64,000 bases of DNA. Origin: an uncultured Phycisphaerales bacterium (GTDB lineage Bacteria > Planctomycetota > Phycisphaerae > Tepidisphaerales > Tepidisphaeraceae). Both the position numbers and the translations under genes were made by a program. Location of the stretch: contig CAVWLP010000003.1 of the NCBI GenBank assembly GCA_963755915.1, positions 864,001-928,000 of the forward strand, read 5' to 3'. Of this stretch, positions 1 through 64,000 are shown one piece after another; position 1 is the stretch's first letter, and every line of letters begins with the position of its first letter. The notes under the pieces were generated by a model, which saw nothing but the letters and a program-made list of their open reading frames with translations, ran no database searches and was not told where the DNA came from.

Positions 1-192
1 CTGTTCCCAGATATCTTCGGGCATGAGGGCGAACGCCCCGACGCAGGTGCCGATGAGCAGGAGGATCGATCCGAGGATGATCTGCCAGATGGCGGCGGCG
101 CGCCCGGCGGCGTTTGGGCGGGGCATCGACCAGGCGCGGGGATCGAACGCCGGAGGGGAATAAGGTGGAGGTGGAAATGGGTATTGGGTCAA
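1..192 (-). CDS. Partial membrane protein (N-terminus; runs off the window)
   Basis: Manual translation from TTG at 192: MTQYPFPPPPYSPPAFDPRAW...AIWQIILGSILLLIGTCVGAFAL. Pro-rich N-terminus plus a hydrophobic helix, directly downstream of rsmE. Confidence 0.55.
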   Translation of the reverse strand, partial: MTQYPFPPPPYSPPAFDPRAWSMPRPNAAGRAAAIWQIILGSILLLIGTCVGAFALMPEDIWEQ

Positions 193-209
193 GAAAAGTT
201 CCTGAGTAT

Positions 210-950
210 TTAATCCAGAATCGTCGCGGGGAAGGGGACCAGCGTCAAGGCGGATTGAATGATGGCGGCGGCCGCCACGGCGGCCGTTTCCACGCGCAGG
301 ATTGTCGAAGTAAGACGTAGCGGAGCGATGCCCGCTTCACGAAACATGGAGATTTCGGCGGGGGACCAGCCCCCTTCGGGGCCGATGAGGAGCATCAGCG
401 CGGGCGGCAATCGCTGAACGAGCCGCAAAATCGGATCGGCGTCGTCGGAGGGAGCCAGATACCAGGCGGGAACCTGGGCGGCGGCGACGTGCTGGATGAG
501 TTTTGGCAAGTCGCAAAGCGGGTCGATCTGCATGACGCCGGTGCGGGCGGATTGTTCGGCGGCCTCTTCGGCGAGGCGCTGCCAGCGATCGGATTTTGAA
601 TTGCCGCGCGGGAGAACGACGCTGCGCTCGGTGGCGAGGGGAATGAAGATATCGACGCCGAGCTCGCTGAGTTTTTCGATCATCCAGTCGGCACGCGAGC
701 CTTTGGGGATCGCCGAGGCAATGGTCAATGAGAGGCGTTGCGGAGGCGCGGGGGAGACCCGGTCGATTTCGAGCGTGACGGATGCGGGAGAGGTTGAAGC
801 AATCGTGCCTGAGCCGCGGGCGCCGGTGCGGTCGAAAACTTCGATCTTTTCACCGGCGGCCAGGCGCAAGACATCGCGCAGGTGGTGGGCCTGGGGGCCG
901 GCGAGTTCGATCCGCCCCACCGCTGCGTTTGCCACCAGGATTCGGCGCAT
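210..950 (-). CDS. rsmE: 16S rRNA (uracil1498-N3)-methyltransferase RsmE
   Basis: HHLRDVLRL, EKLSELGV, IGPEGGWS and ILRVETAA motifs; likely start ATG at 950 (MRRILV). Confidence 0.93.
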   Translation of the reverse strand: MRRILVANAAVGRIELAGPQAHHLRDVLRLAAGEKIEVFDRTGARGSGTIASTSPASVTLEIDRVSPAPPQRLSLTIASAIPKGSRADWMIEKLSELGVDIFIPLATERSVVLPRGNSKSDRWQRLAEEAAEQSARTGVMQIDPLCDLPKLIQHVAAAQVPAWYLAPSDDADPILRLVQRLPPALMLLIGPEGGWSPAEISMFREAGIAPLRLTSTILRVETAAVAAAAIIQSALTLVPFPATILD

Positions 951-1110
951 GCGTGGATTATGGGACGGCGTGCTTGTCCCGGCAACGCCGTTGCGTTGCG
1001 ATTTCACGCAGGTTATGCTGACGCTTGACCTGTCCGAAGTATGCGCAGGGAAGCGCAAATAAAAGCCAGCAATACAAGCTAGCGGGCTTTTGCTTCGAGG
1101 AAGGATTCCT

Positions 1111-1650
1111 ATGTCGCAGGCACCTGCCAGTACGGATGAACTTCTCTCCCAGTTAGCGTCATCGGAAATAGATCGCCTGCTCGCGGAGGCCGAGAGCGGG
1201 GCTGCCGCTAAAGAGGCACCGCCGCCTGTGGCGGAAGCGCCGATCGAAGCACCCGCGCCGGTGGCTGAGCCCCCTGCTGCTGCGCCTCCAGTGGCGGCGG
1301 CGGAAGGATCTGAACGAAGTGCGCTTCTGGAGGCTGCTGGGTTTGAGGCGAATAAGCCCCAAGCCGCTCCCCCACCGCCAGAAGCGCAAAGCGAGCGGTC
1401 GGCGATTCTGGAAGCCGCGGGTTTTGAATCGGTCGAGGAGAGCGTGGCGGCGAGCCCAGCCGCCGCGGAGGTTACGGACGGTGAGGATTCGGATCATGTG
1501 CCGTTCTATCTCAAGCCGCTGGTTTGGATCAATTCGCCGCTGGAATCGTATCCGTCGGTGTTGCGAAAGATGCTGGGAAGCGCGGGGATCGTGACGCTGC
1601 TGAACGCCTTGGCGGTGCTCACGTATGTGTTCTTTTTCCGGAAGCACTGA
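1111..1650 (+). CDS. Hypothetical Ala/Pro/Glu-rich protein with a C-terminal transmembrane helix
   Basis: AAGGA RBS before ATG 1111; duplicated SERSA(L/I)LEAAGFE motif; hydrophobic C-terminus followed by RKH. Confidence 0.7.
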   Translation: MSQAPASTDELLSQLASSEIDRLLAEAESGAAAKEAPPPVAEAPIEAPAPVAEPPAAAPPVAAAEGSERSALLEAAGFEANKPQAAPPPPEAQSERSAILEAAGFESVEESVAASPAAAEVTDGEDSDHVPFYLKPLVWINSPLESYPSVLRKMLGSAGIVTLLNALAVLTYVFFFRKH

Positions 1651-1865
1651 AACCGACCGCGCCCGTGAGAAATTCGACCGGGAGCATTTCTCCGGATCGT
1701 TTTTTTTGCCGGAGACGTTCAGCATCACGTTCAATACGTCCCTGGTGTCGGCGGAGCAGATGGTCGATGCCGTCGTGGCGGCGCTGGGCGTGAAGCAGCC
1801 GGTCAGCGCGTAAGCGGTACGCGCACATACGCTGAATTCTGATCCGGGCGCCGCTGATTTGCTGG

Positions 1866-3425
1866 TCATTTTGAACCAGGCGGTAAACTGATGGTCCCTT
1901 TCGCTTGAAAGACCGCCCCATCGGAATAGGTCTTCTCCAAGGCAGGCAGGCGCGTCTCCAATTCGCTTCTGGTAGGCAAGTATTCGCGAAACGCCCGTGC
2001 GTCGAAGAAGACAATGACGGCGCCGCCGCTCTCTACGCGACGGCACAGCTCGTTAAGTGACGCGGCATACCCAGGCAGGGGGAGCCAGCTAATCGAGCTG
2101 ATTTTGTAGGGCAGATCGCGCGTCCTTCTACCCGTCAGAAACCATACGCCATCTTGCGCGTTCGTATAAACGTCCACCTTTTGCGGCAGGGAAGAAAGCG
2201 CCGCCAACGTTTGAGAGTGTGCGCCGTGTTTGAGAACCCAGCCGAAGTCCAGAACCTGGAACCAACGGTAGGATTTCACAGCGCCGCCAATGATTGTGAA
2301 GCTCAGAAGAGCGCAAGCTATGACCTTCCGATATCGAAAAAGCCCTGGGTGACGCAGAAGAGCGGTTGTGGAGATCGTCAGTATCCCCACCATAAACACC
2401 GCCAACGGTGCAATGATCCGGTCCTCAAGCGAAATCGCCGCATCGAACAAGCTCATTGAAATCAAGACCATCAGCAGATAGTTCAATGTTGTCAGCAAAA
2501 GGACGGTGACGACCGGACAGCGCTGTACAAAGCCGATTGGTGAGGAGCCTTGCTTGCGATAGAGAAGACTACATCCTGCCACGACGACGGCTGCGAGAAG
2601 AATCAAGCCCCCGCCGGCAAGGTCGGCCGGCAGCGGCAAGACTCGTTCCGCGACACGGGCCGCTAAAACCCATTGGTCCCGGGGAATGGGGTGCCATGCG
2701 AAAGTCCGGTCGGTCGCGGCTCCGACAGCCAGATGGTTACGTATAGACCAGATTCCGGGACCCGCCGCCGCGAAAACCACGAAAATAGTGGCGGCGAACG
2801 TGCGCCCGGTCAAAGGTCGGCCGAATCGAAGAAGACAGACCAGCGCCCCCACAGGTATCAGGCAAAGGCCAACATAGCGCGACAAGAATGCCAGTGACGC
2901 CAATGCGCCGGCCAGGGGCAAAATCCATAACTTTCCCCTGGATAAATAATTCACCAGGAAATATACGCACAGCAGGGTATTGAGCAGGAACAGCGGCTCG
3001 CTCCAGACATAGCTGTGGATAAGAGCGATCATTCCGGTGGCGCCGGCCAGGGCGACCGCTGCGGAAGAAGCGGCGAACGATTGTGTTTCCCGATAAACCA
3101 AAAGCATGAGCAGTAGAAGACTGGCAGCGTAGAAAACGGCATTTACGATTTTTGCAAAGGCGAGAGGGTCGATGCCAACTTTTGTTCCCAGTGCCAGGAC
3201 ACAAGGCAGGAGCGGGGGGAAATGAGTCAAAGGCATGTCCCCACCATCAGAGTTCATTGCCAGCGCCCCCTTGCCATTTGCCAGAGTCCGGGCAGCATAG
3301 AGATAGCTGATTGAGTCGGGACTTACGCCGATTTTGCCGCGGGTCAGGAACTCGAGAAATCCGACGGCAGCCGCGATGAGGCATGCCGTCAAAGCTACTC
3401 GGCCGATGCTTGTACATTTTGTCAT
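1866..3425 (-). CDS. Polytopic membrane glycosyltransferase (GT-C, ArnT/PMT-like)
   Basis: SPDSISY, HFPPLLP and WSEPLF motifs; many TM helices; 519 aa. Confidence 0.7.
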   Translation of the reverse strand: MTKCTSIGRVALTACLIAAAVGFLEFLTRGKIGVSPDSISYLYAARTLANGKGALAMNSDGGDMPLTHFPPLLPCVLALGTKVGIDPLAFAKIVNAVFYAASLLLLMLLVYRETQSFAASSAAVALAGATGMIALIHSYVWSEPLFLLNTLLCVYFLVNYLSRGKLWILPLAGALASLAFLSRYVGLCLIPVGALVCLLRFGRPLTGRTFAATIFVVFAAAGPGIWSIRNHLAVGAATDRTFAWHPIPRDQWVLAARVAERVLPLPADLAGGGLILLAAVVVAGCSLLYRKQGSSPIGFVQRCPVVTVLLLTTLNYLLMVLISMSLFDAAISLEDRIIAPLAVFMVGILTISTTALLRHPGLFRYRKVIACALLSFTIIGGAVKSYRWFQVLDFGWVLKHGAHSQTLAALSSLPQKVDVYTNAQDGVWFLTGRRTRDLPYKISSISWLPLPGYAASLNELCRRVESGGAVIVFFDARAFREYLPTRSELETRLPALEKTYSDGAVFQAKGTISLPPGSK

Positions 3426-3472
3426 GCTGCACCCCCTGTGCAGAATTTCTTGGGGAAGCCTCGTCGGACGAT

Positions 3473-4723
3473 TTATTCGGCGGCTCCCGTCCGAGGAGTC
3501 TCGAGTGTTCTCGGATCATTAAACGGCTGGTTCTCGCACTCGCGCGCTGGAGGCGTCCGTGCTGAACCCAGGCGCCGCAACCAGCGGCGAGCGGGCGTTT
3601 CGATCCCAATGAAACACACTATGGAGAGACCGACGCAGGCTGCGATAACCAGGGCCATCGGCCAGCGGTGATGGTAAAAGGGCCCATGAACTGTCTCGAC
3701 GATCTCAAAGATCGCCAGGTGAATGAGGTAAAGAGAGTAGCTGGCTTCGCCAAGAAGCAGCGCCGCTCGATTGGCCAGAATGGGAGTAAAAAATGTGGGG
3801 CCCGCGGCAAGGCACAGAATCATGAGCCCGAATATTGGCGTGAACAGGACATGCCAGGCGAATGCATGCGCGATTGGAACGAACACCGGCAAAACGATCA
3901 CGCCGGCCGAGGCAGCCAGGCTTGCCGCTAAAAGGCTGTTTCGCCTGCCGGGCCGCATGAAGATTGCGGGAGCGCCCAGTAAATAAATCCGCCCCAGGCA
4001 ACAGCCGATGAAGAACTCCCAGATGCGAAAATAGGGCGCGACAAACGCCATGTCGGTAAGTGCATCAAAATCAACCCGCCCGAAACGGAACTTGAGCCAG
4101 GCGATTGCGCCTGTGAAGAGCGTTGCCTCGACCCCATAGCAAATCGCGGCGATGATTAACAAATCCTTCCGCCGCCCGGCGCGCGCCAGCACGAAACTGA
4201 CGAACAGAGGAAATAGCAGGTAGAAAAAAGCCTCCGCCGAAATGCTCCACGCTACCCCGTTCCATTCGGTCCAGAGCCGCGGGACGAACGCCTGAACCAG
4301 CAGGAGCTGTAAAATCCAGGAATAGAGGGTCTGGCCGCTGCGTCCATGCCAGAAAATCATCGCCGTCATAAATAGCAGTGCCGCGACGTGCATCGGATAG
4401 ATGCGTGCAAATCTGGCCATTAAGTAGGTTTTGAAATCCAGGCGGGATATGCCGAATTTGAATTTGTCCCAGTAGTTGTAAGTTAGAATGAATCCGCTGA
4501 GGACAAAGAAAAAGCTCACGCCGGCCACGCCGCGGCGCATGTACGTCCAGGTCCAGTGGGGGGGGGCAAATAAGGGCCAGGCGTGCAAAACCAGGACGGC
4601 CATGGCGGCCACGAACCGCGCCCCGGTCAGTTCCGGAAGAACGGAAGCTCGGCGATTAAAAGCTCGCGGGTCGGAGTACAACGATATTTCTTTCTGCAGC
4701 GGCGGTAATGCAAGCAAAGCCAC
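3473..4723 (-). CDS. Acyltransferase-3 family (OafA/YrhL-like) O-acyltransferase
   Basis: LTGARFVAAMAVLVLH, GVSFFFVLSGFIL, RFARIYP, WSISAEAFFY, GEASYSLYLIH; start uncertain. Confidence 0.88.
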   Translation of the reverse strand: MALLALPPLQKEISLYSDPRAFNRRASVLPELTGARFVAAMAVLVLHAWPLFAPPHWTWTYMRRGVAGVSFFFVLSGFILTYNYWDKFKFGISRLDFKTYLMARFARIYPMHVAALLFMTAMIFWHGRSGQTLYSWILQLLLVQAFVPRLWTEWNGVAWSISAEAFFYLLFPLFVSFVLARAGRRKDLLIIAAICYGVEATLFTGAIAWLKFRFGRVDFDALTDMAFVAPYFRIWEFFIGCCLGRIYLLGAPAIFMRPGRRNSLLAASLAASAGVIVLPVFVPIAHAFAWHVLFTPIFGLMILCLAAGPTFFTPILANRAALLLGEASYSLYLIHLAIFEIVETVHGPFYHHRWPMALVIAACVGLSIVCFIGIETPARRWLRRLGSARTPPARECENQPFNDPRTLETPRTGAAE

Positions 4724-4908
4724 TGAACCCCAAATGAGGGTGGAATGGCAACACGGGCTTTGCGCGAGCCTTCCTGCGATAGAAAATATTCGCTCTGGAC
4801 GCTCTGCTTATTTTCCCCCCTTCGGAGAGTTATCAGCCGAGGCTGTCCGAACTTATTGCGGCGCCTTTGGCAATAGTTCCACCGACTCTAAAGGTGCCGA
4901 ACCGTACT

Positions 4909-6349
4909 CTAATGGCCTTGCGGCTCATACCCGTCGGTAAGGGTCTTAATGAAAGCGACGATGTCGTCCTCCTGTTTGTCGGTCAGGCCAAGGTTGCCGA
5001 CCTGCGCGCTGGAGCTTCCCGGCGCCGGTGGGATTTTGCAGAGTCACCGGCGAGGGATATTCCGGCTCGGGAAAGAGAGGCGTCCCAACCAGATTTGCAT
5101 AGGGATTGGGCTGGGTGAAGTCGATCACCTCGCCGGGCTCGGTGGTGAGATTGCGGGTGTTGTAGAAATGCACCACCGTTTTCAGATCCTTGAAGACGCC
5201 GTTGTGGAAATAGGCTTTGACGAAACTCGGGTAGGGCCGCTTGTCGGCATTGCGGAGGGTGGGGGCTTTGAAGGCGCCGTTGATGGCCAGGAAATCTCCC
5301 TGCCCGTTGTTGCCGGCGCCCATGTTGCCGGAGGGGAGTCCCATGTGTGGGTAGAGATAATCGCCGAGGCCGAGGTCGACATATTTTTCGCCCAGCGGGT
5401 TGTAGCCAATGGGATCGGTGTTTGGATTCGTCTGCTTGTAATAAGGGTTGTTCGGATTGCGGGGAACGCCGACGTTGGCGTAGCAGGTGTTGGTCCAGAG
5501 ATCTGGCCCCTGGCTCGGATCGCTGGGGATGCCGTGACAGAGGACGCACTGGGCCTGCGTGGGATAGGCCGGCCCGCCGGGACGGCCGCTGTAGCTTCCG
5601 GTCACCAAGCGCAGGCCGTCGAGCTCTTCGGGCGTGAGCTGGGCGCGGCCCGCAAGCCAGGCGTCATATTTCGAGGAGAAGGGGGAGACTTCGCTGCTCT
5701 GCTCAAATTGCGCGACCGCTTCGGAGAAATCGGTGAAGACGATCGAGGGCGATTCCTGGTAAATGCCCCAGCCGAAGACCTGGGCGAAAAGTTTGCCCTC
5801 CGGGCTGTTCTGGATCTTGGCGACCAGCAGCGGCAGGCTGAAGACGTTGTGAATCAGGTCGTTCATCTCGTTGGGGTTCTGTTCCGGAAACGTCGCCTGA
5901 TTGGCCAGGTCGGTGGCGCGGCCGTCCCAGAACAGGCCGCCGACGTAGGCGGTCAGATTCGCGTCATACTGAGGAGGCCCCGGCGCGATGAAGGCGCCGT
6001 AGGCGACCGTCGGAACGGCGCGGTTTCCAAAGCGGGTGGGGATCGCCCCGGTGGCCACGCCATAGCGCTGGTTGATATCGGAATTGGGGAAGGTGAATCC
6101 TTCATCGGGCGAGTGGCAGCTTCCGCAGGATTGCCCCACGGGGTTGGACAATGTCGTATCGAAGAAGAGAAGCTTGCCCAGCGCGGCTTTGACGGAATTA
6201 ATGGGCGGCGGGCGGTAGGACATCATCGGCGCCTGATCGGCCCGCGCAGCCCGATTGGGCACCGACCAGAGCGCGACAGCTCCAATAAGCAGGCCCAGCG
6301 AGAACAGAATCGTAGCCTTGGTACGAAGCGACCTCGTGCCGACTTTCAT
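4909..6349 (-). CDS. Di-heme cytochrome c peroxidase/MauG family protein (frameshift near 5020)
   Basis: Signal peptide, LGKLLFFD, CGSCH and CVLCH heme motifs, FWDGRA, FKAPTLRN, YFHNG. The canonical C-terminus (VGNLGLTDKQEDDIVAFIKTLTDGY) is in another frame ending at TAG 4909. Confidence 0.88.
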
Positions 6350-6585
6350 ATTTCTTCCGTCCTGAGATGCATCCAACCTGATCAGCCCAGATTCATGAAC
6401 ACTTCATGAAGTGACATATCATTCTACCACGTCGGCCCGGAGCAGTGCAAGAAATGTTCGTCGCGTTTATAAACAAAATAAATATAGATGTTTAAATGTT
6501 ATACTGGCAGAACGAATGACGGCAATCCTCCACAATTTAATCGTAGCAATATTACGACTTTATTACCGAATTCGCCCACTTATTT

Positions 6586-7944
6586 TCATGAACGGGCGTG
6601 GAGAATGACCTTCACTCCATGTTTGGGCCGCAGGGTAAATGTCGGATCGGGAACCACCGGATGGTGGGGCACAATTTCAAGACGATAGTGCTGAAGGATC
6701 GTCGCGAGGACCAGCGGCCCCTCCATAAGCGTCATCTGCATCCCAATGCAGATTCGCGGCCCACCGCCGAAGGGAAAATAGGCGAAGCGATGTTTGAGCG
6801 GCCCGGACAAAAACCGGTCCGGGTCGAACTTTTCCGGCTCCGTCCAGAAATCCGGATGGCGATGCGTCACCCACTGGCACAAAATGATGATCGTCTTGCG
6901 CGGGATCGGATATCCCGCGATTTCATCGGCCTCGAGATTTTGCCGCAGCTCTCCCCAGCCGGGCGGATAAAGGCGCATCGACTCCTGAAAGATGGCGGTG
7001 AGCAGCGGAAGATGCTCGAGGTCTTCGACCGTGGGATTGGATCCCCGCAACCAACCGTGGATTTCCTCGTACGCCTGCTCCTGAATCTCCGGGTGGAGAG
7101 CGAGCAGATACCAGGTCCAGGTGATGGCGGCCCCGACGTTTTCGTGCCCGCCGGTGAGGAACGTAAGGGCTTCGTCCATGATGCGGCGGTCTGACATCCC
7201 TCGTCCCGTCATCTCGTCGCGCGCGTCGATGAGCATCGTCAGCAGGTCGTTGGGTCTTTCGTTGGTTTTTCGGCGCCCGCTGATCAGCCCCGCCACGAAA
7301 TCATCGAGAAATTTCTTTACCTTCGCGAACTCGCGGTTGGTTTTCGTGGGCACCCACGGCGGAACGATCTGCGTGGAATTGAGGCGCACACTGATGTAGC
7401 GGAACGCCACGCGAAATGCCGCCCCTACGGCGTCGGCGTCGCCGGAAATGTCGGCGCTGAAGAGCGTCGTCCCCGCGATACGGAGGGTGACGCGCATCAT
7501 CGCTTCGAGAATATCGATGGGCTGGGCCGTGCGGGAGCGAAAGTCGCGAACGAAGATGTCGGCGCTTTCGACCATCAGCGGCGCCAGAACGGAAAGAAAC
7601 TGGGAATGAAACGCCGGCTGAACCAGACGCCGCTGGGTCCGCCAGGTTTCGCCGAAACTGGTGAAAAGCCCGTCGCCGACGAGTTGGCCGATGCTCGTGT
7701 AAAAGAGTTTGGGCTTGACGTAGTTGGCGTGATTTTTGTGCAGGATCTGTTCGACGGCGTCGGGATGCGTGAGGAGCAGGCCGAAATAATGCGGGACCAT
7801 GCGCAGGCGAACATAATCGCCGTGCTCGCGGCGGAGCTGACTGTAAAAACCCAGTGGGTCAGACCGCATCCGCGGCAGGCAACCGGCAAATCGGTGGCCG
7901 GCGATCGTGGGGAATTCTCGCGAAGCGGTCGTGGACGCCGTCAT
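6586..7944 (-). CDS. Cytochrome P450
   Basis: ExxR (ESMR), PEKFDPDRF and heme motif FGGGPRICIG. Confidence 0.95.
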   Translation of the reverse strand: MTASTTASREFPTIAGHRFAGCLPRMRSDPLGFYSQLRREHGDYVRLRMVPHYFGLLLTHPDAVEQILHKNHANYVKPKLFYTSIGQLVGDGLFTSFGETWRTQRRLVQPAFHSQFLSVLAPLMVESADIFVRDFRSRTAQPIDILEAMMRVTLRIAGTTLFSADISGDADAVGAAFRVAFRYISVRLNSTQIVPPWVPTKTNREFAKVKKFLDDFVAGLISGRRKTNERPNDLLTMLIDARDEMTGRGMSDRRIMDEALTFLTGGHENVGAAITWTWYLLALHPEIQEQAYEEIHGWLRGSNPTVEDLEHLPLLTAIFQESMRLYPPGWGELRQNLEADEIAGYPIPRKTIIILCQWVTHRHPDFWTEPEKFDPDRFLSGPLKHRFAYFPFGGGPRICIGMQMTLMEGPLVLATILQHYRLEIVPHHPVVPDPTFTLRPKHGVKVILHARS

Positions 7945-8465
7945 TTATTTCTGATGATGGTAGAAGTCATCATGATGCTGTTGGGGACGATGATCCACCG
8001 CCCGTCCTCGGTCTCAAGCTTGGTGTAGCCCAGCGTGAATTCCTTGACGACGCCGGTCTCTTTTCCGGTCGGGGCGTTGAGTGTCAGCACGTCGCCGATG
8101 CCATAGGGGCGATAGAGAAGCAGGGAGATCCCGGCGATGATCTGCCCCAGCGTGTTCTGAGCCGCGAGTCCGATCACCAGGGACGCCACGCCCGCGCTGG
8201 CCAGCATCGCCGTCCCAACCTGGTGCAGGAAGGGCACAAGATGGGCGTAAAAAATCGCCGCCAGCACAAAGCAGAATAGCTGCATGAGCTGGATGACAAA
8301 TCGCAAGGCCGTCTGATCGATCCCCAGGTCGGAGTGGGAGGCGATCCGATTTCCCCAGGCGCGAAGGATTCGCGCCAGGATGACGGCGATAACCAGAAAT
8401 ATGACGCCAAATGCGAGAGCGCCCCAAAGGGTGGCGGGATTAAGAAGATCGTGCAGGACGGACAT
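7941..8465 (-). CDS. Small-conductance mechanosensitive channel (MscS family, short form)
   Basis: AGVASLVIGLAAQNTLGQIIAGI, RPYGIGD and IVPNS motifs; stop overlaps the P450 start. Confidence 0.85.
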   Translation of the reverse strand: MSVLHDLLNPATLWGALAFGVIFLVIAVILARILRAWGNRIASHSDLGIDQTALRFVIQLMQLFCFVLAAIFYAHLVPFLHQVGTAMLASAGVASLVIGLAAQNTLGQIIAGISLLLYRPYGIGDVLTLNAPTGKETGVVKEFTLGYTKLETEDGRWIIVPNSIMMTSTIIRNK

Positions 8466-8616
8466 ATCGGAATCAACCGGCAACTTCTACCTGTAGGAAC
8501 GCGAGTTTGCCAGAGGGGGTTTCTCTGAACCTGCGTTTAGGTTGCCGGAAATTGGAGGCTACACAAAGCCGCGGGGTTGAAGTAATTTGATCGCGGGCCC
8601 GCTCGGCGGCTTTATT

Positions 8617-9612
8617 ATGGCGACTTCCGCACCGATTTCCGCACCCATTTCCGTTGCCCTCTGCACCTTTAACGGCGCGGCATTCCTGACCGAGCAATTG
8701 CGAAGCATCGCCTCGCAGACGATCAAACCCACGGAACTGGTGGTCTTCGACGATGGTTCCACCGATCGAACCATGGAAATTCTCGACCAGTTCGCCAAAA
8801 GCGGGCGCGGATTTGAAGTGCGCATCGCGTCCAACCGGCAGCGCATGGGCCCAACCGCGAATTTCGGCCAGGCGATTGCCGCCTGCCGGGGGCAAATTAT
8901 CGCGCTTTGCGACCAGGACGATCTCTGGATGCCCGACAAGCTGGAAACGATATACTGCGAATTCCAGCGCTGCCCCGATCTGCTGATGGCCTTCAGCGAC
9001 GCGGAAATCTGCGATGAAGCCGGCGAAAAGCTGGGCTATCGCCTGTGGGAAAGCGTTGGGCTGGCCGGACGCTTGCGCCGAAAGCTGGAGAGCGGCCGGG
9101 CGTTTGAGGTGATTCTGCGTCAGAACGTGGTGACCGGCGCGACGATGGCCTTTGCCGCGAAGCTGCGCGAGCTGGTTCTGCCGATCGATCCGCTGTGGGT
9201 GCATGATGGATGGATCGGATTGCTGGCCGCGGCCGCGGGGAGGGTGTCGGCGATTCCCAGGCCGCTCGTGCGCTATCGTCAGCACGCCACGCAGGCGATC
9301 GGAGCCTTGAGGCGCTCGTTTTATCAGCAATACCTCAACGCGAAAAAGATGGATGGCCCCTGGTTCGGACGGCAGGCCGACATGTACCAGGCCGCCGCCA
9401 CGCGATTGGAAAGCCCGCCGGCGGGTTCATTTACGCCTTCCGCGCAAAACAAGAAGCTGTTGAATGAGAAGGTCCGCCATTTCCGGCGCCGATCCGAGTT
9501 TCACGGCCGGGGCCTGTCGCGATTTTTGCCCAGCGTGGGTGAATTCGTTACCTTTCGGTATCGTCGGTATTCCCTGGGGTGGAAAAGTTTCGCCCAGGAC
9601 CTGTTTCTTTAA
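8617..9612 (+). CDS. Glycosyltransferase family 2
   Basis: ISVALCTFNG, DDGSTD, CDQDDLW, TGATM, HDGWI and YRQH motifs. Confidence 0.92.
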   Translation: MATSAPISAPISVALCTFNGAAFLTEQLRSIASQTIKPTELVVFDDGSTDRTMEILDQFAKSGRGFEVRIASNRQRMGPTANFGQAIAACRGQIIALCDQDDLWMPDKLETIYCEFQRCPDLLMAFSDAEICDEAGEKLGYRLWESVGLAGRLRRKLESGRAFEVILRQNVVTGATMAFAAKLRELVLPIDPLWVHDGWIGLLAAAAGRVSAIPRPLVRYRQHATQAIGALRRSFYQQYLNAKKMDGPWFGRQADMYQAAATRLESPPAGSFTPSAQNKKLLNEKVRHFRRRSEFHGRGLSRFLPSVGEFVTFRYRRYSLGWKSFAQDLFL

Positions 9613-9623
9613 TCGCATTTCCG

Positions 9624-10484
9624 ATGAGCGTATCAACCAACGTCGTTATTTACAGTGCCGAAACGCACGACGCCGTCCCCCTCAGCCCGATCAAAATCTG
9701 CGCCCGCATGTGGGCCCAGCGGCAGCTCCTTCGGCAACTGACCAACCGCGCGGTGCAGATGCGCTTCCGTGGCTCGGTGCTCGGGCTCCTGTGGGCCATC
9801 CTCAATCCTATCTTCATGCTTCTGGTCTATACCTTCGTCTTCAGCGTCATTATGAAAATCCGCTGGAACGGCCAGGGCAGCACATTCTTTTTCGCGATGA
9901 ACCTCTATTGCGGATTGATTGTGTACGGGATTTTTGCCGAGAGCGTCGGCTCGGCTTCGATCCAGATTCTCTCGAATCCCAGCTACGTTAAAAAAATCGT
10001 CTTTCCCCTGGAAATTTTGCCCGTGGCCGGGCTGGCGGCATCGGTATTCTTCAACCTTTTCGGCCTGGTGATTCTGCTCTTTTGCGTGCAGTTCTTCGTG
10101 CAGCCGCTCTCGATCCACATCGTCGCCCTGCCGATCATCTGGCTGCCGCTGCTTCTGCTGACCTGCGGACTTTCCTGGGTCGTCGCGGCGCTGGGCGTGC
10201 TGGTGCGCGACGTTGGGCAGCTCATCGTCATCCTTCTTCAGGTGCTTTTTTATCTCTGCCCCATCGTCTATCCGCTGGCGCGCGTTCCCGTGTCGATGCA
10301 GAGGATTTATATGCTTCTGAACCCGATGGCTATCTATGTCGAGCAAACCCGCGCGGTGGTCCTCGACAGGAGCTGGCCGCAGTGGAACTGGATGCCGCAG
10401 AGCTATCTGATCTCGCTGGTGGCGTTCATTTTCGGATACTATGTTTTCATGAGAGCCAAGCGAGGTTTCGCGGATGTCATCTAA
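9624..10484 (+). CDS. wzm: Polysaccharide ABC exporter permease (Wzm)
   Basis: RFRGSVLGLLWAILNP, YVKKIVFP, RDVGQL, PIVYP, LNPM and FADVI motifs. Confidence 0.92.
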   Translation: MSVSTNVVIYSAETHDAVPLSPIKICARMWAQRQLLRQLTNRAVQMRFRGSVLGLLWAILNPIFMLLVYTFVFSVIMKIRWNGQGSTFFFAMNLYCGLIVYGIFAESVGSASIQILSNPSYVKKIVFPLEILPVAGLAASVFFNLFGLVILLFCVQFFVQPLSIHIVALPIIWLPLLLLTCGLSWVVAALGVLVRDVGQLIVILLQVLFYLCPIVYPLARVPVSMQRIYMLLNPMAIYVEQTRAVVLDRSWPQWNWMPQSYLISLVAFIFGYYVFMRAKRGFADVI

Positions 10485-11847
10485 CGGCTCGCCCGCGCTC
10501 GACGAGGGGCTGGTGCTTTCGGCCCGGGGCGTCGGAAAGCGGTACAATGTTTACGCCCATCCGCGCCAGCGGATCCTCCAATCCATCCTGGGCGATCGCA
10601 AAAAGTTCTACCACGAGTTCTGGGCCCTGCGCGACGTCTCCTTCGACGTGGCACGCGGCCAGTGCGTCGGAATCGTCGGCCAGAACGGCGCGGGAAAGAG
10701 CACGCTGCTCCAGATCGCCACGGGAATTCTGGCCCCCACCACCGGCACGGTCCTCACCCGCGGGCGGGTCGTCTCCATGCTGGAGCTGGGCAGCGGTTTC
10801 AACCCCGAATTCACTGGCCGGGAAAACGTCTATCTCAACGCCTCGCTGCTGGGCCTGAGCCAGAAGCAGATCGACGGGAAATTCGAGCAGATTGCCGACT
10901 TCGCCGACATCGGCGAGTTCATGGATTCGCCGGTCAAGCAATATTCCAGCGGCATGAACGCGCGGCTGGCGTTTGCCGTTTACAGCTCGCTGGATCCGCA
11001 GCTCCTGGTGGTCGATGAAATCCTCTCCGTCGGCGACGCCCGCTTCCAGGCCAAATGTTTCCGCAGAATCCGCGAACTGCGCGAGGGCGGGACGTCGATT
11101 CTGCTCGTCAGCCATTCTTCCGAGCAGATTCTCCAGCACTGCGAGAGCGCGATTCTGCTGCATCACGGGAAGTGCATGGCGCAAGGTGAGCCGCGCGGCG
11201 TGATCAATCAATACATCGAGCTTCTTTTTGGCCCGGAGAAAACCAAAGAGAAGCCCACCATTAAGCGGCCGGTCGCCGTGAAAACCGAAGTCGCCCCCCC
11301 GCCACCGGGGGATTTGCCGGATCATTCCTTCTTTCGCGAGCATCCTGCCGAGGAATTGTTCGCCACGCGAAACACCTACAACAAATACGAACACCGCTGG
11401 GGCAACGAGGAAGTGCACATTCTCGACTATTTTCTGATGACCGAGGACGGCGAAGCCTATCCGCCTACGGTGGCAATGGATTCAACGGTGAGTCTTTACG
11501 TGAAACTCGTCGCCCACCGCGATGTCGACCTGCCGATTTTTGGACTGAATATCAAAACGAAGGAGGGTGTTTTGCTCTACGGCAGCAATTCCCTCCTGGC
11601 CGCATCCGCAGAACAGCGCCGGCCGCTGAATGCCGGGCAAATCGAAATCGTGCAGTTCAAATGGACGGTCAGATACAACGGCGGCGATTATCTGCTGAGC
11701 GTTGGTCTGGCCAGCGGCGCATCCCTCGACGACGCCATCGCGCTGGATCGAAGGTATGACTCGATCCTGCTACCGGTGCTTCCCAGCAAGAGATTTGTGG
11801 GGCTGGCGGATATGGAACTGGGGATTCAGCGGTTTTCCGCTGGTTGA
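10474..11847 (+). CDS. wzt: Polysaccharide ABC exporter ATPase (Wzt) with a C-terminal carbohydrate-binding domain
   Basis: Walker A GQNGAGKST, YSSGM signature, VVDEILSVGD; about 150-aa Wzt_C-like extension. Confidence 0.93.
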   Translation: MSSNGSPALDEGLVLSARGVGKRYNVYAHPRQRILQSILGDRKKFYHEFWALRDVSFDVARGQCVGIVGQNGAGKSTLLQIATGILAPTTGTVLTRGRVVSMLELGSGFNPEFTGRENVYLNASLLGLSQKQIDGKFEQIADFADIGEFMDSPVKQYSSGMNARLAFAVYSSLDPQLLVVDEILSVGDARFQAKCFRRIRELREGGTSILLVSHSSEQILQHCESAILLHHGKCMAQGEPRGVINQYIELLFGPEKTKEKPTIKRPVAVKTEVAPPPPGDLPDHSFFREHPAEELFATRNTYNKYEHRWGNEEVHILDYFLMTEDGEAYPPTVAMDSTVSLYVKLVAHRDVDLPIFGLNIKTKEGVLLYGSNSLLAASAEQRRPLNAGQIEIVQFKWTVRYNGGDYLLSVGLASGASLDDAIALDRRYDSILLPVLPSKRFVGLADMELGIQRFSAG

Positions 11848-11888
11848 AGCGGCTATGCCGGATTCCAGCGGTCCATTAGGATATTGGC

Positions 11889-12827
11889 ATGACCGCCGTC
11901 AATCCGTGGAATGCCGACGTTCCGAAATCATTCGACTCGATCTGGCTGAACTCCCAGGACGTCATCCGCTGGATTCAGCAGAAAACTTCCCACGACCCAT
12001 CCCTTCACTGGCTGAGGTACGCGATAAAAACCTATTTCGGCCCGGCGCTCAGTTCCCCCGGCCACCCAATCGATCGCCCGGCGCATCGCTGCCTAATCCT
12101 CGGCGCCAACGAGGGTTGGATGGAACGGCTGCTGTGCGAGAGCGGTTTCACCGGCGAGATCATCGCCTCGGACATCGCCGATAAAGCACTGGCCCGGGCC
12201 GAATCGCGGGCAAAGGAACGCGGGTACAACAATATCAAATACGTGGTCGCGGATTTGAACGAGTACAAATTTCAGGGGCCGTTTGATTTCATCATTGCCG
12301 AGGGAGTCCTACATCACATCGTCGAAGTTGAGCGCTGCTTGCAGATGTTGTCCGATTCGCTGGCGCCGGGTGGATTGCTTTTCGCCGCCGAATATGAGGG
12401 CCCGGTGCGGTTTCAGTTGCCGGAGATTCAGGTGCGGTGGATCAATGCGGCCCTGAATCTCCTGCCAAGGGGGCTGCGGCCGCTTCATGCGCAATCCGAT
12501 GAAATATTACCCGCATCGGCGGAGGAAAACAGCAAGTGCTTTTATATCGCGCCGACTGAGCAAAGCATCGCGGATTCAGATCCGTCTGAAGCGATTAGCG
12601 GGCCGATCTTAAAGCAACTGATTCCACAAATCTTCGACGTGGTCGAGCGGAACCCGTTTGGTGGAACCCTCCTGGCCTACATGACGCAGCATTTTGATTT
12701 TGCCAGGGCCAATACCGACGAATTCACCCGTCAATGGCTGAAAGTGCTCATGCACATTGAAGACACCGTGATTCAGACCGGAATACTCCAGGACGACTAC
12801 GTGTTTTACGTGCTTCGAAAGAAATAA
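11889..12827 (+). CDS. Class I SAM-dependent methyltransferase
   Basis: Variant motif I (LILGANEG), DIADKAL, FDFIIAEGVLHH, LAPGG. Confidence 0.8.
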   Translation: MTAVNPWNADVPKSFDSIWLNSQDVIRWIQQKTSHDPSLHWLRYAIKTYFGPALSSPGHPIDRPAHRCLILGANEGWMERLLCESGFTGEIIASDIADKALARAESRAKERGYNNIKYVVADLNEYKFQGPFDFIIAEGVLHHIVEVERCLQMLSDSLAPGGLLFAAEYEGPVRFQLPEIQVRWINAALNLLPRGLRPLHAQSDEILPASAEENSKCFYIAPTEQSIADSDPSEAISGPILKQLIPQIFDVVERNPFGGTLLAYMTQHFDFARANTDEFTRQWLKVLMHIEDTVIQTGILQDDYVFYVLRKK

Positions 12828-12828
12828 A

Positions 12829-14787
12829 TCAGCCTCGCTTGCGGGCCACAAACTGAATCGATATGCACTTGCGGAAGGGAAACTGTTCGTAGGGCATCGC
12901 TCCGCGCCACAGGTTGTGCCCCTGCGGCCCGAGATAAAAGGTTTCCAGTTCGGCCTTCGCTGAAGCAATCAGGTCCTTTATGGCTCCGAGGCAGGCGTCC
13001 CACCCATCGTCAAGCCCCGCCAGGCGATTTTGCAGCGCGTAAATGCGGGCCATCTGCTCGACATGAAACTCGGTCCCGTTCCCATCGATCACGGCGTCGG
13101 CGCAGTGCAGCGAAAGCCCGCCGGGCTTGAGCGCGGCGTCGATCGCCTGATACGCGGCCTCGAGATCCGGCGCTTTGACGTGCTCCAGCACGGAAATGGA
13201 ATAGACGGCGTCAAGCTGCCCCTTCAGCGGCTCGGCCACCGATTGATCGAAGATCGAGCGGATGATCCTCACCCTCGGATAGGCCTTGAGATACCGCGAA
13301 TATTCCGTGGGCCCATGCCCCGATCCGTCATAGGGATCGCAAACTATCACCTTCCACCCCAGCGTCTGCATCAGCGAAGCCGCCAGCGGCTCCCCCGCTC
13401 CGATCTCCAGGATCGTCCCTCCGGGCTTCAGTGCGCCGATCAGCGCTTTCACCGCCCAGGGCCGCTGCACGTCTTTCAGGTCGTTCACGGTGCAGAGAAA
13501 CTTGAGGTTGTCCGCGCTGTCGCAATAGTCGCGCACCGTGGCGACCGACAGGGCCGGAAACTGGGCATCGGAATATCGTTTCAGAAGATTCATAATGTCC
13601 CCTTTTTCGGGAGGGTTGATAGCCAAAGTGGTTCGGCGATTCAATACGTGGCGATAAAGGGCCAGGACTTTCGCCGCCGTCGAGGCCCAGCCGAGGTTGT
13701 TGTCGAAAAACCGCCGGGCGCCGGTGGCAAGCGTCTGGCGGAGCTTCTGGTCGGTCACGATCGCCTTGACCGCGTCCGCGATCGCCGGCCCGTTCGCTTC
13801 GTCCAGAACATACGCATCTTCCCCATGCACGGTCACCAGGCCGATGTTGGTCCTGGGCAGAACCACCGGCCTGCCCAGGGCAAAGAAATCCGGCACCTTT
13901 GACGGAAATCTGAATTCGTTGAACACATCGCAAGACCCGGGCTGAACGAACACATCCGCCTGCGAAAGAATTTCCGCCAGCCGCCCGCGGTCCGGAATGA
14001 ACCCCACCGTCTGCGTAAACTCGGCCGACCAGCGCCGAAACAGAGGATCGACCTCAATGTGATCTTTCCCCATCCGCAGCAGCGTCGCCGGATATCCCTC
14101 GCGGTTCAGCAGCGCCACCGCGAGATAGAGACTGCGCACTTCCCGGAAATTCGCCTGGTGAACATTCCCGTGATAGGCCAGCACGATATGGTCCGGCTTC
14201 ACGCCCAGTTCCGCCCGCAGCGACGGATTCACGTGCCGGGGGTAAAAGTTCCGCTCATCGGTCGAAGGCCAGATCAGATCCGACGGCTTATCGCGCGGGA
14301 TCACGTTCCGCAGCGCGTCGATGATGACGGTGATCCCATCCGCCTCCTCAAGAAACTCCCCCCAATGCTGGGGATGCGAGAGATGCGCCGGAAACCCCTC
14401 CGTCTTCAGTCCCGTCGCAAACTCATCATAAACCCCCTTAAGCTGCGACCGCGCGATGAGCTCCTCGTTGTCCTCCATGTGGACGACGGTGGCAAAGCTC
14501 CGCCCATCCTGGAGGCGCTTGAAGAATTGCCGATTCACCTCCCGCGGCGTCCAGAAGTGGGCAACCTCCGGCCCCCGCCCATCATCAAACGCCACCTGCC
14601 CCGAAATCACCTGGTCAAACGTGCCTGTCTTATACGGCGTGTGCCCCATCAGCTCGCGCTCGGTCGGCTCCGCCGGAACGGCCACGATGCAATCGCACCC
14701 CAGCGCGCAAAGCTCGCGGGCGATGCCGTCCACATGATTGGCGCTGTTGGCCGCGAAACTCTGGTAGAGGCAGAAGAGGACGTTCAC
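12829..14787 (-). CDS. Glycosyltransferase family 4 fused to a C-terminal SAM methyltransferase
   Basis: GTG start at 14787 overlaps the upstream TGA. GT4 motifs ADVFVQPG and FPSKVPDFFALGRPV; MTase motifs ILEIGAG, YSISVLEHV, LKPGG. Confidence 0.82.
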   Translation of the reverse strand: MNVLFCLYQSFAANSANHVDGIARELCALGCDCIVAVPAEPTERELMGHTPYKTGTFDQVISGQVAFDDGRGPEVAHFWTPREVNRQFFKRLQDGRSFATVVHMEDNEELIARSQLKGVYDEFATGLKTEGFPAHLSHPQHWGEFLEEADGITVIIDALRNVIPRDKPSDLIWPSTDERNFYPRHVNPSLRAELGVKPDHIVLAYHGNVHQANFREVRSLYLAVALLNREGYPATLLRMGKDHIEVDPLFRRWSAEFTQTVGFIPDRGRLAEILSQADVFVQPGSCDVFNEFRFPSKVPDFFALGRPVVLPRTNIGLVTVHGEDAYVLDEANGPAIADAVKAIVTDQKLRQTLATGARRFFDNNLGWASTAAKVLALYRHVLNRRTTLAINPPEKGDIMNLLKRYSDAQFPALSVATVRDYCDSADNLKFLCTVNDLKDVQRPWAVKALIGALKPGGTILEIGAGEPLAASLMQTLGWKVIVCDPYDGSGHGPTEYSRYLKAYPRVRIIRSIFDQSVAEPLKGQLDAVYSISVLEHVKAPDLEAAYQAIDAALKPGGLSLHCADAVIDGNGTEFHVEQMARIYALQNRLAGLDDGWDACLGAIKDLIASAKAELETFYLGPQGHNLWRGAMPYEQFPFRKCISIQFVARKRG

Positions 14788-17700
14788 CGGCCGGCTCCTG
14801 CGACGTCGAGGCGATAATTCGTCGAATCGCGATGAAAATTCGGATTGTAAAACGGATCGCCGTGGTCGATGGTCTTTTCCCACCGGTCGAGCAGAAGAAT
14901 CCGATCGGTAAAATCGTATTTCAGCCCGCGGCTGCGCGATTCATAATGCACCAGCCGCGCCGACGCCACGCAGATATTCCGCCACCCCATTGCCCGCAGG
15001 CGCAGGCAAAAATCGAGATCGTCGTAATGTCTTCGAAACCGCTCGGAAAAGCCTCCCGCGAGCATGAATTTCCTTCGGCTGATCATCGCCGCCGCCGCGG
15101 TCACCGCCGTCACCTCCCGCGAACAGGGCATCGACCCGAAGTAACCGTCGCAATCGGACGGGAAACCGCGCATCACATGATCGGCCGTCCCTCGCGGCCC
15201 CAGGATGATCCCGGCGTGCTGCGTCGTCCCGTCGGCATACGTGAGCGTCGCCCCGGCCATCCCCACATCTTCCGCCTGCGCGTGCAGCAGCAAATGCTGA
15301 AGCCAATCCGTCTGGATGATTTCCGTATCGTTGTTCAGCAGCATGAGGTATTCCCCCGTCGCCTGTGCCGCCAATACGTTCATGAACTGCGCGAAATGAA
15401 ATCCCCCCGGCAGGGCCACTTTTCGAATCGGATAGGATTCAAAAATTTTCAGCGCCCGCGGATCGCTCGTCTCGTTATCCCCGATCAAGACCTCGAAATC
15501 CGGATAATTCGTCAGGCGATAGAGCGTCTTCAAGCATCGCCCGATCAGCTCCGGATGATCGCGCGTGGGGATAAGGATGGAGATCTTCGGATAGCTCGCC
15601 CGCGGCCGGGGCAGCAGGTTGACGCGATGGGCGCGTCCGTTTCGCCGCGCCGTCGCGGGAATCGCCATGCGATCCAGGTGGGCCTGCACCGCCTGCTCCT
15701 GAAGGGCTTCGATGCCGTCTTTCGCCTCCGGATCGGCCGCCACGCTGCCGGCGATCGCCCGCCAGTGATAGAGCACGCGGGCGATATGCTCGATCTTCTG
15801 CGTCTTTTCGGAGATTCGCAGCGCCAGCTCATAATCCTGCACCCCGTCGTAAATGCTGTTACACCCTCCGACCTGATGCATCACCTCCCGCCGGACGGCC
15901 AGGAAATGCCCGAGATACATTACGCCGCGGAAATAAACCGGCGACCAGTCCGGCTTGAAAAACGGCTCCGAGCGGCGCTGCGAGCGATCGATCTTGTCCT
16001 GGTCTGTGTAAATGACATCGCAATCCGGCTTGTCGTTGATCCGCGCGACGACGTGATAAAGCGCATCGGTGCCAACTCGTCATCATGGTCCAGGAAGCCG
16101 ATCCACTGCCCGGTCGCCATGTAAATCGCTTCGTTGGTGGCGATCGAAATGTTTCCGTTGCTTTCCCGCGCATGAATTTTGATGCGCTTGTCATCCGCCA
16201 GCTCGTCCAAAATCGCGTGAGCTCCGGCCGATGCGACCCGTCGTCCACGATGCACAGTTCCCACGTCGAATAAATCTGCCGCCGCACCGATTCGACCGCC
16301 CTGGAAAGCAAATCCACGTCGCTTTTATAGACCGGCATCACGATGGAAATCAGCGGCTGATTGGCAAAGGCGCTGCACTGCCGCGCATACTGACCGGCAC
16401 ATCGGTTAAGCCGCCGCTGCTCGGTCTCGACATACTGCTGGTAGTTCGGATGCGCCTGCCGCTGCAGACCGGGGAAATAGGCGGTCCGCCAGACCGACCG
16501 GGCGACAGGCACCCACCGCTTGCCGCATTCCGCCTCGATGACGACGTGATTAAACCCCCTCTGCACGCTGCACTGCACGGCAAACCCGATGTTGGGCGTA
16601 TCCAGCTTCCCATCCAGCGCCGCCTTCACGTCGCGCCGTTCCCCGCCGTAATACCCGATGTGAACCTGCCCGTTGATCCGCGCCCGCACGGCGCTGATCG
16701 CCGTACCGGGGCAATAGCACCATCCGCTGACCAGCGTGCTTTCTTCCGGCATCGTCCATTCACCGGGCACGTCGATCCAGTATTTGATGGGACTGTTCGC
16801 GGCCGCAGTCCAGTTGAAGCTTCGCCGCGGGCGTCCGTGCAGAAGATCATCCCCGATCGATCCAAAACCCGCCCGCAGCGCAAAAACCCTGGAAGCGCTC
16901 ACTTCAAGGTGATGCTTCGCGGCCCAGAACGATTTCGTGACCGAATCCGCGATCCGATACAACCGCGATGCCCGCGACCCCCGCCGGGGCGTCTTTTGCG
17001 CCTGCGGTTTCCCCGTCACGAGCGCCGACGGTACTGAGAAGAATTTTCCACCCCGCCTCGTCGCCCCGCCGAATACCCGATTCACCAATTGCTGAATCTG
17101 CGGCTCGTAAAGATCGATCCAGTACCGGTAATGCGCCCCCGCCGCCACGGTTTGCTGAAGATGCTCCTCCATCAGCATGAACAGCAGGTGCGTCCGCGGG
17201 TCGTCGCGCTTGGCCCCCTTGTCGGGCCAGAACGGAATACTCCAGCCGGTGTAAAACTCGATCCGCAAAACGTCCATCCCCAGCAGCCCCGTCTTGCACG
17301 CCAGGTCAAAATCGACCAGGTACGGCTGCCCCTCGCTGAGCAGAATATTTCGCGGCAGAAAATCGCGAGAGGTCCAGACTGGCGCGTGCCACAGTGGTGG
17401 ATCGGCGCCGAAAATCTGTTTCCGAAAATCATCCTTCTGGGTGCTGGTCAACCGTGATGCGTCGATGGCTGAAACGATCCTGTTTTCGTCGACGCTTCGA
17501 TCCGGCTCGCCCAGCGTATTGGAATAAATCTCGGCTAAAATCCGCGCCACCAGCTTCTCGGCGCTCGATCGCGAAAGCATCTGCCTTCGCACGGCGTCGT
17601 CCAGCCGGGTCCCATCCTGGACGAACTGCTCGATAATGAACCAGTTCCGCTGGTCCTGCGCCGAGTTGAGAACTTCCGGAACCTTCACCGTGCTCAGCGC

Positions 17701-17922
17701 GTGATAGGCCTTCTGCGTCGCGAGAATCGCCTGCGGATCGTACGGCCCATCCAGCGGCAACCGCTTCACGCAGCACAGCGGCTTGCTCGAGCGCTTCACG
17801 ATAAACCGCATCCCCCGCGCCTGCGCGTTTCGATCCCCCGCGTGCACCGAGACCGTCAGGTCCCGGCCATCCGGAAGGTCCCACGCCCCGCGCAACACGT
17901 CGATAATTCCCAGGCGATTCAC
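14784..17922 (-). CDS. Multidomain protein: APH/kinase-like domain + Ig-like domain + two GT2 domains (frameshifts near 16220 and 16065)
   Basis: RDFLPRNILL...LVDFD kinase-like motifs; ISIVMPVY/DDGS/LDHDDEL, FKPDWSP, ISILIPTRD, LLNNDT and DDLDFCLR spread over three frames. Confidence 0.8.
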
Positions 17923-18976
17923 GGCTTCACCAGCATGATTGCATAGGAGGGACAAAACCACTGCGCGATCCCCGAATCCGCAAGCTGTCGATACGCCGAG
18001 CGAACCGCATCCTGGTCCGGCAGCGGCTCGCCGCGGTCGCCATGATGCTCCGTCCAGTCGATCTCCCATTGAAGCAGAAATTCATTCACGTCCTCCAGCG
18101 GAACCAAATGGCGGGGAATCTTATAATCCGGGAAGCACCCATACACCGATTGCACGCCCAGCCCCGCCTCCGCCGCCAGCAGCCGAAGTTGCCCCAGCCC
18201 CCACGTCTTGGTCGGGGTGCGGTCGCCCCCCACCGCGCGCATCATCGCATCCGCCTCCTCCTCGCTGCGATAGCTGAAAAACGGCAAGCTGGTGTGATCG
18301 TCCCGCGCACCCATCAGGTATTTCAGTCCAATGCTGTTTTCGATGCCGATATACAGAATACCACCGGTTTTAAGCGCCGCGCCGCCCGCCGCAGCGCCAA
18401 AACCTGGCACTGCCGAATCGTCTGCGCCGGTCCGCGCCCCGTCCCCACCCATTCCAGCGCCCCGTTGAACAAGGCGATGTCGAACGCCCCCTCCTGAAAC
18501 GGAAACGTGAGGATATTCCCCTTGGCAAACGACAGTTCGACCTCTTCCTGCCCGGCAATAAACCGCAGCGCCCGAAGGCGTTCCAGCGTCAGGTCCAGAG
18601 CCACGACCCTGCACCCCGCCTGCGAGAGGGGGATCGCCAACTGGCCCCAGCCGGAGCCCACGTCCAGACAGGTGCAATCGGGATGAAGATCAAAGAGCTC
18701 CATGGGCGTCGCCCGGCTTGGGTCGGTCACGATCCGGTACAGCCAGGGGTTCTGGTTTTCGTAAAGGTCTTTGATCACCTGTCGCCAGGGGTGTATCGCA
18801 AGCCTCGACAATAGCGTCTTGGTTTGCTCCGCGGGAATGTCCGAATATGTTCCTGCGCTTTGCCCGTCGGTCACGATGCCGTCGGCCGTCGCTGAAACCG
18901 AGTCAATATGGGCGGGATCGACGAACCAGAGTCCGGTTGATTCCAGGGCAGGTTTTTGCGGTTTTTTGACTATCAT
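17919..18976 (-). CDS. Class I SAM-dependent methyltransferase (frameshift near 18370)
   Basis: LDVGSGWG and FNGALEWV, then GGILYIGIENSIGLKY...DDH and FPDYKIP in the next frame. Confidence 0.82.
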
Positions 18977-19151
18977 TCACTTGCCCGCAGCCGCGCCGGG
19001 CATGCGACGATGATTGCTACGAATCCACGGCTCGTTTCATAGTAGTAGAGGGCCATATCGCGGGCAAGATGGCGGGGCGAAGGGGAGTCCCCTGGCCAAT
19101 TTTCGCCCCACAGCTTTACTTATTTCTAATAATCCCGCACATAATCCCCCC

Positions 19152-21938
19152 ATGCGCTTCAACACCATGAGATTCCACAAATTGGGATGGCTCGCTCTTC
19201 TCCTTCTCACTCAGTGCGGCCACACCGCGCCGCAGCCACTGAACACCGGCAAATTCATCACCCCCAGGATGGACACCAACTGGCCAGTCGGCACCATGCC
19301 CATGAGCCTGGCGCTCAGCTCTGACGGCAAATATCTCCTCTGCAGCGACATGGGCTACCACGACGCTCTCTGGTCGATCCGCACGACGGACGGCATCGGG
19401 GTCTCCCACCTTGATTTCGACTACTCCGCCCTGGGCAAAACCCACGCCCCCGCCTCCCAACCCGCCGGTGAAGCCGGCGAAGCGCCGACGCAAGAAGGCT
19501 CAAAGAAAACCATCGGCCTCTATTACGGTCTCACCGTCGCCAGGTCGGGCCTCGTCTATGCGTCGCAGGGAGCCCACGCATCCATTGGAATTTTCTCCGT
19601 CGACCCGGCCGGCCAGCTTACGAAAGTCGGCAGCATCAAAACCGGCCTGGATGATTTCCCCGCCGGGCTGGCAACCGACGGCCGCGGGCTGCTCTACGTC
19701 GCCGACAACGGGTCCGGCTATGCCGACCCATTCAAAATGTCCGGCGGCCTGACGATCTACGACCCTGACGCCAGGCTCCAGCTCGGTCACGTCAGCTTCA
19801 CCCAAAGCCACGGCGGAACCTCGAATTTCCCCTTTGGCATTGCCGTCCTCTCGGACGGCTCAGCCGCCTACCTCGCCTCCGAGCGCGATGACGCCGTCTA
19901 CGCCGTCGATACGAAAGACCCGCAGAATCCGTCCGTGCTTTCGGTGATTCCCGTCGGCGCTCATCCCACGGCCGTTCTGCTCTCCCACGACGAATCGCGC
20001 CTCTTCGTCGCCAATTCTCTTAGCGATACGATCACTGTGATCGACACCGCCCAAAACCGCGCCGTCGACACCATCCTTCTCCGCCCCGACATGGTTCGCG
20101 ATATCCCAGGGGCCACGCCCACCGCCATGGCCCTCTCTCCCGACGGCGGAACCCTTTACGTCGCCCTCGGCGATATGGACGCCGTCGGCGTCGTGGATCT
20201 CGACTCGATGCAGCTTAAAGGGTACGTCCCCGCCGGCTGGTATCCCAGCGCCCTCGCCGTGAGGCCCGACGGCCGGCTCTTCGTCGCCAACGCCAAGGGC
20301 ACGAGCGTTCGAAACCCCAACAACATGCCCGACAAGTTCGACCCCAAACGCGCCAACGCCTACATCCTCAACATCATCAACGGAAACGTCTGCACGGTTC
20401 GGATTCCTCAGGGGGACGAGTTGGACAAGGCGACCGAAACCGTCATGGAAAACAACCGCCTGAACACCCTCTCGGAGGAGGAGCTCAATCCCCTGGCTGA
20501 TATAGACATGAACGCCGGGAAAATCACCCACGTCATCTACATCATCAAGGAAAACCGCACCTACGATCAGGTCCTTGGGGATATGCCCCAGGGCAACGGC
20601 GACAAATCCCTCGTGATTTTCGGCAAAGACGTCACGCCCAACGCGCACGCCCTCGCCGATCGCTTCGTCCTTCTCGACAATCTCTACGCCTGCGGCGAAG
20701 TCAGCGGCGACGGCTGGAACTGGAGCACCCAGGGAATGGCCGACGCCTACGTCGAGCGAAACGTCCCCTACCACTATTCCAGCCGCGGCCGGCATTTCGA
20801 TTTTGAAGGCCAGAACAACGGCTACATCACCGGTGGATTCCCCGCCAAGGACGAAGATGGCAAACCCCTGACCACCCTGCCCTCATTCGCCAAGGGCGCC
20901 CCGCCCATCCCGGATGTCGCCAACACCGGCAGAAATCTCTGGGACATCGCCCGCGACATGCGGGTTTCCATCCGCAATTACGGCTTCTACCTCAGCTTTA
21001 ACGATCGCATTACTGGCCTCGCCGGTGGGCCCGACAATTATCCCACCTCCCCCGGCCTTCAGCCCCCCGGCCACGACCTGGACGGCATCAGCGACATCGA
21101 CTACCGGCGATTCGATCTCGATTTCCCCGACAGCGACGCCCCCGCCCAACTCGCCGCCGCCGGCAATAGCGACGCACTCTATCCCATCACTAAGTACGGC
21201 AAATACGAGGCCCCCTGCCGATTTGCCGAGTGGAACCGTGAGTTCCAGATGATGCTTAACAAATCTCCCGATGGATCGGCGGTCCCGGCATTGATGCTCG
21301 TCCGCATGGGCGAAGACCACACCCGCGGCGCCCAGGCGGGCAGCCACACGCCAAGCTCTTATGTCGCCGACAACGACTACGGCATCGCCGAGCTCGTTCA
21401 GGCTGTCAGCCACAGTTCGATCTGGAACAGCACGGCCATCTTCATCATCGAAGACGACGCCCAGAGCGGCGCCGACCACGTCGACGCCCACCGCACCATC
21501 GGCTTCGTCATCAGCCCCTGGATCAAGGCTCACAGCGTCGACCACCATTTCTACAACACCGACAGCATGCTCAAGACCATGGAGCTGATTCTCGACCTGA
21601 ATCCGATGACCCAATACGACGCCGTCGCCGACCCGATCATGGATTGGGACACGACGCCGTCGAATTCCGCCCCGTACGATGCAATCGCCCCCTCCCCCAA
21701 ACTGATTGCCCAGCGGAATCCCAGGCTCGAAGACCTGACCCAATCCGACCCCCGCCGGGCGATGGAACTTGCCAGCGCCCGGATGGATTTCACCCACGCC
21801 GACGCCGCCCCGGCGCTGGAGCTGGATGAAATTGTCTGGAAAACCGTCAAAGGACCTGATTCCCGGATGCCGGTGCTGCATACGACGCTGTCGAAGCCGG
21901 ATGATAAGGACGGGGATAAGGATGATGATGGCGATTAG
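19152..21938 (+). CDS. Bifunctional YVTN/YncE beta-propeller + alkaline-phosphatase-superfamily phosphoesterase, probable lipoprotein
   Basis: Lipobox-like LLTQC; VGAHP and AGWYP propeller repeats; HVIYIIKENRTYDQV, DND, EDDAQSGADHVDAHR. Confidence 0.9.
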   Translation: MRFNTMRFHKLGWLALLLLTQCGHTAPQPLNTGKFITPRMDTNWPVGTMPMSLALSSDGKYLLCSDMGYHDALWSIRTTDGIGVSHLDFDYSALGKTHAPASQPAGEAGEAPTQEGSKKTIGLYYGLTVARSGLVYASQGAHASIGIFSVDPAGQLTKVGSIKTGLDDFPAGLATDGRGLLYVADNGSGYADPFKMSGGLTIYDPDARLQLGHVSFTQSHGGTSNFPFGIAVLSDGSAAYLASERDDAVYAVDTKDPQNPSVLSVIPVGAHPTAVLLSHDESRLFVANSLSDTITVIDTAQNRAVDTILLRPDMVRDIPGATPTAMALSPDGGTLYVALGDMDAVGVVDLDSMQLKGYVPAGWYPSALAVRPDGRLFVANAKGTSVRNPNNMPDKFDPKRANAYILNIINGNVCTVRIPQGDELDKATETVMENNRLNTLSEEELNPLADIDMNAGKITHVIYIIKENRTYDQVLGDMPQGNGDKSLVIFGKDVTPNAHALADRFVLLDNLYACGEVSGDGWNWSTQGMADAYVERNVPYHYSSRGRHFDFEGQNNGYITGGFPAKDEDGKPLTTLPSFAKGAPPIPDVANTGRNLWDIARDMRVSIRNYGFYLSFNDRITGLAGGPDNYPTSPGLQPPGHDLDGISDIDYRRFDLDFPDSDAPAQLAAAGNSDALYPITKYGKYEAPCRFAEWNREFQMMLNKSPDGSAVPALMLVRMGEDHTRGAQAGSHTPSSYVADNDYGIAELVQAVSHSSIWNSTAIFIIEDDAQSGADHVDAHRTIGFVISPWIKAHSVDHHFYNTDSMLKTMELILDLNPMTQYDAVADPIMDWDTTPSNSAPYDAIAPSPKLIAQRNPRLEDLTQSDPRRAMELASARMDFTHADAAPALELDEIVWKTVKGPDSRMPVLHTTLSKPDDKDGDKDDDGD

Positions 21939-21975
21939 CGCGTCATGGCCCCGACGGCGACAACTTCGCATTTAT

Positions 21976-22016
21976 CCCCTCTCCCAGTAATCTGGGAGAG
22001 GGTTAGGGTGAGGGCC
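21976..22016. repeat. REP-like palindrome, family B; other copies at 38381-38422, 43109-43203, 47296-47336, 50484-50522 and 52436-52476
   Basis: Recurrent ccctc(a/c)ccc(t/c)aaccctc(t/c)ccc-N-ggg(a/g)gaggg hairpin at gene boundaries. Confidence 0.75.
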
Positions 22017-22069
22017 AACGGCGCCTTCACGCGCACCAACAAATATAATTTGGAACAAGTTGACCCGTT

Positions 22070-22483
22070 ATGACCGCCGCCATATCCAGTATCTATACCC
22101 CGCGCTATAAGCAGCTCATGCGGCAATTCCCCCTTCGGCCCATCCGCACGAAAAAGGAATCTCAGACCGCAACCGATATCCTCGATAATCTCTTTGGCAT
22201 CGACCACACCGACGAAGGTGAGGCCGCATACGTCTATGTGCTCGCGTGCCTGCTGGAGGATTATGAAAATCAGCACGAGTCGACGCGATCCGAAGCATCG
22301 GGGCTCGACGTTCTTAAGCACCTGATCGAGGAAACCGGTGTCAAACAGGCTGTGATCGCCAAATTGCTCGGTATTCGCCAAAGCGCCGTCTCCATGATCC
22401 TCAGCGGGAACCGACCCATCACCGCCGAACACGCCCGCCGCCTCGGTGAATATTTCTCAGTTAATCCCGGCTTGTTTTTATAG
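22070..22483 (+). CDS. HigA-like XRE HTH antitoxin/regulator (no adjacent toxin)
   Basis: LRPIRT...LLEDYE N-terminus; KQAVIAKLLGIRQSAVSMILSGNRPIT...FSVNPGLF HTH. Confidence 0.8.
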   Translation: MTAAISSIYTPRYKQLMRQFPLRPIRTKKESQTATDILDNLFGIDHTDEGEAAYVYVLACLLEDYENQHESTRSEASGLDVLKHLIEETGVKQAVIAKLLGIRQSAVSMILSGNRPITAEHARRLGEYFSVNPGLFL

Positions 22484-22540
22484 TAAAGTCCAAGCAATTA
22501 TCTCGACAGCGGGCGACAATTTGACGCCAATGCATTTCAG

Positions 22541-23406
22541 ATGACTGCCGCGACGCCAACTCTCCCACCCCCCCTCGGCCTGATCGCCGGCGAGGGGATT
22601 TTCCCTCTCCTGGTTGCACGCGGCGCTCGCGCCGCGGGTGCGGCGTGGTCGCCGCCGCCTTCGGGGGGAGCGCCTGGCCGGAACTGCGCAACGAGGTCGA
22701 CATCTTCAAATGGGTCGGCGTTGTGCGCATGGGGCAGTGGATTCGCGTGCTCAAAGCCGCAGGGTGCTCCGAGGCCATTCTCGTCGGGCGGGTCGCCAAG
22801 GAAAAAATGTACAGCCGGTGGCGATATTTGCGGTATATTCCCGACGTCCGGACTATCCTCATGTGGTCCAAAAATCTCCATCGCGACAAGCGCGATTCCT
22901 CCGTCCTTGGCGCGATCGACCGGGAGCTGGCTTCCGTAGGAATTCATTTGATCGACCAGACCAAATACTGCTCCGAGCACCTAGCCACCCCCGGCGTCAT
23001 GACCCGCATCGCCCCGACAGAACCGCAGTGGGCGGACATCCGCTACGGCTGGGAAATCTGCCAGACCGTCAGCCGGCTGGACATCGGGCAATCGATTGCT
23101 GTCGTCGATAAAAATGTCATCGCCGTCGAAGCTGTCGAAGGAACCAACGGCATGATCGAACGCGCCGGCAAGCTCTGCAAAGTCGGGGGGTGGTCGCTCA
23201 TTAAAGTTTCCAACATCCACCAGGACATGCGCCTCGACGTACCGACGGTGGGCACGACCACCATCGAAAAGCTCCACGCCAACCGGGCCTCGGCCCTGGT
23301 GCTGGAGCCGGGAAAGACCATCATGCTCGAAAAATCCAAAGTCCTGGAACTGGCGGAGCGATACCGGATTGCAATCGTCGGCTACACGCCGGAGATGGGA
23401 CGGTAA
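22541..23406 (+). CDS. lpxI: UDP-2,3-diacylglucosamine diphosphatase LpxI (frameshift near 22645)
   Basis: LGLIAGEGIFP, DIGQSIAV, AVEAVEGT and QDMRLDVPTVG motifs. Confidence 0.9.
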
Positions 23407-23532
23407 ACCCGAATGACGAAATTCGAATTCCGAATCCAGCCCGAAACCCGAATGACGAAACATCCTGTCCGAATCATTCGTCATTTGGTCATTCGGATTT
23501 GATTCGTCATTCTGGTTTCTGGTTTCGGATTT
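23405..23532. repeat. Heptamer-based palindromic repeat, family C; copies at 53937-55460 (interrupted) and 62156-62276
   Basis: cgaatgacgaaa...tcgtcattctggtttc inverted arms (GAATGAC/GAAACC units) between convergent genes. Confidence 0.7.
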
Positions 23533-24859
23533 ACAGTATGAACTGGCTAAGGTCCTCGTCCTTCACCACCTCCGCCAGCCTCTCCCTCACATACGCCGCA
23601 TCAATCCTGATCTTTTTCTCCGGCAAATCCGGCGCATCAAAGCTGATCCCTTCCACCACCCGCTCGATGATCGTATAGAGCCTCCGCGCGCCGATATTCT
23701 GCGCCTTGCGGTTGAGATCAAACGCCATCTGCGCCATCTGCGCGATCGCATCCTCCGTGAATTCGACGCTCAATCCCTCCGTCCCCAGCAATTCCACCTG
23801 CTGCGTCGTCAGGGAATGCTTCGGCTCATGCAAAATCCTCACGAAATCGTCCTTCGTCAAATCCGAAAGCTCCACCCGAATCGGAAACCGCCCCTGAAGC
23901 TCCGGCATCAGATCGCTCGGCTTGCTGCTGTGAAACGCCCCCGCCGCGATGAACAAAATATGATCCGTCTTCACCGGCCCATACTTGGTAATCACCGTCG
24001 ACCCTTCCACGATCGGCAGCAGATCCCTCTGCACCCCCTGTCGCGAAACATCCGGACCATGGGCAGATTCCGTGCCGCAAATCTTGTCGATCTCATCGAG
24101 AAACACGATCCCATTCTGCTCGACGCGCGTTATTGCCGCGGAGTGAATCTTTTCCCGATCGACCAGCTTTTCCGCCTCCTGCGAAAAGAGCACTTTCCGC
24201 GCCTCCCTGACGGTGAGCCGGCGTGATTCCCGCCGGGTCGGCATCATTTTTTCGAGCATCGACTGAAACTCGACATCCATTTCCATCCCCGCCGGCCCCA
24301 GCACGCCAATCCCGCTGCGCTGCTCGATCTGAATCTCGATCTGCCGATCCTCCAGCTCTCCGGCCTTGAGCTGCTCGCGCAGTTTCTCCCGCACCCGAGT
24401 TCGCTTGGCCTTGGCGTCCTCGTCTTCAAAGCCGGTGGTTCTCTCGCCCGGCAGGAGCATATCCAGAATGCGCTCCTCGACCCGCTCAGTCGCCGGCTCT
24501 TTCACGGCCTGGGTCATCTCGTCCCGCACCAGCGATATCGAGGAGTCCAGCAGATCGCGGATCATCGAATCGACATCGCGCCCGTGATACCCCACTTCGG
24601 TAAACTTCGTGGCCTCGACTTTGATAAACGGCGCATTGGTAAGCGACGCGAGCCTGCGGGCGATCTCCGTCTTCCCCACGCCGGTCGGTCCGATCATGAT
24701 GATGTTCTTCGGCGACACATCCTGCCGCAGCCCCTCCGCCAACTGCTGCCGCCGCCACCGATTGCGTATAGCCACGGCGACCGCGCGTTTCGCGTCTCCC
24801 TGGCCGATGATGTACTTGTCCAATTCCGCGACGATCTGACGAGGGGTGAGCGTTTGCAT
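23531..24859 (-). CDS. hslU: ATP-dependent protease ATPase subunit HslU
   Basis: GPTGVGKTEIARR, EATKFTEVGY, DEIDKI, VQRDLLP, ELQGRFPIRV, NIGARRL. Confidence 0.97.
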   Translation of the reverse strand: MQTLTPRQIVAELDKYIIGQGDAKRAVAVAIRNRWRRQQLAEGLRQDVSPKNIIMIGPTGVGKTEIARRLASLTNAPFIKVEATKFTEVGYHGRDVDSMIRDLLDSSISLVRDEMTQAVKEPATERVEERILDMLLPGERTTGFEDEDAKAKRTRVREKLREQLKAGELEDRQIEIQIEQRSGIGVLGPAGMEMDVEFQSMLEKMMPTRRESRRLTVREARKVLFSQEAEKLVDREKIHSAAITRVEQNGIVFLDEIDKICGTESAHGPDVSRQGVQRDLLPIVEGSTVITKYGPVKTDHILFIAAGAFHSSKPSDLMPELQGRFPIRVELSDLTKDDFVRILHEPKHSLTTQQVELLGTEGLSVEFTEDAIAQMAQMAFDLNRKAQNIGARRLYTIIERVVEGISFDAPDLPEKKIRIDAAYVRERLAEVVKDEDLSQFIL

Positions 24860-24957
24860 AAAGACCCAGATTGTAGCCTCGGCACTTGCAACTGTTTACT
24901 ATCCACAAACCGATTCACCGCCCGCTTCGCTGGAGAGCGCTGAGATAACATCCTTTT

Positions 24958-25040
24958 TTTTCTTGGCGCTCTTGGCGTCTTGAGCGAAGCGGGCGGTTAT
25001 AAGATTTTTAACCGCCAAGACGCCAAGAGCGCCAAGAAAA
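24958..25040. repeat. Palindromic repeat, family A; copies at 27380-27459 and split at 29579-29640/31125-31143
   Basis: Near-identical ~80-bp copies (tcttggcg...gcgaagcgggcggttataag...ccgccaaga) with 9-mer ttggcg(c/t)tc units in inverted arms. Confidence 0.88.
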
Positions 25041-25113
25041 ACTAGAATTTCATCTCCGCGTTCTCTCCGGTGAAACGATCCCATTCTGGTGCAGAAGCAG
25101 TTATAATTAGCTT

Positions 25114-25356
25114 ATGCCCGCAACTGAAGAAGAACTCCGCAAAGTGCTGAAAGCATTCAAAAAGCGTCTGAAGCTTACCCGGCTCGACGACGACTCCCGC
25201 ATCGGGCACGGCCCCCTCAGCGGCACCGGAAAAGTCCAGACTGTCTCCATCCAACCCCCCGTAGGCTTCGGAAAGGAAATCTGGGAGGAACTAGCCGAGA
25301 AGGGGTATCTCAAACGCGACACAACCGGCTTCTACGAACTCGGCGAAAGACAATGA
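25114..25356 (+). CDS. Small hypothetical protein (80 aa)
   Basis: Compact ORF with host-like codon usage; C-terminal WEELAEKGYLKR...GFYEL resembles a winged helix. Confidence 0.65.
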   Translation: MPATEEELRKVLKAFKKRLKLTRLDDDSRIGHGPLSGTGKVQTVSIQPPVGFGKEIWEELAEKGYLKRDTTGFYELGERQ

Positions 25357-25466
25357 TCACTGGGCCTCCGGCCCGACGGCCTCCAGCCGATGCGGAGTAC
25401 CGCTCCTCGCCTCCGGCTGCGGTTTGGCATTCTGCATTTCTCCCCTCTTCACACTAATATATCCCC

Positions 25467-26669
25467 ATGGGGCTGACCCACACTGTCCACCAATCCTTTT
25501 CCTCCATCCCCGCCGCCCAATGGCAATCCCTTACCGCGGGCAACAGCGAGCTCGCCTTCGACCCCCGTCTTCTCGGCGCGATGGAATCCAATCTCCGCGA
25601 CTATCCCTTTTTCTCCATCGTCATTCACGACGACGCCGCTTCGGCTTCTGCCGCTGCCGTCGCCTTCACCTGGCTCTTCCCTATTGATCTCAAGCAATTC
25701 GCCTGGATGCGCTGGCTGACCAGGCTGCCTCTTGGCCCCTTGCACAACTTGCTTCGCTTCAACATTCTCTTTTGCGGCCTGCCTCTGCCCGCGGGGAAAA
25801 ATCAGCTCCTCATCGCCTCCGATGCCGACCATCCCGCCGTCATTGCCGAGGTGAATCGCGCCCTGCGCCTCCTGGCCAAACGGCAAAAGGCGAGCGTTAT
25901 CGTCATCAAGGAATTCACCGGCCCCCAGTGCGAGCAATTGAAAGACTTTTCCGACGCTGGCTTCCTCAAATGCCAGATCCCGCCGCTCCACTCGCTTTCC
26001 AGGCCATTCACCAGCTTCCAGGATTACCTGGGCTCCCTGCGTTCGCGGTATCGGGCTGAGATTAACCGCTCGATCAAGAAATTCACTGCCGCGGGATTCC
26101 GGGTTGAGCAGGTCTACGGCCCGGATCGCCTTTGCGAAGTCCTGACGGATGACGCCCATAAGCTTTACTGCGCGGTTCGGGACCGCTCGAAATACAAGCT
26201 CGAATTTTTGTCGGCGGATTTCCTGCGGGATCTCGGCCGGCGATTCGGCGCGGATGCGTCGCTCACCTGCATCTATCTTGGCGAGCGGCTCGCCGGCTTC
26301 ACCCTTGGGATCATGCACAACGGCGGCTACTACAACATGAATTCCGGACTCGATTACGAGCTGAATCCGCTCGGCGACGTTTATTTCAACCTCTTCTACA
26401 ACGATTTGGATTTCGCCTGGAAGCGCGGGGCAAAACAGATCGACCTGGGCCTGACCTCCGACGATTTCAAATCGCGGCTGGGGACGGAAATCGAGCCGCT
26501 GTATCTGTTTATCGACGCCCGGCACTGGCTGATCAGCCGGGGGCTGAAAATCTCCTCTGCCTGGTCTTTGCCGCCGCTGGAGGCGGTCGAGCCGCATGAT
26601 GTGTTCAAAAACGTGCAGCCGGAGAAGCCGGGGCGGAAAAAATCGGGGGTTTCGGAGAAGATTTCCTGA
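25467..26669 (+). CDS. GNAT-superfamily (FemAB-like) acyltransferase
   Basis: SFQDYLGSLRSRYRAEI, GLDYE, YFNLFY, IDLGLTSDDFKSRLG. Confidence 0.8.
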   Translation: MGLTHTVHQSFSSIPAAQWQSLTAGNSELAFDPRLLGAMESNLRDYPFFSIVIHDDAASASAAAVAFTWLFPIDLKQFAWMRWLTRLPLGPLHNLLRFNILFCGLPLPAGKNQLLIASDADHPAVIAEVNRALRLLAKRQKASVIVIKEFTGPQCEQLKDFSDAGFLKCQIPPLHSLSRPFTSFQDYLGSLRSRYRAEINRSIKKFTAAGFRVEQVYGPDRLCEVLTDDAHKLYCAVRDRSKYKLEFLSADFLRDLGRRFGADASLTCIYLGERLAGFTLGIMHNGGYYNMNSGLDYELNPLGDVYFNLFYNDLDFAWKRGAKQIDLGLTSDDFKSRLGTEIEPLYLFIDARHWLISRGLKISSAWSLPPLEAVEPHDVFKNVQPEKPGRKKSGVSEKIS

Positions 26670-27080
26670 GGCGATACTGCCGGCTGGATTTCGCCGATTG
26701 CGACGATAGATGGAGCGCGGTGGAATTCACGGGAAGTTAGTGGGTGTGAACACATTGTTTGGGCGTTGTGGCGGGGGGTTTCGTTACCGTTGACACGTTC
26801 GAAGAATTTGAAAAAAGGGTGGGAGGGGTGTACGCGTTTTTTCGCGGATTGCGACAGGGGGTGGAGGGGGAGTCTGGGCGCCGGGGGAGCGTAGAATGAG
26901 ATGGTGGGAGGAGGTTTCATATTGGATGACTGGAAAGATTGAGAGAGGGCCAGCGTCCTTAAAAGCGATGCCTCTATATACAGGTCCAAAAGGTGTACGT
27001 TTTGTACCTATTTTTTGGTGAGGTCGAAAAAAAAATTTGAAATTGGCGTGGGCGAGGCGATCGAGTTGACGAGGTGAGCC

Positions 27081-27368
27081 ATGAATCCGAATGAAACGGC
27101 CAGGCGTGGTTTTCTTTTTGGGGACATCCGCAGCCATTTCTGGATGTACTTCAAGGCGTTTTTGATGCTGGTGGCCGGGGTGATGGCGTCTATTCTGATC
27201 CTCATTGATCATCCTGCCATTCGCACTGCCGTGTTGCTCGCGGTGGCGATCTGGGGGTTTTGCCGGGCTTATTATTTTGCGTTTTATGTGGTGGAGCGTT
27301 ACGTCGACCCTACGTTTCGATTTAGCGGGCTGATGGCGTTTTTGTGGTATGTTGCTAAGAAAACTTAA
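27081..27368 (+). CDS. Small membrane protein
   Basis: GAGGTG RBS; 2-3 TM helices; RAYYFAFYVVERYVDP motif. Confidence 0.65.
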   Translation: MNPNETARRGFLFGDIRSHFWMYFKAFLMLVAGVMASILILIDHPAIRTAVLLAVAIWGFCRAYYFAFYVVERYVDPTFRFSGLMAFLWYVAKKT

Positions 27369-27503
27369 ATCCGTTGACTTTCTTGGCGCTCTTGGCGTCT
27401 TGAGCGAAGCGGGCGGTTATAAGATTTTTAAACCGCCAAGATGCCAAGAGCGCCAAGAATTCAGAGGCGAAATTTATTTGGTGACTCGGATCCGCAAGTT
27501 CCC

Positions 27504-28683
27504 TCAGACAATAATCAGCGGCACCAGCATTTCTCCGGCTGTCAGTCCCGCATGCGTCCCGAGAAACGGCGCACGCTTCGGCGTTTGGTAGGCATAACGC
27601 AGAAATGTTGGTTCCGATGCAATCCCTAGAAACTGCCCTAAACGCCGGCGCAAAAGCGCTCATCGGCTCGGGGCCGAAGAGGCGCAGATCGTCCGCCTCA
27701 TCCGGCGTAATCAGCGCGAACCATCTGCCGAATTGCTCGCGGAACATCGACGCAAATTCCGGCTCACGGCCGGCGCGGACGTGAAACATTGGTACTGTGG
27801 GCTCGCCGCAGGGGCGCACTTGAGGAGTGACATGATCGGCTCGTCGTGCCGCAGCACGATCCGCTGGTGTGGCGGCAAGGCGACGTGGCCATGGTCGGCG
27901 CTTACGATGATCCGCACACGATCGCCGACTTGGCACGCAAATTTTTCGAGGCCGCGGTCGATTTGTTTGAGCAGATCTGCGATCCACTGGTCTGCCACGC
28001 CGAGCTCGTGGCAAAGGTTGTCGAGCTGAGGCAGATAGACTTGGGTAAACGTCTCTTGCTTTGCCGCCTGCACGCGATCCAGGACCCGATCGAACGCCTC
28101 ATCGACAGTTGAATATCCGATTCGCGGGCGTCCGCCGCTGGAATAGTTCGAATAGGCGGAATCGATGAACGGCGTTACGATTGCCACGTCGCACGGGATC
28201 GCGGTGAGAATCGGGGGCGTCGTGCCGAACATCGATGCGGGGGGAACCCCCAGGGAGGCCAGATCCTTTTCCGAAAACCGTTCGACAAACATGAGGCTTA
28301 CGCCGACCAGGTCGTGCTCTTCGAGATAAATCCACCAGCCGAGAACGCCATGCTCGGCGGGATAGCGGCCGGTGGCGTAGGAGGTCATGGCCGCGCCGGT
28401 GGTTGAAAGAAAGACCGCCTCCAATTCGCCGACGGTGTGCTTGGCGAGAAATCCACTTGGGCACTGACTGCGGAGCAATTCGGATCCCAGGCCATCGACG
28501 ATGACAAAAACGTAATGCTCGGTGGGTTGAATGGAATATCGGAGCCGCTCGGGACGCGCCGGCTTTCCGCCGGACAGAGCGACGAGCGTGTTGATGAGAT
28601 CGACCGTGGTGTTCATCCCCCCGGCGCGGCTTGATCAGTTTCCCTTCCTTAAACCAGCCGCGGATATGTTCGACATCGGACAT
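27504..28683 (-). CDS. Alkaline phosphatase superfamily / nucleotide pyrophosphatase-phosphodiesterase (several frameshifts)
   Basis: VDGLG, STTGAAMTS, LDNLCH and SADHGH motifs, plus terminal GTHAGLTAGEMLVP in a shifted frame (TGA at 27504). Confidence 0.8.
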
Positions 28684-28789
28684 TCGACATGCTTTTACCC
28701 GCTTGGGTCCTGTCGTCGCAATCGCCGTGGAAAGCCAAGGGTGCAGGACCGCCCTGTCCCTATCATTTCACCGCATTGCTTGATAGGCG

Positions 28790-28817
28790 TTGACCTATAA
28801 AGGTTAAAGCCTATAAT
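28790..28817 (+). promoter_or_regulatory. Sigma70-like promoter of the TA operon with operator-like repeats
   Basis: TTGACC-16 bp-TATAAT; cctataa occurs twice and an acct/aggt palindrome overlaps the spacer. Confidence 0.55.
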
Positions 28818-28826
28818 CTTTTATGA

Positions 28827-29184
28827 ATGTGGGAGGTGGAATATACGGACGAATTCGGCCAGTGGTGGGATGCACTGACTGACGCCCAACGAGTCGCGGT
28901 CGCGCGGAGCGTCGAGTTGCTTAAGAAGTTGGGCCCGGCATTGCCCAGGCCGCACGCCGATACGGTGAAGGGCTCGCGGCACCCTAATATGAAGGAACTT
29001 CGCTGCCAATGCGGCGGCAAACCCCTTCGAACATTCTTTGCCTTCGATCCTCGCCGATCTGCAATATTGCTCATCGGCGGCGACAAGACGGGCGATCGCC
29101 GCTTCTACAAGCGAATGATCCCCATTGCCGATGACCTTTATGACACTCATCTGTCCGAACTTCGAAAAGGAAGGGTTGATGTGA
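28827..29184 (+). CDS. Type II toxin, RelE/ParE (HigB/Gp49-like)
   Basis: MWEVEYTDEF, GPALPRPHADTVKGS, MKELR, FAFDPRR, LLIGGDK. The natural stop is probably TGA 29182-29184, after a 1-nt slip in AAAA. Confidence 0.88.
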
Positions 29185-29522
29185 TGGCCGGCCACCACAA
29201 ATTCAGCGAACTTCGGGCGCGGATGTCCGCCAAGTCCCGTGCCCGCGCCGGCACGGCGCAAGAGGATATGTCCAAAATGCTCCTGGCCGAAATCCGTAAG
29301 CTTGCCGGGCTGACACAGGAGCAGCTCGCGGCCCAGCTTGGTGTGAAGCAGCCGAGCCTTTCACAACTCGAATCGCAGCAGGACATGCAGATCAGCACCC
29401 TCAAGCGGATTGTCGAGGCGCTCGGCGGTGGATTGGAAATCGTCGTCACCCTCCCCGGCAGGCGTATCTCCCTGAGCCAATTCAAGGATGGCCGGGGACG
29501 CAGACGCAGCAGCGCGGCTTAG
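29184..29522 (+). CDS. XRE HTH antitoxin (HigA-like)
   Basis: LAEIRKLAGLTQEQLAAQLGVKQPSLSQLE...ISTLKRIVEALGG. Confidence 0.88.
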   Translation: MAGHHKFSELRARMSAKSRARAGTAQEDMSKMLLAEIRKLAGLTQEQLAAQLGVKQPSLSQLESQQDMQISTLKRIVEALGGGLEIVVTLPGRRISLSQFKDGRGRRRSSAA

Positions 29523-29751
29523 TTGTGTCGGGGAAACTGAGGACAGAACCCTCCATTTGACTCATGCGTCTTTTGCATTTCTTGGCACTCTTGGCGTCTT
29601 GAGCGAAGCGGGCGGTTATAAGATTTTTTAACCGCCAAGAAACTATGAAGCCGAGCCTTTCTCGGGACGTGAACGGGGTCAAAATGCCCCAAGTATGAAC
29701 GAGCGTACCGCGTAGGTCGCTCAAACGTCTTTTTTGAGAAAGGACTCGGCA

Positions 29752-30795
29752 ATGCGAATTCTCGCTTTGGACCTGGGAAAGAACAAGAGCGTTTTTGTGG
29801 ATTATGTCACCGGCGGTGGAGAAAGAACGTTCGGCAAGATCGGCACCAATGCCCACGAGGTGCAAAAACTACTCGAGCGGGTGCGTCCGGATCGACTGGT
29901 CATCGAGGCCGGTCCGGCGGCAGGATGGGTTTGTGATCTGGCGGAGCGGAACAATGTTCCCGTCCAGGTGGCCAATGGCAACGATGAACGCTGGCGCTGG
30001 AAGACGGTGAAGGAGAAGAGTGATCGTAAAGACGCGCTGAAGATGGCGGCGATGTCGGAGATGGATTCGCTGCCGACGGTGCACGTGCCCAAGGCATCGG
30101 TTCGGCAGTGGCGTTCATTGATTGAATACAGACACGGCCTGGTGGATCGCCGCACGGCGCTCAAGAACTCGATCCGATCAATCTACGAGCGGCAGGGTTT
30201 GTATTTGCCCTCGGCGACCAAGGCGTGGACGAAAGCGCGACTGGAGGAAATGAGGAAGGAAGCAGCGGCCGCATCGGCGGAAGATCTGTGGCTGTTTCAG
30301 ATCGGTTGTGAGGTGGCGCAACTGGAGCACCTGGAGAAGCAGATCGAAACTGTCGAAAGCAAGCTTCAGGAGTTGGGCCAGGCCAACAAAGCGGTGAAAC
30401 GATTGCAGGAGGTGCCCGGCGTTGGTCCGCGGCTGAGCGAGGCGGTGGCGGTGATCATTGATGATCCCAGGCGATTCAAGAATGCACGTCAGGTGGGATG
30501 TTACGTGGGTCTGACGCCGCGGCGCTGGCAGAGCGGCGACAGCGATCGCCAGGGGCGGATCAGCAAGGCAGGCAACGCGCTGCTGCGGGAGTTGCTGGTG
30601 GAGGTGGCGTGGCTGGGGGTTCATCGCAATACGTGGATGAAGGACGTGTACGAGAGGGTTCTACGTGACAGCGAGAAGCGCAAGAAGATCGCGATTGTTG
30701 CGGTAGCCAGGAGATTACTGGTGAAGCTGTGGGCGATGCTGCGGGACGGAACCCGATGGAGAGAACCCCAGCGATCGCTGACGGCGGCCACTTGA
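29752..30795 (+). CDS. IS110-family recombinase (DEDD)
   Basis: ALDLGK, VIEAG, KSDRKDA, VPGVG, GLTP...QSG, GRISKAGN, AVARR. Confidence 0.95.
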   Translation: MRILALDLGKNKSVFVDYVTGGGERTFGKIGTNAHEVQKLLERVRPDRLVIEAGPAAGWVCDLAERNNVPVQVANGNDERWRWKTVKEKSDRKDALKMAAMSEMDSLPTVHVPKASVRQWRSLIEYRHGLVDRRTALKNSIRSIYERQGLYLPSATKAWTKARLEEMRKEAAAASAEDLWLFQIGCEVAQLEHLEKQIETVESKLQELGQANKAVKRLQEVPGVGPRLSEAVAVIIDDPRRFKNARQVGCYVGLTPRRWQSGDSDRQGRISKAGNALLRELLVEVAWLGVHRNTWMKDVYERVLRDSEKRKKIAIVAVARRLLVKLWAMLRDGTRWREPQRSLTAAT

Positions 30796-30949
30796 AAATC
30801 GAAAAGGCGATGACTGTCCCGACAAGTCGGTACAGGCGATGGAGTATCTCCCCTCCGGAAGACACCGTGTCAGAAAGCCGTTGTCTTCTGTGCAGGGGAT
30901 TGAGTAGAGTTGAAGTGAAGTGGAATTGACGCGTTCGTGCAGGTTGAAT

Positions 30950-31100
30950 GAGCAAGGCCAGACCCCGGTTGGCGTCTTAAGCTTCAAAGCTTGCCGCTAA
31001 GAATAGGGCTGGCCATTTGTACAGTTGAATAGGCCCGCCGCCAGGCGAGAGCACTGAATAGAAGGCTCACCCAATCGACCGCATGAGCGATCAACGCCCC
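30950..31100 (+). ncRNA. Putative bridge/seek RNA of IS110 #1
   Basis: Stem-enclosed guides ttggcgtctt and ccgctaaga match the insertion target; atagaag matches the donor end. Boundaries approximate. Confidence 0.75.
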
Positions 31101-31211
31101 TTGACAAGGCTCGGCTCATAGAAGACGCCAAGAGCGCCAAGAATTCAGAAGCCATTCAACTCATTGGTTTTAAATCTCTGCGCTCTTTGCGGTGTCCAGC
31201 GCAGCGGGCGG

Positions 31212-31766
31212 TTAAACTTCGCCGGCGGCGGACTCCTGCTCTTTGCCTTTGGGGACAAAATCAAATTGGTATTTTTCTCCGAGGTGCTCGCGGGTCATGT
31301 GGATGATTTCCTGGGTGTGGCCGCGGAAGTGGGAGATGGTGTTGGTGATGGCGGCGAGGACGGTGGTGTCAAAGCCCTGGATTCTTCGGGCGGAAATAAG
31401 GTCTGTGGCGGTGAGGCGGGAGAGGATTTGGTCGGCTTCGATTACGGTTGATTGGAGGAGGGCGAGGATCTCGGTTTTGGGGCGGTTGGAACGGTCGGAA
31501 AATTCCTGGGGGCGATTGCGGATGTCCTTTTGGTTGCCGACGCCGGCGATGAGCCATTGGCGGAGGTTGCCGGAAAGGTGGAGGCAGAGGTTGGCGATGC
31601 TGTTCATCTCGGGGCGGGGGCGGTGCCAGAATTGCTCTTCATTGAGTTGGGAGGCGCAGTGGTCGATTTTCTGCAAGCCTTCGGAAAGGGTTTCGCGCAT
31701 GGCCGCTTTAAACGAGCGGCAGAGTTCATTGACTGCTATAGAATCTGGGGTTTTTGCATCACTCAT
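31212..31766 (-). CDS. DinB/DUF1572 family protein
   Basis: NSIANLCLHLSGNLRQW, RNRPQEF, HFRGHTQEI. Confidence 0.85.
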   Translation of the reverse strand: MSDAKTPDSIAVNELCRSFKAAMRETLSEGLQKIDHCASQLNEEQFWHRPRPEMNSIANLCLHLSGNLRQWLIAGVGNQKDIRNRPQEFSDRSNRPKTEILALLQSTVIEADQILSRLTATDLISARRIQGFDTTVLAAITNTISHFRGHTQEIIHMTREHLGEKYQFDFVPKGKEQESAAGEV

Positions 31767-32070
31767 GATGATTTCTGTCTCAGGTCGGGCCTCAGCGGGA
31801 TAGCCTCACGGCGCTAGACGTTTGTTTTCGGGCGCAAATCGGCGCATGTTTTAAAGCAAAGGGAAGGGCAAATGCAATGCAGAGCAGTGACGCCGACCTG
31901 CTTTTTTAGATAGTGCCGAAAGATTCACGGTTGCGGCACGAATACTATGGCGATAGCGTGGATTCACGGATCGCCGGCCGAATTTTTGATTGGCTCAAGG
32001 CTCACTTCGGCCAGGAGAAGGTCTTCATGGACGCCGACGGAAACAACCAAATCGTACAAGGAGACAGATC

Positions 32071-32472
32071 ATGAAGAGGGAAATTATCCGCGTGGAACCG
32101 TTTGACAGCAATTTCGAGAAATGGGGTGCGCCGGTCTCGACCTGCACTCGCGCGGGCGACATGATCTTCATCTCTGGTCTGCCGCCATTTGATCCCAAGA
32201 CCGGAGAATTTCTCGTTAACGCGCCTTTCGAACAGCAGGCCGAACGCATCCTGGAACAGTTGAAGACGGCACTTGAGGCGGCGGGATCCGACCTCGAGCA
32301 TGTCATGAAGATCAACGTACTGTGTGTAAGCCCGGAGCGTTTCAAGGCATTCAACGAAATTTACAAGCGCTACTTTCCCAGCAATCCGCCAGCCCGCATT
32401 TTCTTCTGTGTGCCGGTATGGACGGGCCCGTTTGATATTGAAATCGACTGCATCGCGGTCCGGAAAGACTAG
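32071..32472 (+). CDS. RidA/YjgF family protein
   Basis: AAGGAG RBS; IFISG, FNEIYKRYF, PPAR, IEIDCIA. Confidence 0.88.
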   Translation: MKREIIRVEPFDSNFEKWGAPVSTCTRAGDMIFISGLPPFDPKTGEFLVNAPFEQQAERILEQLKTALEAAGSDLEHVMKINVLCVSPERFKAFNEIYKRYFPSNPPARIFFCVPVWTGPFDIEIDCIAVRKD

Positions 32473-32499
32473 GCCCGTGGCGCTCCCCGACATGAGCAA

Positions 32500-32583
32500 G
32501 CGCTTCCCTTCGGGTCGCGGCTAAACAATTAGGGGGATTTTACCTTCCGGGGTCGCGCTCCCCTGCGGGTCGCGGCTAAACAA
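32500..32583. repeat. Short REP-like repeat, family E, two tandem copies; a third at 48118-48143
   Basis: Recurrence of the ~26-mer cgctcccc(t)tcgggtcgcggctaaac. Confidence 0.65.
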
Positions 32584-32587
32584 TCAG

Positions 32588-33121
32588 TTAGAGGGATTCT
32601 ACCTTGATTTGGGTGTTGGTGTAGATGCAGATTTGCCCTGCGATTTTCAGGGCTTCTTCTACGATTGCTTTGGCGTTGAGGGATGAATGGGCGACTAGGG
32701 CTTTGGCGGCAGCCAGGGCGTATGGTCCGCCCGATCCGATGCCGATGATGCCGTCGGTGGGTTCGATGACGTCGCCGGCGCCGCTGACCATCAGGCTTAC
32801 CTGGGCATCGGCGACGGCGAGCATTGCTTCCAGCCGCCGCAGGACGCGGTCTGTGCGCCATTCCTTGGCGAGTTCGATGACCGCGCGGCGAGTGTTGTCG
32901 GGGTGATCGGCGAGCTTTTTCTCGAAGCGTTCGAGGAGGGCGAAGGCATCGGCGGCGGAGCCGGCGAAGCCGGTGAGGACCTTGCCGGCGCCGAGGCGGC
33001 GGATTTTGACGGCGTCGTGCTTGGCGACGGTGGTGCCGAGGGTGACCTGGCCATCGCCGCCGAGGGCGACCTGGCCGTCTTTTCGGACCGAGAGAATCGT
33101 CGTGGATCGCGCCGGTTTCAT
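32588..33121 (-). CDS. hslV: ATP-dependent protease peptidase subunit HslV
   Basis: [43 protein letters not shown]. Confidence 0.96.
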
Positions 33122-33145
33122 GACTCGCCATTATAATCAACAAAC

Positions 33146-35434
33146 ATGTCGGCTGCGCCCGCGGTAGAGTTTTCGTCGGTTGGACTGGGGCTGGCCGCGC
33201 TTGCCCTTGCCGCTTGCGCGATCGCCATCGCAATTGGTGCAAAATCCCCCTGCCTCTCGCCAGCCGCTGGCTTTTCGCGGTCGGCTTGTTGCTGCTCGCG
33301 CTTGCGGCCGCCGGACCTGTATGGTTCCGGACCAAACCCGGGCGCCTTGCCGTCATGGTCGATCTTTCCCCCAGCACCCGCGGCGCCCAGTTCCGCAACG
33401 CCTGGTTCCTCAAGCAGCGGATCACGCAGCTCGTCGGCAACTCGTCGTACCAAACCATCGCCTTCGCCTCGGAAAACCGCCCGCTGGATTTAAGCGGCGC
33501 CATCGAGGAGATGCCGGCGGATCGAACGATTTTCTCGCCTCCGCCTGTCGATGCGATTCTTCTTTTCAGCGATGCCCAGTTCCAGCTCCCGGAAAAATCG
33601 CCGCCGGTTTACGTGGCGATGGACGAGGGGCTGGAGAACGTCAAAGACGGCGCTGTGAAAAAGGTGGAGCTGCGGGGTGGATCGCTGGCCGCCACCATCT
33701 CCAACACCGGCGCGGATCGCGCCGCCTCTTTCCCTGGTTCGACGGCAACCGTGGGCCGGGGAACGATCGTTATCACGCGGCCCGCTCCTTCGGATTCGAC
33801 CATTGCGACGGTGAAGCTCAACGGCGGCGACTTTTGGCCGGAGAATGATTCGATCTCTACGGCCGTCCTCCCGCCCCCGGCGAGCGAGAAGTGGTGGGTT
33901 GGGGAAAATCCTCCCGACACCGACTGGCGAACCTTCGACGCCAACCAGTTGCCGGTGCTTGAACAGGAATATCTTTCACCGGCGGTCATCGTTTTGGCGA
34001 ACCAGCCTGCCGATCGTTTTTTGCCGGTGGGACTGGAGCGCCTGGCGCAATACGTGCGCGATCTGGGCGGGTCGCTGCTGATCGAAGGGGGCGACCATGC
34101 GTTCGGCGCGGGTGGATATGGGGGAACGATTCTTGAGCAATTGAGCCCGCTGGCGAGCTTTCCGCCGACGCCGACGACGCGCTGGGTTTTGCTCGCCGAT
34201 GGAAGCGGTTCGATGGCCAAGGGGACCGGCGGCGCATCGCCGTGGGCCGTGGCAACGAGCGCGATCATCAAGCTGCTTCCCGGCATTCCGCCTGCCGATC
34301 CCGTGCAGATCGGGCAGTTTTCGCAGGACGTAAAATGGTGGCTTCCCGCGGGCACTGCGGCCGATGCGGCCAGCGCCGCGCTTCCGCCGCCCGACGCTTA
34401 TCCGCATGGGCCGACGAACCTTGAAGCGGCGCTGAATGAGGTGGCGGACGATTCCAGCGCCGAAATGCGGACGGAGTTGATCCTGCTCTCGGATTGCGAC
34501 GCCACGATTTCGCATCCGGATCTTTTGTCCAACGTTCTGGCCCGCAAGCAGGTCCGGCTGCACGTGCTGGCGATCGGAGATGGGAGGCGCGCTGGGGATT
34601 ATTCGGGGGATTTGCCAGGGGACGGGGGGGGAAGTCATTGAGGAAAAGGATCCGGAAAAGTGGGCGCAGTCGCTGAAAAGATTGTCGCAGGCGGCGCTGC
34701 CGCCGCTGGTGGTGAATCAGCCGGTGATGGTGCGGTTTGAGAACGGGGCGGAGTCGATTTCGATAGCGCCAACGTCGCTGTGGAACCGGACGTGGGTGAA
34801 GCCGGATGCGCAGTGGTGGGCGGAATCGGATCTGGGGCAGCCGCTGGCGGGATTCTGGAAAATGGGGACGGGAACGGTGCTGGCGATTGGGTTTGGGGCG
34901 GATGATTCTTCACTGGAGGCGCTGGTGGGATTGATCGCGGAGAAGCCGCGCGATCCGCGGTTTTCGGTGAGGTGGGACCAGGATTCGCAGGCCCACCTGA
35001 CGGTCGACGCGGCCGGGAAGGGAGAGTTTCTCAATGGATTGGCGATTACGCTGGAGATTTCCGGGAGCGATGGGACGCAGACGCGGGCGCTGGAGCAGAC
35101 GGGGCCGGGGAGATACGAAGCGATGATTGAATCTTCGCGGGAGACGCGGATCGCGTCGGTGAAAGTCGGGGGCGAGACGATCGATCGGTCGGCAATTTCT
35201 GGACGCTATCCGCAGGAGTTTGACGCGCTGGGAAACGATCATGAAGCGATGCGGAAGTTGGCGCAGCAGAGCGGGGGCGAGGTGATCTGGCCGGGGAGTG
35301 CGGGGCCGATTGATTTTCACTGGCCGAAAGTTGGGGTGGCGCTGGGGCCGGGGATTTGTTTTTTGGGGTTGGGGTTTCTGGTGGCGGGGGTGGTGGTTTG
35401 GCGATTGAACGGGGGATTTTTGGGAAGTGAATGA
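33146..35434 (+). CDS. Membrane-anchored VWA / GATase-like domain protein (frameshifts near 33230 and 34590)
   Basis: DLSPS and DGSGS MIDAS motifs, YVRDLGGSLL..GG..AFGAGGY, TNLEAAL, LLSD, QTGPGRYE, C-terminal TM helix. Confidence 0.75.
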
Positions 35435-35599
35435 GCGGCTTGATGGGAGTTGGGTTTTGGGAGAAAATTGGGGGGAGATTTTTATCGGTTATGGTTGTTG
35501 TGACGAGGTGGACGCGGTTACTCGAATATCCATGAAAGGCTTCCCCGATCAACAAAAAAATTCTCCTCGCGAAAAGCGGTTACTTCTTTTTCATTCCGA

Positions 35600-35800
35600 G
35601 ACCTCTTCGTCCGTCTGCCGGCTGGTGACTGGCCTCTCGGCGGTCCATATATCCATTCGTGCTGGCCGGGCCCGATCAACAGCGTTTGGCCGAGCGGCAC
35701 ATGATCTCATCCGGCGCGGGCGGCCCAATTATAACGTGGCCTCTCGAGCCTGAATTGCTTCGGGCTCATGGCCAATTCGAGCCAGGGCTGGCCCACTTCC
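35600..35800 (-). ncRNA. Putative bridge/seek RNA of IS110 #2 (overlaps the recombinase 3' end)
   Basis: Guides gctcgaat and cgttata flank an internal hairpin; atggatat matches the donor end. Boundaries approximate. Confidence 0.6.
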
Positions 35801-36928
35801 GGACGAGATCAGTTCCTTATGTCTTTTGCTTCCCGGTCTTGGGGGCGGCACCTCCTGATAATCCTGGTTGTTGTTCCACATTGAATAGACGATCCGACAT
35901 ATGCGGTTGGCGACGGTGATGTAGCCGCGACCGCGGTCCTGTTTGCCGTTGTTGGTACGGCGATTGAAAAGTTCTCGCAAAAAAGCGTCCCTTTGCACTG
36001 CCGAGTGGGCGGCCTGAATAAAGGCCCACTGAAGGGTAGTGCGACCGGCGTGACCAAGTCGGCGGCCGATGGGCTTGGCATCGCGATCTTCTCCGCTGTC
36101 GTCGGCCTGCGGCGCCAGCAGGCTGTATTGGAGCAGGCATCGACTGGAGGAGAAACGATCGATTCGGCCGATCTCGGCGACCAGCGTATATCCCAGCACG
36201 GTGGAGATGCCCGGCACGGTCATCAGGCGCTGGCCGATCTCCGATCGTTTCATGGTCGCGCGGAACCGGCGGGTGGCCCGTGCGATCAGGCGACGCAGAG
36301 AATCCAGCAGCATGAGATCTTCCTTGAGCGTCTGGCGTCCTGAGAGGCTCAGGGTCTTGTCCTCGGTGAGCAGCGACAGGAAACGCCGGCCCTGCACACC
36401 GAAGAGGTCGGTGAGCTCGCTGACGATTCCATGGCGGTGCAGCGTCGCGTGAATGCGATTTTTCAACTGCGTTTGAGCCTGAACGAGGGTCATCCGATGG
36501 CGCAGCAGCTCCCGCTGATCACGAATCTCGCGTGGGGCCAGCCAGACTTCCCACCAGCGCTTCATGATGCCTCGCTTAAATATCGGTTTTTCGTTCCAGA
36601 GTTCACTGAGCAGGTCGGCATCGACCTTGTTGCTCTTGGCGATCCCGCGTCCTTCCCGCCATGCCGCCACTTTGCGGCTCGAGGCCAGGTGGGGCTGCAT
36701 GTTCAAAATCTGCAACTCATCGCTGAGCCATCCCCAGCCAAATGTCGCTTCCAGGATCACCGGCGTGCCTCGCGGCCACTGAGCGATTCGCTCTCGAAGC
36801 TTTTGGCGATCCAGGTGATCCAGGCGTTCGCGAGCAATGACCTTCCCGGAAGCGTCGCGCAGACTGGCGGACGAGAACTTCCGATGGACGTCCAGCCCTA
36901 CCTGAACTACCTTGTCGTATAACTTCAT
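35729..36928 (-). CDS. IS110-family recombinase
   Basis: GLDVH, ILEAT, KSNKVDA, VPGI, DDSG, VANR; AAGGAG RBS. Confidence 0.93.
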   Translation of the reverse strand: MKLYDKVVQVGLDVHRKFSSASLRDASGKVIARERLDHLDRQKLRERIAQWPRGTPVILEATFGWGWLSDELQILNMQPHLASSRKVAAWREGRGIAKSNKVDADLLSELWNEKPIFKRGIMKRWWEVWLAPREIRDQRELLRHRMTLVQAQTQLKNRIHATLHRHGIVSELTDLFGVQGRRFLSLLTEDKTLSLSGRQTLKEDLMLLDSLRRLIARATRRFRATMKRSEIGQRLMTVPGISTVLGYTLVAEIGRIDRFSSSRCLLQYSLLAPQADDSGEDRDAKPIGRRLGHAGRTTLQWAFIQAAHSAVQRDAFLRELFNRRTNNGKQDRGRGYITVANRICRIVYSMWNNNQDYQEVPPPRPGSKRHKELISSGSGPALARIGHEPEAIQAREATL

Positions 36929-37001
36929 GGCTATCTCCTTGTGTGAATGACACCAAAACCGGAATGTTAACTTCCGGCAGGGAGATGGCCTTTCATGCGA
37001 T

Positions 37002-37109
37002 TATAAAACGCGGTTCCGCCGCGATAACACGTGGCTGCCCCGGTGACGTTCGGTGCGACCTTGAGGTGTTGGGCGGGAAAGCGCCGTGCAAGCACGGCGG
37101 CTACACGGG
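37002..37109. repeat. Repeat family D with terminal GTAG-type REP; copies at 44928-45029, 62777-62880 and 57734-57761; left part at 35477-35526
   Basis: Shared ggttccgc.gcg...tggct...ggtgacgtt and gggcgggaaagcgccgtgcaagcacggcggctacacggg (minus strand GTAGCCGCCGTGCTTGCACGGCG). Confidence 0.78.
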
Positions 37110-37135
37110 GAGAAGCGGGGGACGGGGGCGGGGGA

Positions 37136-38338
37136 TCAGGTGATTGAATGCATCGTGACTTGGAGGATTTCTGCCGGGGCGTTGACGCGGAGGGGGAACC
37201 AGTTGCCTACGCCGTTGGAGACGATGAGGGTGGAGTTGGGTTTGTCGTAGCGGCCGGACCAGTATCGGAAGCGCAAGGGGCCGGCGCCGATGGATTTGGT
37301 GAGCATGATCTGCCCGCCGTGGGTGTGGCCGGAGATGACGAGGGGGATTTCGTGCTCGGCCGCGGTGTCCCAACTGTGGGGATGGTGGGCCATCATGATG
37401 GGAAAGAGTCCGGGGATGCGCAGGTCGGCGGTGTAGGCGACGGAGCCGGCGCGGAGGTATTCGTCGGTCCAGGTGGTGCCGAGGAGCTGGAACGCAGTGC
37501 CGCGGGTTTGGATGACGCTAGATTCATCGACAAGGATTTTTACGCCGCGGCGGCGGACGGATGCGACAAAGGCACCGGGACCCTGGATGCAGTCGTGATT
37601 TCCCAGGACCAGATAGACGCCGTCGCGGGAATCGAGGCGGAGGACCATGTCCAGGGCGCTGGGCAGATCGGCGCGGGAAATGTTGATCAGATCGCCGGGG
37701 AGGAGAACAAGGTCTGATTTCAGTCGGTTGCTGGCTTCGGCGATGTCGTCGAGCATTTTCTGGGAGGAGAATTCGCCGACGTGAGCATCGGCGATGACGG
37801 TGATGGTGTAGCCGTCGAGTTCTCTTGGCCAGGCGGGGAAGGCAAGGTCGTAGGATTTCACGCGGAATTTTCCGAGCTGGGAGGCGGCGGCGGCGCACAT
37901 CGAGGCGGTGGCGAGAGGGGCGGCGACGATGGCGGCGGAGGCGAGGAAGTTGCGGCGGGAGAGGCTTGCGGGCGGAGATGGGGGCTGCGGAGCCGGAGGC
38001 GTGGGAGAAAGGGCACGCCGTGCCCACTGGCGGATCGTGTGCGCGAAATACTCCAGCAGCAGCATAAGCACCAAAACGGGCAGGACGAGGAAGTGCCAGA
38101 TGAACTGGGCGCTGACAAGCCAGCGGGGCAGCGGGTCGCGGCGTCCGCCGAGCAGGGGATTTGCCAGGGCGGCGGTAACGCAGAAGCCGATCGCGAAAAT
38201 GGCCCAGAGGATGACGAACGTGCGCCAGTATTTTTGGCCGCGCATTCCGCGGGTGAGAACGTAGATTCGGCCTAGAACCAGAAGATCGAGGACGATGAAG
38301 ACGGAGAGGATGGAGGCGAAGAGATAGACGGCGCGCAT
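37136..38338 (-). CDS. Membrane metallophosphoesterase (YkuE/YaeI-like)
   Basis: DAH, GD, GNHD, AHHP, SGHTHGGQ and NGVG motifs; N-terminal TM helices. Confidence 0.9.
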   Translation of the reverse strand: MRAVYLFASILSVFIVLDLLVLGRIYVLTRGMRGQKYWRTFVILWAIFAIGFCVTAALANPLLGGRRDPLPRWLVSAQFIWHFLVLPVLVLMLLLEYFAHTIRQWARRALSPTPPAPQPPSPPASLSRRNFLASAAIVAAPLATASMCAAAASQLGKFRVKSYDLAFPAWPRELDGYTITVIADAHVGEFSSQKMLDDIAEASNRLKSDLVLLPGDLINISRADLPSALDMVLRLDSRDGVYLVLGNHDCIQGPGAFVASVRRRGVKILVDESSVIQTRGTAFQLLGTTWTDEYLRAGSVAYTADLRIPGLFPIMMAHHPHSWDTAAEHEIPLVISGHTHGGQIMLTKSIGAGPLRFRYWSGRYDKPNSTLIVSNGVGNWFPLRVNAPAEILQVTMHSIT

Positions 38339-38435
38339 TTCTTTTCGGGGTTAAACGTCAACATAGTGTAGGCGAATGGCGGCCCTCACCCCAACCCTCT
38401 CCCGGAATACCGGGCGAGGGGGTTATGATGCGGGT

Positions 38436-39365
38436 ATGAACATTTGCCTGGGCACGACGCCGACGGTGCAGTTAACGATGGTGTTTGAGCGGGTGGCGAC
38501 CGACGAGGTGAACCGGGCGGTTCAGGTAATTCGGGGGGCGGCGGGGAAGCCGATTAATGTAGCGCGGGTGCTGCATACGCTCGGGGATGCGGCGAAGGTC
38601 TTCGTGCCGTTGGGTGCGGATACGGGAAAGTTTCTCGCGGGGGAGCTTTCGAGGGATGGGATTGAGCACGATTGCGTGGAGGCGCCGAATCCGACGCGAA
38701 CTTGCGTGACGGTGATCGATAGCAGCGCGCGAACGGCGACGGAACTGGTGCAGGAACATGCGGCGGTGTCGCCGGAGGTTGTGGGCGGACTGCTGAAAAA
38801 GCTGGAGGGATATCTGCCGGGGGCGCGGTGCTTGATTTTGTCGGGAACATTGGCGCCGGGGACGGGGGATGATTTTTATGCGCGGTGCTGTGAGTTGGCG
38901 GGGAGATTTAAGGTGCCGGTGATTCTGGATGCGCGGGGGGAGCCGCTGGCGCGGGCGCTGGAGCATCGGCCGCTGGTGGTGAAGCCGAACCGGCAGGAAT
39001 TGGCGGGGATGATGGGGCGGAATCTCGATGATGATGGGGCGCTGCGGGAGGCGATGAAGAAGCTGCACGAGCGCAGGGCGCAGTTTGTGATCATCACGAT
39101 GGGCGGCAAGGGGGCGATGGCGTTTGACGGGAAGGCGTTTTGGAACATCGCGGCAATTGAAGTGGAGGTGATCAGCGCGATCGGCAGCGGGGATTCGTTT
39201 GCAGCGGGGCTGGCGTCCGGGATCGGGGCGGGGCGGGAGGTGATCGACGCGTGCCGGCTGGCATCGGCGTGCGCGGCCGCGAATACTCTGGTCGTGGGGG
39301 CGGGTTTTCTCAAGATCGAAGACGTGCGCAGATTGGAGCCCCTGGCACGCGTTCAGAGGCTATAA
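38436..39365 (+). CDS. 1-phosphofructokinase-family hexose kinase (PfkB)
   Basis: AGKPINVAR, TRTCVT, KPNRQE, IGSGDSF. Confidence 0.9.
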   Translation: MNICLGTTPTVQLTMVFERVATDEVNRAVQVIRGAAGKPINVARVLHTLGDAAKVFVPLGADTGKFLAGELSRDGIEHDCVEAPNPTRTCVTVIDSSARTATELVQEHAAVSPEVVGGLLKKLEGYLPGARCLILSGTLAPGTGDDFYARCCELAGRFKVPVILDARGEPLARALEHRPLVVKPNRQELAGMMGRNLDDDGALREAMKKLHERRAQFVIITMGGKGAMAFDGKAFWNIAAIEVEVISAIGSGDSFAAGLASGIGAGREVIDACRLASACAAANTLVVGAGFLKIEDVRRLEPLARVQRL

Positions 39366-39385
39366 TTGGCCAGAGGGCAATCGCG

Positions 39386-40304
39386 TTGAAGACGAATCCT
39401 GCCCAGATTCCGGCGTTGGGAAACGTACCGAAAAGCAGCGCCTTGCGCCTCGGCGATGGGGGCTGCGCATTGTCCGCACGGTGCTGCTGGTTTACCTTGG
39501 CGTGCTGCTCGTGCTTTTCGAACTTCAGGACCATCTTATTTTTCCCGGGTCGGCGACGCAGGGGCAGCGCGACGCGATGATTGCCGGGAGCGAGGGATTG
39601 CAGCTTCTCTCGCTGCGGTCGCCGGATGGCGTGCCAATCGCGGCGATCTTTGGGAAGGCGCTTCAGCCGGACGGCGCAGAGTTCGCCGACAACCGCCCCA
39701 CCGTCATCTTTCTTTACGGCAACGGCGCCTGTATGGCCTACTGCACTGATATCTTCCAGATCATCCGCAAGCTCGGCGTTAACGTCATCATTCCCGATTT
39801 CGAGGGATATGGCATGAGCGGCGGAAAGCCGAGCGAAAAAGGATGCTACGCGGCGGCCAATGCGGCGTATGACTACGTGCTTTGCGCGGGGATGTGGATC
39901 CGAAAAAGATTGTGGCGATGGGATGGTCGCTGGGAGGCGCGGCGGCGATTGACCTCGCGAGCCGGCGGCCGGTCATGGGGATCGTCACCATCAGCGCGTT
40001 CACCAACTTACCGGACATGGCCCGGCAGATCGTGCGGTGGTTTCCCGTGTCGTTCATCTTGAAATATCGCTTCGACAATGTTGGAAAGCTCGCAGGCATC
40101 ACCTGCCCGATTCTGATCGTGCATGGAACGGAGGACGAGCTGGTGCCGTTTACCATGGCCCTGAAATTAGCCGCGGCCGCGAAGGGGAATGTGCAGCGCT
40201 ATAACGTGCGGGGGGCGGGGCATAATGATGTGTTTGAGGTGGGAGGGGAAGAATTGGGGAAGCGGGTGGAGGAGTTTATTTCTAGTTTGCCAATTGCGAA
40301 TTAA
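39386..40304 (+). CDS. Alpha/beta hydrolase (YfhR/Bem46-like; frameshifted, start uncertain)
   Basis: YGNG, GYGMSGG, GWSLGG nucleophile, HGTEDELVP, GHND. Confidence 0.83.
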
Positions 40305-40908
40305 TTTCCCGTCCCTGCCCCCGCCGCGCCCCTCCGGCCGCTTCCCCCGCTGCCGGCAAATCCGCCTGAATCTGAATCAGGTTGTTGTCCGATTCCTGCC
40401 CCTCCCAATAGAGATAAACTTCCCGGCTGACATCCGTGGGCTGGAGCCCCCGCCGAGCGATTTCGCCATAGAGCTTGCCATAGGCAGCCCCCAGTTGGGA
40501 CGTCGGGCCCGAGTAGATGAGGGTCGCGCAGTGAAGCGGGCCGACGGTTGTCATTTGTATGCCGTCCGGGGCCACTGTTCCATCTTTCACGATCACTCCG
40601 ATGTCGAGGGTAAAGGTCTTGTCGCGATCCTCAGATGCCCCGTGATACGTAAAGACGGCCGGCCCCATCACGCGAAGCTTTCCCGCATCGATAGCGGCGT
40701 CGAGGACGGGCATGAGCTGCCCGATCGCATCCTGCAACTTGTTCAGCGTGGTTTGCGTGGAGACAAACGCATATGTGTACGGCTTAAGGCTTTGAATGCG
40801 AACGTCCGCCACGGTCGGCGCGGACGCCAAGCCGGAGTCGGCACGGGCGGCAAGGCACAAGCCAAGAACCAGCAACGCGATTAAGGTTGAGAGCAATTCA
40901 GTGCGCAT
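40282..40908 (-). CDS. Secreted GyrI-like small-molecule-binding domain protein
   Basis: GGAGG RBS, signal peptide, ATLIYSGP...AYGKL...REVY. Confidence 0.8.
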   Translation of the reverse strand: MRTELLSTLIALLVLGLCLAARADSGLASAPTVADVRIQSLKPYTYAFVSTQTTLNKLQDAIGQLMPVLDAAIDAGKLRVMGPAVFTYHGASEDRDKTFTLDIGVIVKDGTVAPDGIQMTTVGPLHCATLIYSGPTSQLGAAYGKLYGEIARRGLQPTDVSREVYLYWEGQESDNNLIQIQADLPAAGEAAGGARRGQGREINSQLAN

Positions 40909-40925
40909 GCGTTTCCTCCGGGGGT

Positions 40926-41201
40926 TAGAGCGTGTTATGCACTTTACCATGCCCCGCGATGAGCCGGAAAAGGCTCGAATGCGAGGCGGAGGACCGAAGA
41001 GTATCTGAATTGATACGCTGAGGTCCGACAACGAAGCAGTCGGGCCTTTTCCGGCTCACCCTTCGGGCGGGACGGAATCGGCCCATCTGCGTCGTCGCAA
41101 CGGCTCGAGGGGTCGTTCAGACCCGGTTCTCGCCATTGCTCCTAGCATCTGGGCCGATTCCGTCCCGTCGCGGGGCATGGCAAAGTGCATAACACGCTCT
41201 A
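40926..41201. mobile_element. MITE-like non-autonomous element
   Basis: 34-bp terminal IR tagagcgtgttatgcacttt(a/g)ccatgccccgcga with 1 mismatch; TA at both ends; internal hairpins; no transposase. Confidence 0.8.
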
Positions 41202-41668
41202 GATCAAAACCGCAATTATCCAAATTACCACGCGGAAGCAACAGTGCGGCGCTAACTATTGGCAAACGCGCCTACCCGAATTCCCAAAACTCCCGGCGAA
41301 TTTTATCGGGGGAATTTTTATCTAGCCTGTTTCGCCCCCCCTGTGCGATAATCGCGATCGATCGATTGCACCGTGGGTAAGTTGTATGGTGAGCGATCCC
41401 CGAATTTTTCTGCCGACCGATGGGTGCCGTCGCTGGCGCAGCGCGGTTATCGGTCCATGCAAAGAAATAGATTTCAAAACGGCAGAAAATGCGGCACCGA
41501 ATGTGGCGCGATGCGTTAGATTTTTCGCATCCGATCGCTCGCCGAACCGGCCACCAGGTGCGACAGAAAACGTCGCCCTGACCGCGCTCAGAAATGCTTT
41601 CGCTCCAGCAGGTTGATGACCGATATTTCAACCACTGGATCATGAATACTTTATTGCCCCTTTTGCAA

Positions 41669-43094
41669 ATGCCCTCGCCCGTGAACCCGGAAACGGAAGA
41701 ACTCTTCCAGCGCATCCGCGCTGAAGCTGGATCCGCGCACCTACGACCGCGCGCTCTCCTGCGTTCATTGCGGCTTGTGTCTCCCCGCTTGTCCGACCTA
41801 CTTGCAGACCGGCCACGAAGCGGAAGGCCCGCGCGGACGAATTCAACTGATGCGCGGACTTTCGGACGGAACCATCGAACCAACCCGAAAAGTGCGCGAG
41901 CATCTCGACTCCTGCCTCGGTTGCCGGGGTTGCGAAACAGCGTGCCCCAGCGGCGTCGTTTATCACGAATTGCTCGACGAGACCCGCCACCGGCTCAAGC
42001 AATACGACCGCGAAAAACCCCCGGGCTATGAATCGTATCGCGGCGTGTTGCGCTGGTTTGTGCGCAATGTGGTTACGCATCCGACGCGTCTGAAAGTTTC
42101 CGTCGCGCCGGTCCGCCTGCTGAAACGCACCGGAATGTACGGCGTGCTCGAGCGCCTGAAGGTCATGGAACTTCTCCCCGCCTCCCTGCGGAAAATGGAG
42201 CAGATGGTTCCGGACAAAGGGCCCATCTGGCCCCGGTCGCTGCCGCGATATACGGGCGCCAAGGGAATGGATGCCGTGCTGATGGCCCTGCAAAACACCG
42301 CCCTGCTCGGCAAGGCCGCCCGCTCCAACGACAATGGCCTGGCTCCGCGCAAAATCGTCGGCCTCTTCGCGGGGTGCGTCGGAAGCATTTTTTACGATCG
42401 CGTGAACCGCATGGCGATCGATCTCCTGGCCGCCTGTGGCGTGGACGTCTTCGCGCCGAAGAACCAGGGATGCTGCGGCGCGATCGACAAAAACGACGGT
42501 GAAATCGAATACTCCGCGCGCCGGGCAAAGAAGAACATCGACCTGTTCCTACCACGCGACGGATCGGCGGTCGATTTTATCGTTACCAACATTGGCGGCT
42601 GCGGAGCCGCACTGATGGAGTACGATCTGCTGCTGCGCGACGACTCGGAATATGCAGGGATGGTGCGCGAATTTCACCGGCGGTTCAGGGATATTTCGCA
42701 GATGCTGCTGGAGCTGCCGCTGCCGGAGATGAAATATCCGGTGAACCTGACGGCTGCGTATCATGACGCGTGTCATCTGACGCACGCCCAGCGGCTTCGG
42801 GAGCCACCGCGGGAATTGCTGGCGCGGATTCCGGGCTTGAAGCTGGTTCCGCTGCTGGAGGGGGATTTGTGCTGCGGAGCGGCGGGGACGTACAACCTCG
42901 AGCAGACGCAGATGGCCACCGAGCTTGCGGACCGGAAGATGGGGAACATTGTGGCGACCGGCGCGGAGGTTTTGATCTCGGGCAACGCCGGGTGCGCCTC
43001 GCACCTGGCGGCCCACGCGAAATCGCGCGGCGTGAACCTGCGGATCGTGCATCCGGTGGAGTTGATTCACCAGTCTGTCTTCGGCCGCGAGTGA
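41669..43094 (+). CDS. Fe-S oxidoreductase, GlcF-like (frameshifted in the 5' part)
   Basis: CVHCGLCLPACP and CLGCRGCETACP 4Fe-4S motifs; two CCG domains; YHDACH. Confidence 0.87.
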
Positions 43095-43325
43095 CGTTCC
43101 TCGTCTTACCCCCGCCACCGGTAATCCGGCCTTCGGCTCTGAGGCTTCGTCGCGAGCTCAGCCGAGCGGCTCAGGCTCGAAGAGGGGAGGGCAGGGGAGG
43201 GGGTTTGCTCGGGGCAGCCGCGAACACCACCCGAGATCCGATTCGAAAAACATTTCATCCTTAAGCAGTTGTCTTAATGGAGTGCCCTCGCAACCGAGGC
43301 ACCTACACGGTAATACGTTTCACCG

Positions 43326-43739
43326 ATGGTGCACCTATCACAGAGCGCTGCGGAGACGGAAGCGATCGGCGCGGAGGTTGCCAAGACGCTTGTGGGCGGC
43401 GAATGCGTCGCCCTCGACGGGCCGCTGGGCGCAGGCAAAACCCAGTTCGTGCGCGGCCTGGCAACGGCCCTTGGTGCAAATCCCCGTGCGGTCAGCAGTC
43501 CGACGTTTGTGCTGCTGAACATCTATCGCGGCGGCTGGCTTACGGTTTTTCATCTCGATGCCTACCGGGTGACGGGGCCGGAAGATTTTGAAGGGATTGG
43601 ATTTGGCGAGCTGCTCGAACAAGGCGGGGTGGTTGTGGTGGAATGGGCCAGCCGGATTGCGGAAATTCTTCCGGCCAGGCGAATCAATATTGCGATCGAA
43701 GTGCTTGGGGAATCGGAGCGGCGAATTACGATTGGATAG
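43326..43739 (+). CDS. tsaE: tRNA threonylcarbamoyladenosine biosynthesis ATPase TsaE
   Basis: GPLGAGKT, SSPTF, HLDAYR, VEWA. Confidence 0.93.
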   Translation: MVHLSQSAAETEAIGAEVAKTLVGGECVALDGPLGAGKTQFVRGLATALGANPRAVSSPTFVLLNIYRGGWLTVFHLDAYRVTGPEDFEGIGFGELLEQGGVVVVEWASRIAEILPARRINIAIEVLGESERRITIG

Positions 43740-43774
43740 CCAGCGGTCAAGGGCCACTGCGAGGCAAAAATCCC

Positions 43775-44347
43775 ATGCTGAAAATGCTAAATCTGACCAA
43801 CCGCGACGAATGGCGCGACTGGCTCGCCGGTCATCACGCCTCCGAGACCGAAGTTTGGCTTATCTACTTTAAGAAACACACGGCCAAGCCTTCAATTCCC
43901 TACGATCATGCTGTGCAGGAGGCGCTATGCTTCGGCTGGATCGACAGCATCGTCAAGAAAATTGACGACCAACGGTACGCGCAGAAATTCACGCCCCGGC
44001 GCGACTGCACCAAATGGTCGCCGTCCAACATAAAAAGAATCCGTACGTTGATTCACGAAGGACGAATGACCAAAGCGGGGTTGGCAAAAATCGACGTCAG
44101 GCTCCTCGACGAACGGCCTGCGGCCCAGCAGGCGACAAAAAAGCGCGATCCAACCCTCCCTCGACTCCTGAGACAGGCTTTGATCGCAAACCCCAAGGCC
44201 TGGAAGTACTTTAATACCCTCGCGCCCTCTTATCGCAGCCTGTACGTTCGGTGGATAATGGCGGCAAAGAAAGCGGAAACGCGCGAACGCCGGTTGCAGG
44301 AAGCCGTCTCACTGTTGCAACAGAACAAAAAACTCGGGTTGAAATGA
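43775..44347 (+). CDS. YdeI/OmpD-associated family protein
   Basis: WRDWL, EALCFGWID, FTPRR, WS..N, AKKAETRERR. Confidence 0.9.
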   Translation: MLKMLNLTNRDEWRDWLAGHHASETEVWLIYFKKHTAKPSIPYDHAVQEALCFGWIDSIVKKIDDQRYAQKFTPRRDCTKWSPSNIKRIRTLIHEGRMTKAGLAKIDVRLLDERPAAQQATKKRDPTLPRLLRQALIANPKAWKYFNTLAPSYRSLYVRWIMAAKKAETRERRLQEAVSLLQQNKKLGLK

Positions 44348-44415
44348 GAGGCCGTTGAACTGCTGTTTCGTTACAGAAATGCAATTATGGCTCGATCGGC
44401 GTCCTGGCGCTTCAG

Positions 44416-44838
44416 CTATTTCCCGCCCGGCCCAGGAATCACACCCATCTGCCCCATCATGCCCAGGGTGTCCATGATGATTCGCGTTTCCTTGATCCGC
44501 TTGTCGACCAGCCGGTCGATGACGACACCCCAGACGGTCACCTGGCGGCCCGTCGCCGGGATCCCCAGAAACGGCCCGCTATGGGTGCCGGTCCACACAA
44601 AGCGGGACATCACGCGATCGCCCTCGGTTATCTGCTCTTCGATCTTCCAGTGCATGTCGGGGAATGCGGCTTTCATGCCGCGCAGGACATCCTGCAATCC
44701 CTTGAGACCCGGGCCCTGGCCGGGAAGCGGGACTTCTTCGACGACATCGTCCCAGAAAAACCGGCCGGTTTGGTCGATGTCGCCCTTGTTGAGGACCTGG
44801 TCTATGAATTGGCGAATGATGACGGCGTTGTCGGGCAT
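44416..44838 (-). CDS. SnoaL-like ester cyclase
   Basis: AFPD, EGDRV, GTHSGPFLGIPATGR. Confidence 0.9.
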   Translation of the reverse strand: MPDNAVIIRQFIDQVLNKGDIDQTGRFFWDDVVEEVPLPGQGPGLKGLQDVLRGMKAAFPDMHWKIEEQITEGDRVMSRFVWTGTHSGPFLGIPATGRQVTVWGVVIDRLVDKRIKETRIIMDTLGMMGQMGVIPGPGGK

Positions 44839-45092
44839 TGCGGGCTCCAGGGGTTGGGGAAAGTGGCACCTTAGACGGGAAGGTTCGGTCGATCAACTTT
44901 TTCTTTGCGAGCTTCGCTTATGCGAATGGGGTTCCGCGGCGATGGCACATGGCTGCTCCGGTGACGTTAGGGGCGGCTTTGACGTGTTGGGCGGGAAAGC
45001 GCCGTGCAAGCACGGCGGCTACACGGGGGAAAAGGGGAGATGCGATCGCCCTGCTTTTTCGCGATTGGACCCGATGCCCCAGGCACAAAACT

Positions 45093-46742
45093 TTACTTTG
45101 AATCCCCGCCGCGCATTTTGGCGAGGGCAGTTTGTTCGATCTGGCGGACGCGTTGCTTGGAGAGGCCGAGGCGTGAGCCGACTTGTTCGTAGGTGGCGGG
45201 AGCGGATTCGCTCAGGCCGTAATGGGCGGCAATGATGTCGCGTTCGCGGCGTTCGAGGCGGGACATGAGCTGGATGATTTCGTCGCGGGCGGTGAGATCG
45301 GCGAGCGTTCGTCCGGGAGCTCGCGGATCCGGTGACCGATTCGAGGGCGGCGTCGCTGTGGATCGCCTCGTGGCCGCTGCAATTGCATTTCGGGGACGCT
45401 GCGGGCGAAGCCTTTCATCAGGGCGAAGGTGGCATAGGTGCTGAAGCGGTTGCCCTTGTGGATGTCGAAGGAATCGACGGCGCGGATGAGGGTGAATTGC
45501 CGTCGCTGATCAGTTCCATGAGGGAGAGCCCTGGCCGCAAGTGCTTGCGGGCGACGCTGACGACGAGGCGGAGATTGGCGCGGACGATCTGGTTTTTCGA
45601 CCTCGGCGACGCATTCTCGGATTTCTTCGAGCCGCTTCACATCCGCCGCGCGGGCAAACTGGGGCTCGACTTTTCGGCGGGCAGAGACAAATTGCGAATT
45701 TGTGGAAATTCAGCTCGAGAAAGAGGGCCCGTTCGCGGCCGCGGGTCAGGAGCGGAGTGCGATAGAGATCCTGCAAATACGCTGGAAGATCGCGCGGGAT
45801 GCGCAGATTCCTCCGGCTTGCTCAGCGCCGGCAGTTCTTCCTGCAAGACGATCTCGCGAATCACCTGGGCGGCGTCGGTCTGGTGATAGAGGGGATCGTC
45901 GATGAATTTCTGTTTGCGGCGAAGCAGCGAAGCGAGGCGATGCTCGATGATGGCGCGATATACGCCGCGGGTGCAGCGGTTGGTCGCGAGCGGCAATCTC
46001 GCGGATGGATTCGCCGTCGCGATACATCGCGGCGATCTGGTCGCGCTGCTCATCGGATATCGGCGCAGCGGGATACCTGAAGATCCGCGACTGCGGATTG
46101 GCCTGGTCGTGATCGCGGATAATGTGGTTGATCGTCAGCGGCGAACGCTCGAGGCGGCGGCCGATGCGGCGGGAGATCTCCGCTCATGCAGCATTGGCAA
46201 TGCCCCGCCAAGCGGCGGGCGCGGCGGAAAATTTCGGCTTTTTCGGATTCATCGGCCTGCGAGAAGTTGGCGGCGCGGATGATCTGGTCGCGGTGAAGCG
46301 AGAGGAACTGCTCGACGGAGCCGAGCATGAAGCCGACGCGGCGCTTGCCGTCTTTGAAGATGAACCGGCGAGCGGAGAGGCCGCGGCGGCGCCAGCGCTG
46401 GATGGTTTTGCTGGTGACGTTGAAGCGCTGGGCGACGTCGTCGATGGTCATTACCGGCTGCGGCGAGTTCGCCTCGCGGAGGTTCAGGGTTTCGCTGACC
46501 TGTTCGATGAGTAGGCCGAGGTCGTGCTGGAGGGCGAGGCCGGTTAAGAGGGATTCGTCATTGGCCTTGGGGTGATAACCGGTGATGCGGAAGACGATGA
46601 AGCTGAAGGGATAGGCTTTGCCGGGGTCGAGCTCAAGAAGGAGTTTTTCGGCAGCGCTGAGCTGGGATGCTCGCGCCACGTGCGGCGTGAAATCGAGTTG
46701 CCGGCACAAATCTCCGATCTTATCGATGCGGAACTTCGGCAC
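45093..46742 (-). CDS. Sigma-70 family sigma factor with an N-terminal HTH extension (multiple frameshifts)
   Basis: Region 2 ([28 protein letters not shown]) and region 4 ([20 protein letters not shown]) in different frames; N-terminal [16 protein letters not shown]. Confidence 0.78.
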
Positions 46743-46842
46743 GACAACAATTATCCTTCCATCAAAGATATCGGTCAAGGGTAAACATATTCGAGAGACA
46801 AGCCGTTAAAAGAGCTTAGTTTGTGACAAAAGGGTACGATCA

Positions 46843-47212
46843 TTGGCCGCATGGGGCGACGGACGCGGCTGGTTGGGATGCTGGCAATCGTGGTGGCGCT
46901 GGGGCTAGGGTCGGCGCGGTTCGGGTGGGATGGGGTTGGTGGGATAAAAGCCTCGGAGACGTCTGTTATGCGGCGGCGGTGTTTCTTTTGATCTCGCTGA
47001 TTGTGCCGAATATGCGGGCTGCCTTGGCGGCGGGATTGGCGATTGTGTTTTGCGTGGGAATCGAGTGTTTCAAGCTGACGGGGCTTCCGAGCCTATGGGA
47101 TAGAAACCCTCTGCTGCGGATAATGTTTGGGTCGACATTTTCGTGGGGGAATATCGTCTGTTATTGTGTGGGGGTTGGGGTGATGGTTGGAATTCGCGTG
47201 GGTTTTGACTAA
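46843..47212 (+). CDS. DUF2809-like membrane protein (5' frameshift, start uncertain)
   Basis: GDVCYAAAVF, IECFKL and GSTFSWGNIVCY motifs. Confidence 0.65.
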
Positions 47213-47242
47213 ATCCGTTCGGCCGGGACAATTTGGGGTCCA

Positions 47243-48919
47243 TTGAAACCTGTCGAAAATGCGGTTCAGTTTGAACGGGCGCCAGTGGCGAGTACGGCCC
47301 CCTCCCTAGCCCTCCCCCGGAGTACCGGGGGCGGGGAAACAGGGACTGGCGAGCGGGTGCGTCAGTTTGTAAGTGCGAATCGAAAGTCTCTTCTGGTCTG
47401 CGTGGGGTTGCTAGCGATTCTGATGGGGTGGGTGATCGTCTTTCCGCAGACGGGGGATGGGGATGCGATCATGCATTTTTGAATGCGCGGGATGGGCTAT
47501 GGAAGCCGGCGCTGCTGCTGGGGTCGTGGGCGAGGGTGGGGGACAAGATTCCGCTGCTGATTCCGGCCCAGCTCGGCATCACCGCGGCGCGGTGGACGGC
47601 AGCGCTCATCTCAATCGTTTGCGCCTGGCAGACGATTCGGCTGGCGGAGGATTTGGAGATTCCTCATGCGCATCTGGCGGCGGTGTTTCTGATTTTTCAG
47701 CCCTACGTTTTCACGCTGGCGGCGGACACGATGACGGAAATTCCGCTGGCGCTGGGGATCGTGATCGCGATCCGGCTGTGGATGAAGGATCGGATCTGGG
47801 CGTCGTGTATGGTGATGGGATATTTGCCGACGGTTCGCCCGGAGGGATTTTTCTGTGCGCGCTGTGGGGGGCGATGGTGCTCTCCCGGCGGCGGCTGGGG
47901 CCGGCAATCGTGCTGGGATGGGGGACGATGGCCTGGTTTATCGCCTGCTGGATTTTCTGGGGGAATCCGGACTATTTTTTCCGCGAGGGGTGGTCGTGGC
48001 CGGCCGATTCGCTGCGGATTTATGGGCATGGGACGTTTTTTGCGTATGTGGATCGGTGGGGGCTTTATTGTGGGCCGGTGTTGCTGGGATTGTTTTTGGC
48101 GGGGGTCTACAGAAAATCGCTCCCCTTCGGGTCGCGGCTAAACGGGGTGATGTTGGTGGGGTTGGGGCTTTTGGTTGTGGAGTTGATCGCGCCGGGTCCG
48201 ATTCGCGAAAATATTTTGCCCTGGGTGGGGCTGGCGCTGGCGGCGGTGGTTGCGTGGGAAGTGCGCCGCTGGCGGTTTGCGGTGGGGGTTTGGGTTTTCC
48301 TGCTGATCTTTACGCTGCATAGCGTGCTTTGGTGGCGCGGGTGGTTTGCCTCGTGCGGGCTGATGCGGATTATGGCGTGCGTGGCGCCGATTACGGCCGT
48401 GGTTTGCCTTTATGGGTGGAATCTGGTTGGGCCGCGGATTGGCGCGTGGGGCCGGGGTTTGGTGCTGGGGGCAATTGTGCTGACGGCAATGGGGTATTAC
48501 GTCGTGGAGCCGCGGCATCAGCGGATTTTTCACTTCAGCGGACCTGCGACTTCGCGGCGCGGCACAATCTTCTGGCGTCGGCGCCGATGATTATTTTTGG
48601 GGATCCGATGGCACAGGCCGCGCTGCGGCTGCCGCCGAATCCGCCGAATATTCTGCGTAACGATTGCGACTGGTTCACCGAGTGCAATCATCTCCTGCAC
48701 GCGCCGCTGGGGTCGGCGGGGTTCTGGGATAACCAGCACGCGCAGGAGTGGTTTCGCGTATCGGTCGATGATTTGCCGGCGTTGGGGTATACGATTCTGT
48801 ATCGGACGGAGTCTCGCCCGCGGGTGGCGGTTGAATGGCTGGAGCCATTGAGCTTGCCGCGGGAGCAGGTTTATGTGGTCATTCGGAAGGATCGGGCGGG
48901 GAAATTGCCCGCAAACTAA
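47243..48919 (+). CDS. Polytopic membrane protein, probable GT-C glycosyltransferase (several frameshifts)
   Basis: GDGDAIMH, DTMTEIP and VRPEG motifs; TM helices continue across four ORF fragments. Confidence 0.6.
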
Positions 48920-50445
48920 TTCCTGGATGGCGATGGGACCCAGACCGTGATCTTCACCACCTCGTTGGTGTCCAACGTGCGGAGCTTGAGATCCGCGACG
49001 GATGGGGGCTTGCCGTCGGTGGAGATGACGCTTATGGCGTTGTCCTGGAAATTGTTTTTCCAGTCGTCGGAGAATTTGGACTTGGCGGAATCGGCGAGCT
49101 GTTTAGCCGAGGTTTCGCCGATGCCGACGAGTTCGTACCAGGTGTCGTTCACCCGTACCTGGGGTACGTCGGTGTCCCAACGGATTTCGGCGAACAGGCC
49201 GGTCTGATTGGGATCGGGAACGACCATGAGGGACCAACGATTTTTATTCGTCATTGGGACATTACTCAGGGTCACGAGCTTTTTGTCGGCGTCTAGGGTA
49301 CGGACCTGGAGATCGACAGTCGTGCCGAGCCCGTAGTTCATATTGCTCATGACTTCGACGAGGTCTTCGGCGAAATGTTTGCGCCATCCGTTGGGATCGT
49401 GCGACTGCTGAAAGTTAATGATGTGCGAGACGGGGACGCCTTGGATGGAAACGAGTTCGTACCAGGTGCCGCTGACTTCGGCTTCGGGAACGTCGCCGCG
49501 CCAGCGCAGGCTGGAATAGGGGGCGAGCTTGGGGATCTGGCTATCCGCGGCATAAGGAGACGGCGGTGGAAGCTGCGGAGGCGGCGGTGGCGGGGAATTG
49601 TCAGCGTCGGGCGAGGGAGCCGTCGCCGGAGATTGCGCGTTATCCGGTGATGTTTGACCACCGGCGAGCATCCACGTCGCGCCGCCGATGGTCGCGCCGG
49701 CAAGAACGATGGTGAAGGCGGAGATTCCGACGATTTTCAATTTCGTGGCGGTCATCATGGTCAAAGCTCCTTTCACAAGATGGATGCTTGGAGCGGCCAG
49801 GGCCGAGCCCTGCGGCGCCCCCGCGGCGACGGTGGCGGTGGAAAGCAATCCGCTGGGAGGTGCAAGCCTGACGAAAGCCGCCAGGCCGGCGGACAGCGTT
49901 GCCGCGGAAAGCGTCTGGCCGGATTTGGCGGCGAGGATGCGAAGTTTTTCAACCGCCCGCTCCACGCGCTTGCGGGCGGCGCCGGGGGTGGTCTGGATCT
50001 GGGCCGCCAGCTCTTCGATGGAGAGTTCGCGGTAATAGCGAAGCAGAATGATTTCGCGATCCGACTTTGAAAGCTCGTCGATCAGGCGGTCGAGGAGCGG
50101 GGCAAGCTCCTGCCACTCTTTTGGCTCCGGCGAATCGATGCTGGGCCGGATTTTGGCGGCTTCGGTTTCGCGGGCCCGCCGCCGCTGCTCGCCGCGGGCG
50201 GCGGTTTCGGTGACGTACCAGGCGGTTTTGTGAAGCCAGGCGATGAGCGACCCATCGCCCGCGAAATGCGGGGCCTTACTGTGCAGAAGAATGAAGACCG
50301 CCTGGGCGACGTCGTCGGCCTGGTGGGAATCGCGCAGCCGACGGCGGGCGAGGCCGTAAACCCAGCCTAAGTGGCGGCGCACCAGGTCGGTGAAGGCGGA
50401 GTCGGAGCCGTTGCGGTGCTGGTTGAGCAGCTCTACATCGGTCAT
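48916..50445 (-). CDS. ECF sigma factor with a TM helix and C-terminal extension
   Basis: AFTDLVRRH, ADDVAQAVF, WLHKTA, ILLRYY and RAVEKLR motifs, then a TM helix and a duplicated domain. Confidence 0.88.
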   Translation of the reverse strand: MTDVELLNQHRNGSDSAFTDLVRRHLGWVYGLARRRLRDSHQADDVAQAVFILLHSKAPHFAGDGSLIAWLHKTAWYVTETAARGEQRRRARETEAAKIRPSIDSPEPKEWQELAPLLDRLIDELSKSDREIILLRYYRELSIEELAAQIQTTPGAARKRVERAVEKLRILAAKSGQTLSAATLSAGLAAFVRLAPPSGLLSTATVAAGAPQGSALAAPSIHLVKGALTMMTATKLKIVGISAFTIVLAGATIGGATWMLAGGQTSPDNAQSPATAPSPDADNSPPPPPPQLPPPSPYAADSQIPKLAPYSSLRWRGDVPEAEVSGTWYELVSIQGVPVSHIINFQQSHDPNGWRKHFAEDLVEVMSNMNYGLGTTVDLQVRTLDADKKLVTLSNVPMTNKNRWSLMVVPDPNQTGLFAEIRWDTDVPQVRVNDTWYELVGIGETSAKQLADSAKSKFSDDWKNNFQDNAISVISTDGKPPSVADLKLRTLDTNEVVKITVWVPSPSRN

Positions 50446-50546
50446 TGCCTATATAATCGCCGCGAGGAGAAAAGGTGGACAGACCCCCTCCCCTGCCCTC
50501 CCCCGGAGTACCGGGGGCGGGGTAATACGGGGGGAATTGAAGTCAT

Positions 50547-52420
50547 ATGAATCTCGAACTGCATCAGGCGATCGAAACCTATCGGGCGGGGCGGATTCAG
50601 GAGGCCGCGGCGCTATTCAATCACATTTTGCGCCGCGATCCCAACCAGGGGGATGCGCTTTTGCATATGGGGATGATCGCCTATCAGACCGGCCGGGCGG
50701 ATGTTGCGGTGGATCTGATCCGGCGGGCGATGAAAACCAAGGGCGGCGATCCGATGGTTCACCATAACCTCGGCTGCGCGCTCTGGCGCTGGGACGGCTC
50801 GACGAGGCGGCGGCGGCACTTCGGCAGGCGATTGCCATCAAGCCGGACTACTTTAACGCGTATAATGCACTGGGGGCGATTCTGGCGGATCAGAATAAGT
50901 TCGACGAAGCGGCGCAGGCTTTTTCGAAGGCGATCGAGCTTGAGCCCAACTCGGCCGAGGCGCACAGCAACCTTGGCGTTTTGCTTCGCAGCCATGGGAA
51001 GGTGAACGAGGCGATCCGGGAATTCAGCCGGGCCATCGAGCTGGCGCCGACCATGGGGGATTATCACACCAATCTTGCGACGGCGTTTAGCGATCAAGGC
51101 GAACTGGACGCGGCGCTGAAATCATTCGCCCGGGCCGTGGAGCTGAAGCCCAATGATGCGGCGATCATGAGCAATTATCTCTATTCGCTCCACTTTCATC
51201 CCGGGTTCGACTCGGCCACGATTCTGACGGAGCATAAAAAATGGGACGATCGGTTCGACAAACCGGCGCGGGCGAAGATCGCGCCGCATGAGAACGATCG
51301 TTCGCCGGGGCGCCGGCTGCGGGTGGGATATGTTTCGCCGGATTTTCGGAATCATCCGGTGGGGCGCTTTTTGCTGCCGGTGCTTCAGAATCACGATCAC
51401 GGCCAGTTCGAGATTTTCTGCTATTCGGATGTGGTATTCCCGGATGAATTCACGCAGAAGATTGCCGCTTGCGCGGATGCGAACCGGAGCCTGCGGGGGC
51501 TTGCCCACGGACCGGCGGCGGAGGCGATTCGGCGCGATCGGATCGATATTCTCGTCGATCTCACGCTGCACATGGGGAACAACCGGCTGCCGGCGTTTGC
51601 GATGAAGCCGGCGCCGATCCAGGTGACGTATCTGGGGTATTGCTCAACGACGGGGCTGGCGGCAATGGATTATCGGTTGACCGATCCGTGGCTCGACCCC
51701 CAGGGAGAAGGTGACGCGAATTACTGTGAGCGCTCGGTGCGGTTGCCGCGGACCTATTGGTGTTACGCGCCGGGGATCGAGACGCTGAGTGTGAGCGACG
51801 CGCCGGTGCTGAGGTACGGGAATGTGACGTTTGGGTGTTTGAATAATTTTGCAAAATCGACGCCGGCCGCGCTGGAGACGTGGGCGAAGATTCTTCTGGA
51901 ATTGCCGGATTCGCGATTGCTCGTCCATGCCAAAGTGGGGGATCATCGCCAGCGGGTGCTCCAGTTTATGGGGGAGAGGGGGATCGATCGGCAGCGGATC
52001 GGCTTCGCGGATTTTTTGCCGCTGCGGAGTTATTTTGCGCTCTACGGCGAGATTGATATTACGCTCGATCCGTTTCCCTATTGCGGAGGGACAACGACCT
52101 GCGACAGTTTGTGGATGGGGGTGCCGGTGGTGACCCTGCGCGGGCGGACGGCCGTGGGGCGAGGTGGGGTCTCGATATTGAGCAATCTGGGGATGGGGGA
52201 ATTTATTGCAGAGACGCCGGAGGATTATGTGCAGATCGCGGTGGGGTTGGGGAAGGATCGGGATCGGCTGGTTGAATGGCGAAGGGGGCTGAGGGGGCGG
52301 ATGCTCTCTTCGCCGCTGATGGATGCACCAGGGTTTGCGCGGGATGTGGAGAGGATTTACCGGGAAATTTGGCAGACGTGGTGCGGCGCTGCGCGAGCGA
52401 GTAGAGCAGTAGAAAGTTGA
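50547..52420 (+). CDS. TPR + O-GlcNAc transferase (SPINDLY/GT41-like; frameshift near 50785)
   Basis: TPR repeats; RVGYVSPDFRNHPV, DILVDL, PAPIQVTYLGY, FGCLNN, LDPFPYCGGTT. Confidence 0.9.
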
Positions 52421-52499
52421 GCAGTAGAGAGACGCGGCCCCCACCCTAACCCTCCCCCGGAGTACCAGGGGAGGGGTAAAGCGCGTACAATTTCGGCCG

Positions 52500-53932
52500 A
52501 TGCCAAGGCTTTCGTTTGATATCGACCCGGTAATCGAAGGCAAAGCCCGCTTGAGCGAGGCCCAGGCGCTGGAGATTTATCACAACGCCTCGATGCAGGA
52601 CCTCGGCCAGTGGGCGCTGGCGCGGTCGCAGCGGATGCACCCTGAGGATTACCGAACCTACGTCATCGACCGGAACATCAACTACACCAATATCTGCACC
52701 GCCAAGTGCACCTTCTGCGCCTTTCGCCGCGACCACGAGGACCGAGATGCTTACACCCTCTCCTTCGAACAGATCGGGGCGAAGATTGCCGAGCTGGTGA
52801 GCATCGGCGGGACGCAGATTTTGATGCAGGGGGGAATGAACGACCGGCTGCCGATCGAGCATTACGAAAACCTTCTCCGCTATATCAAGACGAATTTCCC
52901 GACGATCCACATTCACGCGTTTTCGCCGCCGGAGTTTGTGGAGTTTGAGCGATTTTTTCAGATGGATGTGAGGGAGATCATCCGCCGATTTCATAAGGCG
53001 GGGTTGGACACGATCCCAGGCGGCGGCGGAGAAATCTTCGCACCCCGCGTGCGCCGGCGGATCGGAATCGGCAAATGCACCGGCGACGACTGGCTGCGCG
53101 TCATGCGCGTGGCCCACGAAGAAGGGATGAACACGAGCTGCACCATGCTCATCGGGCACATCGAGTTTGTGCGCGAGCGGATCGAACATATGGGGGCGCT
53201 GCGGGATATGCAGGATTATGCGAAGGAAGTTGCGCGTTGCGAGTTGCGAGTTGCGAGTAAAGAGTTTGAGGAGCAGACGGTGCACATTCGATCTCGCTGG
53301 CCAGGGGTATTTGCAAAATCCCCACTCGCAACTGGCAACTCGCAACTCGCAACTTCCCCCGGCAATTACACCGCCTTCATCCACTGGCCGTTCCAGCGCG
53401 AAAATACGCCGCTGGGACGTGCCGGCGAATGGGACCCCGAAGTCCACGGCCCCTTCGATGAATCGACCAACGATGACGTGCTTCGCGGGCGGGTCGTGCG
53501 AATGGCGGGGCGCAGGAATATCTGCGGATGCTGGGAATCGCCCGGCTCTTCTTCGACAACATCGCGTCGCTGCAGAGCAGTTGGGTGACGATGGGGCCGA
53601 AAATCGGGCAGTTGGCCCTGTTTTTCGGGGCGAATGATATGGGCAGCGTGATGATGGAAGAAAACGTCGTCAGCGCGGCGGGGACGACGTATCGGCTCAG
53701 CGAGCGGGAGATTTGCCGGCTGATTCGGGATTCGGGATGGGTGCCGGCGCAGCGGGATCAGTATTACAACGTGCTGAAACGGCATGAGGGGAAGGATTCG
53801 CCGGACCTCATGCCCAGCGAGCATCCGCCGGTGAGAGAGGTGGCGCGGATTGATAAGGAGTTTATTGGGGCGGCGCCGGGGATTGAGAGCGCTGATCGGA
53901 GCACGAAGGTACAGTTGCCGATATTGGGGTGA
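52500..53932 (+). CDS. mqnC: Cyclic dehypoxanthinyl futalosine synthase (radical SAM; frameshift near 53515)
   Basis: IDRNINYTNICTAKCTFCAF, PGGGGEI, QSSWVTMG, FGANDMGSVMMEENVV. Confidence 0.88.
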
Positions 53933-53975
53933 AGGGCAAATCCGAAACCCGAATTCCGTCTTCGACCCTGAGGCT

Positions 53976-55332
53976 TGTTTTGTTCCAGGACATAGATAAC
54001 ACCTCTCTCAGGACATAGGTAACACTTTTTGTGTGCTGTGCCGAGCCGGAGGGAGCGCAGCGACCGGAGGCTCGGCACAGCACACAACTCGCCGACGGCC
54101 TCGGCTGATTTCCTTCAGATTGACGCCCGCCACTGTTTGTCTGGCATAGACCACGGCCATTATTCCATCCGCCGCGGTCAACCGAATCGCTACCGTCTCG
54201 CCCGCAAAGGCAATGCCCAAACGCCACTCGATGCTCCGGAAGGCGAACAGCCCATTGCGATCCACCTTTCTCACCTGGTCACCGGCAAGGTACTCCACCT
54301 TGAGATCAGGCTCGTAAGCCCGAGGACTTTTGCCGTAGCGGCTGGCCGGAACCGCCAGACCCAACGCCTCGTGGGGACGCACGCAATTGTACTGCTCACG
54401 CCAGGGGTCGAAATGCTTCTGGGCATCAGCCATATTGGCCAGCGGCTGACGCATCAGCAGCTCCTCTTTAAGCGTTCGATGCAGACGCTCGTCCTTGCCT
54501 TGTGTTTGCGGGTGACGCGGACGGCCGTGACATACTCCCACGTTCTGACGCAACAGCCACAGACCCAAACGCGTGTACCCTTGCCGTTCCTGCCCATGCC
54601 AGGTGCCCCACGGAGGACCGTTGTCGCACAAAATCCTCAGCGGCAGGCCATTTTGCTGGAATAGTCGCACCAATGCGGGCTTCACATCCTGCTCGGTCTC
54701 ACCCGTGCATGCCTGCAGGCAAAGACAATAACGTGAGTGATCATCCAGCACCGTCAGGGCATGGCAACGCCGCCCGTTGCCCAAGGCGAAATGTCCCTTG
54801 AAGTCCATCTGCCAAAGGTCATTGGGCTGATCGTGCTCAAAGCGTTGAAACGCCCGGTGCTGTGATGATCGAGCCGGATCGATCAGTCCACCGCGAAATA
54901 AAATACGCCCGATCGTGCTCACCGCAGGCAACGTCGCCGGATCCCGACCCTGATTCTCCAGCAGCTTCCTCAGCTTGCGGCCTCCCCACACCGGATGCTT
55001 CATGCGAAGCCTCACAACCGCCTGCCTCATCCGGCCGTCCACCTGTGCGGGACTGGCGTGCGGGCGACGCGAACGATCCAACAATCCCGCCTGACCCTCG
55101 GCACGATAACGCCGGAGCCATTTGTAACCACAGCGCCGGCTGATTCCGAACCGTCGGCAAAGCGCTGCCAGGTTAGCATCCGCCCGCATAGCCAGTTGCA
55201 CAAACTCACCGCGAACTTCGTTCGTCACACATTCCTTCCAGGGCATCGGCCTCCTTTTTGGCCGTGATACCCAAAATGAAATGTGTTACCTATGTCCTGA
55301 GAGACCTGTTACCCATGTCTCCGGTCTATACA
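53976..55332 (-). mobile_element. IS481-family insertion sequence
   Basis: TGT...ACA ends; imperfect IRs with two gacat(a/g)g(a/g)taaca motifs at each end. Confidence 0.9.
54008..55246 (-). CDS. IS481-family DDE transposase
   Basis: MPWKE, WQMDFKG, DDHSR, DNG, PQTQGKDER, RPHEAL. Confidence 0.95.
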   Translation of the reverse strand: MPWKECVTNEVRGEFVQLAMRADANLAALCRRFGISRRCGYKWLRRYRAEGQAGLLDRSRRPHASPAQVDGRMRQAVVRLRMKHPVWGGRKLRKLLENQGRDPATLPAVSTIGRILFRGGLIDPARSSQHRAFQRFEHDQPNDLWQMDFKGHFALGNGRRCHALTVLDDHSRYCLCLQACTGETEQDVKPALVRLFQQNGLPLRILCDNGPPWGTWHGQERQGYTRLGLWLLRQNVGVCHGRPRHPQTQGKDERLHRTLKEELLMRQPLANMADAQKHFDPWREQYNCVRPHEALGLAVPASRYGKSPRAYEPDLKVEYLAGDQVRKVDRNGLFAFRSIEWRLGIAFAGETVAIRLTAADGIMAVVYARQTVAGVNLKEISRGRRRVVCCAEPPVAALPPARHSTQKVLPMS

Positions 55333-55522
55333 AGCCTCAGACCCGAAGGGAATCAAATCCGAATGACGAAATCCGAATGAGCGGGCGAGGCGCACAATGG
55401 CAATTCGTCATTGGGTCATTCGGGCTTGATTCGTCATTCTGGTTTCGGGCTTCGGATTTCGGCCTCGCGCAGAGCGGCTCACCTCCTCCCCCACCGACAG
55501 CTCTTCCGAGTCTCCCTCGCTA

Positions 55523-56344
55523 TCACCGCGCGGAGCGGGATTGGGGGCCGCGGCGACGGAGGAGGAGGCCGCATGCTCCCAGGCTCAGGAGGCAGAGGCT
55601 TGCGGGCTCGGGGACGACCGCGCCGGCGGTTTGTAGTTGGAAACCGTTGAAGAAGGCCTGGGCTCCATTGTTTATGCCGTAGGTGCCGGTGATCTGGCCG
55701 GAACTATTGGGAACGAGGTTGGAGTATTCGACGTAGACGATGCCGAGGGTCGATGTGGAGATTGTGGTTGAAGTGTAATCGGTGCCGCTGGTGATGGCGG
55801 CGCCGGAGGTAGACTACGGATTGGTGTTGGAGCCGGCGCTGCTGATGATGTCGAACTTCGTTCCGTAACTTCCGCCGGAGTCGTGCGTCCAGCCGTAAAG
55901 ATAGAGGTCGTAGGTCGTCGTGGTGGACAAACCGCCGATGGTGAAGTCTCCTGTTGAATAATCCGCCTGGCATTGATCGATCAGGTCGTTGCTGGTGTCC
56001 AGGGTCGAGCCGGGACTGTAGAGGAAACTATTGGTGGTACTTATGGTGACACTGGTGCTGTTTCCGTTTGAATCCTCCAGAGTGCTTGGGGGGGTGATGA
56101 TGATGCTGTTCCAGTCGTGGGCGTCGGGCGTGGTGAGGGCGCCCTGGCCGGTATAGTCGCCAGCGTCGGCGGTGAACTGGACGTTGACGGTGCTGACGGG
56201 GCTGGCGTTTGCCGCCGATGACCAGGCGGCCAACGCGAAAGCGGCGGCGGCGGCGCAGGTCAAAAAGCGATTCTCGGCGCCGGTCGCGACACGCAGACGG
56301 GCCGCGAGGCGGCCATGGATTCCATTGGCCTTTTTAAATCGCAT
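55523..56344 (-). CDS. PEP-CTERM surface protein (frameshift near 55815)
   Basis: Signal peptide; Ser/Thr-rich body; C-terminal VPEPASLCLLSLGACGLLLRRR in a shifted frame. Confidence 0.85.
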
Positions 56345-56764
56345 GAGTTTCTCCCTGTTTGTCAAAGACTTAAAATGTAGTTTTCAGAGTGCCGTTTGCG
56401 GCGGGATTCTACGGGAAGTGCGCGCGTCGACAACCTCAATTTTCGGGAGAATTTTTGGCTCCAAAATCGAGACATAGTTCTGACAGTTATTATGGCTACT
56501 GAAAGTGTGAAATGAGCGACACCGGCTGTCGCGGAATGCGTCACGACGGCGACGGGTGGCTATTGGGGCGGGCGTAAGAGGCGGAAATTAACCGCCCGGA
56601 AATTCGACAAGCAGGGAACGAAAAAAGACACGAAATTTTGTTGGGTTCTCTGGAAGATAAGAGAAGAGGGCAACGATTTGGGAGAATTGAAGACGCGCCC
56701 CGCAAGGGGGGCCTTTGCGCCTCTGCGTGAGATCCTCTTCATTGAATGATCGCCCGCGGCCCGA

Positions 56765-57457
56765 TCATGTATTCGGCATCCTCGATTCGCCATTCTTCTT
56801 TTCCCTGAACCTCTTCAGTGCCTCCCCCACCGACGAATCTTCGGAGTCCCCCCCGCTAAGACTCCCCTCGCTAAGACTCCCCAGTGCCCCATCGACCACC
56901 CTGCTCATTCGCCTCTTTTCCCTCAGCACCTTCCGGCGATGATCCTTCCACTCCAGGTCCGCCTTCACCTTCTCCGGATCGCCCGATCCCGCCTTATATT
57001 CCCGAATCAATCCCATCCCCTTCAGAAACGCAAACGCCAGCCGGCCATCGCCCGTCATCATCGACCGTTGGATTGCATCCGCCGCCGTCTCCGTCATGGC
57101 CAACAGCCGCGATTGCGCGCTCTTCCGCATCTGATTATGCCAATCGTTATACGCCGCACGAAATGTTGGATCACTCTTGAGCCAGCGATAGAGGGTGCTC
57201 CTTCCCACATCCGAAGACGCTGCCGCTTGCGACACCGACATCCCGGATACGAGTTGCTCCAGGGCCGTCTGCTGGTCAAAACTCAGTTGATCGAACGCAG
57301 GCCGAATCACCCGCTCCTCTTCCCCGGCTTTTTTCCCTTCAACATTTCTCAAAACGATCGCGGTAGGCGAGTTCGCGGACGAACTCCCGGGCGAACTCTC
57401 CCGCACGTTTCTCACCCTCACCTTCCCCATAATCACCTTCCCGCGCCCACTTCGCAT
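56765..57457 (-). CDS. Helix-turn-helix domain protein
   Basis: QQTALEQLVSGMSVSQAAASSDVGRSTLYRWLKSDPTF. Confidence 0.7.
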   Translation of the reverse strand: MRSGRGKVIMGKVRVRNVRESSPGSSSANSPTAIVLRNVEGKKAGEEERVIRPAFDQLSFDQQTALEQLVSGMSVSQAAASSDVGRSTLYRWLKSDPTFRAAYNDWHNQMRKSAQSRLLAMTETAADAIQRSMMTGDGRLAFAFLKGMGLIREYKAGSGDPEKVKADLEWKDHRRKVLREKRRMSRVVDGALGSLSEGSLSGGDSEDSSVGEALKRFREKKNGESRMPNT

Positions 57458-57867
57458 AGAAACCTCCCGCTGGAAATAATCTCAAACCATACCAAGAGAC
57501 CCTAACATATACCAAACATCTGTCAAGAAAAAAATCGCGTCGATCAGGGCCGGACTATTCTCGAAACGCCCACGGCGCCGCCGTGGGGAGCTGTGAGTGC
57601 GCCCGCAAACAAACCGCAGAGTCTCCGGATAAAGGCATGTCAAAGCCGTTATTTCCCCACGTGTTCCACGATCTCCCAGCGCCAACAGCCATGCACCTAA
57701 ACGTGAAACCACAATAATGAATGACATCTTTTTCCCGTGTAGCCGCCCCGCTTGCGGGGCGCTTTTTTCGACCTGCACGAATCGCAGTCCCTCATTTAGC
57801 AACGACTACATCCGGAGTGTGTTAAGACCGTTATTGGACTGACCAAGCTAGAAACTATAATGCGCAA

Positions 57868-59253
57868 ATGCCGTTCACCGTTTTCTACGCATGGCAGATG
57901 GACAGGCTACCAAGGCTGAACCGCTGGTTCATTCAAGATGCGCTCAAGGCGGCGATTAAACAGTTAAAAAAAGAGCTTTCAGCCGATGACGCCGACGTAA
58001 AGCTAGAACCCGCGCAGCCGGTGGACGAAAACGAGGATCAAACCGATCCAGAAGCCGATCCGGCAGATGAAAAAATTGTTCTCCAAGTGGGTGCGGTAGG
58101 CGTCGGTGGTGCTCAACTAATCGCGGAAACCATCTTGGACCGCATCGCACAATGCGATGTGTTTGTCGCCGACTTGTCATTCGTTGGCGAAGTAACAACC
58201 GCTGACGGGCGGAAAAAGCTCGTTCCAAACCCCAACGTGCTCATCGAAAGCGGCGCTGCTGCCCGCACTGGACGGGGCTGGGATAGAGTAGTGCTGGTGC
58301 TAAACACGGCCTTTGGGGCGGTCGATCAACTGCCATTCGACCTAAAGCACCGGGTCTGCCATATCCAATATGAATTGAGCAACACAAATCATAATGACCG
58401 GACAAATAAGAAAAACCAGTTGACGAAGGATCTGGTCAGTCAGATCCGGCAGATTTATCAAGTAGAAAAATCAAGGCAACAAGCTGCCCAAGAACAAACG
58501 ACGGTGAATACAGCAAACGAAGGTTTACTTCGAGCAACAAAAGTGCGGGACGACTTTGAGCGAAGTTTAGGAGAGAATAAGTTTTATAACTTCAAGGCTC
58601 AGTGTTGCATTCTCGCCGTCACACTGACTCCGCTTCGTCCCCAAAAAACAGAGTTGAATCTGAGCCGCATAGACGAGTCAATTTTGCGCGGCTATATCCA
58701 ACCCATCGGACATTTTGATGGGCAAACGCGGCATCGCATGAAGTCGGTAACTTGCGAGGCGGGTTCTAGTGTACCGATTTCATTTGTGGAGTTGACATCA
58801 GCACGTAGTTTACTTGCGTGCTACAACCTAAAGTACGGCCAAGACGATGTGACCATACGTGTCCCGCACGTTCCCAAGGTTGACCCATCGAAGCCGTACA
58901 TCCTGTCGATGGAAAACTATCAGTCGCATTTAATATCGGGCGTCCAGCGTTTTTTGAAGGGATTGGTTAAACTCGATATCGTTGGGCCGTGGGTTTTCTC
59001 GCTGTCCTTGCTTAAAGCACGAAACTGTCAGATGGTCCTTGTGGACAGAATTGAGCATCCCCCGAGCGATACCATATGCGAGCTTGACGACATACGGACA
59101 GAAAACTTGATTCTACCTTCCGACTTAAATCTTAAGGACCAAGAAGCGGTAACGATGGCGATGAGCCAGTCGCTTCGGGAGCTTTGGCGGGCCTGCGGTT
59201 ACCCCGCGTTTCCGATTTACCGTTCCGACGGCTCAATTGAGTGGGAGCGTTGA
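57868..59253 (+). CDS. Hypothetical protein with an N-terminal nucleoside-deoxyribosyltransferase/TIR-like domain
   Basis: VFYAWQ.D, CDVFVADLS, PNPNVLIE and LPFDL motifs; lower GC than the flanks. Confidence 0.7.
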   Translation: MPFTVFYAWQMDRLPRLNRWFIQDALKAAIKQLKKELSADDADVKLEPAQPVDENEDQTDPEADPADEKIVLQVGAVGVGGAQLIAETILDRIAQCDVFVADLSFVGEVTTADGRKKLVPNPNVLIESGAAARTGRGWDRVVLVLNTAFGAVDQLPFDLKHRVCHIQYELSNTNHNDRTNKKNQLTKDLVSQIRQIYQVEKSRQQAAQEQTTVNTANEGLLRATKVRDDFERSLGENKFYNFKAQCCILAVTLTPLRPQKTELNLSRIDESILRGYIQPIGHFDGQTRHRMKSVTCEAGSSVPISFVELTSARSLLACYNLKYGQDDVTIRVPHVPKVDPSKPYILSMENYQSHLISGVQRFLKGLVKLDIVGPWVFSLSLLKARNCQMVLVDRIEHPPSDTICELDDIRTENLILPSDLNLKDQEAVTMAMSQSLRELWRACGYPAFPIYRSDGSIEWER

Positions 59254-59828
59254 ACGTCGCTGCTCATTAATGCCGAATGGTTCACGCGGGATTTGGAGGC
59301 GACTTTTCGCAAGGCGTGCAGCGAATAGTGCGAGAAACCAATCTAAATTATCGTCGGCGAAACCGTCGTTCACGGGCTGAATTAGCTATCCTGTAAAACA
59401 GGTTCTCGGCAAACTTACAAATAAACGCCACCACGAAAATTACCGCGAGCCACTTGTAAGCGCTCATCATCACGATATGAAAGAACGCATCAGCAGCAGG
59501 TTTTACCGAAACCATCGAATCCTCCCTTGCGCTAGGCTCAAAACGATAACAATTGCTGCGTTTGACATGATCTTCCTAGAAAGGCAGACTAAACCCTATC
59601 GAGATTAGGCTGGTCGGTCAAAGGGGTGGCGCATTTCAAGGCGGGGGTAATTGAAAGTAATGCAACCTTTATATCGATTTTGAACTTCGATCCACACCCG
59701 ACCGATGCCGGGAATGTGGGACAATTTGCCCTAAAGAGCAGGTAGCCGAACATCAATGCGGAATACAGGCACTGCTGCAAATCCGCATAAAATATGGTAC
59801 GCTTTTGCGGAAACAACAGGAAAATACA

Positions 59829-60095
59829 GTGGCCACAGTCAAAATCCCCGATGAGACATTAGCCCGGCTGCAAGCTGCTGCTGCCGCGCGTCATGTCTCC
59901 CTTGAAGCCTATCTCGATGAATTGGCGGCATCGGACGCCAACCGTAAGCATGCGCCTTTCGCTCAATTCCACAAAAGCACCCCCGCCGAGCGGGCGGCGG
60001 CGGCCGAATCGATCCGCAATCTCGCGAGCCAAGTGAAGGGCAAATCCACCATTAAAGAATTGATCGCCGATAAGCACGCCGGGCACAAATACTAA
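59829..60095 (+). CDS. Antitoxin (ribbon-helix-helix, VapB-like)
   Basis: TVKIPDETLARLQAAAAARHVSLEAYL; directly upstream of a PIN gene. Confidence 0.7.
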   Translation: MATVKIPDETLARLQAAAAARHVSLEAYLDELAASDANRKHAPFAQFHKSTPAERAAAAESIRNLASQVKGKSTIKELIADKHAGHKY

Positions 60096-60096
60096 G

Positions 60097-60497
60097 ATGG
60101 CAATTGTAGTGGATTGTTCTGTGGCAGCCGCCTGGCGCTCGCCGACGAGCGTACAGCCTGGACAACGGCAGCTTTGCATGCCGCCAGCGTTGAGGGGGCA
60201 ATAGTCCCCTCACTGTTTTGGTACGAGATAAGGAACATCCTGATCATCAATGAACGGCGTGGACGCATTGGCCGGGAGCAATCCGCCCGGTTTCTTATCG
60301 ATGTTGATCCACTGACGGACTTCGACGAAAGCCCTGTTGAGGCGGATGTTCTTGCCCTGGCCCGATCCCATAATTTGACCGTCTATGACGCTTCCTATTT
60401 GGAGTTGGCAAGCCGCCTGGGATTACCGCTGTGCACGCTCGACGCACAACTGATCGACGCCGCCCCGAGAGTCGGCGTCGCCCTCTGGCAACCATAA
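60097..60497 (+). CDS. VapC PIN-domain toxin (frameshift near 60135)
   Basis: MAIVVDCSV, YEIRN, LTVYDASYLELA, LCTLD. Confidence 0.88.
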
Positions 60498-60763
60498 AAA
60501 CCCTTGACAGCGAATTTCGCCTTCTCATCCACACCGCAGACCAGTTTGGATGACCACTCATGCCGATTGAGGAGCCGGTCGAATGCGAAGCAGGGGCGCT
60601 ATCCAACCCCGATCTTCTTACCCCCCCGCCTATGGCCCACAAACATCTACTATAATCTTCGAGTTAGTGAACACTAATTGAAAACCCCAAAATCGTCCCA
60701 TTTCGTCCCATTCGTCCCATTTACATTTCCACCACTAGTACCCCGATTTCTAGCCCCCAGCCC

Positions 60764-61345
60764 CTATCCCGCAATCGGCCCCAAGATCGGCTGTGGCCCG
60801 ATCACATCCGCCGAAAACGTGCGCAGCTCCGCCCCTGGCTCCTTCCACGCGGTCTCGGCGACGCCGAGTTTTTCTGTGCACAGGCGGCCGAGGAGCTGTT
60901 CGCGCGACCAGCCGGTGTCGCGGGCGACCTGGGGGAGGAAAAGCCCGGTGCGGCCGCGGAAGGTGAGGTGGATGCCGTCGCGCGTCGGTTCGAAATCGAG
61001 GGCGGATTTTTTTTTCTCGAGCGGGCCGAGGATACTCAGCTCGAGGGTGAGTTCGGGAAGCTCGCCGCGCGAGACGGGGTTGGTGAGGAAGCGGGCATCG
61101 CCGATGACGGACTCGGCGGCGTTGACGAGGGTTTCGCGAAGGGGGCGGCCGGTGTCGAGGACACCGATGCAGCCGCGCAGCATGTGGGTGCCCTGGCGAT
61201 GGAGGGAGACGAAGCACCCGGCGGGCTGGGCAAACACAGGATCGTCAAGCGTGGGGATCGGGCGCGGGTCGCCGCCAAGCCGGCGGATGATCACGTCGGC
61301 CGCGAAATCGAGGATCTGCTGCTGAACTTGTGTCGAAAAATCCAT
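60764..61345 (-). CDS. AMMECR1-domain protein (AmmeMemoRadiSam protein A)
   Basis: GCFVSL, LRGCIG, DARF, ELSIL, GLFLPQVA. Confidence 0.9.
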   Translation of the reverse strand: MDFSTQVQQQILDFAADVIIRRLGGDPRPIPTLDDPVFAQPAGCFVSLHRQGTHMLRGCIGVLDTGRPLRETLVNAAESVIGDARFLTNPVSRGELPELTLELSILGPLEKKKSALDFEPTRDGIHLTFRGRTGLFLPQVARDTGWSREQLLGRLCTEKLGVAETAWKEPGAELRTFSADVIGPQPILGPIAG

Positions 61346-61399
61346 CGAAAATATTTTTGGCCGGTGGAAGTATACCGAAAAGTACAGGGGGTGGTCACT

Positions 61400-61516
61400 T
61401 TATCCACCGGGTTATGCACCGGCAATCTTTTGGTGGGTCAAGCAGTTAGGGAAATCGGTGGATAACCGAATCGGAATAGAGCGAAAAAATAGGGGAAAAG
61501 GGTGGAGAGTGGATAT
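61400..61516. promoter_or_regulatory. Cluster of DnaA-box-like 9-mers
   Basis: TTATCCACC 61400-61408 (+), TTATGCACC 61412-61420 (+), TTATCCACC 61457-61465 (-), and weaker boxes at 61501-61516. Confidence 0.45.
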
Positions 61517-61691
61517 ATTTTCCTTCGTCGTTGGGCACGAAAGTGACCGGCGAAACAGGAGAACGCTCCTGACAAACAGACCGACTTTCGAAATGCGAAA
61601 GACCGTGCGAAGCAACAAAGAGCGGGCACGGCGAAAGTCGGTGGCCAGCGACCAGGCCACCCGATGAAAGCGGCGTCAAAAACGCCCATTC

Positions 61692-62002
61692 AGGCAATCC
61701 GGGTTAGAGTCGCCGCCAGTGATCTGTCCACCGCGGAGAGAAATCCTCCCGATAAAGGACAGGTTGAGCCCAAAATGCCGCGAGTGTTCTGGTAACGGAA
61801 TGCCGAGCGGCGCGGATCCTAGGAGTGGGCTCAGGATAGCGTAATCCCACGGCCGTCCAGTCGGGAACCCGCTGTGCCGCCCTGTTGGGCGAGCGATCGC
61901 GGCGGCAACAGTCGCGATCGAACCGTCTGTGTGAAGCGGTAGTCAACTGCCCTTTCACGCTGAGCGGACCGAGGCGGGCCCAGGCCCAGGAGCAGGTTGC
62001 CT
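61692..62002 (+). ncRNA. Large structured non-coding RNA, raiA-motif-like
   Basis: Closing helix aggcaatc/ggttgcct; multiple stems with G-U pairs and GNRA loops; no credible ORF. Confidence 0.7.
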
Positions 62003-62062
62003 ACAGAATCGGTTCGATACCAGAATTTGGCGGTTTAAGCCGCAAGGCGCAAGCCGACATAG

Positions 62063-62110
62063 GGCCCACGCGGTGACGTCGCGAGTCACTTCGTGGGCCA
62101 TCTGGTTTTT
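62063..62110 (+). terminator. Possible intrinsic terminator after the ncRNA
   Basis: ggcccacg...cgtgggcc stem; the T-run is 6 nt downstream, so the match is imperfect. Confidence 0.4.
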
Positions 62111-62290
62111 ATCGGGAGGGGAGATTGGGGGAAGGGACCCCCGCTGCTCGTCACGAGAAATCCGAAACCAGAAACCAGAAATCCGAATCAAATCAGAATA
62201 TCCAAATGACGAATGGTCGTCATTCTGGTTTCGTCATTCGGGCTTGATTCGGATTTCTGGTTTCTGGTTTCGGGCTTATTTCGGCAGGGT

Positions 62291-62722
62291 TTACTTCGGT
62301 TTCGTCGTCGGATAGTGCGTCGTCTCCATCAACGCCTTTTCCTGCTGCGCTCGCTCCATAATCCCCGGCGGTGCTTCGCTTTCGGCCGGCTTTGGCGTCA
62401 GCGTGTAGTGCAGATAATGGTGGTCCTTGATGGGAATCGGCAATAGCTCGCTCACTATATCCAGGGGAATCCATTGGTAAATCGGCGCGATGACTTTGGC
62501 CTTGGTCCGGATCGTTTCGTAATCGTCGTGGCGGATCGTGATTTCGTAGGTGCCGTACCAGGTGAAATCGCCGGAGACGGGCGTGCGGCCCCATTCGCTG
62601 TTGTTGAGCTGAACCAGGGCGCCGGGCGGATCGGTCTGGACCGTCAGGATGCGCTCGACGCAGCCGGCGGTCGCGAAAGGCAGAATGGCAACGCATCCGA
62701 GCAGGACCTGGTGAGGCTTCAT
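62291..62722 (-). CDS. PEGA-domain lipoprotein
   Basis: Lipobox TAGC; TDPPGALV...GRTPV...YGTY. Confidence 0.85.
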   Translation of the reverse strand: MKPHQVLLGCVAILPFATAGCVERILTVQTDPPGALVQLNNSEWGRTPVSGDFTWYGTYEITIRHDDYETIRTKAKVIAPIYQWIPLDIVSELLPIPIKDHHYLHYTLTPKPAESEAPPGIMERAQQEKALMETTHYPTTKPK

Positions 62723-62945
62723 GCCGGGAACAAAGTATAGGTTGAGGAGAGTTATTAACTAGGAGTCAAGAAGAAGATTTTATCGGTCACGGTTTTGGCA
62801 ACGAGAAGACGCGGTTACTCGTATAAAACAAGCGGTTCCGCCGCGGGAGCACATGGCTTGCCCTGGTGACGTTCGAAGTGGCCGTGAGGTGGGTAGCAGC
62901 AATGGGGAGTTAACAAAATCGATTGGGGGAGTATCTTGGTGGGTT

Positions 62946-64000
62946 ATGGCTTTGAACCAGGAGCTATCGGATCTCTTCCGCACCTTGGCGGCGCTGATGG
63001 ACATCAAGGGGGAAAGCACGTTCAAGGCGATCGCCTTTTCGAAGGTTTCGCGGATTCTGAAGGATATGACGCTCGACCTGGCGGAGTGTTGCCGGGAGGG
63101 GAAGCTGAAGGATTTGGAGGGGATCGGGCCTTCGAGCCAGCGGATCATCGAGCAGTTTATCGCCAGCGGGAAAAGCATTGATTTCGAGGAAGTCGCGGCC
63201 AGCGTGCCGGCGGGACTCATTCCGATGCTGGAGATCCCCAGCCTCGGGCCCAAGACGATCGCCCTGCTCTGGAAGGAGCGGAATATCACCACCCTGGAAG
63301 AGCTGGTGGCGGCGATCGAAGGGAAGAAGCTGGAGGGGATCAAGGGGCTGGGAGATAAAAAGATCGAGGGGATCAAGCAGGGGATCGCGCTGCGGGCGCA
63401 GGCAACGGGGCGGATTGGGATCGTGCGGGCGATGGAGATGGGCGGCGCGATTCTGGAAGCCGTCAGAAAATTCACCGAGGTTCGGGAAGCGGAGCTGGGG
63501 GGAGCCTCCGGCGCCGGCGCGAAACCATCGGCGACATCGACATCGTCTGCTCGTTGAAAAATGATTCGGCCGGTGAGCGCGTTTCCGCCGAATTCGTAAA
63601 GCTGAGCGGCGTGCAGTGCGTGCTCGGCCAGGGATCGACCAAGGCCAGCGTGCTGATGGAAGGGGGCACACAGGTCGATCTGCGGATCGTGCCGGCGGCC
63701 AATTTCGGCGCGGCCCTCCAATATTTCACCGGCTCCAAAGAGCACAACACCAAGTTGCGCGGGCTGGCCCAGCAGAAAAACATGACGCTGAACGAGTGGG
63801 GGCTTTACAGGAATGAGGATTACGACAAGTCGGAGAAGAAGACAGGGTTTCCGCCGAAGGCAAAGCCGGTGGCGAGTAAGACCGAGGAGGATATTTACAA
63901 GGCGCTGGGGATGGCGTGCATGGAGCCGACGCTGCGGGAAGACCGCGGCGAAATCGAGGCGGCGATTGCCGGGAAGCTGCCGAAGGTCATTAAGCTGGAA
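62946..64000 (+). CDS. polX: DNA polymerase X family protein (partial; frameshift near 63505)
   Basis: HhH motifs GIGPS and SLGPK; GSLRRRRETIGDIDI after the shift; QVDLR, YFTGSKEHN, LNEWG, LREDRGE. Confidence 0.9.

Follow-up and report, generated by a model that had tools for sequence, protein, structure and literature searches.

An apparently intact IS1111-type insertion sequence in a Planctomycetota genome with a predicted guide RNA that matches its palindromic target

The locus studied here raises the question of how an insertion sequence comes to lie at one exact position within a repeated host palindrome, and whether the instructions for that choice are carried by the element itself. The window, a 64,000-nt stretch of DNA from an uncultured Phycisphaerales bacterium (genome G000), contains a 1485-bp element of the IS1111 type at 29640..31124; this and all other features described below lie on the + strand, apart from the parts of the host palindrome, to which no strand was assigned. 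The preliminary description had claimed that removal of the element restores an empty repeat, and excision in silico bears this out: deletion of 29640-31124 leaves aaccgccaag+acgccaagagcgccaagaa, which is identical to the sequence at 25011-25038. As AAGA is common to the target and to the joined ends, the boundaries can be shifted by as much as 4 nt. A total of nine copies were mapped in the genome (seven identical and two with one SNP), none of them at an unrelated site. In all nine the insertion point is taaccgccaAG|acgccaaga within the host palindromic repeat, the left flank being taaccgccaag and the right flank acgccaaga, and comparison of the copies thus establishes the site specificity of the element. 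These copies could in principle be inactive relics that were multiplied by duplication of the surrounding DNA and not by transposition, a reading that we find scarcely credible since the flanking sequences are unrelated beyond the ~70-nt repeat, the reading frames are intact and no more than one SNP is seen among the nine copies. Judging from these features, the element is an intact, recently active IS1111-type jumping gene that carries its own, predicted guide RNA. A scan of the genome contigs gave 6 loci, and a phylum-wide protein search at E 1e-70 or better found matches in 3 of 401 genomes, G000 included.

The gene at 29752..30795 (stop codon included) was recognized by profile matches as encoding a transposase/recombinase of 347 amino acids, with the start placed at the ATG that aligns with the M(R/K)ILA(L/I)DLGK of its relatives. 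The protein matched PF01548, the N-terminal RuvC-like DEDD domain, over residues 6-144 (2.9e-10), PF02371, the C-terminal domain (2e-24), and NF033542 (216.6 bits; cut-off 140). It is similar to the transposases of ISCro4 (3e-18) and IS621 (1.3e-16), and aligns with the GLTPRR.ESG stretch of the former. Residues D7, E52, D91 and D94, which from their spacing we take to be the four catalytic acidic residues, are invariant among six relatives down to 42% identity; G253, L254, P256, S261 and G262 are likewise invariant in the relatives. The evidence supports the identification of the protein as an IS110-family RNA-guided transposase, a putative DEDD/serine recombinase. The IS1111 group is characterized by transposases of 330-350 amino acids with a GL-P----S(T)G motif (PMC11187229), which is present in the 347-residue protein as GLTPRRWQSG. 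As is typical of that group, the longer non-coding stretch lies downstream of the gene (329 nt, vs 112 nt upstream). The subterminal inverted repeats are localized to 29643..29659, 3 nt inside the left end, and 31106..31121, where the right repeat pairs with the left one. A repeat search found an 11-nt core of 100% identity (29649-59 / 31106-16); over a 1-nt indel the inverted repeat reaches CTATG / CATAG, giving ~15 nt that start 3 nt from each end and fall within the 7-17 bp applied here for the group. The repeats, the long 3' non-coding region, the length of the transposase and its GL-P----SG motif together support assignment to the IS1111 group.

The insertion divides a host palindrome into a left part at 29579..29639, which comprises the left arm, the loop and as much of the right arm as precedes the insertion point, and a remaining right arm at 31125..31143 that adjoins the right end of the element. 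Two empty targets had been reported within 5 kb, and both are present: an unoccupied palindrome at 24958..25040 includes an exact target at 25013-25030, and a second target at 27434..27451 carries a single C>T difference, at which it would pair with the T guide described below through an rG:dT wobble. Beyond the occupied sites, 21 exact empty 16-mer targets were counted in the genome. An open frame of at least 150 amino acids spans 1 of the 9 occupied and 9 of the 21 empty sites, as compared with 93% of 1000 random positions, which lends loose support to the idea that the palindrome serves as a safe harbour.

The 329-nt 3' non-coding region at 30796..31124 is predicted by folding statistics to encode a guide RNA (minimum free energy -129.1 kcal/mol, z -5.19; 0 of 100 shuffles as stable). 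The predicted long form of this RNA, at 30901..31118, has a long stem that closes a multiloop, within which lie a target-binding stem-loop at 30956..31014 and a hairpin 2 at 31032..31054, and the same multiloop architecture was predicted for G000, G001, G011, L065, L067, L035 and L036. The target-binding stem-loop has an outer stem (30956-61 / 31009-14) and an inner CCC/GGG stem (30963-65 / 31006-08), and encloses a small spacer hairpin between the guides (30979..30992; helix 2 of the alignment). When the RNAs of the relatives were aligned, 12 of 22 pairs showed compensatory changes and 83.1% of the cells were paired; none of 500 shuffles reached 12/22 compensated pairs, and slid controls gave at most 3 such pairs. 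Hairpin 2, helix 3 of the alignment, has compensatory changes in 3 of its 7 pairs. This alignment establishes that the predicted fold of the 3' region is conserved among the relatives. A covariance model search of this genome with stricter filters found the RNA only inside the nine full copies. When 29400-31400 was scanned against Rfam (E up to 1), no bridge or seekRNA family matched, and a snoRNA-like match inside the transposase gene was discarded as chance.

Within the stem-loop, the T guide at 30969..30978 (AAGACGCCAA) is complementary to the top strand over the core and the right flank, and an independent repeat search recovered the same 10-nt pair at 100% complementarity (30969-78 / 31122-31). 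The B guide at 30994..31002 has the sense of the top strand and covers the left flank, the core AG and then an A; it differs from the target by one C>U, which would be an rU:dG wobble. T is located 5' of B, the two lie around the small hairpin, and their target matches overlap. The coordinates that had been proposed for the stem (ggccag 30956-61 / ctggcc 31009-14), for ttggcgtctt (30969-78), the hairpin (30979-92) and ccgctaaga (30994-31002), and for atagaag (31058-64 and 31118-24), all proved exact. In dinucleotide shuffles of the 329-nt region, a reverse-complement match of at least 10 nt to the 28-nt empty site occurred 20 times in 5000, and the longest exact same-strand match to that site, 6 nt, was not unusual. 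For the G000 sequence by itself, T gives the only unusual match; neither the 8/9 match of B nor the 7-nt match of atagaag is significant there, and these two become convincing only through the relatives. In the free RNA, T can also pair with B, because the target is made of tandem CGCCAAGA units, and such pairing might conceal the guides.

With statistics on G000 alone that are only moderate, one may propose that the guide matches are captured pieces of the host repeat without an RNA function, as a multicopy repeat target could be acquired by recombination, and that the protein alone or a DNA hairpin picks the target. However, the two pieces are opposite in orientation, with a conserved hairpin between them and a compensated stem around them, and relatives with unrelated targets have corresponding guides at equivalent structural positions. 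In addition, at least 3 of the 9 copies have no recognizable second palindrome arm alongside, which argues that sequence is read and not a hairpin. We therefore consider the capture of host-repeat pieces very improbable and favor the reading of T and B as target guides.

It is the relatives that carry this reading. In G001, whose transposase is 90% identical, the T guide is TTGGCGCTCT as compared with TTGGCGTCTT in G000, and all four copies are inserted at gacgccaAG|agcgccaaga, 8 nt further along the same palindromic repeat; a change of 4 nt in T thus accompanies an 8-bp shift of the insertion. G011, at 73% identity, has GTTGGCT as its T guide, AGGCCAGA as its B guide and a GCGGCA/TGCCGC outer stem that is compensated relative to that of G000. 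Its target is different: all 12 copies are located at caggccAG|cc, and of 23 repeat copies inspected, 20 contain a contiguous empty site. The target and the ends of this relative share AG only, so that the AG core suggested earlier for the present element is unambiguous there. Among 14 elements with a readable right junction, T is complementary to the core and right flank over 7-10 nt in 11, and in all 7 readable cases B matches 5-9 nt of the left flank and core. The other three of the 14 (L103, L104 and L068), in which T did not clearly match the flank, were counted as misses; they are single, possibly decayed, copies, and L104 seemingly has no transposase gene upstream. The right ends of L034, L105 and L111 lie outside the DNA that was fetched. 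Own guides were compared with own targets by reading alignment columns and printed flanks; a matrix of longest matches over the whole loop was rejected as too noisy, as evidenced by a chance match of the G000 outer stem to the G011 target. Three closely related elements have identical ends and three targets. These comparisons establish that the predicted guides covary with their targets at equivalent structural positions. Along with the protein domains and the IS1111 hallmarks, this covariation upholds the earlier suggestion of an RNA-guided IS110/IS1111 element, and the element is very probably a functional insertion sequence of the IS1111 group, within the IS110 family, hosted by a Planctomycetota genome and equipped with a target-matching 3' guide RNA that we infer to be transcribed and bound by the transposase.

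The mechanism that we propose is as follows. The transposase would bind a processed RNA from the 3' non-coding region of its own element, whose internal loop would present both guides: T would pair with the top strand over the core and right flank, B with the bottom strand over the left flank and core, and the two would overlap on the core AG. A single-stranded stretch of the multiloop, AUAGAAG, which repeats the right end with the core, would read the donor end. By analogy with published systems, the element would leave as a circle, and recombination at AG would insert it into the taaccgccaAG|acgcc of a multicopy, mostly intergenic host palindrome. Both junctions keep full guide matches after insertion.

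The candidate donor guide, B', at 31058..31064 has the same sequence as the 7 nt that close the element, and its final 2 nt are the core. In the relatives, B' tracks the right end through six variants (AAG, GAG, ATG, TGG and TCG, plus AGG via wobble), which supports the donor role that had been suggested from the identity of 31058-64 with 31118-24 and establishes covariation of the putative guide with the right end. Nevertheless, B' repeats the right end directly, and covariation therefore cannot separate RNA-DNA pairing from two copies of a DNA site. It could be argued that the target guides are real while AUAGAAG is no donor guide of the RNA: the protein would read the ends through the subterminal inverted repeats, and the internal right-end copy would exist as a repeat in the DNA, for instance as a second protein-binding site, or owe its likeness to conversion. 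An 82-nt ISEc11 seekRNA that has target matches only, and no donor loop, was sufficient for transposition (PMC11187229), and L035 and L036 have no complementary left-end guide, both of which favor this view. Against it, the stretch is predicted to sit in a single-stranded linker of the conserved multiloop, and its last two bases agree with the core of B in 15 of 16 aligned RNAs across four cores (AG, GG, CG and TG), as would be expected of a bridge RNA but not of a plain protein site. Donor-binding nucleotides in the multiloop of IS1111 elements were also predicted in PMC11208160. We regard a purely protein-read donor as unlikely, if well short of negligible, and AUAGAAG in the multiloop most likely reads the donor end.

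A guide for the left end can be put forward only tentatively. The 5' linker of the multiloop at 31023..31033 consists of AGUU, which is complementary to the left-end AACT, followed by a conserved GAAUAGG. AGUU is kept in 9 of 16 aligned rows, with other letters in L103, L105, L111, L037, L035 and L036 and a gap in L106. Left-end complementarity of the AGUU type extends over 4-7 nt and is confined to the closer relatives, reaching 7 nt (UAUAGUU) in G001. An apparent compensatory case in L068 was set aside, as the junctions of that element were not readable.

With respect to expression, contigs from two metatranscriptome libraries cover 30755-30959 and 30927-31125 of the element. They are a weak sign of transcription, since contaminating DNA is possible, and contigs cannot reveal the ends of an RNA. 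Inside the integrated element no sigma-70-like promoter was found. A -35-like TTGACA was noted by eye at 31101..31106, 18 nt from the right end, and the relatives have TTGAC(A/T) or TTGCCA at an equal distance; this is a candidate half of a promoter that would form at the circle junction, where no good -10 was seen by eye at the joined ends. A single DNA contig runs from flank to flank with the element missing (29636>31122). Its short side has only 28 nt, all within the repeat, and may come from another locus, so this contig was rejected as evidence of excision or of an empty allele at this locus.

Among known systems, ISPa11, ISEc11 and ISKpn4 (Siddiquee et al., 2024; PMC11187229), to which the present element is likened through their published description, also have a DEDD transposase of ~340 amino acids, subterminal inverted repeats and a 3' non-coding region. 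The top-strand guide of their seekRNA is likewise 5' of the bottom-strand guide, with matches that overlap in the target; short and long RNA forms were reported, as are predicted here, and the donor must be flanked by target. ISPa11 also targets a repetitive extragenic palindrome, and natural retargeting between relatives was described for ISEc11 and ISXne4 (PMC11187229). Unlike these elements, the present one is hosted by Planctomycetota and has its own target repeat and guides, and its retargeting between sister genomes, which is known from sequence, is a shift of one 8-nt unit with a change in 4 T letters only. IS621 and ISCro4 of the IS110 group (Durrant et al., 2024; PMC11208160; PDB 8wt6 and 9t56) share a homologous C-terminal domain with the catalytic SG, target guides for both strands plus a donor-end copy, and loops that both carry one core dinucleotide; going by the title of a reference cited there, IS621 also targets a repetitive extragenic palindrome. 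In that group, however, the RNA lies in the 5' (left) end with the reverse guide order, and the donor loop is a simple internal loop, whereas here the candidate donor nucleotides are in multiloop linkers and the subterminal inverted repeats are long. The core of the present element is AG. ISPpu9 of Pseudomonas putida (PMC12288879) likewise belongs to the IS110 family and is inserted in repetitive extragenic palindromes, with the gene for a small RNA located downstream of its transposase, and differs in having extra stand-alone copies of the RNA gene.

The mechanism was described in 2024, and the element is a clear further case of it; with the mechanism already known, the finding opens no new field. 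Its value is that IS1111, the less studied branch, gains a clean set of natural data, in which an insertion shifts by one repeat unit with four guide letters and the donor end and core also appear to be written in the RNA. It offers direct and cheap predictions for retargeting and for testing if the RNAs of IS1111 elements share the donor reading of IS621 bridge RNAs, and it documents an apparently active RNA-guided recombinase in Planctomycetota that lands in intergenic palindromes.

A more specific reading joins three propositions, and we hold it, as a whole, with somewhat less than even confidence. The first is a two-substrate bridge RNA, in which a donor guide in the multiloop linker, core included, would covary with both the right end and the core of the target loop. 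The second is that T alone would set the register on the tandem 8-nt units, so that a four-letter change moved the insertion by one unit. The third concerns a hairpin module at 30835..30895, outside the guide scaffold, which might be a common RNA module that gives unrelated insertion sequences access to a single host or regulatory factor. This module is absent from the G011 version. The hairpin, ~45 nt long and upstream of the scaffold, is common to two IS21-type families of the same genome, where it is found in the IstB tail.

In every testable feature that defines the IS1111 group with its seekRNA/bridge RNA, the element at positions 29640–31124 (1485 bp) is a member, which upholds the IS1111-type, RNA-guided interpretation of the preliminary description, and judged from its sequence it would work as the group does. 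Host sequence reads ..ttttttaaccgccaag to the left of 29640 and acgccaagagcgccaagaa to the right of 31124; joined together, the two give the uninterrupted repeat present at 25011–25038, as had been proposed, and the internal coordinates first reported for the element all proved exact. AAGA is common to the target and the joined ends, and the element boundaries can therefore slide by up to 4 nt. An independent repeat search identified a perfect 11-nt inverted repeat (29649–59/31106–16). The ORF at 29752–30795 encodes 347 aa with matches to PF01548 (2.9e-10) and PF02371 (2e-24), scores 216.6 bits against NCBIfam NF033542 'IS110 family RNA-guided transposase' (cut-off 140), and in its C-terminal domain matches the solved transposases ISCro4 (3e-18) and IS621 (1.3e-16). 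Residues D7, E52, D91 and D94 are kept in six relatives with identities down to 42%, as is G253-L254-x-P256-x4-S261-G262, which corresponds to the GL-P----SG motif given for IS1111 transposases by Siddiquee et al. (PMC11187229). The subterminal inverted repeats, the non-coding regions (112 nt upstream versus 329 nt downstream of the ORF) and the length of the protein agree with the definition of the IS1111 group in that paper and in Durrant et al. (PMC11208160). The exact transposase protein is present in public collections, where named cluster members are labelled only 'transposase'. Elsewhere in the genome, outside the window, are six copies of another IS110-family transposase, a distant one with 35% identity over residues 198–327 (e.g. 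at C3:1157505 and C2:1813124).

The genome holding the window (G000; three contigs, 6.6 Mb) contains nine full copies of the element, seven identical to the window copy and two with one substitution, and copies this alike argue for recent movement. Copies at unrelated sites had been named beforehand as evidence against the interpretation; when we looked for them, all nine were found at one site type, flanked by taaccgccaag (left) and acgccaaga (right). The exact 16-mer spanning the insertion point occurs a further 21 times in the genome, three of these on the other arm of an already occupied palindrome, and a second target in the window (27434–51) has one C>T difference. The target lies within a palindrome of about 70 nt, the arms of which are tandem CGCCAAGA-like units; a recognisable second arm is missing beside at least three of the nine insertions, which argues for the sequence being read and not a DNA hairpin. 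Occupied and empty sites lie mostly outside long open frames: a stop-free frame of at least 150 aa spans one of nine occupied and nine of 21 empty sites, versus 93% of 1000 random positions.

Two guides can be read in the 3′ non-coding region, T (30969–78), complementary to the top strand of the target, and B (30994–31002), of the same sense as that strand. The repeat search also detected the perfect 10-nt complementarity between 30969–78 and the right junction (31122–31). When the 329-nt region was shuffled 5000 times with dinucleotides preserved, 20 shuffles gave reverse-complement matches of at least 10 nt to the 28-nt site, and the longest exact same-strand match to the site, 6 nt, is ordinary by such shuffling; in the window sequence alone chance is not negligible, and the case rests on the copies and the relatives. 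B departs from the target at one position only, where U replaces C and would form an rU:dG wobble. T precedes B and the two overlap in the target, an order that PMC11187229 gives for IS1111 seekRNAs, IS110-type RNAs being reversed. Both guides remain fully matched at both junctions after insertion, which fits the requirement, published in the same paper, that the donor be flanked by target.

The 3′ region is strongly structured (folding z −5.19). The consensus from an alignment of six related 3′ regions consists of an outer stem (30956–61/31009–14), an inner stem CCC/GGG, unpaired T, a small hairpin, unpaired B and, further on, a second hairpin; a long stem is predicted in all versions to close the whole region into a multiloop. 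Changes on both sides were seen in 12 of 22 pairs and 83.1% of cells were paired, values reached by none of 500 shuffles, although the test somewhat favours the structure because the latter was derived from the same alignment. Sliding the partners by 1–3 columns gave at most 45% paired cells and at most three pairs with two-sided changes. In the free RNA, T (30969–30974) and B (30996–31001) are predicted to be able to pair over 6 bp, since the target repeats near-identical units in tandem; the U for C in B turns one of these pairs into G-U, and the same self-pairing is predicted for L035, a locus in a relative.

Natural retargeting among relatives is the strongest evidence for guide function. 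Three genomes of the genus carry elements whose terminal stretches, 18 nt at the left end and 17 nt at the right, are the same. In G000, T is TTGGCGTCTT, B is CCGCTAAGA and the site is taaccgccaAG/acgccaaga in 9/9 copies (slash, insertion point). In G001 (transposase identity 90%), T is TTGGCGCTCT, B is unchanged and the site is gacgccaAG/agcgccaaga in 4/4 copies, shifted onward by one repeat unit (8 nt) in the same palindrome; at L046, the sole G001 copy with an uninterrupted arm, the G000-type site is unoccupied just upstream. In G011 (73%), T is GTTGGCT, B is AGGCCAGA, the outer stem is GCGGCA/TGCCGC and the site is caggccAG/cc in 12/12 copies, the right flank continuing with cca in 11. This target is part of a different dispersed repeat, of which 20 of 23 copies shown are uninterrupted, nine of them exactly caggccag/cca. 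The AG core proposed earlier is unambiguous in G011, where target and ends share only AG. The guiding principle is already published, and PMC11187229 describes both a natural change of target between ISEc11 and ISXne4 and the targeting of palindromic repeats by ISPa11; what our data contribute is a tidy set of relatives with altered targets, in one of which the site is shifted by a single repeat unit, and sequence evidence for a common core and a donor guide in the IS1111 branch.

The G011 target repeat (L069–L098) is about 85 nt or more in length, has at least 40 copies and a terminal ..attcgagc, and is no simple palindrome. The G000 outer stem (30956–30963 aaggccaga/31007–31014 ggctggcc) shares 8–9 letters with the G011 B guide and target, probably by coincidence. 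One arm of some host palindrome copies carries an 11-nt insertion, gagcgaagcgg (24980–24990 and 29591–29601), which destroys the G000-type target on its arm and leaves the G001-type target intact; three of the four G001 insertions adjoin this variant.

A covariance model built from six RNAs found members in 10 of 101 related genomes, including G000, where it matched only inside the nine copies. Among the 14 elements with a readable right junction, 11 have a T complementary to core and right flank over 7–10 nt (G000, G001, G011, L065, L067, L035/L041, L036, L037, L102, L106 and L107); a clear match was not seen in L068, L103 and L104, which are single copies and possibly decayed. In all seven readable cases B agrees with the left flank and core over 5–9 nt, and each time the A that follows B equals the element's first base. 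About 1150–1500 nt upstream of the RNA match at L107, at the expected left end, lies a second, L037-like guide-RNA remnant, which suggests nested or adjacent IS1111-type elements.

On the donor side, atagaag (31058–64) lies in the 3′ linker of the predicted multiloop. This internal stretch could be explained at the DNA level and not as an RNA guide, since it duplicates the right end in direct orientation, and the 82-nt ISEc11 RNA works without a donor stretch according to PMC11187229. In the relatives the candidate donor stretch is AUAG plus three bases and the right end CATAG plus three bases, and these three are equal in the two places as AAG, GAG, ATG, TGG and TCG; L103 has AGG versus AAG, which would be a wobble, and in L037, whose right end is decayed, TCG stands against TTG. 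The donor stretch ends in two bases equal to those at the B core position in 15 of 16 aligned RNAs, with AG, GG, CG and TG as cores, an agreement that amounts to at least three independent changes and not 15 because the rows are related. Only L106 departs from this, through a shift of one column. A core common to both loops is a hallmark of bridge RNAs. For the other donor half we found only AGUU (31023–26), complementary to the left-end AACT; such complementarity is 7 nt long in G001 and absent from L035 and L036, and AGUU is at most a tentative candidate for a left-end guide.

No sigma-70-like promoter was predicted inside the integrated element. At 18 nt from the right end there is a TTGACA, with similar boxes at equal distance in relatives as read from their sequences, a position that fits the junction promoter assumed for the IS1111 family in PMC11187229; no good −10 to accompany it was seen by eye. 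Contigs covering the non-coding region occur in two metatranscriptome libraries, although contigs from RNA libraries are no proof of transcription. One is identical over 30755–30959; the other (30927–31125) has precisely the guide letters of the G001 type and extends into a G001-type flank.

The 3′ non-coding region also holds a hairpin of about 45 nt (30835–30895; ..CCGGAAGACA..TGTCTTCTG..), which had no match in Rfam. Both the G000 and the G001 element have it, the G011 version lacks it, and it occurs 43 further times in the G000 genome at 89–93% identity: two IS21-type families account for 31 and nine of these, each within the C-terminal tail of an IstB-like ORF, and the other three are single sites. 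The gene upstream of the insertion (28827–29522, plus strand), translated and assessed by eye, looks like an in-frame fusion of a toxin-antitoxin pair, whose N-terminal part resembles RelE/HigB-type killers and whose C-terminal part reads as a helix-turn-helix.

Follow-up and report, generated by a model that had tools for sequence, protein, structure and literature searches.

An IS1111-type insertion sequence whose recombinase reading frame runs into its putative guide RNA

Results

The minus strand of the window (the whole stretch of DNA analyzed, 64,000 nucleotides) carries at 35527..37001 an IS1111-type insertion sequence of 1475 bp, the recombinase ORF of which covers most of a putative bridge/seekRNA target-binding domain, and this overlap is, judged by sequence comparison, common to the whole clade. 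Very probably, this is an active element with a DEDD/Ser recombinase that is aimed by a bridge/seekRNA encoded at its 3′ end, and the C-terminal tail of the protein is a run-on peptide. Every item that an earlier note on this DNA had listed was found again at its position, and the IS1111-type identity which it had proposed was supported.

The ends of the element were set by its flanks and by empty sites, the right end bearing the shared core TA. The genome holds four copies, 100% identical across exactly these 1475 bases, all of them in one repeat family and at the same TA (...ggcggaaccgcgttttaTA, followed by the element and by ttcgag(c/t)...). At three further places in the genome, the restored 17-mer target was present uninterrupted and with 0 mismatches, that is, as exact empty sites. 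Comparing occupied with empty sites thus established that a target duplication is absent and that the TA is shared, the target site reading CGCGTTTTA-TA-TTCGAGC; such site-specific insertion at a shared core dinucleotide is characteristic of the IS110 family. The left flank in the window (37002..37025, minus strand) is a copy of the repeat family and comprises a hairpin (CGCGG-CGGAA-CCGCG), classed as terminator-like by a pattern scan, and a T-tract ending in the core TA; the element would insert, without duplication, directly behind this hairpin of a genomic repeat. A related empty copy of the repeat, pointed out earlier near 62810–62840, is indeed present at ∼62810..62844 (minus strand), where it carries a variant target and reads ccgcttgttttaTAcgagtaaccgcg. 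An alternative core, AT, for the subclade of the element was discarded, since the left junction it would require is not the one seen.

Inverted repeats of 10 bp, CATGAAAGGC on the left (36988..36997, minus strand) and GCCTTTCATG on the right (35531..35540, minus strand; followed by GA and the core TA), each lie 4 nt from an end of the element and are conserved in 86 related loci. Subterminal repeats of 7–17 bp are a property of the IS1111 group, as are a 3′ guide RNA region and a right end longer than the left (here, 202 nt after the ORF stop vs 73 nt before the start). One related locus (L022), from a genome of the same genus, was considered as a miniature RNA-only element but rejected, because it is an internally deleted and decayed copy.

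The recombinase ORF (35729..36928, minus strand) encodes 399 amino acids and ends with a TAA stop. As expected of the IS110 family, the protein matched the Pfam profiles PF01548 (RuvC-like; E 7e-9) and PF02371 (Tnp; E 2e-13), both above cut-off, and, with residues 10–355, the NCBIfam model NF033542 (“IS110 family RNA-guided transposase”; 161.5 bits vs a cut-off of 140). It is 27% identical to an IS4321-family transposase across residues 3–370, and the only solved relatives found by sequence were PDB chains 8wt6 and 9t56 (E ∼1e-9). S278-G279 align with the Ser-Gly motif of IS621 in a significant HMMER stretch and are conserved in the family (S in 117 and G in 120 of 121 sequences). D13, E60, and D103 of the DEDD tetrad are present, the third position being occupied by Asn (K98-S99-N100; codons at 36629..36637, minus strand). 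N100 was aligned by BLASTP with the D of K-S-D in another IS1111-type element of the window (element #1; 29626–31143, plus strand), in agreement with the earlier note, and stands opposite D102 of IS621 in a weak HMMER alignment, an equivalence drawn purely from sequence alignments. The residue is not peculiar to this one element but a clade-wide trait, as 119 of 121 family proteins have N at this position; by this comparison, K-S-N is a signature of the clade rather than damage.

The length of the protein and the Asn in place of the third catalytic Asp could also mean that the long ORF is an artefact of assembly or an indel, or that the element is dead. In the text of Siddiquee et al (2024; PMC11187229), characterized IS1111 transposases comprise 330–350 aa, and mutation of D102 abolishes the activity of IS621 in that of Hiraizumi et al (2024; PMC11208158). 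However, the four identical copies occupy distinct sites, and the recombinase has 1064 database relatives at E ≤ 1e-30, which are mostly 380–410 aa long among the matches listed and, by their record titles, mostly stem from Planctomycetota. Several other genomes carry multiple copies with differing left flanks (e.g., L039, L041, L067, and L071), and the Asn shared by nearly all family proteins could still make the hydrogen bond of D102 to G242. An indel or assembly artefact, which would have removed the overlap described below, is excluded, as the four copies are identical and 73–75 of 77 intact relatives have the same layout. The artefact is already contradicted, and both versions of this explanation carry next to no probability. 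The third “essential” Asp of the tetrad can apparently be Asn in elements that evidently were active recently.

The putative bridge/seekRNA target-binding domain (35702..35811, minus strand; 110 nt) was folded both as a single sequence and as a consensus of 77 sequences, which yielded the stems P1 (13 bp here), P2, and P3, an internal loop, and a hairpin, P4. In the consensus, 98.2% of the cells in 19 pairs are paired and eight of these pairs show compensatory changes, which occur in all four stems; none of 500 shuffles was as good, and at most 50% remained paired once the partner was slid. The RNA motif was located by nhmmer in 86 of 86 loci, always 3′ of the conserved protein end. P4 (TGGCC ... 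GGCCA; 35737..35774, minus strand) lies between the two guides, is formed by pairing of tggcc (35770–35774) with ggcca (35737–35741), and varies in length and sequence among relatives, and the loop is closed by pairing of GCCC (35785–35788) with GGGC (35723–35726). Both the inner hairpin and the gggc/gccc-closed stem around it had been noticed before by inspection and are borne out by the folds. An internal loop, the two sides of which match the two target strands around the core, is a hallmark of bridge/seekRNAs; over the whole window, there was no Rfam match at gathering thresholds, and no bridge-RNA family reached threshold. The only RNA library with a hit was a metatranscriptome, in which 6% of the sampled words occur; its contigs, from a relative ∼92% (about 90–95%) alike, span 35527–35921 in one piece in addition to other parts of the element but, being assembled, cannot show transcription, ends, or strand.

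The right target guide, GCTCGAAT (35775..35782, minus strand), complements the A of the core plus TTCGAGC of the right flank and corresponds to codons 383–385 (A-R-I). The complementarity of gctcgaat to the right flank claimed in the earlier note was found in 8/8 positions with attcgagC for the three other copies, and in 7/8 for the copy in the window, which is flanked by attcgagT. Because the right guide is displaced by one base in the subclade of the element, the T of the core is left unpaired. The left target guide (35729..35736, minus strand), which consists of CGTTATA and a conserved A, is short (about 3–4 bases plus core): the 5/7 matches of cgttata (35730–35736) to left flank and core were reproduced, with TA at 35731–35730 matching the core. 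In the proposed mechanism, the domain would serve as a stem-closed internal loop, and on the 3′ side of this loop, a few left-flank bases recur together with the core TA. The guide segments follow each other in the order of the IS1111 group, with complementarity to the top strand on the 5′ side and to the bottom strand on the 3′ side.

A 5′ guide that is the reverse complement of the core and the right flank recurs across 77 distinct relatives. On average, 7.53 of 9 positions matched (vs 4.77 ± 0.14 when permuted, maximum 5.22 in 2000 permutations), and at least 7 of 9 were complementary in 70 of the 77 elements; for the left guide, 3.43 of 7 positions matched the flank (vs 2.34 ± 0.11, maximum 2.68). 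The observed complementarity exceeded that of all 2000 permutations, which ignore phylogeny, and the counts are not independent, the loci being distinct by exact sequence alone. In L006/L035, for instance, the right guide becomes GCTCGTAT and the flank TACGAG. The codons of the guide thus covary with the target flanks, as the check on homologues suggested in the earlier note was meant to reveal.

A second structured domain (35617..35701, minus strand) resembles a donor-binding loop and contains AATGGATAT at 35649–35657, equal to right end plus core; that atggatat (35649–35656) is identical to the donor end had been seen before and was confirmed. The donor motif is conserved in 77 of the 78 distinct sequences listed (L136 is without it). 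In seven relatives with a different right end (six with CATGAATA, L070 with CATGAAAA), the motif is AATGAATA; in these seven, which may stem from a single event, one position of the left-donor match, AATGGATA, changes together with the right end. A right donor guide was not found, and the candidate GATGAGATCA was rejected, as the fold shows it to be the 3′ strand of stem P1.

A sigma-70-like promoter was not found inside the element. Across the joined ends, a −35/−10 pair with GATAAT as the −10 box matched in at least 9 of 12 positions in 59 of 78 end pairs (9 of 12 here). As no internal promoter was found, the RNA and the recombinase mRNA probably derive from one transcript; a shared transcript was likewise inferred for ISEc11 in the text of Siddiquee et al (2024; PMC11187229).

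Bridge/seekRNAs are typically encoded in a non-coding end; here, 83 of the 110 nt of the domain (35702–35811) lie within the ORF (35729–36928). Its TAA stop (35731–35729) is composed of the core-matching TA of the left guide and the next A, confirming the overlap with this guide that had been claimed before, and the loop, including the right guide, lies inside the last 17–27 codons, close to the last ∼25 given in the earlier note. The fold of the recombinase ends near residue 353 (AlphaFold2), and the conserved P.R.G motif ends at residue 366; residues 368–399 have a pLDDT <50 and are devoid of secondary structure. As no stop precedes the RNA, translation would proceed from the end of the fold through a short linker and 83 nt into the RNA domain, so that the RNA sequence would determine the last ∼27 residues, including three set by the right guide.

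To what extent this layout is shared was surveyed in 82 distinct elements, 77 of them with intact ORFs. Among the latter, 73 ORFs extend beyond the right guide; stops are situated in the inner hairpin (49), the left guide (24), the 5′ stems (2), or before the RNA (2), and the same TAA is used by 18. The ORF enters the RNA in frame 2 in 51 elements, in frame 0 in 17, and in frame 1 in 9, and the peptides SSGNGPAL, SRPGTGQP, and LVRERTSP are a single conserved RNA sequence read in three frames. The use of all three frames, the scattered stops, and the low pLDDT make a passenger peptide, which would be tolerated without a function of its own, the most likely reading of the tail, and the dual coding proposed earlier was not supported if it is taken to mean two messages under selection. 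The related prediction that retargeting alters the C-terminal tail held in part: close relatives with different guides have the tails ALARIGH, ALTRIGH, and ALHRIGH (ARI, TRI, and HRI at the guide codons), but the nearest natural retargeting (L006/L035; A to T in the guide, T to A in the flank) is synonymous (cgA to cgT). Compared with an 83% relative, changes in the tail are, by inspection, mostly at third codon positions, which would speak against a mere passenger.

Conversely, S-S-G-x-G-P-A-L could be a real, selected protein motif and the RNA structure secondary, as G377 and G379 are invariant in an alignment of 33 proteins and most of 120 relatives show the motif. The evidence already contradicts this reading, which is highly improbable: relatives read the same nucleotides in three frames, the stems are held by compensatory base changes, the variable triplets follow the target flank and not the protein, and the region is predicted to be disordered.

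Purely passive run-on alone does not explain why the linkers, which range from 17 to 260 nt among relatives, are open. Their own frame is free of stops in 66 of 68 cases (vs 36/68 and 38/68 for the other two frames), and in 18 of 18 (vs 4/18 and 3/18) among those of at least 60 nt, which points to selection either for translation that extends to the RNA or for a tail that is basic. The former would agree with a functional overlap, in which the stop would be actively maintained within the guide RNA and link translation with the making of the guide from one transcript. Such a transcript would be either translatable mRNA or folded guide, never both, be it that the ribosome unfolds the target-binding domain, or that release of the RNA leaves a stop-less mRNA and the protein is marked for degradation; alternatively, the ribosome would hand the recombinase to its own guide, the nascent protein loading onto the adjacent emerging RNA, which would result in a cis preference. 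Besides the open linkers, the persistence of the layout in 73–75 of the 77 intact relatives despite so variable linker lengths, the probable cotranscription of mRNA and RNA with its parallel in ISEc11, and the poor yield of TnpEc11 without its RNA, as described in the text of Siddiquee et al (2024; PMC11187229), argue for it. However, stop triplets are absent from all frames of the conserved 5′ part of the RNA, and any ORF arriving there must therefore read on, which explains the overlap without selection, and 25–40 stop-free codons are expected by chance in GC-rich DNA (estimated from ∼3% stops per codon). Nor is the overlap obligatory, as two of the 77 ORFs stop just ahead of the RNA and another two in its first stem, and open linkers may merely reflect the usefulness of a basic, disordered tail. 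A functional overlap is, thus, considered unlikely.

Discussion

According to their descriptions, bridge/seekRNAs derive from non-coding ends, and pipelines search the sequence flanking the called CDS; that of Durrant et al took, according to its text, only 50 bp of the 3′ CDS (PMC11208160). In the present clade, up to ∼95 nt of the putative RNA lie inside the called gene, so that searches based on flanks would lose the closing stems. Term searches did not reveal a statement on overlap between CDS and RNA in the text of Siddiquee et al (2024; PMC11187229), Durrant et al (2024; PMC11208160), the ISPpu9 paper, a Nature paper of 2026, and a review of 2026, the figures and supplements of which may show it. 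In engineering, reprogramming the right guide of such an element in its native arrangement would also edit the protein tail, probably harmlessly. If the overlap proves, against our expectation, to have a regulatory role, an RNA-guided mobile element would here balance protein against guide by a new route, through a built-in control of dosage or cis-loading of the recombinase, with the guide also writing three protein residues.

According to the text of Siddiquee et al (PMC11187229), ISEc11, ISPa11, and ISKpn4, IS1111 elements with a seekRNA, resemble the present element in their DEDD recombinase with the S-G motif, the subterminal inverted repeats, the 3′ RNA with the top-strand-complementary segment 5′ of the bottom-strand one, the duplication-free insertion at a specific, often folded repeat, and a promoter that arises only from the joined ends. 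Their RNAs are noncoding and located downstream of the tnp stop, whereas here the ORF contains three quarters of the target-binding domain (83/110 nt); the present element further differs by its 399 instead of 330–350 aa, Asn as the third catalytic residue, and the short left guide. The bridge RNA of IS621, as presented in the texts of PMC11208160 and PMC11208158, likewise has a target loop whose sides pair with different strands, core dinucleotide included, and a second internal loop, to which the donor-loop-like domain of the present element may correspond; the recombinase has the same composite RuvC/Ser active site. The RNA of IS621, however, is encoded in the 5′ non-coding end with the order of guides reversed, the subterminal repeats are very short, and D102 takes the place of N100 in the present clade.

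Within the same genome, element #1 occurs in nine copies and shares the IS1111 type, the presence of subterminal repeats, and the 3′ location of the RNA region, but its ORF encodes 347 aa with K-S-D, and the two proteins are only 23% identical. An 11-nt stretch, the first 10 nt of which are complementary to the right junction, is located 174 nt downstream of its stop; the RNA region of element #1 is, thus, truly non-coding. In IS200/IS605 elements, the guide scaffold of the TnpB omega-RNA overlaps the gene of the guided protein at its 3′ end and is produced from the same transcript; there, the guide proper is outside the ORF, and TnpB is a nuclease, not a recombinase. In the present element, it is the guide itself that is translated.

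The element and its insertion site

The IS1111-type element at 35527-37001 (minus strand) comprises 1475 bp and is present in the assembly in four copies, 100% identical across exactly 1475 bases. Its single long ORF (35729-36928, minus strand; 399 aa) encodes both domains of IS110-family recombinases (PF01548 and PF02371 in Pfam), and residues 10-355 match NCBIfam NF033542, "IS110 family RNA-guided transposase". All four copies share one host repeat (...ggcggaaccgcgttttaTA / element / ttcgag(c/t)...), of which the genome contains ~20 diverged copies; the element-free 17-mer target is intact, free of mismatches, at three other sites. The related empty copy mentioned in the earlier note is indeed present and uninterrupted at ~62810-62844 (minus strand). 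Comparing occupied with empty sites shows that insertion took place at a shared TA, the core, without duplication. According to a pattern scan, this TA lies directly 3′ of the terminator-like hairpin and T-tract of the repeat. Subterminal inverted repeats of 10 bases, CATGAAAGGC and GCCTTTCATG, are located 4 nt inside each end, as judged from the sequence and from related loci. The target repeat family, which includes the terminator-like hairpin, is ~100 nt long (gaacgtcacc...agcc..gtg...gcggcggaaccgcg-ttttatattcgag...ctcgtcac..aaccgtaaccgaaaata), with ~20 or more copies genome-wide; those in the window are at 37002-37060, 62780-62880, and ~44900-44990, all on the minus strand.

The recombinase has 1064 database relatives at E ≤ 1e-30; most of the 120 matches listed span 380-410 aa, and where a source is named, as for a few, it is Tepidisphaeraceae or Humisphaera. 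The set examined consisted of 130 loci (50 from species genomes and 80 from metagenomes) plus the window's element, and the named records among the loci are, by their titles, mostly Planctomycetota of the class Phycisphaerae. At 120 loci the recombinase match began no later than query residue 12, and 86 also had both subterminal repeats; of these, 82 were distinct in sequence, 77 of them with an intact ORF. Enough flank on both sides was available for 78 loci, 77 of them distinct, which served for comparing guides with flanks. The family junctions read ...gTA / ATCc-CATGAAAGGC on the left and GCCTTTCATG-GA-TA / flank on the right, the flank often being the foot of a GC-rich hairpin (e.g., GGGTGGGC). 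Two metagenome loci, L086 and L092, have CA and AA, respectively, at the right junction and TA at the left, a possible trace of recombination between cores that differ. An internally deleted, decayed copy (L022:1460-1640) occurs in a genome of the same genus; its left end, some of the ORF tail, and the RNA domain's 5′ half survive, no right repeat was present within ~250 nt, and its target is the same palindromic one as that of the relative L035.

A predicted target-binding RNA domain whose guides follow the flanks

A profile of the 3′ region seeded with this element found the corresponding motif at every one of the 86 loci. The consensus fold of 77 sequences has four helices enclosing both guides; 98.2% of cells are paired, compensatory changes occur in 8 of 19 pairs, none of 500 shuffles matched this support, and sliding one partner lowered pairing to 50% or less. 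Folding this element places the target-binding domain at 35811 to 35702 (minus strand), with an outer stem of 13 bp formed by UGAUCUCGUCCGG and CCGGAUGAGAUCA. The tggcc...ggcca hairpin with its closing GCCC/GGGC stem, described in the earlier note, is present, and the coordinates for gctcgaat (35775-35782), cgttata (35730-35736), and atggatat (35649-35656) were borne out.

In the alignment, the right guide is the block immediately 5′ of the inner hairpin, the reverse complement of core plus right flank; 70 of the 77 distinct elements show a fit at 7 or more of the 9 positions. Its mean match was 7.53, compared with 4.77 ± 0.14 after random re-pairing of guides and flanks (maximum 5.22 in 2000 trials). 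On the 3′ side, the block that precedes a conserved A is the left guide, and it repeats the left-flank sequence only weakly: 3.43 of 7, compared with 2.34 ± 0.11 (maximum 2.68). Both guides thus covary with their targets. Given the family mean, the 5/7 match of this element's left guide, which was correctly noted, is typical, and the weakness of this guide means that targeting relies chiefly on the right flank. The guides follow the order reported for IS1111-type seekRNAs in the text of Siddiquee et al (2024; PMC11187229), with the top-strand-complementary segment leading.

In the subclade of this element, the right guide (35775-35782) is offset by one base from the rest of the family, and it pairs with the core A and seven flank bases, the core T standing opposite a T. 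The proposed pairing of gctcgaat with the flank holds in full (8/8) for the attcgagC of the other three copies and at 7/8 here, where the flank reads attcgagT. The closest full relative (L006/L035; 82.6% DNA identity) has a different, palindromic target and a matched change, with guide GCTCGTAT and flank TACGAG. Copies of one relative in a single genome (L039, L041, L067, and L071) share the right flank GGGTCCGC, a hairpin foot, and have unrelated left flanks; their targeting is almost wholly via the right guide plus gTA. At another locus, L094, the right guide does not fit its own right flank (4/9), and that flank resembles the second domain of the RNA from a further copy (gatggaccgccgagaaggccagtca); this may be a nested or rearranged pair.

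Downstream of the target-binding domain lies a second domain with a conserved AATGGATA, equal to the right end plus core. The motif reads AATGAATA in seven relatives with a differing right end (CATGAATA in six, CATGAAAA in L070), which may share one common origin. A right donor guide was not found in the RNA region of the element.

The ORF runs into the RNA

The ORF covers 35729-35811, that is, 83 of the 110 nt of the RNA domain. Codons 383-385 (A-R-I) are the right guide, and the stop codon consists of the core TA of the left guide and the next A, confirming the TAA at 35731-35729. This overlap is a trait of the clade: of the 77 intact ORFs, 49 stop in the inner hairpin, 24 in the left guide (18 of them at the same TAA), two in the 5′ stems, and two just before the RNA. 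In close relatives the protein tail tracks the guide (ALARIGH here, ALTRIGH in L085, ALHRIGH in L086, whose target is TGCGAT); the guide change in L006/L035 is synonymous (cgA to cgT).

The earlier note had read this arrangement as dual coding. The anatomy is right, and the tail residues do change with the guide; the evidence speaks against a second message under selection in the tail. Among the 77 elements, all three reading frames are represented where the ORF passes into the conserved RNA (51, 17, and 9), so that SSGNGPAL, SRPGTGQP, and LVRERTSP are the same nucleotides read three ways. As the alignment contains no stop triplet in any frame of the conserved 5′ part of the RNA, any ORF reaching it must run on. 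Moreover, the NF033542 profile ends at residue 355, and in the AlphaFold2 model (33-sequence alignment) the last helix spans 335-353 and pLDDT is < 50 for residues 368-399, in line with a disordered tail. A purely passive tail does not fit the variable linker between the conserved P.R.G motif and the RNA either. In 66 of 68 elements (nine without the motif were left out), no stop interrupts this linker in frame, compared with 36 and 38 of 68 in the other two frames; among linkers of at least 60 nt, the values are 18/18 versus 4/18 and 3/18. The linkers encode many Lys, Arg, and Ser residues. Thus, either selection favours translation as far as the RNA, or a basic disordered tail confers some benefit. 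The observation itself is confirmed, the wording "dual coding" is too strong, and the overlap would gain interest if the position of the stop codon is regulatory. The running text of the papers searched contained no statement on CDS-RNA overlap.

With respect to expression, a pattern scan found no sigma-70-like promoter inside the element. Joining right and left ends creates a −35/−10 pair whose −10 (GATAAT) straddles the junction; the pair scores 9/12 here and at least 9/12 in 59 of 78 distinct end pairs, an uncontrolled match to consensus. This predicted promoter is in line with the description of ISEc11, whose RNA is thought to derive from a transcript begun at a junction promoter (Siddiquee et al, 2024; PMC11187229). 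Taken together, these points suggest one transcript, which would carry the recombinase message with the guide RNA at its 3′ end, and translation would end inside the guide RNA.

Comparison with known elements

The third catalytic position reads N in K-S-N-x-x-D-A-D (residues 98-105; window 36614-36637), a motif found throughout the clade. BLASTP (E 4e-12) aligns N100 with the K-S-D Asp of element #1, the other IS1111-type element of the window, as the earlier note had it; in a weak HMMER alignment, N100 stands opposite D102 of IS621. This D102 forms a bond with G242 in the IS621 Ser loop, and its mutation abolishes recombination, according to the text of Hiraizumi et al (2024; PMC11208158). 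Asn occupies this position in 119 of 121 family proteins, with D13, E60, D103, and S278-G279 retained; a further Asp, D105, is retained in 112 of 121. As Asn is clade-wide and identical multi-copy elements occur in this genome and in others, the position more likely reflects an active "DEND" variant than a defect.

Element #1 (29626-31143, plus strand) is unrelated (23% protein identity) and has nine copies in the genome, subterminal repeats CTATGAAGCCGAGCC / GGCTCGGCTCATAG, and the right flank ccaagagcgccaagaa. Its ORF has 347 aa, and its guide-like 11-mer (30969-30979, plus strand; first 10 nt complementary to the right junction, 31122-31131) lies 174 nt past the stop, in contrast to the guide within the ORF described here.

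The element at 35527-37001 classifies as IS1111-type, with a predicted bridge or seekRNA. Compared with described IS1111 members, its RNA is not confined to the non-coding end, its protein is ~50 residues longer than the 330-350 aa given in the text of Siddiquee et al (2024; PMC11187229), its third catalytic residue is Asn, and its left guide is short.

Follow-up and report, generated by a model that had tools for sequence, protein, structure and literature searches.

A probable new family of ~575-nt structured non-coding RNA in the planctomycete family Tepidisphaeraceae

The locus and the extent of the gene

The window analysed here is a stretch of 64,000 nucleotides from the genome (6.6 Mb, 81% complete) of an uncultured Phycisphaerales bacterium. 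Towards its end lies a conserved block, at about 61393-62117, which comprises three 9-mers, a TATATT box, an RNA of ~575 nt and a branched, terminator-like end (Table 1). The flanking genes code for AMMECR1 and a PEGA-domain protein, both on the opposite strand, in agreement with the initial annotation, which had placed the locus away from raiA. A dispersed palindromic repeat follows at 62150-62290, 40 nt downstream of the RNA. When the block is used as an nhmmer profile, positions 3-711 are covered in most of 56 homologues, and coverage of the profile including the 9-mer region begins at position 3-11 in most of them.

The interval first flagged, 61692-62002, had been taken for a unit of ~310 nt. 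It is the core, or the 3' two-thirds, of a bigger gene, since conservation, long-range helices and RNA contigs extend the unit to about 575 nt, from 61526/61537 to ~62110. The 5' end falls between 61526 and 61537 and the 3' end is the U-run 62106-62110; homologues have a median length of 571 nt (range 495-1015). The 5' end is ambiguous, as the first covarying pair is at 61528 and RNA contigs begin at 61535-37.

Folding favours the + strand. The sequence 61526-62110 folds at -267.8 kcal/mol (z -6.51) on this strand, with a z of -3.22 on the - strand. For the 311 nt of 61692-62002 the values are -146.2 kcal/mol and z -4.34 (equalled by 0/100 shuffles) on the + strand versus z -0.94 (equalled by 19/100) on the - strand, and many conserved G-U pairs are compatible with the + strand only. 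Dense folding and G-U pairs favouring this strand had been noted from the start, as had the want of a credible open reading frame. The ORFs that overlap 61692-62002 are all short (41-84 aa), and close relatives differ there by indels of 1-2 nt.

Table 1. Features of the locus, in window coordinates. Fractions in the last column are pairs changed on both sides among homologues.
Feature	Position	Strand	Support
Three conserved 9-mers 5' of the promoter	TTATCCACC 61400-08; TTATGCACC 61412-20; GGTGGATAA 61457-65	.	alignments
Candidate -10 box, TATATT	61514-61519	+	conserved in homologues
Whole RNA, about 575-585 nt	61526/61537 to 62110	+	conservation, long-range helices, RNA contigs
5' domain, outside the interval first annotated (H1, H2 enclosing H3, and H4)	61528-61687	+	
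H1, GAAA loop	61528-38/61543-53	+	7/10
H2	61581-89/61633-41	+	8/9
H3, inside H2	61601-08/61626-32 and 61612-13/61622-23	+	2/9
H4, hairpin	61672-76/61683-87	+	5/5
L1, long-range, GCUCCUG with CAGGAGC	61565-61571/61987-61993	+	5/7
L2, long-range	61642-46/61851-55	+	invariant across homologues
L3, long-range	61648-52/61709-13	+	3/5; 0/200 shuffles as high
L4, long-range	61659-63/61700-04	+	3/5; 0/200 shuffles as high
PK-A, AGGCAAUC with GGUUGCCU	61692-61699/61995-62002	+	8 bp, pseudoknot
Arm H5 + H6	61721-61765	+	covariation
H5 (gatctg/caggtt of the initial annotation)	61721-26/61760-65	+	5/6
H6	61732-39/61745-51	+	7/7
Arm H7 + H8	61766-61832	+	covariation
H7 (gagccc/gggctc of the initial annotation)	61766-71/61827-32	+	4/6
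H8, gtgttctg-GTAA-cggaatgc, GUAA loop	61784-91/61796-803	+	7/8
Near-invariant GAUCCUAGGA in arm H7-H8	61815-24	+	core UCCUAGGA is its own reverse complement
Most conserved domain: H11 + H12 close a junction of hairpins H13, H14, H15	61860-61986	+	covariation
H11	61860-65/61979-86	+	1/6
H12	61869-73/61973-77	+	2/5
H13 (gccgccc/gggcgagc of the initial annotation)	61876-82/61887-94	+	6/7
H14	61895-903/61911-19	+	7/9
H15	61923-42/61947-67	+	12/19
PK-B, ACCGA with UCGGU, outside L1 and PK-A	61968-61972/62009-62013	+	pseudoknot
3' element: base helix enclosing a variable and a conserved hairpin, then UUUUU 62106-10	62019-62110	+	covariation
3' base helix	62019-24/62101-06	+	32-55/56 canonical per pair; some GC-to-CG and AU-to-GC exchanges
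Conserved 3' hairpin	62063-77/62085-99	+	13/14

Conserved elements at the two ends

The 9-mers at 61400-61465, which presumably resemble the DnaA box, are probably an operator for a DNA-binding protein. GGTGGATAA is the reverse complement of TTATCCACC, GGTGGATA is found in 41/56 homologues and the core TCCACC of box 1 in at least 38/56. Clusters of at least three TTATNCACN within 400 bp are rare: the 6.6-Mb genome has only two, 61400-61465 being one.

Further downstream, TATATT is a probable -10 box, present in at least 31/56 homologues, with TATACT, TAAATT and TATAGT among the further variants listed. It lies 7-9 nt 5' of the first covarying pair and 16-18 nt 5' of the starts of the RNA contigs. 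No recognisable -35 was found near it, and a simple scan for the sigma-70 consensus did not call it. We infer that transcription starts a few bases 3' of TATATT, behind the three 9-mers.

At the other end, the element 62019-62110 is, by its predicted structure, a branched, intrinsic-terminator-like end. A U-run follows the conserved hairpin in most homologues; a simple terminator scan did not call the element.

Covariation supports a two-domain architecture

The main alignment, made with MAFFT, holds 56 homologues of 58-95% identity. Across 161 pairs in 22 helices, 94.5% of the pairings are canonical, versus a mean of 84.6% and a maximum of 85.2% in 200 shuffles, and 107 pairs are changed on both sides versus 59.8 in the shuffles (923 such cells versus 273). 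A separate count on an alignment of 17 rows (A1) gave 95.5% paired versus 91.3 +/- 0.2, and 47 pairs changed on both sides versus 19.3 +/- 2.8 expected; none of 500 shuffles was as high on all five measures, and sliding the partners by 1-3 columns reduced pairing to 33-42%. The MAFFT alignment is unreliable in the variable arms. One helix of the single-sequence fold, 61776-81/61807-12, was rejected, being canonical in only 23-25/56 homologues in a poorly aligned region. Helices L2, H9 and H10 are unsupported because they never vary.

Seven of the eight pairings proposed in the initial annotation, namely those of PK-A, H5, H7, H8, H13, H14 and H15, are kept with compensatory changes in the 56 homologues. 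The eighth, a long-range ccgcc(61713)/ggcgg(61973) pairing, is given up: it lacks compensatory change and both of its strands have better-supported partners (61709-13 with 61648-52, and 61973-77 with 61869-73).

In the 5' domain, none of 200 shuffles reaches the observed values for H1, H2, H3 or H4, each helix taken separately. L1 shows compensation at several positions at once, as when CUAGCG faces CGCUAG, or CUUCGA faces NCGAAG. A local hairpin, 61556-61/61566-71, appears in the single-sequence fold instead; only its three central pairs are kept, and L1 explains the changes.

The helix aggcaatc/ggttgcct had been proposed to close the unit. Its pairing holds: PK-A is 94% canonical, both partners have changed in 6/8 pairs (41 cells; 0/200 shuffles as high), and slid controls reach just 18-48%. 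It is not a closing stem, being a pseudoknot that crosses L1, L3 and L4. PK-B, of 5 bp, is 100% canonical with three pairs changed on both sides (0/200 shuffles as high), and a scan of all column pairs returned an agreeing stack, 61965-72/62009-16. The compensatory changes show two domains, in the predicted fold, locked together by the long-range helices L1, L3 and L4 and by the pseudoknots PK-A and PK-B.

Some unpaired strings hardly vary. In the H7-H8 arm, GATCCTAGGA is exact in 48/56 homologues, and GATCCATGGA, likewise self-complementary, occurs in 2/56. In the domain 61860-61986 the near-invariant strings are UCCAGUCGGGA (46/56), ACCGUCUGU (48/56) and CCGAGGCGGGCCC (26 plus 13 of 56). The segment 61847-62003 served as the basis of two models, R1 and R2.

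RNA in environmental libraries

Contigs assembled from metatranscriptomes of soil, root and litter show the ~575-nt RNA as a single discrete molecule. In 18 runs from 13 studies of these habitats, 60-87% of its sampled words are present. A contig of run X1 spans 61536-62066 with 0 differences, and one of run X14 reaches 62110. Adapter letters adjoin 61535 (three contigs of X8), 61537 (X5) and 62077 (X5). Strand, exact ends and level are not proven by this material because it consists of assembled contigs and not of raw reads. Word depths rise to 382,519 (X8) and 8,221 (X5), but are sums over relatives and a poor measure of expression. In four runs no contig lies on 61100-61522 and almost none on 62134-62500, absent contig cover proving nothing. 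In X8 and X5 there are also joints that skip about 61722-61837/46; their sides are just 21-30 letters long and may come from other organisms.

Distribution and genomic context

The RNA occurs in 55/141 genomes of the Tepidisphaeraceae, in 32/76 genera; the order-level set consists of the identical 141 genomes. The initial guess of a probable planctomycete is borne out, homologues being filed under Tepidisphaeraceae, Phycisphaerae or Planctomycetota. None was found in 150 other genomes of the phylum, and no credible one in 130 other genomes of the class. The sole match in the latter set (31 bits, genome G405) falls within a same-strand ORF of 943 aa and is therefore ascribed to chance. So are 37/78 genome pattern matches (in Actinomycetes, Proteobacteria and others), since the profile finds no RNA there. 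No copy was seen in about 60% of the family genomes, although filtering was strict and many of the genomes concerned are incomplete MAGs.

AMMECR1 lies upstream in 25/56 loci and one downstream family recurs in 14/56, and no neighbour is common to all. Literature searches found no report of non-coding RNA in Tepidisphaeraceae, only Weinberg 2010 for structured non-coding RNA with covariation in Planctomycetes, and nothing relevant on Phycisphaerae non-coding RNA with Rfam.

An RNA probably outside the known families

The locus displays what is generally expected of a large structured non-coding RNA, namely covariation, short ORFs only, promoter- and terminator-like ends and presence in RNA libraries. 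We consider it likely that the locus is a gene transcribed on its own, whose product is a highly structured RNA of ~575 nt and which represents a new family, limited within the genomes searched to the Tepidisphaeraceae. Of the two identities first put forward, the new large class of non-coding RNA is the one upheld. Across the 64-kb window, Rfam 15 gave 0 hits at gathering level. At E<=10 the only matches were one to sodF_sRNA (18.8 bits), which fell on the terminator hairpin, and spurious ones to microRNAs within the downstream repeat. On 61670-62030 nothing was found, the models including HEARO, group I/II introns, riboswitches and RF01071, RF03087 and RF01998, which we take to be OLE, ROOL and GOLLD, respectively.

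Relationship to the raiA motif RNA

The other identity was an expanded raiA motif RNA, that is, a highly diverged form keeping the raiA core fold and presumed function, to which a 5' extension and extra hairpins had been added. Several features speak for it. Look-alikes of the raiA consensus follow one another in the same order (GGuuGaA..AGUCgAcGcCag, GAuCCAcg, a 5-bp helix and then a CCgccc-loop-gggcGAG hairpin, aaCCAGG), and both RNAs are stand-alone, single-locus, non-coding and pseudoknotted, with a helix joining their 5' and 3' parts. The short motifs named in the initial annotation are present in the true raiA consensus; here, they stand in different structural contexts. Furthermore, the ~575-nt RNA is seen in many RNA libraries, and raiA is described as very abundant in PMC12968392.

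Homology searches argue against kinship from both directions. At E<=10 the raiA covariance model RF03072 matches neither 61670-62030 nor any of 18 homologous loci, and a search of the whole genome finds none at the locus and at best 14.2 and 10.7 bits elsewhere. The gathering threshold is 101.3 bits, and as a positive control the model recovers true raiA RNAs at 108-166 bits in 31/61 Actinomycetes genomes. Reciprocally, a true raiA RNA scores 5.4 bits (E 0.72) with model R1 of 61847-62003, less than noise hits at that locus do. Searching the 56 homologues with a profile made from 30 true raiA RNAs gives a best E of 1.3, in inconsistent places, and the reverse profile search a best E of 8.8. 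Collinear alignment of the 311 nt with 10 true raiA RNAs yields a z of -1.2, with 54/60 dinucleotide shuffles equalling or exceeding the observed value.

Hallmarks of the raiA closing region are also missing. In raiA the closing stem P1a-P1b-P1c carries two bulges, GU and GGU, that are conserved at over 97%, and P1c is followed by a tetraloop-like GAA(A) junction, according to PMC12968392. Both bulges are absent here, the helix 61692-99/61995-62002 consisting of eight continuous pairs; a single C separates it from the next 5' paired strand, and its 3' strand is preceded by the L1 strand CAGGAGC. In place of the junction stand the letters AGA (61706-08), of which 61707-08 vary among homologues. 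GGGUU and GUCGC pair here with the 5' domain (in L4 and L3), whereas they pair with the 3' end in raiA. The core of raiA is made up of P3a-P3b, which has an asymmetric loop, together with P4, PK1 and PK2; the present RNA has two pseudoknots, but no element of it could be mapped onto that core, and sequence profiles show no correspondence. At about 575 nt, compared with about 200 nt for raiA, it is also the longer RNA; an additional 5' domain pairs into its core, and it is found only in Tepidisphaeraceae of the Planctomycetota, whereas the hosts of raiA are Bacillota and Actinomycetota. The resemblance drawn from short motifs falls under this testing, and membership of the raiA family appears very unlikely.

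Cis-acting, housekeeping and mobile elements

It is highly improbable that the locus is a cis-acting element, be it a long leader or riboswitch, a 3' UTR, an operator of the divergent AMMECR1 or part of a replication origin. AMMECR1 is indeed divergently placed in the 25 loci mentioned, and DnaA-box-like 9-mers are conserved upstream. However, the opposite strand carries the adjoining genes to the left and right, and even among members of the genus the gene downstream varies. The RNA ends in a terminator-like element of its own and is covered in a single piece by the X1 contig, and the 9-mers stay conserved where AMMECR1 is absent. An origin of replication was rejected: both dnaA homologues are on another contig (C2), the cumulative GC skew has no turn at the locus and there are just three boxes.

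A divergent universal housekeeping RNA (6S, RNase P, tmRNA or SRP RNA) missed by the standard models is extremely unlikely. In its favour, the 6S model RF00013 finds nothing in the source genome at E<=1, and that genome is incomplete. Against it, RNase P RNA scores 294 bits, tmRNA 138 bits and SRP RNA 62 bits on contig C2, each above its cut-off, and ARAGORN reports no tRNA or tmRNA at the locus. As for 6S, matches of 200-250 nt to its model exist at other loci in 45/141 family genomes, 18 of which also carry the ~575-nt RNA, three of these (G088, G135 and G029) above the 6S cut-off. A replacement of 6S is rejected because the two coexist. 6S RNA typically folds as a rod with a central bubble, and the present fold is multi-branched. 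Like the RNA-polymerase-binding RNAs of the 6S or Ms1 type, the ~575-nt RNA is apparently stable and abundant, may act in trans and would be expressed from a promoter of its own.

An RNA derived from a repeat, mobile element or phage (a MITE, an IS-associated guide RNA or a GOLLD/ROOL-like prophage RNA) is hardly credible: the downstream palindromic repeat and the two or three copies in a few genomes (three in G085, two each in G146 and G010) would fit it, but the source genome has a single copy, the upstream neighbour is the same throughout the genus, recurring neighbours include no transposase, IscB, TnpB or reverse transcriptase, a 19-base signature has 0 matches in 2.9 million viral contigs, and no GOLLD, ROOL or HEARO model matches.

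Possible role of the RNA

Our proposal for the mechanism is tentative and, taken as a whole, has in our view rather less than an even chance of being right. The ~575-nt RNA would act in trans as a stable architectural RNA, and not as a cis-regulator or by simple antisense pairing. By analogy, it may be the scaffold of a ribonucleoprotein, or form an RNA-only assembly as raiA, OLE, ROOL and GOLLD do. The near-invariant single-stranded strings would serve as contact surfaces, the self-complementary UCCUAGGA being a candidate site of RNA-RNA dimer contact, and transcription would probably be governed by a protein binding the upstream 9-mers.

OLE, ROOL and GOLLD, large 'ornate' RNAs of bacteria and phages, form RNA-only homo-oligomers according to PMC12286853. 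The present RNA is like them in its size class (500-800 nt), in having many covarying helices and in being restricted to a narrow range of lineages; it differs in being chromosomal, without phage context, and no linked protein genes were found. A bolder version is conceivable, although we regard it as unlikely. In it the RNA would be a self-assembling or catalytic machine, either a homo-oligomer formed via the UCCUAGGA loop or a new large ribozyme, with its synthesis tied to replication or growth state by DnaA at the 9-mers. Should this be true, abundant soil planctomycetes would possess a lineage-specific, highly expressed RNA with a biochemical role new to bacteria. To our knowledge, very few bacterial non-coding RNAs above 500 nt have a dense conserved tertiary architecture, and each has opened new biology or RNA structure; the RNA biology of the Planctomycetota is, as far as we know, almost unexplored.

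The record of a named cultured strain, Fontivita pretiosa B-254, contains a copy of the RNA (locus L089), and genetics, structure probing and cryo-EM are therefore directly feasible. The idea of a dimer draws on one palindrome and on a palindrome-preserving change in two of the 56 sequences.

Locus and extent

The locus encodes a large structured non-coding RNA, which is genuine and belongs to a new family, as argued by a covarying fold of 161 pairs, the absence of any gathering-level match in Rfam 15 and the presence of contigs in RNA data; of the two readings offered in the initial annotation, an expanded raiA-motif RNA (Rfam RF03072) or a new large class, the second is upheld. The interval originally flagged, 61692-62002, lies in a 945-nt gap flanked by two - strand genes, one for AMMECR1 (60764-61345) and one for a PEGA-domain protein (62291-62722). 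It had been described as densely folded on the + strand and devoid of a credible ORF, and both points hold: the overlapping ORFs are all short (41-84 aa), and the + strand folds at -146.2 kcal/mol (z -4.34, with 0 of 100 dinucleotide shuffles as good), against a z of -0.94 for the - strand.

A DNA search recovered one copy per genome throughout the rest of the genus (12 genomes) and copies in 6 more genera of the family; 24 genomes of the class's other families gave none. BLAST of the whole gap against the homologous loci aligned window positions ~61393 to 62117. The flagged interval was largely right as a structured RNA but too narrow: the conserved block has over twice its length, and the fold takes in the unflagged 5' domain (61526-61690) as well. 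Nearly all homologues collected later span almost the whole of both the 17-row alignment A1 and an nhmmer profile of the block. Homologues measure 495-1015 nt (median 571), and their differences in length cluster at a few places (after 61651, 61785 and 61836), a pattern to be expected of peripheral stems in a structured RNA. Versions of ~1000 nt in two genomes (G133, G124) carry large insertions in the arm of helix H8, and the copy in G145 (L164) is missing ~80 profile positions (388-469).

Features of the conserved block and of the fold (window positions)
Feature	Sequence	Position	Strand	Basis
Three 9-mers	TTATCCACC, TTATGCACC, GGTGGATAA	61400-61465		conserved block
Box	TATATT	61514-19		conserved block
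Strongly conserved stretch	from CGUCG	start ~61526		conserved block
Hairpin, then U-run		end 62110		conserved block
Long-range helix L1	GCUCCUG / CAGGAGC	61565-71 / 61987-93	+	compensatory changes
Long-range helix L3	GCGAC / GUCGC	61648-52 / 61709-13	+	compensatory changes
Long-range helix L4	ACCCG / CGGGU	61659-63 / 61700-04	+	compensatory changes
Second pseudoknot (PK-B)		61968-72 / 62009-13	+	pair listing, column-pair scan, shuffles

Fold and covariation

Over the full transcript, the fold z is -6.51 on the + strand and -3.22 on the - strand. A structure model was derived with RNAalifold from 56 aligned, non-redundant homologues (58-95% identical to the window); every pair was listed and all column pairs were scanned for further stacks. 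The 161 pairs of the model, in 22 helices, are 94.5% canonical, compared with a mean of 84.6% and a maximum of 85.2% in 200 partner shuffles. The covariation sought among the collected homologues is present: 107 pairs have changed on both sides versus 59.8 in shuffles, with 923 such cells versus 273, and sliding the partners by 1-2 columns reduces pairing to mostly 20-60%. Every helix beats all 200 shuffles bar three invariant ones (L2, H9 and H10). An independent counting tool applied to A1 gave 95.5% paired versus 91.3 +/- 0.2 and 47 pairs changed on both sides versus 19.3 +/- 2.8; on all five of its measures 0 of 500 shuffles were as high, and slid partners were 33-42% paired.

Seven of the eight pairings initially drawn by eye are confirmed, the long-range ccgcc/ggcgg pairing being unsupported. 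The proposed closing helix (61692-99/61995-62002) is confirmed, both sides having changed in 6 of its 8 pairs; because it crosses L1, L3 and L4, it forms a pseudoknot. Compensation in L1 includes multi-position exchanges, e.g. CUAGCG with CGCUAG. The string GGUUCGAUACC at 62011-62021, which shares positions with PK-B and with the terminator element's base helix, resembles a tRNA T-arm or T-loop motif (consensus GGUUCGAAUCC).

RNA evidence and ends

The transcript looked for in RNA data was found in metatranscriptomes: 18 runs on soil, root and leaf litter, drawn from 13 studies, contain 60-87% of the RNA's sampled 31-mers. When contigs of four runs from four studies were compared with 61100-62500, a single contig of run X1 covered 61536-62066 with zero differences. 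Adapter letters stand immediately 5' of 61535 (three contigs of X8) and 61537 (X5) and, in one X5 contig, immediately 3' of 62077, while an X14 contig extends to 62110; the cDNA therefore starts ~8-10 nt past the first covarying pair and stops in or at the terminator element. The 5' end may be either 61526-28, with the first bases lost in the library, or 61535-37, through processing. The adapter types at both ends in X5 fit a + strand RNA if the library is strand-specific. Word depths of up to 382,519 (X8), a poor measure as they sum over relatives, suggest high abundance. Some X8 and X5 contigs join ~61721-28 straight to 61837-46, omitting 110-124 nt (the H5-H9 arms); with flanking sides of just 21-30 letters, these joints may reflect environmental relatives without the arms, or artefacts.

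Comparison with known RNAs

Rfam 15 gave no gathering-level match in the 64-kb window and none at E<=10 on the RNA body, so this is not a catalogued RNA. The likeness to raiA was judged against genuine raiA RNAs, of which one scores 152 bits; among 61 Actinomycetes genomes, 31 pass the cut-off. The raiA model matched neither the flagged locus, nor this place in the genome, nor 18 homologous loci; R1, a covariance model on 61847-62003, scored at noise level on a true raiA RNA; raiA and homologue profiles did not match in either direction; and collinear alignment scores fell below those of shuffles. The features described in PMC12968392 as defining raiA, a GU and a GGU bulge within P1 and a GAA(A) junction, are absent from this RNA. 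The expanded raiA reading finds no support. A raiA variant list in the supplement to PMC10861870 could in principle include planctomycete sequences. Four of 30 raiA rows come from unpublished genomes (G350, G357, G338, G346), and the raiA tests are independent of them.

RNase P RNA, tmRNA and SRP RNA are all encoded on contig C2 of the same genome. A 6S substitute is ruled out, since 45 of 141 family genomes match the 6S model at a different locus, and 18 of these 45 also encode the large RNA.

Distribution and genomic context

With R1, the RNA was detected in 55 of 141 Tepidisphaeraceae genomes (32 of 76 genera; 24 of 72 high-quality genomes); 150 genomes from the rest of the phylum gave none. 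R2, a broader model built from 95 sequences, found it in 7 of 20 family genomes; its one match among 130 other genomes of the class lies within a long ORF and is attributed to chance. A 19-base signature matched 78 stretches among 185,579 species genomes. The RNA is present in 41 of these, every one of which carries the label Tepidisphaeraceae, Tepidisphaerales, Phycisphaerales, Phycisphaerae, Planctomycetota, Humisphaera or Fontivita, in keeping with the probable planctomycete origin first proposed. Viral contigs gave zero matches, and a longer signature matched 60 metagenome contigs. One unpublished genome (G014) supplies a single row to each of the 17-row alignments A1 and A2, one of the 56 alignment rows and one of the 55 genomes with the RNA; every claim stands without it. 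Two or three gene copies occur in G085 (L154, L155, L158), G146 (L161, L167) and G010.

The neighbours of the RNA gene are not conserved. Of 56 loci, 25 have a divergent AMMECR1 upstream and 14 have a convergent gene downstream for a regulator-like protein, TetR-like by eye; no neighbour gene is common to all 56. Just past AMMECR1, an ORF for a FitA-like ribbon-helix-helix protein (24.2 bits, where Pfam's cut-off is 27) precedes a PIN-domain ORF (59805-60497); the two are a probable toxin-antitoxin pair, seen in this genome only among the loci compared. At 62150-62290 lies a dispersed palindromic repeat, a 128-nt near-perfect hairpin that Rfam plant microRNA models match spuriously; it occurs in ~50 places in the genome, and loci of the genus also contain copies, at different positions. 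At 62853-64000, a family-X DNA polymerase gene changes frame near 63554-63557, with the HHH domains in one ORF and the pol-beta thumb in the following one; the cause is a frameshift or else an assembly error in this long-read MAG.

Possible role

The fold is conserved, pseudoknotted and organized in two domains, the RNA exists in the environment as one discrete molecule, and its neighbours vary by genome. We infer that it would act in trans as a structural RNA, either as a ribonucleoprotein scaffold or in an RNA-only assembly, with the near-invariant unpaired strings UCCAGUCGGGA, ACCGUCUGU, CCGAGGCGGGCCC and GAUCCUAGGA as putative interaction surfaces. GAUCCUAGGA, exact in 48 of 56 homologues, has a self-complementary core, and GAUCCAUGGA, found in 2 homologues, retains self-complementarity, a thin hint in the sequence of a possible RNA-RNA dimer contact.

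Upstream elements

The conserved TATATT box suggests that the RNA has its own promoter. The three 9-mers, 50-120 nt upstream of the RNA start, with GGTGGATAA inverted, are kept also in loci without AMMECR1; they are likeliest to be a regulator site. We take them to resemble the DnaA box. Clusters of at least three TTATNCACN within 400 bp occur just twice in the genome, at 61400-61465 and C2:1376284-1376567. A replication origin at the RNA locus is ruled out by dnaA location and GC-skew checks. Two true dnaA homologues are present, at C2:2252977 and C2:1091682. In addition, contigs C2 and C3 carry ~40 near-identical ORFs (304 aa, 334 aa) with weak matches to the DnaA ATPase profile, presumably helper ATPases of a multicopy insertion-sequence family.
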